Positions 1 through 10,427 of a stretch of 10,427 bases of DNA are shown in pieces. Position numbers and translations under genes: made by a program. Numbering within the stretch: the stretch's first letter is position 1; the number at the start of each line of letters is the position of its first letter. Origin of the DNA: Pseudobdellovibrionaceae bacterium (lineage in GTDB: Bacteria; Bdellovibrionota; Bdellovibrionia; Bdellovibrionales; Bdellovibrionaceae); assembly GCA_039810425.1 (NCBI GenBank), contig JBDHWW010000078.1, forward strand, positions 1 to 10,427, written 5' to 3'. The notes under the pieces are model-generated. The model did not search any database. It was not told the origin of the DNA and worked only from the letters and a program-made list of their open reading frames with translations.

Positions 1-82
1 GGCGGACCGCGCGCGCCGAGGACCAGAGGCGCATCGTCGCGCTTGAGTGGGCGGTTCAGGGACAGCCCTGGCCGGCAAGCGC

Positions 83-532
83 CTACGCGCTGAAGCGTTG
101 CGTGGTGAGATACGCGGGATGCAAACGCACATCGCCCAGCTTGAAAGCACAGCCAGCGGCGCACGGGCGGCGCTCGATGCTATGCGTCACGAACTCGCCG
201 GCATACTGCAATTCAATCGGTGAGCCGTTGCCCCATGCGCCGCCGTTGTATGTCATCACACAACCGTCTTGCCCCTTGAATTGACGAAGCGGATTCTGTT
301 GAAGCGGGCGCCCATCTGCGGCCTTCACCGCTGGGCTGTCAAGCCATGCCAGCGGGAAGAATCCGCCCAGCTTGTCAGACCATATCGCCCCTTCCTTCGT
401 CGGCTTCGGCGTGGATGCCTTCGCCACTTTCGTCACTTTCGTCACTGTGCGCCGTGTCGGAGTCTTTGACCACTGCGCCTTCACCGCTGCGATTTGCTCA
501 TCAGTCGGCTCGAATACCTTTACTGCGTCCAT
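83..532 (-). CDS. Hypothetical protein (149 aa, start MDAVKV)
   Basis: Same strand as the operon. ATG at 532 is preceded by SD-like AGGTG. No family recognised. Confidence 0.55.
   Translation of the reverse strand: MDAVKVFEPTDEQIAAVKAQWSKTPTRRTVTKVTKVAKASTPKPTKEGAIWSDKLGGFFPLAWLDSPAVKAADGRPLQQNPLRQFKGQDGCVMTYNGGAWGNGSPIELQYAGEFVTHSIERRPCAAGCAFKLGDVRLHPAYLTTQRFSA
420..446. repeat. Three tandem 9-bp repeats TTCG(C/T)CACT
   Basis: ttcgccact-ttcgtcact-ttcgtcact; encodes the VTKVTKVAK stretch of the 83..532 ORF. Confidence 0.75.
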
Positions 533-560
533 ACTGTCACCTACTCTCACGTAATCACGA

Positions 561-579
561 CACTAGACTTCGCTAGTGC
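561..579. promoter_or_regulatory. Palindrome CACTAG-N6-CTAGTG, copy 1 (operator or recombination-site candidate)
   Basis: cactagacttcgctagtgc, 18/19 identical to 3256-3274. Confidence 0.55.
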
Positions 580-661
580 CGATGGTCGCCAGCCGAAGCC
601 GGCGTTGTCACCTAACCTTTATCCATCTGCCGGCGCTGAAGACTTCTTCTTCAGGGCTGGC

Positions 662-805
662 AAGTGGGGCTTGTCTTGTCCGATGCTGTCGACCCCCTAT
701 AGGGGGTCGGACAGACAGACAATCGGACAGAACGACAATATGCCGGTTGTCTGTCCGATAACCCCACTTTTCGGACGGACAGACAATCGGACAACTCATC
801 GGACA
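662..805. other. Putative replication origin (palindrome plus TCGGACA iterons)
   Basis: Perfect 20-bp palindrome CGACCCCCTATAGGGGGTCG (690-709). TCGGACA at 707, 723, 787 and 799 with a variant at 771, and inverted copies at 677 and 752. A 22/23-bp direct repeat at 707-729 and 771-793. Lies immediately downstream of the helicase gene. Confidence 0.65.
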
Positions 806-826
806 GGCTCTTATGCTAGCCATGCC

Positions 827-2044
827 CTACTCTGCCTCCATCGGCAATTGCTCACCTGTCGACACGTTTGCCAGCCGAAGGTGTCCATCGGCCTCGGTCA
901 GACTGCCGGCGTCGATCATCTCGTTAATTGCTCGATAGACGGTGTCTCGTGCTGGCTCGAAGTCCTTACCGTCATACATGACTTGCAACTCATTCTTCAT
1001 CAGCATGTTCGCAACCTGCGCCCGCGTCTTCGCCGGCCTCACGTTCAGATTGCACCGCGTCAGGATGAACGTCTTGATTGTCTCGGTCTTCGTCGGCTTC
1101 TTGTCCGCCCCACCCATCTTTCGTGTCACGTCTTCGGATGTGTAGACGGCCTTGACGCCAATCTCCTTGCCGGCTTCGTTGACAACTGGCTCAAGGCTGA
1201 AGGTCGCGATGAATGGGATAAGCGGGGATGACTTCGCCTTCGTCAACGCGATCTTGACACCCTTCGCCAGCCCTTCTTCGCTCTCACCGCCGATGAGTTC
1301 AATCTGATGCTGCATTGCGGCTTTGATTGCCGACGAGCCGCGTGCGCCGCGCGTCTTGTCCTTGCCGGCGTGGTGAATGACGACAATCGTGCAGCTGGCT
1401 CGACGTGCAATGTCTTCGAGTGCGTTCATCACATGCTTCATTGCTTCGGTGTTTTCATCGACTAAGTGTGTCTTGCTCAGTGAGTCGACGAACAAAACTT
1501 CTATGCCGGCTTCTTTCACTGCCTCGATTACTTCGCTGCGCACCGCTTCATCAGTCAAGTCAAGTTGCCCCAAGTCGGACGACCACCACAGATTCGCATC
1601 TGCTTCGTCGTCAAGTTCATTGGGTGCGCCTACGTCTAGCTTGTTCATGCGATTCTGAAGCGTGGTGTAGTTGCCTTCCAAGTCGATATAGCCGACCTTG
1701 CGCTTCTGCAGCTGATACTTCCCTGCCCATACACCGCCGTATGACAACTTGCGCATCATGTCACCGACGCACCACGATTTGCCGGCGCCACTTTGCGCGA
1801 CGATTGCGGACACAAGGCCAACAGGCAACACGTCAGGAATAATCCACTCGATAGGCGGGCATTCCATTGCGCGAAGTGCCTTGTTGTCGATGAACCTGAT
1901 GCGGCGAAGCGGCTTGTCGCCTTCGTCCTGTCGCGGCTTCTCATCAACTGCCGGCGCCGCTGGCTTGTGTCCGTTCGTGCTGGGCTTCATGTGGTCGACG
2001 CTGAAGGTGTCAAGGAATGAAGGCTTAGTCTTTGTTGCGTTCAT
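827..2044 (-). CDS. AAA_25 / RepA-like (RecA-fold, SF4-type) replicative helicase
   Basis: IEWIIPDVLP motif, Walker A AQSGAGKS, YIDLEG, Walker B VLFVDS, VIHHAGK and RGSSAI motifs. ATGA overlap with the upstream primase gene. Confidence 0.88.
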   Translation of the reverse strand: MNATKTKPSFLDTFSVDHMKPSTNGHKPAAPAVDEKPRQDEGDKPLRRIRFIDNKALRAMECPPIEWIIPDVLPVGLVSAIVAQSGAGKSWCVGDMMRKLSYGGVWAGKYQLQKRKVGYIDLEGNYTTLQNRMNKLDVGAPNELDDEADANLWWSSDLGQLDLTDEAVRSEVIEAVKEAGIEVLFVDSLSKTHLVDENTEAMKHVMNALEDIARRASCTIVVIHHAGKDKTRGARGSSAIKAAMQHQIELIGGESEEGLAKGVKIALTKAKSSPLIPFIATFSLEPVVNEAGKEIGVKAVYTSEDVTRKMGGADKKPTKTETIKTFILTRCNLNVRPAKTRAQVANMLMKNELQVMYDGKDFEPARDTVYRAINEMIDAGSLTEADGHLRLANVSTGEQLPMEAE

Positions 2045-3156
2045 CGTGACACCCCCACCCGCTTCAGATAATCGCGTGATGCCTTCTGCGGCGTCACATT
2101 CACATTGCCGGCCTTCTGCGGCTTCGGCGTCAACTTCATTCCCATCTTCTCGGCCAGCGCCTTCACTGCGGCCTTCACATCTCCGCCGTATTCAAACTCA
2201 CACAGAAGATCGAACGGCTTGAATTGATACCGCTTCTCGCAAGTCTCATTCATCGGGTCATTCGCGCTGAAGGTATAAGCGTGGTCGCCGTCGAAGTAGC
2301 CGCTAATGCCGTCGCGTGGATTCTTGTCAGGTCGTGTGAAGTGGCGTCCATCTTTGGAGATGGTGTAGCCGTAAAACTCCATGACTTTGCGAAGATCTGT
2401 CGCCGCGTTGAATGCGTCGATTACGCTGTTGCCCTCATCGCCCTGCCCTGCTTTCATTTCGATGGGCTTCTGCTCGGCCTTCTTCGCCGGCTTCAAGTCG
2501 GCGCGGATGGCGTCTATCATCTGCTTTGCGTCGTAGTCGCTCGAGGGGGTGTGATCTGTTTCAATCACTGCCCGCATCAAGTCAAGATCATCGACGGTGA
2601 TTGTCGGCAGTGTCATGGTCGGCAATGCGTCTAGCTTGTAGGTATATGCGTTGCCAGTATGCACAGCGAAGCGTGGCGCACGATAGTAAATCTCGCGGGT
2701 GAATGTGAATTTGACTTGGTCGACTTCGCACGTCTTCACATTGAAGACGCCCATCGTGCGCGAGTGTGGCCGCTTCATGTGAACTTTGTCGTGGTCGCCG
2801 GCCAGCAGCATGTAGGCGCGAAGTCCTGAGCCGCTGGGCGTAATCTCAACATAGGGGTCGAACTTCATCAACATCCACAGCGCCACAGCGTCGATGACAC
2901 CCTGCCCTGCATTCAGACAGTCGTCAAGGTCGACTGCGACAAGGTTGCCGACTCTGTTCATGCGGACGCCAAGATAAGGCGTCGCCGGCTTCAACATCGC
3001 CTTCGCTTGTGCGAAGGTCTTCAAGGCGTCGTCACCATTCCAACCAGTAAGCGGGATGCCTTCTGCGTCGGATGGCTGCTTCATCTTATTGGCAATAAGC
3101 CAACACTTCGTCGCGCCAAGTAGCGCGACAATCGGGGAAACTTCTACGGTTTGCAT
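2041..3156 (-). CDS. Prim-Pol (AEP superfamily, NrS-1-like) primase-polymerase, 371 aa
   Basis: VAVDLDDCL (DxD), YVEITPSGSGLR and EIY...RF...TG motifs. The C-terminal IDAFN...GY...RP...FS..DP...PFDL...GGD...A region is typical of phage primases. SD GGGAG precedes ATG 3156. Confidence 0.8.
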   Translation of the reverse strand: MQTVEVSPIVALLGATKCWLIANKMKQPSDAEGIPLTGWNGDDALKTFAQAKAMLKPATPYLGVRMNRVGNLVAVDLDDCLNAGQGVIDAVALWMLMKFDPYVEITPSGSGLRAYMLLAGDHDKVHMKRPHSRTMGVFNVKTCEVDQVKFTFTREIYYRAPRFAVHTGNAYTYKLDALPTMTLPTITVDDLDLMRAVIETDHTPSSDYDAKQMIDAIRADLKPAKKAEQKPIEMKAGQGDEGNSVIDAFNAATDLRKVMEFYGYTISKDGRHFTRPDKNPRDGISGYFDGDHAYTFSANDPMNETCEKRYQFKPFDLLCEFEYGGDVKAAVKALAEKMGMKLTPKPQKAGNVNVTPQKASRDYLKRVGVSR

Positions 3157-3179
3157 ATCGAAACTCCCACATAAAAGGC

Positions 3180-3207
3180 TTGTTTCGACAGCACCGCGCG
3201 ATATAAT
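3180..3207 (+). promoter_or_regulatory. Sigma70-like promoter, antisense to the primase leader
   Basis: TTGTTT (3180-3185), N16, perfect TATAAT (3202-3207). Confidence 0.45.
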
Positions 3208-3212
3208 TGGGG

Positions 3213-3290
3213 TTGTCCAGACGCCCAAGCATCCGCCGATGCCGTCAATGCGCCCCACTAGACTTTGCTAGTGCGGGCGTTTTGCGTTTT
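3213..3290 (+). ncRNA. Candidate ~75-nt counter-transcript (antisense) RNA
   Basis: Bounded by the + strand promoter and a + strand intrinsic terminator, in the gap between an RHH gene and the primase gene. Confidence 0.4.
3251..3290 (+). terminator. Rho-independent terminator-like hairpin; contains copy 2 of CACTAG-N6-CTAGTG
   Basis: Stem CGCCCCACTAG / CTAGTG(C)GGGCG with a 6-nt loop, followed by TTTTGCGTTTT. Confidence 0.6.
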
Positions 3291-3563
3291 CTAGGCCATT
3301 GCAGCCTCACATTGTTTTGTCGTCTTCGTCATCTCGCCAAACAGATTCAACTGCGGGCGGATAATCTCATCGTCAAGGATGATTGCGCCAGTCGTCTCAA
3401 ATTTGCGAAGTGCAGTGAGCAGGACATGGCGCGTCAATTCGCCGTCAGACTTGCCAACCGCGTCGGCCACGACTGCCAGTCTCTTCGCTTCATCTTCGCT
3501 CAGCCGCATGATCTTTAGAACCCTGCGGGCGTCTTCGCCCTTCCGGTATTCACGCTTTGCCAT
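3291..3563 (-). CDS. Ribbon-helix-helix (CopG/MobC-like) DNA-binding protein, 90 aa
   Basis: IMRLSEDEAKRLAVVADAVGKSDGELTRHVL fits the RHH pattern. SD GAGGTG and its own promoter lie upstream. C-terminal QLNLF. Confidence 0.65.
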   Translation of the reverse strand: MAKREYRKGEDARRVLKIMRLSEDEAKRLAVVADAVGKSDGELTRHVLLTALRKFETTGAIILDDEIIRPQLNLFGEMTKTTKQCEAAMA

Positions 3564-3586
3564 TTTGCACCTCATCTATGTATAAC

Positions 3587-3614
3587 ATTTTACCACATGA
3601 ATGTATTAGCGCAA
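3587..3614 (-). promoter_or_regulatory. Extended -10 sigma70-like promoter for the RHH-primase-helicase operon
   Basis: TTGCGC-N16-TAAAAT with TGTGG directly upstream of the -10 (TGTGGTAAAAT). Confidence 0.6.
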
Positions 3615-3617
3615 AGG

Positions 3618-3812
3618 TCAAATGTCGCCCTTCCCTACGTCTTCTGCGGCCAACTCGGCCAGGTATCGCCCGCCAGCCTTGCCCTGCTTCTTAGCCTTCG
3701 CCTTCAACTTCTCCCACACCGTCTTCGGGACATACACGTCGACTCGCGCTGAGTCTTTTACGGGCGTCTCACGCTGCGGGCGTGGCGTCGTCTTAATCTG
3801 TCGCTTTGCCAT
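3618..3812 (-). CDS. Small ribbon-helix-helix-like protein, 64 aa
   Basis: RVDVYVPKTVWEKLKAKAKKQGKAGGRYLAELA has a strand-helix-G-helix pattern. SD AGGAG. Confidence 0.65.
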   Translation of the reverse strand: MAKRQIKTTPRPQRETPVKDSARVDVYVPKTVWEKLKAKAKKQGKAGGRYLAELAAEDVGKGDI

Positions 3813-3831
3813 AGTTAAATCTCCTATTTAT

Positions 3832-4208
3832 CCGTCTCACTTCGAGCCGGCTTTACCGTCTCGAATTGTCGTTCTAATCGTCGCAAATGAGACGCTTCAG
3901 CCGTCTCACTTGCCGTCTCGAATGAGACGCTTCGTCTGTCTCGAGCCGTCTCACCATCCGTCGCGCTGGGCGTCTCATTCGCGGGTGTCAACCGTCTCAC
4001 TATCCGTCTCACGGTGCGTCTCATTCACCGTCGCGCCGGCACTCGCGGCCAACCGTCTCACCGCTGCGCATGGCGTGAGACGCTTCAGCCGTCTCGCAAT
4101 GCGACGATGTGTCGTCACATCGTCTCACTTTGGCGTCTCGAAACAGGGTAGGGTGAGACGCATTCAGAACGTCTCACCCTACCACTTCCAACCGTCTCAA
4201 ATGAGACG
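3832..4208. repeat. Dense non-coding array of CGTCTC/GAGACG hexamers with nested palindromes
   Basis: Manual count gives 15 CGTCTC and 5 GAGACG in about 376 bp, plus CGTCGC variants. Perfect 14-bp stem at 4147-4160/4170-4183. A 20-bp direct repeat TGAGACGCTTCAGCCGTCTC at 3888 and 4076. Confidence 0.9.
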
Positions 4209-5414
4209 CTATTCGCCATCGTCGCCGGCCTCCGTTGACTGCGTCTTTTTGCGCCGGCGATATGCCTTTTGCTTGCATGACGATGAGCAGTAGTCTTGCT
4301 TCGGGTCGCCCACGAATTTCTTACCGCATTCAGCGCACGTCTGCTTCGTGTCTTTGTGAAGGTTGGCTGGGTCGCCCTTCGGTAACTTCGTTACGACTTT
4401 TGCCGGCTCACCGATGCGTCTCGCGGGCTGGGCTTCGTCGATCACTTCAGCGTCTTCGGCGTCCTTCGCCAGTCGTGGGGTGAGCGACTTACTGCCGGCC
4501 TTCTTGCCGCCGATAATCCAGTCGCGCTTACCGTCTCCATCAACGTCTTTGAAGTCGATGAATGACGCGACGATGTGAGCCGTGATTGCAGTGATGACAG
4601 ACAGCCCGATTGCAGACACATACACCGACTCGCCAATTTCGCCCAGCACGTCAACGATAGGGACGCGAATGCCGGCCAAGCTTGATACAGTTTCAACCGT
4701 CACCACCGTCAGAAATGCGCCGTAGGCAATGCAGAACGCCCGCCACATCCACGCATCGAATTCATCCTGTGCTTCGTTGGCCTTCGTCAATGACAGGTAA
4801 GCCCACACGAAGCACGTCTCAAGCACAAGGCCACAGATTGCGGCAAGCATCGGATTGATGCCGCGGCTCATGCCGAAGTAGGCTGATGCAATCGCGGAAG
4901 CCAGCACCGCCACGGCCTTCGCAATGAAGCCCACATACTTCGCCGCCGCCGCTGATGCGCTTTCATATTCGGTTGCGTCGCGCATCGTCAGCGGGATAAG
5001 AATGACGGGCACAAGGGCAAGCGCCGCAAGCAAGCCGGCCACAATCTGACCGATGCCACTTAGCGCATCGGGCACGGCCATAAGCCCGCCACGAAGCGCC
5101 GTATTCAATCCAACCAGTGTGAGCGTCACGCCAATCCACGCAATCAGGATGATTGCGCCGGCGCCCTTCGTCGGCATGTGGTTAGTCGTCAGCACGCGTC
5201 CCAGCGTCACCACGACTACACCGACAGACGCAATGACAGCCAGCCCAGCTTCAACCGCACCCGTATTGAGCCGGTCAGCAAATAGTGAGAAGACGCTATA
5301 GCAAGCGAATAGCACCACGGCCACGAATAGCGCAGCCACGGCCACCATTGACGCGCCACCGAAGCGGCTGAAGTCGAATGTTTGAACCTTTGTTTTTGTC
5401 TCAGTAGAATTCAT
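4209..5414 (-). CDS. Polytopic membrane protein (~8 TM) with a C-terminal Cys4 zinc finger, 401 aa
   Basis: About 8 hydrophobic segments, then DVDGDGKRD, a charged linker, and CAECGKKF...YCSSSCKQKAYRRRKK. SD GAGGTG precedes ATG 5414. Confidence 0.8.
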   Translation of the reverse strand: MNSTETKTKVQTFDFSRFGGASMVAVAALFVAVVLFACYSVFSLFADRLNTGAVEAGLAVIASVGVVVVTLGRVLTTNHMPTKGAGAIILIAWIGVTLTLVGLNTALRGGLMAVPDALSGIGQIVAGLLAALALVPVILIPLTMRDATEYESASAAAAKYVGFIAKAVAVLASAIASAYFGMSRGINPMLAAICGLVLETCFVWAYLSLTKANEAQDEFDAWMWRAFCIAYGAFLTVVTVETVSSLAGIRVPIVDVLGEIGESVYVSAIGLSVITAITAHIVASFIDFKDVDGDGKRDWIIGGKKAGSKSLTPRLAKDAEDAEVIDEAQPARRIGEPAKVVTKLPKGDPANLHKDTKQTCAECGKKFVGDPKQDYCSSSCKQKAYRRRKKTQSTEAGDDGE

Positions 5415-5435
5415 CTCGCACCTCATACGTGCATC

Positions 5436-5472
5436 GTTGCCCGCCAACTCTGCGAAGGGTGGGGCGGGCAAC
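5436..5472. promoter_or_regulatory. GC-rich hairpin upstream of the membrane-protein RBS (attenuator or processing site candidate)
   Basis: GTTGCCCGCC (5436-5445) / GGCGGGCAAC (5463-5472), a perfect 10-bp stem. Confidence 0.45.
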
Positions 5473-5493
5473 TTTGCGAATAAACCAACGCGC

Positions 5494-5703
5494 TTAGGCG
5501 TCGGCCTCGTTTACAAACTTCTTGCCCTTCGTCTTCAGCTTCAGCCTTCCCGCCCGCATTTCATCGCGGCCATGCCGTGCGAGTAGGGTGATGAGGCTTG
5601 AAAGCGTCGCGCCGTGCTTCGCGGCGATTGCGTCCAACTCAATCCATTCACTCTCGCGCAATGCCAAGCCTCTCGCGCTCACAGGGTTAATCCGCTTTGC
5701 CAT
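5494..5703 (-). CDS. Small ribbon-helix-helix-like protein (RHH_4-like), 69 aa
   Basis: GLALRESEWIELDAIAAKHGATLSSLITLLA. TGATG coupling to the upstream ORF. An alternative GTG start lies at 5706. Confidence 0.6.
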   Translation of the reverse strand: MAKRINPVSARGLALRESEWIELDAIAAKHGATLSSLITLLARHGRDEMRAGRLKLKTKGKKFVNEADA

Positions 5704-5909
5704 CACTTGCCTTCCTTCGCGGCGTTCTCCGCGTCAATCATCTTGCGAACCTTTGCGCGGTTTGCATCAGTGAACTCAAGCCCTTCACGATTGCAGCGGG
5801 CGTATTCTTCCTCGAAGCGTCGCAGTCTTTCAATGTCGGCTTGCTGGGCGGCTCTGTCTGTCGCTCTGATTGCGGCGCGTCGCTGCTTTGCTTTCGCTTT
5901 ATCTGCCAT
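5703..5909 (-). CDS. Hypothetical helical basic protein, 68 aa (MADKAKAK...)
   Basis: SD GGGAG before ATG 5909. Stop overlaps the next start. Confidence 0.6.
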   Translation of the reverse strand: MADKAKAKQRRAAIRATDRAAQQADIERLRRFEEEYARCNREGLEFTDANRAKVRKMIDAENAAKEGK

Positions 5910-5970
5910 CTGTAATCTCCCAAGCGCCGGCACATGAAACACTGCCACATGCCGGCGCTTAATCACATGC

Positions 5971-6630
5971 CTAATTGCCAGCGCCCGCGGCATCAATCTG
6001 TGCATCGTTCGCTACACATCGGCCATTGCGCCAATACTTCAACGGGCACGGCTGCACGCTCTCATCGACTGAAGGTGAGGCCAGGTCGAAGCCGGCCACG
6101 TCAGGCGTCGCAGTCACGACCACGACCACTTCACGCGTTACTTCAATCGGTTGATTGACGATGCGCGTGGCCTCGACCACGTAGGGCGTCGGAGTAATCG
6201 CGCCCGCGCCGGCCAGTGGGTGAGCCGTTGCCGTTGGGTATGTCGTGCCCAACGCTTCAGCCGTTGCCCGTGCGCTATTGACGCCATCGCTGCTACAGCC
6301 GGAAGCCATCAACAGCGCCACGATTGAAAGCGCAAGCGCGAAGATTGAAACGAAGCGACGATGTGATGCTGATGACTCAACAGCCACGACAGGATTCACC
6401 GCGAAGAATGCCAGCCAGTGATACAGCCACGAAGCCCAGCGGCGTCGGTGTTTTGCATCAGCCGCGAAGACGATATGGCAAAGTTGCCGGCGTGCCCGTG
6501 GGCTTGCCTTGTGATAGAGCCGTGTGAACTCACGCGCTTCATACGTGCCCACGCGTGGCTTCACGGCTTCACCCGATGCGCGAAGAATGGCGTCAAGCTT
6601 ATCGTCAGTCCATTGCGTGTTTGTCGTCAT
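5971..6630 (-). CDS. Membrane/lipoprotein-like hypothetical protein, 219 aa
   Basis: Basic N-terminus, internal TM helix ending in lipobox-like LMASGC (Cys112), T/P/V-rich linker (TPTP...EVTREVVVVVTATP), C-terminal Cys pair. ATGA overlap with the upstream ORF. Confidence 0.7.
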   Translation of the reverse strand: MTTNTQWTDDKLDAILRASGEAVKPRVGTYEAREFTRLYHKASPRARRQLCHIVFAADAKHRRRWASWLYHWLAFFAVNPVVAVESSASHRRFVSIFALALSIVALLMASGCSSDGVNSARATAEALGTTYPTATAHPLAGAGAITPTPYVVEATRIVNQPIEVTREVVVVVTATPDVAGFDLASPSVDESVQPCPLKYWRNGRCVANDAQIDAAGAGN

Positions 6631-6863
6631 GGCAACACCACCTTCGCTTCAACGTAAGCGGCGTTGCGGGCTGCGGCTAGTGCGGCGTTGCGCTTCACTG
6701 CGGCCTTATGCTGGGGAGATTGCAAGCGCCAATCCTTAGCGGCTCGTTTCTCTGCGACGTGTCGCTTCGTCCATCCTGACGCAAGCAACTCATCAACGCG
6801 CTTGAGGATCCACGCCTCACGCGCTGACAATGGAGTAGGGGAGTTAAGTTTTTCTGTCTTCAT
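6627..6863 (-). CDS. Hypothetical basic protein, 78 aa (MKTEKL...)
   Basis: SD GAGG before ATG 6863. First gene after the 7013-7040 promoter. Coupled to the next gene. Confidence 0.6.
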   Translation of the reverse strand: MKTEKLNSPTPLSAREAWILKRVDELLASGWTKRHVAEKRAAKDWRLQSPQHKAAVKRNAALAAARNAAYVEAKVVLP

Positions 6864-6907
6864 CTTGCGGCCTCTTCTACAGACCACCGATGAAAGAAAT
6901 GAGGAAA

Positions 6908-6927
6908 TGTAGAGGATAATTTCTACA
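6908..6927. promoter_or_regulatory. Inverted repeat TGTAGA-N8-TCTACA (operator candidate)
   Basis: tgtaga ggataatt tctaca in an AT-rich leader. Related sites lie at 9894-9907 and 10312-10330. Confidence 0.4.
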
Positions 6928-7012
6928 GGTCATCACTGCTTCTACCAGTGGTTGACTTAGTGGCTGATGGGTGGTTGTAACACCTGTCGGCCACGTCTCT
7001 TATACGCTAGGA

Positions 7013-7040
7013 ATTTTACCACATCACCGGAAATGTGCAA
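7013..7040 (-). promoter_or_regulatory. Extended -10 sigma70-like promoter for the accessory/membrane operon
   Basis: TTGCAC-N16-TAAAAT with the same TGTGGTAAAAT box. Confidence 0.6.
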
Positions 7041-7041
7041 G

Positions 7042-7677
7042 TCAGAATCCGTAGTGAAACTTGCGCATTTTGTCGGCCTTCCACACGGCCAGCGCCATCG
7101 CCAGAACCATGTCGTCATGACCATTCGCGCTTCGATTGCCATAGCTGGGCGCACCACTGCCGCTTATCTCTTCGTCGAAGTCCATCAACTCGCTTTCAAT
7201 CTGTCGCCAGTGTGGTATCTGTGTTGCGATCTTGAGCCGGCCACTTTCAAACGCGACGCGAAGCGGGCTGATAAGTTGAACCTTCGGTAAATAGGTGCGA
7301 CTGCCTTCGCTGCGATCTTGGCCGACGCCCGATGTGATGACAACTTCATCCATGCGAAGCCGCTGCGCACGAAGCAACTCGACGACTGCATTGCCAACAC
7401 CTGTCGCGTCGACGATGAGCATGTAATCGTGAATCACTTCTTTGCGCGGTATCTCTTTATCCATCGGCCAGTATTCTCGCTCGACGATTGCATCAGGAAG
7501 CCGGCGAATCAAGTCGCCTACATGCTGCGCCACTTTTGTGTAGGGCGTCCCAAGTGGGAAACGATCAACGTTATTAACTTCTATCGCGCCCTTCGGATTG
7601 TCGAAGTCGGTGCGCTGGGCAATGCACACGGCGCTATAGTCATTCGATTTACCCAAGTCAAGGCCAATGAAATACAT
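7042..7677 (-). CDS. Terminase large subunit C-terminal RNase H-like nuclease domain as a stand-alone gene
   Basis: YFIGLDLGKSNDYSA, IVDATGVG and HDDMVLAMALA are the acidic motifs of Terminase_6C-type nucleases. Own SD GGAGGA 9 nt before the ATG. Confidence 0.85.
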   Translation of the reverse strand: MYFIGLDLGKSNDYSAVCIAQRTDFDNPKGAIEVNNVDRFPLGTPYTKVAQHVGDLIRRLPDAIVEREYWPMDKEIPRKEVIHDYMLIVDATGVGNAVVELLRAQRLRMDEVVITSGVGQDRSEGSRTYLPKVQLISPLRVAFESGRLKIATQIPHWRQIESELMDFDEEISGSGAPSYGNRSANGHDDMVLAMALAVWKADKMRKFHYGF

Positions 7678-7683
7678 GATGGT

Positions 7684-8484
7684 TTATCCTCCAAAAAGCG
7701 GAATGAAGGGAGTGTCGCCGCTTAGGGCGTTCCTTACATCCTCGCTACGAAACACACTGCTAGTCGTATCGGTGAATTCACACAGATACTCGCTGCGATA
7801 CCATGCGTCACCTAATGCCAGCCGTTCTTCTGCTAAGAAGTCCGCACTGATGCGTGGGTTATCTGTCGCCTTCAGCGTCACGCGTCGCCACGTATCGCCA
7901 CCGTCACGCCATTCATCGTAAAAGTGCCCGCGCTGTCCCCACGGCGTAGACGCGAGAATGAGCCGGCCACCACTCACAGCCAGCATCGGGCGCACGGCCT
8001 TATACAACTCATCATCAACGCGGGCGGCTTCGTCTTCAATGAGCAAGTCAACAGCGGAGAATCCGCGAATGGTTGACTCCGAAGCCGGCAATGAGACGAT
8101 GCGTGAGCCGTTCGCAAATGTCGCGCTCAGTTTGTTGTCTTCCATCATCGCGGGCGGCGTCTTCATCTTGCCCAGCCAGCTCGAACATTTGCGGAATAAC
8201 TCTGACGACTGGCGAAGGGAAGGGGATACCAACAGCACCAACGCATTAGGATTGAACATGGCAGTGTGAACGGCCAACAGTGAAGCGATGGTTGACTTGC
8301 CTGATTGACGCGCACAGTTGAGCAACAGCCGCTTGCCTTCCCAGCGCATCACGGCCTCTTGCCATGCGTCAGGCTCGAAGCCCAGCGAACGCCCGAACGC
8401 CACCACATCAGCGGGCACTTCGTCGGCATTCTGCCGGCGTGCCAATAGCGCCTTGATTTCTTTAATGTCGCGTTCAATTGCCAC
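7684..8484 (-). CDS. Terminase large subunit N-terminal ATPase domain (Terminase_6-like)
   Basis: PDAWQ Q-motif, Walker A ARQSGKST, Walker B LLIEDEAA, coupling motif ASTPWG, and YRSEYLCEF. GTG start with SD AAGGAG. Confidence 0.9.
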   Translation of the reverse strand: MAIERDIKEIKALLARRQNADEVPADVVAFGRSLGFEPDAWQEAVMRWEGKRLLLNCARQSGKSTIASLLAVHTAMFNPNALVLLVSPSLRQSSELFRKCSSWLGKMKTPPAMMEDNKLSATFANGSRIVSLPASESTIRGFSAVDLLIEDEAARVDDELYKAVRPMLAVSGGRLILASTPWGQRGHFYDEWRDGGDTWRRVTLKATDNPRISADFLAEERLALGDAWYRSEYLCEFTDTTSSVFRSEDVRNALSGDTPFIPLFGG

Positions 8485-8893
8485 GGCTCAACATCTCCTT
8501 GATTGCGGCCACATCATCTTCAACCGTTGAAAGCCGGCGCACCGTATCGGCTGCATCAGTCAATGCCTTCGCCGCTTGAACTCTCACAGCCGGCGTCACG
8601 TCTTCATCTTGCGCAATGTCAATCAACACATTCGCGGCAACTTCCATCCCGTAGGCGTAGCGCGTCGCTGCATGGCGGATTTTGTCGCGTGCAGCATCGG
8701 CCACGGCTGCGGCAAAATGCGGCGTTTTGAGCCATCGGTGCAAAGTGTCATCACTCACGCCCACGGCCTTCGCCGCTTCGGTGAGCGATGGGTGAGTGAG
8801 TAGCGCGGCCACGGCTTGAACCTGCTTCGGCGTCAAGCCGGCCACGTCAACATCAGAGCCGGCCACAGCCAGCGTCTTATCAGTCTTCGCCAT
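8474..8893 (-). CDS. Putative terminase small subunit (N-terminal HTH), 139 aa
   Basis: LTPKQ...LL...SLTEAAKAVGVSDDTLHRWLK...F HTH followed by helical oligomerisation-like segments. Directly upstream of and overlapping TerL. SD AGGAG before ATG 8893. Confidence 0.72.
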   Translation of the reverse strand: MAKTDKTLAVAGSDVDVAGLTPKQVQAVAALLTHPSLTEAAKAVGVSDDTLHRWLKTPHFAAAVADAARDKIRHAATRYAYGMEVAANVLIDIAQDEDVTPAVRVQAAKALTDAADTVRRLSTVEDDVAAIKEMLSRGN

Positions 8894-9875
8894 TGTCATC
8901 ATCTCCTGAGTCATACGTCGCGGCCAATGCGTCACTAGCCGCGTTCAAGGCTTCGTTGGCTTCGCTTCGGTCATAGCGTTGCGTCGTTGTAATCGCTGCA
9001 TGGCCTAACATGCGCTGGGCAACATGAACGCCCTTCGCACGGATGACAACCGTGGCCGCGGTGCGCCTGAAGTCGTGCCATGTGATGTTTGCAATGCCGG
9101 CTTCGTTCGCACGCTTCGCCAGTATTTCATCGGCGCTGTTGACGGTCAGCGGCTTGTCAAGTGGAATGCCGGCGCGGTGCATCGGTGTAATCAACCATTC
9201 GCCGGCGCCGCGGAACTTCAGCCAGTCCTTCACGACCTTCCACAAGTCGCCAACAATGGCCGGCGTGGTGCGTTCTTTATTGCCTTTGCCAATGACGCGC
9301 ACTTGTGCGCCCTTGCCATCGGGAAGAAGAATCAAGTCAGGAAGGCGCATCTTCACAATCTCGCCGCGTCGCGCACCCGTGGCCGCTGCAATCGCAATGA
9401 GAGCCGCGTCACGCTTGCCCGCTGGGTGAGCGTCGCGCCGGCACACGTCAATCAGGCTTCGCACTTCAGCCGGCGTCAACTCACGGCCAGCTATCTCACG
9501 CGTGCCCGTGTCACGTAGGCGCTTCGCAGTGTCAAGCAATCGTTGGTAGGCGTCGGTTGTCATGTCGCCGGAAGCCCACGCGCTTCGCGCCGTGCCCGTC
9601 AACGCGGCCAATACTCGATTACGCTGGGCGGGCGCACCGTCAACGCGTGCCATGATTGCGGGAAGGTTAGCGGCGTCAAGCTTGCGCCAATCCACCGTCA
9701 GCCATGAATCGAAGCCCATTGCCTTCGCTACGACATTCAAGGCGCTGCGCTGCGTCTTCTTCGACAGGTCAGAGCGAAGGCTTGAGAGATAGACCACAGC
9801 CGGCTTGACTTCGGCTGTCATCTGCGCGGGCGTGTTGCCGGCGTCTTCGGGAGTGATAGGGATAAGGTTGCTCAT
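8880..9875 (-). CDS. Tyrosine recombinase / phage integrase family protein, 331 aa
   Basis: Catalytic set intact: TGARRGE (R), GKGNKER (K), HDFRR (HxxR), LGH, RYD (Y). Confidence 0.93.
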   Translation of the reverse strand: MSNLIPITPEDAGNTPAQMTAEVKPAVVYLSSLRSDLSKKTQRSALNVVAKAMGFDSWLTVDWRKLDAANLPAIMARVDGAPAQRNRVLAALTGTARSAWASGDMTTDAYQRLLDTAKRLRDTGTREIAGRELTPAEVRSLIDVCRRDAHPAGKRDAALIAIAAATGARRGEIVKMRLPDLILLPDGKGAQVRVIGKGNKERTTPAIVGDLWKVVKDWLKFRGAGEWLITPMHRAGIPLDKPLTVNSADEILAKRANEAGIANITWHDFRRTAATVVIRAKGVHVAQRMLGHAAITTTQRYDRSEANEALNAASDALAATYDSGDDDNGED

Positions 9876-9912
9876 AGTCTAGGATTGCTAAAAGTGTAAT
9901 TCTACACGGTTG

Positions 9913-9941
9913 ATTTTACCACACCTAGAACGCCACGGGAA
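9913..9941 (-). promoter_or_regulatory. Extended -10 promoter for the integrase-terminase operon
   Basis: TGTGGTAAAAT at 9923-9913 with a weak -35 (TTCCCG, N17). The inverted repeat GTGTA-N4-TACAC (9894-9907) lies over the expected start site. Confidence 0.55.
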
Positions 9942-10162
9942 GCCCAGCCAGCGCCCGATTAAACGGGCAAAACGGGCAAGCCCAGCGCCACGAAGCCGCA
10001 CACGGCCTCACAGGAAGCCCGTAGCGGCGTTTTGCCGGCCACATAGGTATGAGACAGCCTACAGATGCAAACAGCGGCCTTCCTGCGCGTCCTGACGCGT
10101 CGCGCCCAGCGCCCAGCGGCACGCATAAGCGGACACGGGCACTTGAGCCGGCTGAAGGCGTC

Positions 10163-10272
10163 AGGGGAACTTTGGTAACTTTGGTAACTTTTTCCACCGC
10201 TAAAAAAATCGCATCTGTCTTCTGAAAAATTTTTGCGTGCCAAAAAGTTCCGAAAGTTACCAAAGTTCCCCT
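10163..10272. repeat. 31-bp inverted repeat built of three 9-bp AAAGTTACC-like units per arm, around a 48-bp AT-rich spacer
   Basis: Arms at 10163-10193 and 10242-10272 match at 29/31. The spacer contains A and T tracts. Confidence 0.88.
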
Positions 10273-10399
10273 ATTTTGAGCGTCTTATGTCGTCTTTGTC
10301 GTTGTTTGCGTTGTAGGAATTACACCTACACTAAGCGGACACGGCTTCTTCCCGTGGCCGGCTGGCGGCGTTGGTGCGAGCCATGCGCGAGGAGAGACC

Positions 10400-10427
10400 A
10401 TGAGCAAGCGAGTGATCATCATCACTG
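10400..10427 (+). CDS. 5' end of a probable host short-chain dehydrogenase/reductase (partial)
   Basis: SD GAGGAG, then MSKRVIIIT(G), resembling the start of the SDR TGxxxGxG Rossmann motif. Only 9 codons are visible. Confidence 0.45.

Follow-up and report, generated by a model that had tools for sequence, protein, structure and literature searches.

The stretch of DNA analysed here (hereafter the window; 10,427 nt) carries genes that all lie on the minus strand and include a recombinase, a small terminase subunit, a large terminase split into two genes, membrane genes and a replication module. Its features are as follows:

69..76, TGGCCGGC, left end of the element, from the sequence and loose contig ends
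83..532, minus strand, 149-aa protein, no function assigned, no family match in Pfam or PHROGs
707..806, direct repeats behind the helicase gene (repeat family D5)
827..2044, minus strand, 405-aa AAA_25 (RepA/SF4-like) helicase, coupled to the primase (PF13481, E 3e-26)
2041..3156, minus strand, 371-aa likely primase-polymerase (405 aa if started at an upstream GTG; PHROG primase matches, E 6e-6 to 7e-3)
3291..3563, minus strand, likely DNA-binding protein of 90 aa, encoded by the first gene behind the third promoter (weak HTH matches)
3618..3812, minus strand, 64-aa CopG-like ribbon-helix-helix protein (RHH_5, E 0.0015)
3829..4208, 20 GAGACG/CGTCTC sites arrayed in both orientations, immediately upstream of a ribbon-helix-helix gene
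4209..5414, minus strand, accessory membrane protein, 401 aa, about seven predicted transmembrane (TM) helices and a C-terminal CxxC...CxxxC finger
5494..5703, minus strand, 69-aa likely ribbon-helix-helix regulator (weak RHH_4 match, E 0.048)
5703..5909, minus strand, ORF for a 68-aa charged helical protein, no function assigned
5971..6630, minus strand, lipoprotein-like accessory protein, 219 aa (one predicted TM helix; 16 homologues)
6627..6863, minus strand, 78-aa protein, no function assigned from family scans and frames, first gene after the second promoter
7042..7677, minus strand, RNase H-type nuclease half of TerL, 211 aa (PF17289, E 2.5e-6; phrog_27743, E 6e-35)
7684..8484, minus strand, ATPase half of TerL, 266 aa (PF03237, E 3e-13; phrog_7579, E 2e-57)
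8474..8899, minus strand, small terminase TerS of 141 aa with an HTH and long helices (PHROG terS matches, E 2e-6)
8880..9875, minus strand, tyrosine recombinase (integrase or resolvase), 331 aa (PF00589, E 4e-25)
9913..9923, 7013-7023 and 3587-3597, minus strand, extended -10-like motif TGTGGTAAAAT, from motif counts
10163..10272, 43-bp inverted repeat of 9-mer tandem units, 84% complementary
10355..10362, second copy of the direct repeat at 69-76, marking the right end of the element proper
10363..10427, plus strand, start of a higher-GC segment that runs through 229 missing bases into 1-81

The original prediction described int, terS and the two terL genes as one coupled run, and the spacing bears this out: int and terS overlap by 20 nt, terS and the ATPase gene by 11 nt, and a gap of 6 nt separates ATPase from nuclease. 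The nearest relatives of the recombinase (34-40%) come from loci L048, L089 and L170 and from Chloroflexota genomes, and no tRNA target site is used in the window copy. In a fold search with the predicted TerS model (pLDDT 84), the best PDB entries were the small terminases of phBC6A51 (2ao9) and PaP3/NV1, none with E <0.001, while ten viral entries fell below E 0.001, two of them named TerS; the HTH also resembles that of the gene preceding TerL in phages L091 and L098. The Walker A, Walker B, IRG and STP motifs of the ATPase are all intact, the nuclease residues D7, D90 and D188/D189 are invariant, and the window TerL is related to Thermus/Meiothermus phage and P74-26-type TerL; the nuclease as query gave no matches in IMG/VR. 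Structure prediction suggests that a C-terminal arm of the ATPase (residues 242-264) grips the nuclease, so that the two halves may re-form one enzyme. The complex scored an ipSAE of 0.78 (best control 0.28) with a mark that was reached by 116 of 157 solved pairs versus 2 of 215 mismatched pairs; halves of a split gene pass by their likeness to solved TerL. Runs agreed in at least 90% of contacts, with partner pLDDT of at least 79.

Exactly three copies of TGTGGTAAAAT occur in the window (0.07 expected), upstream of int, of the block starting at 6863 and of the block starting at 3563, in keeping with the shared promoters that had been proposed; sigma-70 and terminator scans of the window stayed at chance level. 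As for the predicted Prim-Pol/helicase replicon, the helicase is firm (E 3e-26), whereas the primase call has weak PHROG matches and no Pfam match. The direct repeats at 707..806 are likely to be iterons of a replication origin, by analogy with the pri-rep-ori order of PICIs. The window holds 27 GAGACG/CGTCTC matches where 8.1 are expected, and 20 of the 27 lie between 3833 and 4208; this array is likely to bind protein, as an operator, a centromere-like site or a pac region.

The complete unit measures 10,656 bp, the two ends of the window being joined with 229 bases between them. Reads spanning the junction had been proposed as a check; sequence that spans it is present in contigs of two studies: X1, X2 and X3 of one study (X1 may be the window's own source) pass from 10427 to 1 via 229 letters, and X15 of another makes the same join, which in contigs looks alike for a free circle, a tandem array or an integrated copy flanked by repeats. 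Uncovered parts of X5, X8, X10, X12 and X15 were not counted as absence. An end-to-end join at 10,656 bp leaves no room for a portal or capsid gene. Within the unit, TGGCCGGC forms an 8-bp direct repeat bounding 69..10362, and these are the limits first drawn for the element. Variant contigs diverge around the right end at 10355..10362 (loose ends at 10356), and other variants have their left end at a second GCCGGC, at 197-202; the ends vary among variants, at GCCGGC sites. The higher-GC junction segment, with loose ends at 10356 and 81, occurs in a second context too and is either a target site or a captured piece; a 26-mer from it had no match in IMG/VR. The inverted repeat at 10163..10272 likely serves as arm sites for the recombinase or as sites for a regulator. 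The contigs that carry close relatives (74-89% identity) are at most 10.8 kb long.

Scans of 17 ORFs against Pfam and 16 against PHROGs found no portal, capsid, protease, tail or relaxase family, as the original prediction had held. Only five minus-strand frames reach 230 codons, four of them assigned and the fifth encoding the 7-TM protein. For a major capsid protein and protease there is neither a family match nor a long enough frame left over, with 229 bp missing from the closed unit, and a portal is excluded in the window by size and closure; head-tail connectors had no match among the small ORFs, a weaker exclusion than for the portal. Relaxase, coupling protein and TraB translocase, by which conjugative or FtsK/TraB-type integrative elements are recognised, had no Pfam match in the 17 ORFs, and both P-loop proteins are otherwise assigned. 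Family scans, frame lengths and closure together rule out a hidden capsid or portal in the window, and no small ORF is able to conceal one.

Relatives of the ATPase were then compared across genomes, metagenomes and IMG/VR. Of 8000 candidates of 146-466 aa that were scored, 7861 match the ATPase; the protein is a short stand-alone ORF in 222 of 245 loci, and a separate nuclease ORF accompanies it in 176 of 180 split loci with enough flank. Portals were detected at one of the 47 informative loci from genomes, at three of 20 from metagenomes and at 48 of 57 from IMG/VR, counts in which some 'no portal' labels may be wrong, because profile scans overlooked the genuine portal of L091, found by Atlas. 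The gene content of the window, with TerS, stand-alone ATPase and nuclease in one run, a recombinase and a primase and no portal, is found again in 27 bounded elements between 8.4 and 16.5 kb long: direct repeats flank 18 (14 of these overlapping an ARAGORN tRNA), six are closed contigs and three are plasmids. The 150 ORFs scanned in these elements, which left out 11 overlapping frames of L006 and L088, gave no portal match; one major capsid gene was found across the 27. In 20 of the 27 there is no co-oriented downstream non-core ORF of at least 340 aa, and L088 and L063 retain large ORFs without assignment; as shadow frames are sometimes called at high-GC loci, large alternative frames were added to the scans. 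Tape-measure genes occur at 8 of the 47 genome loci and in 4 of the 27 bounded elements, which links the group with tailed particles. At 11 loci there are two or three nuclease genes in tandem (one further listed case is a terminal repeat). Among 77 portal-less ATPases, 75-77 retain their motifs, as do 68-72 of 75 nucleases, and with ATPase dN/dS at 0.06-0.32 in 13 of 15 pairs (two pairs being saturated) the terminase genes of the relatives are under purifying selection. Members come from Bacillota, Chloroflexota, Pseudomonadota, Acidobacteriota, Myxococcota and methanogenic archaea, and those in culture include Salinibacter ruber M8 (with pSR11), Methylocystis sp. JAN1, Thermovorax subterraneus and Methanospirillum purgamenti; the group is widespread in bacteria and archaea and apparently undescribed, no description having been found in the literature searched.

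The same TerS-ATPase-nuclease cassette occurs in tailed phages (IMG/VR loci L090, L091, L094, L098 and part of L103-L167), which differ from the window in having portal and head genes after the nuclease and other replication genes. Of 44 IMG/VR loci with long flanks, 19 have the split TerL ahead of a portal, so a TerL in two parts does serve phages as a working motor. These phages are also the nearest relatives of the window ATPase with known context: in the ATPase tree, the smallest starred set that unites the window with any such locus holds four portal-bearing phages. The portal label changes 18 times on this quick tree, 7 of them forced by starred branches, a pattern that also fits repeated loss from prophages; the window lineage likely had a separate origin.

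The gene content, closure and intact motifs of the window element, together with its recurrence in many bounded elements and purifying selection there, are observed directly. The element is a complete mobile unit, and we regard it as probable that it spreads as a phage satellite by docking its own motor on empty helper heads. On infection by a helper, the element would excise, or already be free, and would replicate from its own origin; TerS would bind a site on it, the nuclease would cut the concatemer, and a ring of the ATPase would pump element DNA through the portal of the helper. TerL normally functions only with its cognate portal. Given this specificity, a foreign motor must closely match the helper, and the predicted helper would have a portal of the L091/L098 type. 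Of the two alternatives originally put forward, the one in which a satellite supplies helper proheads with its own motor agrees with every test made; capsid-free transfer is not supported. The use of split TerL by true phages and the tail tape-measure genes of many relatives were no part of the original prediction.

A different role for the same genes has an outside chance of being right: the terminase might mainly interfere with phages, blocking helper portals or cutting phage DNA and so protecting the host, with the element using helper TerL or hardly moving. Packaging interference is a known satellite strategy, as set out in the available part of one report (10.1101/2024.04.22.590561), and tandem nuclease genes at 11 loci go beyond the needs of packaging. 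However, a blocker would not need the ATPase motor motifs, which are kept throughout and selected, and the tape-measure and occasional capsid genes suggest particle building.

We think it improbable that the terminase acts only inside the cell, cutting plasmid-like concatemers to unit lengths with no role in transfer. Some members are indeed plasmids with ParA (pSR11, pSR14, L089), and the window recombinase resembles that of L089 and uses no tRNA site; but a recombinase alone suffices for multimer resolution, the ParA plasmids also carry tape-measure genes, and most bounded members are integrated at tRNA genes.

That the element is a decayed prophage whose late genes were deleted is very unlikely, even though portal-bearing phages are the closest ATPase relatives of known context and a phage has accessory membrane genes in common with it. 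The unit is closed in two studies with every ORF intact, its close relatives occupy similarly short contigs, its replicon differs from that of L091/L098, and the same content recurs under purifying selection in the 27 bounded elements. Homologues of a deletion remnant should normally carry portal and capsid genes after TerL, and yet 46 of 47 informative chromosomal loci have no detectable portal; the refutation proposed at the outset failed.

The membrane proteins that had been reported exist, and are corrected here to two genes. The lipoprotein-like protein has a hydrophobic stretch, a lipobox-like Cys and a Thr/Val-rich tail, and several of its 16 homologues are the 130-150 aa lipoprotein part alone. 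The 7-TM protein had no Pfam family over 54 homologues, no Atlas match and, as an alignment, no match in IMG/VR; its low-confidence model (pLDDT 54) had no Foldseek match and resembled only generic helical bundles (Z <=8). A DUF2637/Spd-like transfer protein was considered and rejected, the protein not being similar to the DUF2637 gene of the Streptomyces plasmid. That terminase and membrane proteins form a capsid-free DNA transfer machine is the least credible reading: the genes are co-oriented in the window element, and close variants keep both the 7-TM gene and the lipoprotein gene together with the terminase (a 9267-bp contig common to P0001, P0123 and P0229), but none of the 244 other terminase loci was found to hold a member of the 7-TM family, and a tailed phage carries a homologue in its early region, which leaves membrane-based transfer unsupported, while ORFs with at least three predicted TM helices occur in only 3 of 27 bounded elements (one a tape measure) and the membrane genes stand under a separate promoter. 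They are accessory, phage-type cargo and, at a guess, possibly serve the exclusion of other phages.

The host was also considered. Genome G000 was rejected (GC 0.57 versus 0.49; tetranucleotide distance 0.037 versus at most 0.023 in 189 host windows); GCCGGC is not enriched in it, and the ATPase was found in 0 of 60 relatives. The contig was probably mis-binned, and the true host is likely a member of the Chloroflexota. Among 401 genomes of the class of G061 there was no close relative, and six had a distant ATPase.

As originally proposed, this content fits neither PICIs nor cf-PICIs. Like PICIs and SaPIs as outlined in the SatelliteFinder model (PMC10085698), the window element spans about 10 kb, with an integrase (PF00589), small regulators, a primase-helicase (AAA_25, E 3e-26; primase weak) and TerS, and no tail or holin gene; unlike them, it has its own intact TerL and would not rely on that of a helper, and it follows the order int-ter-accessory-rep with no tRNA target in the window copy. 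No AlpA, MerR, Stl or capsid-morphogenesis gene was found in the family scans, in which the likely regulators gave weak RHH/HTH matches. TerL is specific to cf-PICIs in the same outline. From what the accessible accounts state (PMC10085698, PMC10690885), cf-PICIs share its TerS, TerL, integrase and primase, but the window lacks their capsid, protease, portal, head-tail connectors and HNH, and its TerL is split in two genes. The EPIPs of Mycolicibacterium (PMC12822802) are 11-kb satellites with TerS and, like many window relatives, a tape-measure gene; their available description includes a serine integrase and head-tail genes and lists no TerL, whereas the window has a tyrosine recombinase, no tape measure and no head-tail adaptor match. 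PICI-like tycheposons (10.1101/2020.12.28.424599) are akin in being small integrative elements with their own replication module and one packaging gene set, found in capsids, though the gene named in the accessible text is terS or a capsid gene, not TerL. The Salinibacter plasmids pSR11 and pSR14 and a 16-kb Streptomyces plasmid are complete records with a primase, a gene in the TerS position, split TerL and no portal match; unlike the window, they have been treated as plasmids. Terminases on small plasmids have been noted, with no satellite role proposed in the accessible text (PMC6060240).

More tentatively, and with the balance against it, satellites across domains may repeatedly have taken a two-chain TerL from phages for use on foreign proheads, with different helpers accommodated by exchanging or duplicating the nuclease and by gaining a tape measure; here the recombinase might act at the frequent GCCGGC, the element landing at many sites and carrying 100-400 bp pieces of them into phage heads. 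Current satellite models assume that TerL accompanies portal and capsid, so that a TerL-alone group is missed or read as prophage debris or plasmid, and few satellites are known in the host phyla of this group. The natural division into ATPase and nuclease gives a clean setting in which to study the coordination of cutting with pumping. If packaging into helper heads is true, the motor would work on a portal from another genome, and the rules of TerL-portal fit would become testable.

The window is the entire contig C78 of the binned assembly G000 (GCA_039810425.1), and its main genes all share the minus strand and form three blocks, with the 11-mer TGTGGTAAAAT at the head of each (three copies in the window against 0.07 expected):

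Block one, minus strand: tyrosine recombinase, TerS, TerL ATPase and TerL nuclease, with overlaps or 6-nt spacing
Block two, minus strand: four small ORFs, a lipoprotein-like gene, a seven-transmembrane (7-TM) gene, a 20-site GAGACG array and an RHH gene
Block three, minus strand: a small regulator followed by a likely primase and an AAA_25 helicase, then repeats resembling an origin and an ORF of no assigned function

The identity of TerS is backed by profile and fold comparisons. Contigs from three runs of one study join position 10427 to position 1 through 229 letters, giving a unit of 10,656 bp, with join depths of 13.2, 12.2 and 7.6 against about 4–10 across the element; run X1 may itself be the source of the window's contig. 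The identical join was found in X15, a run from another study, and in a third study one contig (depth 3.4) carries a variant in which 10316 is joined to 69 via 123 other letters. Contig joins alone look the same for a free circle, a tandem and a repeat-flanked copy. No unassigned frame of the window is large enough for a portal or HK97 capsid, and with its ends joined, the terminase-bearing element lacking both, as originally predicted, is real and complete.

It belongs to a widespread group. The stand-alone ATPase has at least 7,861 relatives, for which loci were fetched from the best 80 of 412 genome, best 80 of 258 IMG/VR and best 80 of at least 465 metagenome matches, plus four plasmids; 222 of the 245 loci have a short ATPase ORF. 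Loci counted as informative if they had a portal, a boundary or 5 kb or more of downstream sequence. Among these, portals were found in 1/47 from genomes, 3/20 from metagenomes and 48/57 from IMG/VR, four of the portals being assigned from the Atlas match of L091, from clustering or from position; 33, 60 and 23 loci, respectively, were too short to count. Because IMG/VR is biased towards loci with virion genes, chromosomal loci give the fairer count, and this count speaks against the possibility that homologues normally carry a portal after TerL and that the window is a deletion remnant. Twenty-seven elements were bounded (8.4–16.5 kb, median 11.2): none has a portal match, one has a capsid gene, four have a tape measure, and in 20 no non-core ORF lying downstream in the same orientation reaches 340 aa. 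Across the family, catalytic motifs are conserved and dN/dS values are low. L263, a 13.1-kb element with tape measure, TerS and ATPase, is bracketed by two tRNA-Met copies.

Other loci vary around this plan. Two ~9-kb elements pair a split terminase with a major capsid gene and no portal match (L096:7516-8775; L135:9708-10910). Small Salinibacter and Rhodococcus plasmids carry terminase and tape-measure genes (L003:7132-9018, L004:9641-11467, L005) and are candidate cultured satellites. Collagen-like or tail-fibre-like genes occur within or near portal-less elements (L063:8578-9354; L018:12282-13253), and short tandem repeats, likely integrase arm sites, lie immediately inside both att sites in L020, L052, L179, L180 and L209.

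The TerL ATPase can be aligned with solved TerL ATPases of T4 and of the P74-26 type at E 9e-17 to 6e-15, and across 37 sequences Walker A, Walker B and motif III vary little or not at all; the acidic residues of the nuclease are kept in 11/11 aligned sequences. In the predicted complex, ATPase residues 242–264 sit on the nuclease (ipSAE 0.78 against 0.28 for the best control; at least 90% of contacts in common, partner pLDDT at least 79), and the ipSAE mark was passed by 116/157 solved and 2/215 mismatched pairs. Because the halves of a split protein pass through their resemblance to TerL structures already solved, this makes two-chain assembly via residues 242–264 plausible only. Nuclease genes are in tandem in 11 loci, two or three adjoining one ATPase in L044:10752-12739, L028, L085, L131, L195 and L216; the nuclease gene is upstream in L033, L034 and L216.

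A quickly built tree of the ATPases (140 sequences) shows 18 changes of portal label, and starred branches force seven of these. The smallest starred set to include both the window and loci of known context comprises four phages with a portal plus seven proteins without context data. The window's TerS is similar to those of L091 and L098. Tree placement and TerS likeness together suggest that the terminase was likely acquired from phages, separately from the tRNA-integrated Bacillota members.

Relatives of the 7-TM protein number 11 close and 76 representative, and the family is absent from all other 244 terminase loci. One homologue sits amid RecT, DnaB and tail genes on a phage contig; 7-TM and lipoprotein homologues also have their longest contig, of 36,484 bp, in common. 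Both genes are accessory.

C78 is unlike G000 in GC and tetramers, and the ATPase has no match in 60 relatives of G000; the bin contains foreign DNA. Many of contigs C82–C148 are short, with GC of 32–34% or 57–74% in a bin of 49%. The recombinase's nearest matches and a 7-TM homologue are in Chloroflexota genomes, the Thr/Val-rich tail of the lipoprotein-like protein presumably resembles Anaerolineae proteins, and runs holding the element come from activated sludge and wastewater.

Variants start at 69 or 197 and diverge from the reference at 81, 204, 10343, 10345 or 10356. A GCCGGC stands no more than 5 nt away from five of these seven points (7.5% of positions by chance), and at the other two the hexamer appears in the diverged sequence a few bases further; the pattern does not hold for points 584, 10316 and 10399. 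In two studies, the stretch running from 10356 across the join to 81 also occurs in a second, high-GC context. As a lead, we infer that the recombinase may cross over at GCCGGC and that the junction may contain pieces of target sites. Higher-GC pieces between sites (10363-10427, 1-202) vary among variants and recur in other contexts, and a plus-strand gene beginning at 10401 likely crosses the join. Across the window (1-10427), GCCGGC occurs 49 times, in every frame, against 5.8 expected from shuffles or 12.5 from an order-2 model (about fourfold), with GCGCGC and CGCGCG depleted; relatives L239–L246 are enriched in CTCGAG instead. This bias is possibly a host methylation signature.

PHROGs has families of unnamed context for both TerL halves, and PMC10085698 names terL as specific to capsid-forming PICIs. 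Searches of the non-subscription literature listed no description of such elements, and 'split terminase' did not occur in the papers listed; supplements or subscription papers could contain an earlier mention. Loci L091:11509-13308, L094 and L098, likely podovirus-like phages, encode a 600-aa portal family that both Pfam and PHROGs fail to detect; after it come 2000-aa proteins without assigned function. Split-terminase phages like L091 and L098 are candidate helpers, and the element is most likely a putative helper-dependent satellite within a widespread portal-less, capsid-less group that carries its own split terminase.

Follow-up and report, generated by a model that had tools for sequence, protein, structure and literature searches.

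Gene content and probable host of the window

The window, i.e., the whole 10,427-nucleotide stretch of DNA analyzed here, is the entire contig C78 of assembly G000. It carries a dense array of short repeated motifs next to a membrane-protein gene whose product has a zinc finger at its C-terminal end. The genes considered below are as follows.

827 to 3156, minus strand: replication module, with an AAA_25 helicase-like gene (827 to 2044) and a primase-polymerase-like gene (2041 to 3156)
3618 to 3812, minus strand: RHH-like gene behind the array (Pfam RHH_5, E = 0.0015, below the cutoff)
4209 to 5414, minus strand: gene for a 401-aa membrane protein with ~8 hydrophobic helices (aa 19 to 285) and a C-terminal zinc finger
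4230 to 4349, minus strand: within that gene, a C4 zinc finger and basic helix (aa about 356 to 395), homologous to the SpdA2 N-terminal domain
5971 to 6630, minus strand: gene for a small lipoprotein-like protein with, by inspection, a hydrophobic signal-like stretch ending in cysteine
7042 to 8899, minus strand: packaging-like module, with a TerS-like HTH gene (8474 to 8899) and the terminase large subunit in two genes (ATPase, 7684 to 8484; nuclease, 7042 to 7677), each matching PHROG families of that size
8880 to 9875, minus strand: tyrosine integrase gene

The window also encodes RHH-like proteins, and homologues of the 5971 to 6630 protein sit directly before the membrane gene in related loci L004, L007, and L008 to L010. 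Among the 14 to 16 window open reading frames (ORFs) scanned, no capsid or portal protein was matched. The 16 ORFs compared with Pfam and PHROG gave no family match to ParA, ParM, or FtsK/TraB, and their only ATPases were the AAA_25 and terminase proteins. We found neither a clear att repeat nor a terminal overlap on the contig. Repeats were seen at two other places. Immediately downstream of the AAA_25 gene, at 681 to 793, a short palindrome is surrounded by GGACA(G)-type repeats that face either way, making this region a candidate replication origin. Upstream of the integrase gene, at 10163 to 10272, a 43-bp inverted repeat (84%) occurs with tandem GGTAACTTT units and is a possible att, packaging, or arm site.

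The GC content of the contig is 57%, compared with 49% for the assembly, and its tetranucleotide distance is 0.051, compared with a maximum of 0.032 among large contigs (228 chunks). As the contig is a composition outlier and the membrane gene is absent from 60 relatives of the assembly, it is probably misbinned, and G000 is probably not the true host. Homologues of the membrane gene were found in one Thermoflexales metagenome-assembled genome; within its class, 2 of 401 genomes have one, and within its order, 4 of 50 do. The Thermoflexales (Chloroflexota) are therefore the likely host. Near-identical DNA was found in 20 of the 21 sequencing runs listed (sludge, wastewater, and bioreactor metagenomes), with no RNA run among those listed; filamentous Chloroflexi occur in sludge, according to the accessible part of a published report (PMC6753630). 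Other GC or tetranucleotide outliers in the assembly (C86, C104, C88, C82, C93, C85, and many contigs of <5 kb) suggest that it contains further foreign contigs. One of these, C86, opens with a GACGGA-type tandem run.

The motif array and the membrane-linked zinc finger

The array spans 376 bp (3833 to 4208) and contains 20 exact copies of a hexamer, 15 as CGTCTC and 5 as GAGACG. All 20 positions given in the preliminary description proved exact, as did the presence of both orientations. Its statement that well under one copy is expected by chance also holds: ~0.3 copies are expected in 376 bp, as calculated from 7.8 expected in the whole window, where 27 copies are present and 0 of 200 shuffles reached that number. 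No other cluster in the 149 contigs of the assembly is as dense in hexamers (20 in 400 bp). The inverted elements listed here were likewise recovered where they had been reported, including the palindromic unit CGTC(T/G)C-N4-GAGACG at three positions and the perfect 14-bp stem.

3879 to 3894: palindrome CGTCGC-N4-GAGACG
3914 to 3929: palindrome CGTCTC-N4-GAGACG
4147 to 4183: 14-bp perfect inverted repeat (4147 to 4160 paired with 4170 to 4183)
4193 to 4208: palindrome CGTCTC-N4-GAGACG, abutting the stop codon of the membrane gene

The array begins at the membrane-gene stop, as had been described, with its first copy directly after the TAG (4211 to 4209), and it stops short of the RHH-like gene, its last copy lying ~20 nucleotides (nt) before the ATG at 3812. 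A further copy lies within that gene, at 3765. We agree that the array is not a CRISPR, as it has no repeat-spacer period, and that it is not frame consistent, as no open frame runs through it. A continuous protein across the array was considered and rejected, since every reading frame is interrupted.

The copies had been described as irregularly spaced, which turned out to be wrong, as they are phased at about 11 to 12 bp. Same-strand spacings are 12, 12, 12, 13, 22 to 24, 31 to 37, and 45, for which 11.3 bp is the fitting period (P = 0.0045, compared with randomly placed copies scanned for a period in the same way). Degenerate copies (CGTCGC, CGTCAC, and TGTCTC) sit on the same lattice as the exact ones, and when they are included, the period is 12.2 bp (P = 0.0005 against random placement, a null that leaves aside tandem duplication, which would also produce phase). 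Nine of 14 spacings are divisible by three (P = 0.017).

In the membrane protein, the finger and basic helix are modeled confidently and follow a predicted disordered linker at about aa 308 to 347. The membrane domain has no Pfam, NCBIfam, or fold assignment, the protein was unmatched in the plasmid and phage record collections, and an Atlas search gave no usable match. Against the sequences of solved structures, the finger profile found mainly C2H2 repeats, which match its CxxCG half only. Among the 11 closest homologues of the membrane protein, 5 end in a finger and 6 do not; most of the distant homologues end at or just past PK. In a tree of 70 family proteins, in-frame finger fusions occupy four separate places among PK-ending lineages, which suggests that the finger has been swapped in repeatedly (the tree is a quick version with untrimmed tails, in which L044 forms a long branch). 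P0077, P0018, P0093, and P0068 are either homologues whose C-terminal part carries HQQ or DMG repeats or other membrane proteins that end in the same finger. Finger-fused proteins include P0001 to P0005, P0013, P0037, P0068, and P0093.

The finger resembles that of SpdA2 from the Streptomyces plasmid pIJ101 (36% identity over 44 aa by BLASTP, E = 3e−7; 89% by hhalign). By score, it ranks second among 31 fingers compared with SpdA2, a comparison in which many unrelated fingers also score; the best scorer, L053, is without an array, and finger similarity alone therefore does not predict the site. The finger of L044, a related locus, is weakly SpdA2-like (E = 5e−4). In the accessible part of the published work, SpdA2 is described as containing a zinc-finger motif and as specifically binding CGTCACGTGACG inside its own gene by an electrophoretic mobility shift assay (EMSA), and its loss leads to a mild drop in segregational stability (PMC4170104). 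The half-site reported there, CGTCAC (from the site CGTCAC-GTGACG), differs from the CGTCTC of the window by one base, and the polarity of the palindromes is equal. The finger is thus the likely reader of the array, being homologous to SpdA2, whose published half-site is nearly identical.

We also compared variant contigs from eight sequencing runs, among them X9 and X15. In these two variants, the membrane-gene DNA is identical up to position 4512 and then gives way to 245 other letters, so that the finger is swapped, and the array is shorter and diverged. The stretch from 4191 to 4221, with its palindrome, is kept (2 differences in 31 nt) though the neighboring DNA has been replaced. Where the X9 contig could be aligned, the copies at 3833 and 3857 are themselves unchanged, and the changes listed fall next to them. 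The 14-bp inverted repeat at 4147 to 4183 is unmatched in both, and the RHH-like gene remains beside the array.

Related loci, frameshifts, and motif classes

A close alignment (A1) retrieved no related loci from three collections, and wider alignments retrieved 3 viral, 30 metagenome, and 2 genome loci. We compared the window and 26 other family loci, 27 in all, in which the stop is visible; L009, L010, L013, L015, L017, L018, L023, L026, L028, L033 to L035, and L039 to L041 were dropped as duplicate, near-duplicate, or truncated. Four of the 27 (the window, L044, L007, and L011) are of the finger type, and in L007 and L011 the finger is encoded as a separate gene. A ParA-like gene (by inspection) with a small partner was seen upstream of the membrane gene in both of the latter (L007, 502 to 1487; L011, 7721 to 8697). 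L044, from genome G488, encodes a distant membrane homologue with an in-frame finger, followed immediately by a noncoding TGTCAC array in both orientations, with 15 GTCACA in 600 nt and a period of 11.4 bp (P = 0.0025; 7 sites). The L044 element is integrated beside a host gene on a 322-kb contig and carries homologues of the window primase and TerS.

Another 14 loci are of the frameshift type, with an in-frame −1 slippery heptamer (C CCA AAA or A AAA AAA) no more than 12 codons from the membrane-gene stop, against a background of about 1% per gene end. A stem often follows a few bases after the slippery site, and a comparison of L004 with L008 showed this stem preserved, each of its sides carrying a change. 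The open −1 frame spans 108 to 151 aa, except in L037, where it is cut by the contig end. Twelve of the 14 tails end in a domain modeled as three strands and a helix, with the qualification that the domain profile was seeded from some of the loci on which it was scored. This domain has 41 further homologues and no family or fold match (best Z, 3.7), so that DNA binding by it is a guess from its basic and aromatic residues; missing family and fold matches for the membrane and tail domains do not in themselves establish new folds. All four loci found through the tail domain have a slippery site, and three of them (L071, L072, and L076) have in front of it a different membrane protein of three to four helices without a Pfam match. 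The remaining family loci are L038 and eight tail-less loci with a hairpin at their end; they show neither finger nor frameshift features. Seven frameshift loci (the L012 group) are close kin, as are the eight tail-less loci, and there are therefore far fewer independent lineages than rows.

Several further features of the relatives deserve mention on their own account. A gene of 80 to 125 aa, similar in appearance from locus to locus, overlaps the tail end in L004, L005, L006, L042, L043, L071, L072, L075, and L076; it often holds more motif copies, is absent in the array-less L012 group, and could encode a DNA reader or cofactor. In L006 (7241 to 7572), 12 AAGTTC/ACTTTG copies lie within a replication-like gene and are likely iterons. 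L017 contains an integrase-membrane-primase unit twice, offset by 6722 bp, which suggests a small circular or tandem element. L042 has the frameshift-type module in a phage-like contig with long tail-type genes, and the module is thus not limited to small elements.

The other arrays also bear on whether the window array could serve the primase/helicase as an iteron-type origin or the terminase-like proteins as a packaging site. The element encodes both modules, and the element at L044 has primase and TerS homologues. However, the repeats at 681 to 793 and the inverted repeat at 10163 to 10272 are better candidates for such sites, and phage-like contigs whose replication genes differ (L042) likewise have arrays behind the membrane gene, so we regard this explanation as very improbable.

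Neither a slippery heptamer nor a match to the tail-domain profile was found in the window; the other three finger-type loci likewise have no slippery heptamer. The window does contain the following feature.

4203 to 4229, minus strand: putative frameshift-junction relic, nearly identical in its letters to what L008, L004, and L006 have past their slippery site and stop

From this match of the stop-flanking letters, and from the 9 of 14 spacings that are multiples of three, we infer that the window array may descend from a coding frameshift tail that lost its frame after the finger fused in front.

The same two observations would fit an array that functions as RNA, through hairpins stacked in the membrane-gene 3′ region, or that is a neutral, duplicated relic of frameshift hairpins or of the coding tail. 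Just past the slippery site of the relatives, by a few bases, the first palindromes of the motif fold into stems; the window array folds at z = −7.5, and tandem duplication of a 12-nt unit would likewise give phasing. On the other hand, inverted DNA repeats fold well by construction, pairing throughout is impossible with 15 of the 20 copies in one orientation, Rfam has no match within the array, and the L044 array has an equal period with another hexamer. A structured RNA had been named in the preliminary description as an alternative, and it loses ground here, as the 14-bp hairpin, the best in the array, is not kept in the variant contigs. We judge the RNA and relic explanations improbable.

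To compare the motifs, we counted YGTCWC after the membrane stop. The window has 23 copies (2.0 expected) and L044 has 10 (1.3 expected), and L007 and L011 show a weak excess, with 5 copies each (1.3 to 1.4 expected; P = 0.01 each). None of 13 frameshift-tail loci and none of 8 tail-less loci had an excess. The class was drawn from the two strong finger-plus-array loci, the window and L044, and its fit to the finger loci is therefore not independent; it had been fixed before the paper on the SpdA2 site (PMC4170104) came to light, and its fit to the published sps site is independent. Frameshift-tail loci carry other motifs, namely, GTGCCAGA (L004), GTGGCA (L006), TACTGGCA (L042), TGCCAGCA (L071), and TGCCACCA (L072). 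Across 17 frameshift-tail loci, these five have strong TGCC-type arrays, L005 and L043 have weak ones, and 10 have none; the eight tail-less loci have neither a reader domain nor an array. As judged from sequence, motif class tracks domain class. The expectation that homologous membrane genes are followed by arrays whose motif varies with the domain thus held in some lineages and failed in others.

Among finger loci unlinked to the membrane family, 1 of 25 has a YGTCWC excess, and the rule that the finger class always adjoins a YGTCWC array was rejected. When 18 unlinked loci were pooled, there was a slight excess (P = 0.026), driven by L057. In that phage finger locus we noted a TCCGTCA cluster, and the phage finger loci L056, L058, and L068 have many YGTTAC/YGTAAC copies across the locus. 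L047 to L051 are, we presume, DUF2256.

The change of motif between relatives speaks against a decoy for a restriction enzyme that recognizes CGTCTC, a possibility that had already been ranked low. The hexamer equals the BsmBI/Esp3I recognition site. The idea fails because relatives carry other motifs, TGTCAC or TGCC type, at the equivalent place, and the degenerate copies share the lattice of the exact ones; we give it next to no credence.

The link between motif and domain bears equally on the proposal that the neighboring RHH protein binds the array, as a parC/parS-like centromere or an autoregulatory operator, with the membrane-finger gene a bystander. RHH proteins such as omega and ParG bind arrays of short direct and inverted repeats, and the RHH-like gene starts ~20 nt past the last copy, holds a further copy, and stays next to the array in the variant contigs. 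In L044, however, a like array has an integrase gene and not an RHH gene behind it, no homologue of the window RHH protein was found in L078, the 16 window ORFs contain no ParA or ParM match, and it is with the membrane-linked domain that the motif class changes. Binding by the RHH protein is, in our view, distinctly unlikely.

Proposed role of the array and comparison with known systems

The preliminary description proposed a cis-acting multisite locus analogous to parC or clt. A multisite binding locus remains the best reading; the parC- or clt-style reader does not, as a ParR- or TraB-type protein would be replaced by a membrane-fused finger. We put the probability at roughly 0.55, slightly better than an even chance, that the array is the cognate binding array of the finger and serves to anchor the element at the membrane, for inheritance or filament spread. 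The finger of the membrane protein encoded just upstream would bind the 376-bp array, with pairs of fingers reading the CGTCTC-N4-GAGACG palindromes and further copies taking the 12-bp-spaced half-sites, so that many copies of the membrane protein would load on it. The loaded array would hold the excised element DNA at the cell membrane, which may help inheritance at division or passage between filament cells. In the relatives, −1 frameshifting would make a minority of subunits DNA binding. We infer motif binding by the finger, tethering, frameshifting, and purpose from sequence. Active spreading is weakened as a part of this proposal, since no FtsK/TraB-like motor was found among the ORFs scanned in the element, and a general role of arrays is opposed by the many relatives without one and by the total of two strong finger-plus-array loci.

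Much of this evidence would also suit a membrane-bound transcription regulator, with the finger binding the array to control the genes behind it (RHH, primase, and helicase in the window; integrase in L044). The array lies directly before the RHH-primase-helicase run in the window and directly before the integrase gene in L044, and the evidence connecting finger and motif is common to the regulator and the tether. Operators usually have fewer phased sites than the 20 of the array. Moreover, neither a sigma-70-like promoter nor a terminator-like site was found in 3550 to 4350 (a weak test for this host), and the motifs of relatives lie inside the coding tail and extend into the next gene. We therefore consider a regulator unlikely.

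The membrane tether may, more tentatively, be one case of a wider pattern, which we think possible but doubtful: Chloroflexota elements and phages may carry an undescribed, modular coupling of DNA to membrane. It would be composed of a multipass membrane protein, in many cases accompanied by a lipoprotein-like partner, together with an exchangeable reader and a cognate array. The reader would be either an in-frame SpdA-type finger or, on a fraction of subunits via −1 frameshifting, the new three-strand domain. The array would be written into or just behind the reader gene, and its first palindrome would double as a frameshift stimulator. With neither a ParA nor an FtsK motor of its own, the element would thereby get its DNA through septa or into vesicles or daughter cells.

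If the tether is real, a mobile element would have a motorless, membrane-anchored hold on its own DNA, much as in the older view that segregation works through membrane attachment. Two parts whose meeting had been proposed for Streptomyces, the SpdA interface and the membrane spreading complex, would be naturally fused in it. The window and its relatives provide a testable site for a finger class of which SpdA2 is the only characterized member that we found. They also provide an undescribed membrane family and an undescribed small domain, with a well-conserved candidate −1 frameshift, in a phylum important in activated sludge. Since different readers go with different motifs, specificity is open to direct testing. 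In the literature searched, mostly open access and without supplements, we found no description of the membrane family, its frameshift, or its arrays.

As a whole, the window shares with PICI-like phage satellites a size of ~10 kb, an integrase, a primase and helicase, terminase-like genes, and the absence of a capsid match, and it differs from them in its split terminase large subunit and its membrane-finger-array module. Plasmid centromeres such as parC/ParR, parH/ParG, and parS/omega are bound by RHH adaptors, and the window resembles them in having short phased repeats (11 to 12 bp) beside an RHH-like gene (with its RHH_5 match below the cutoff). Unlike ParMRC and ParA partition systems, it has no match to a partition NTPase, and its motif tracks a membrane-linked domain.

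Programmed −1 frameshifting is known in bacteria from dnaX, the IS3 family, and phage tail chaperones, and the relatives share with these an X XXY YYZ heptamer before the stop, a nearby stem, and a conserved open −1 frame. In contrast to the known cases, the frameshift in the relatives would extend a membrane protein by a domain predicted to bind DNA, and motif copies lie inside the frameshifted tail. In the clt of TraB/clt systems, the sites are 8-bp direct repeats in one orientation, whereas the window core is 6 to 7 bp, with 15 forward and 5 reverse copies, and the window has no TraB/FtsK match. The spreading proteins SpdB2, Spd79, and SpdB3, which act with TraB and clt in pSVH1, are, as is predicted for the window protein, element-encoded integral membrane proteins tied to DNA binding, as far as the accessible part of that report describes them (PMC4447253); a further likeness is that the phylum of the likely host of the window has filamentous members. 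The window membrane domain scored 0.1% by hhalign against pIJ101 SpdB, a single sequence and the sole SpdB-type protein compared. According to the same source, SpdB2 binds DNA without sequence preference, unlike the predicted motif-specific finger, and SpdA contacts the membrane spreading proteins of pSVH1 and has been proposed as their DNA interface (PMC4447253).

The closest likeness is to SpdA and its sps sites on pIJ101, pSVH1, and pSN22, as presented in the accessible part of PMC4170104. Both systems belong to mobile elements and have a homologous zinc finger, the conserved SpdA domain of ~38 aa being present in the window protein, and both have a short palindromic site in or beside the reader's own gene, with a CGTC(A/T)C half-site of equal polarity. 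A role in stability has been shown for SpdA2, whereas the window finger is a predicted reader by homology. SpdA has its finger at the N terminus of a protein of 117 to 163 aa, and the window protein has it at the C terminus of 401 aa with ~8 helices. The SpdA site is the 12-bp palindrome CGTCACGTGACG (or a form with a 1-nt insertion) in two to three copies at the gene; in the window, there are 20 phased, mostly unpaired sites and three palindromes with a 4-nt spacer. The sps sites are on Streptomyces rolling-circle plasmids, while the window is an integrative element or phage of likely Thermoflexales, and in its family the reader can be exchanged for another domain behind a −1 slippery site. 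By the membership features compared, the predicted window system lies outside SpdA/sps, ParMRC, and TraB/clt. By analogy, the module would work like SpdA/sps joined to a membrane anchor; the SpdA/sps principle is known, and what appears to be undescribed is the membrane anchor and its combination with a swappable reader that would be partly gated by frameshifting.
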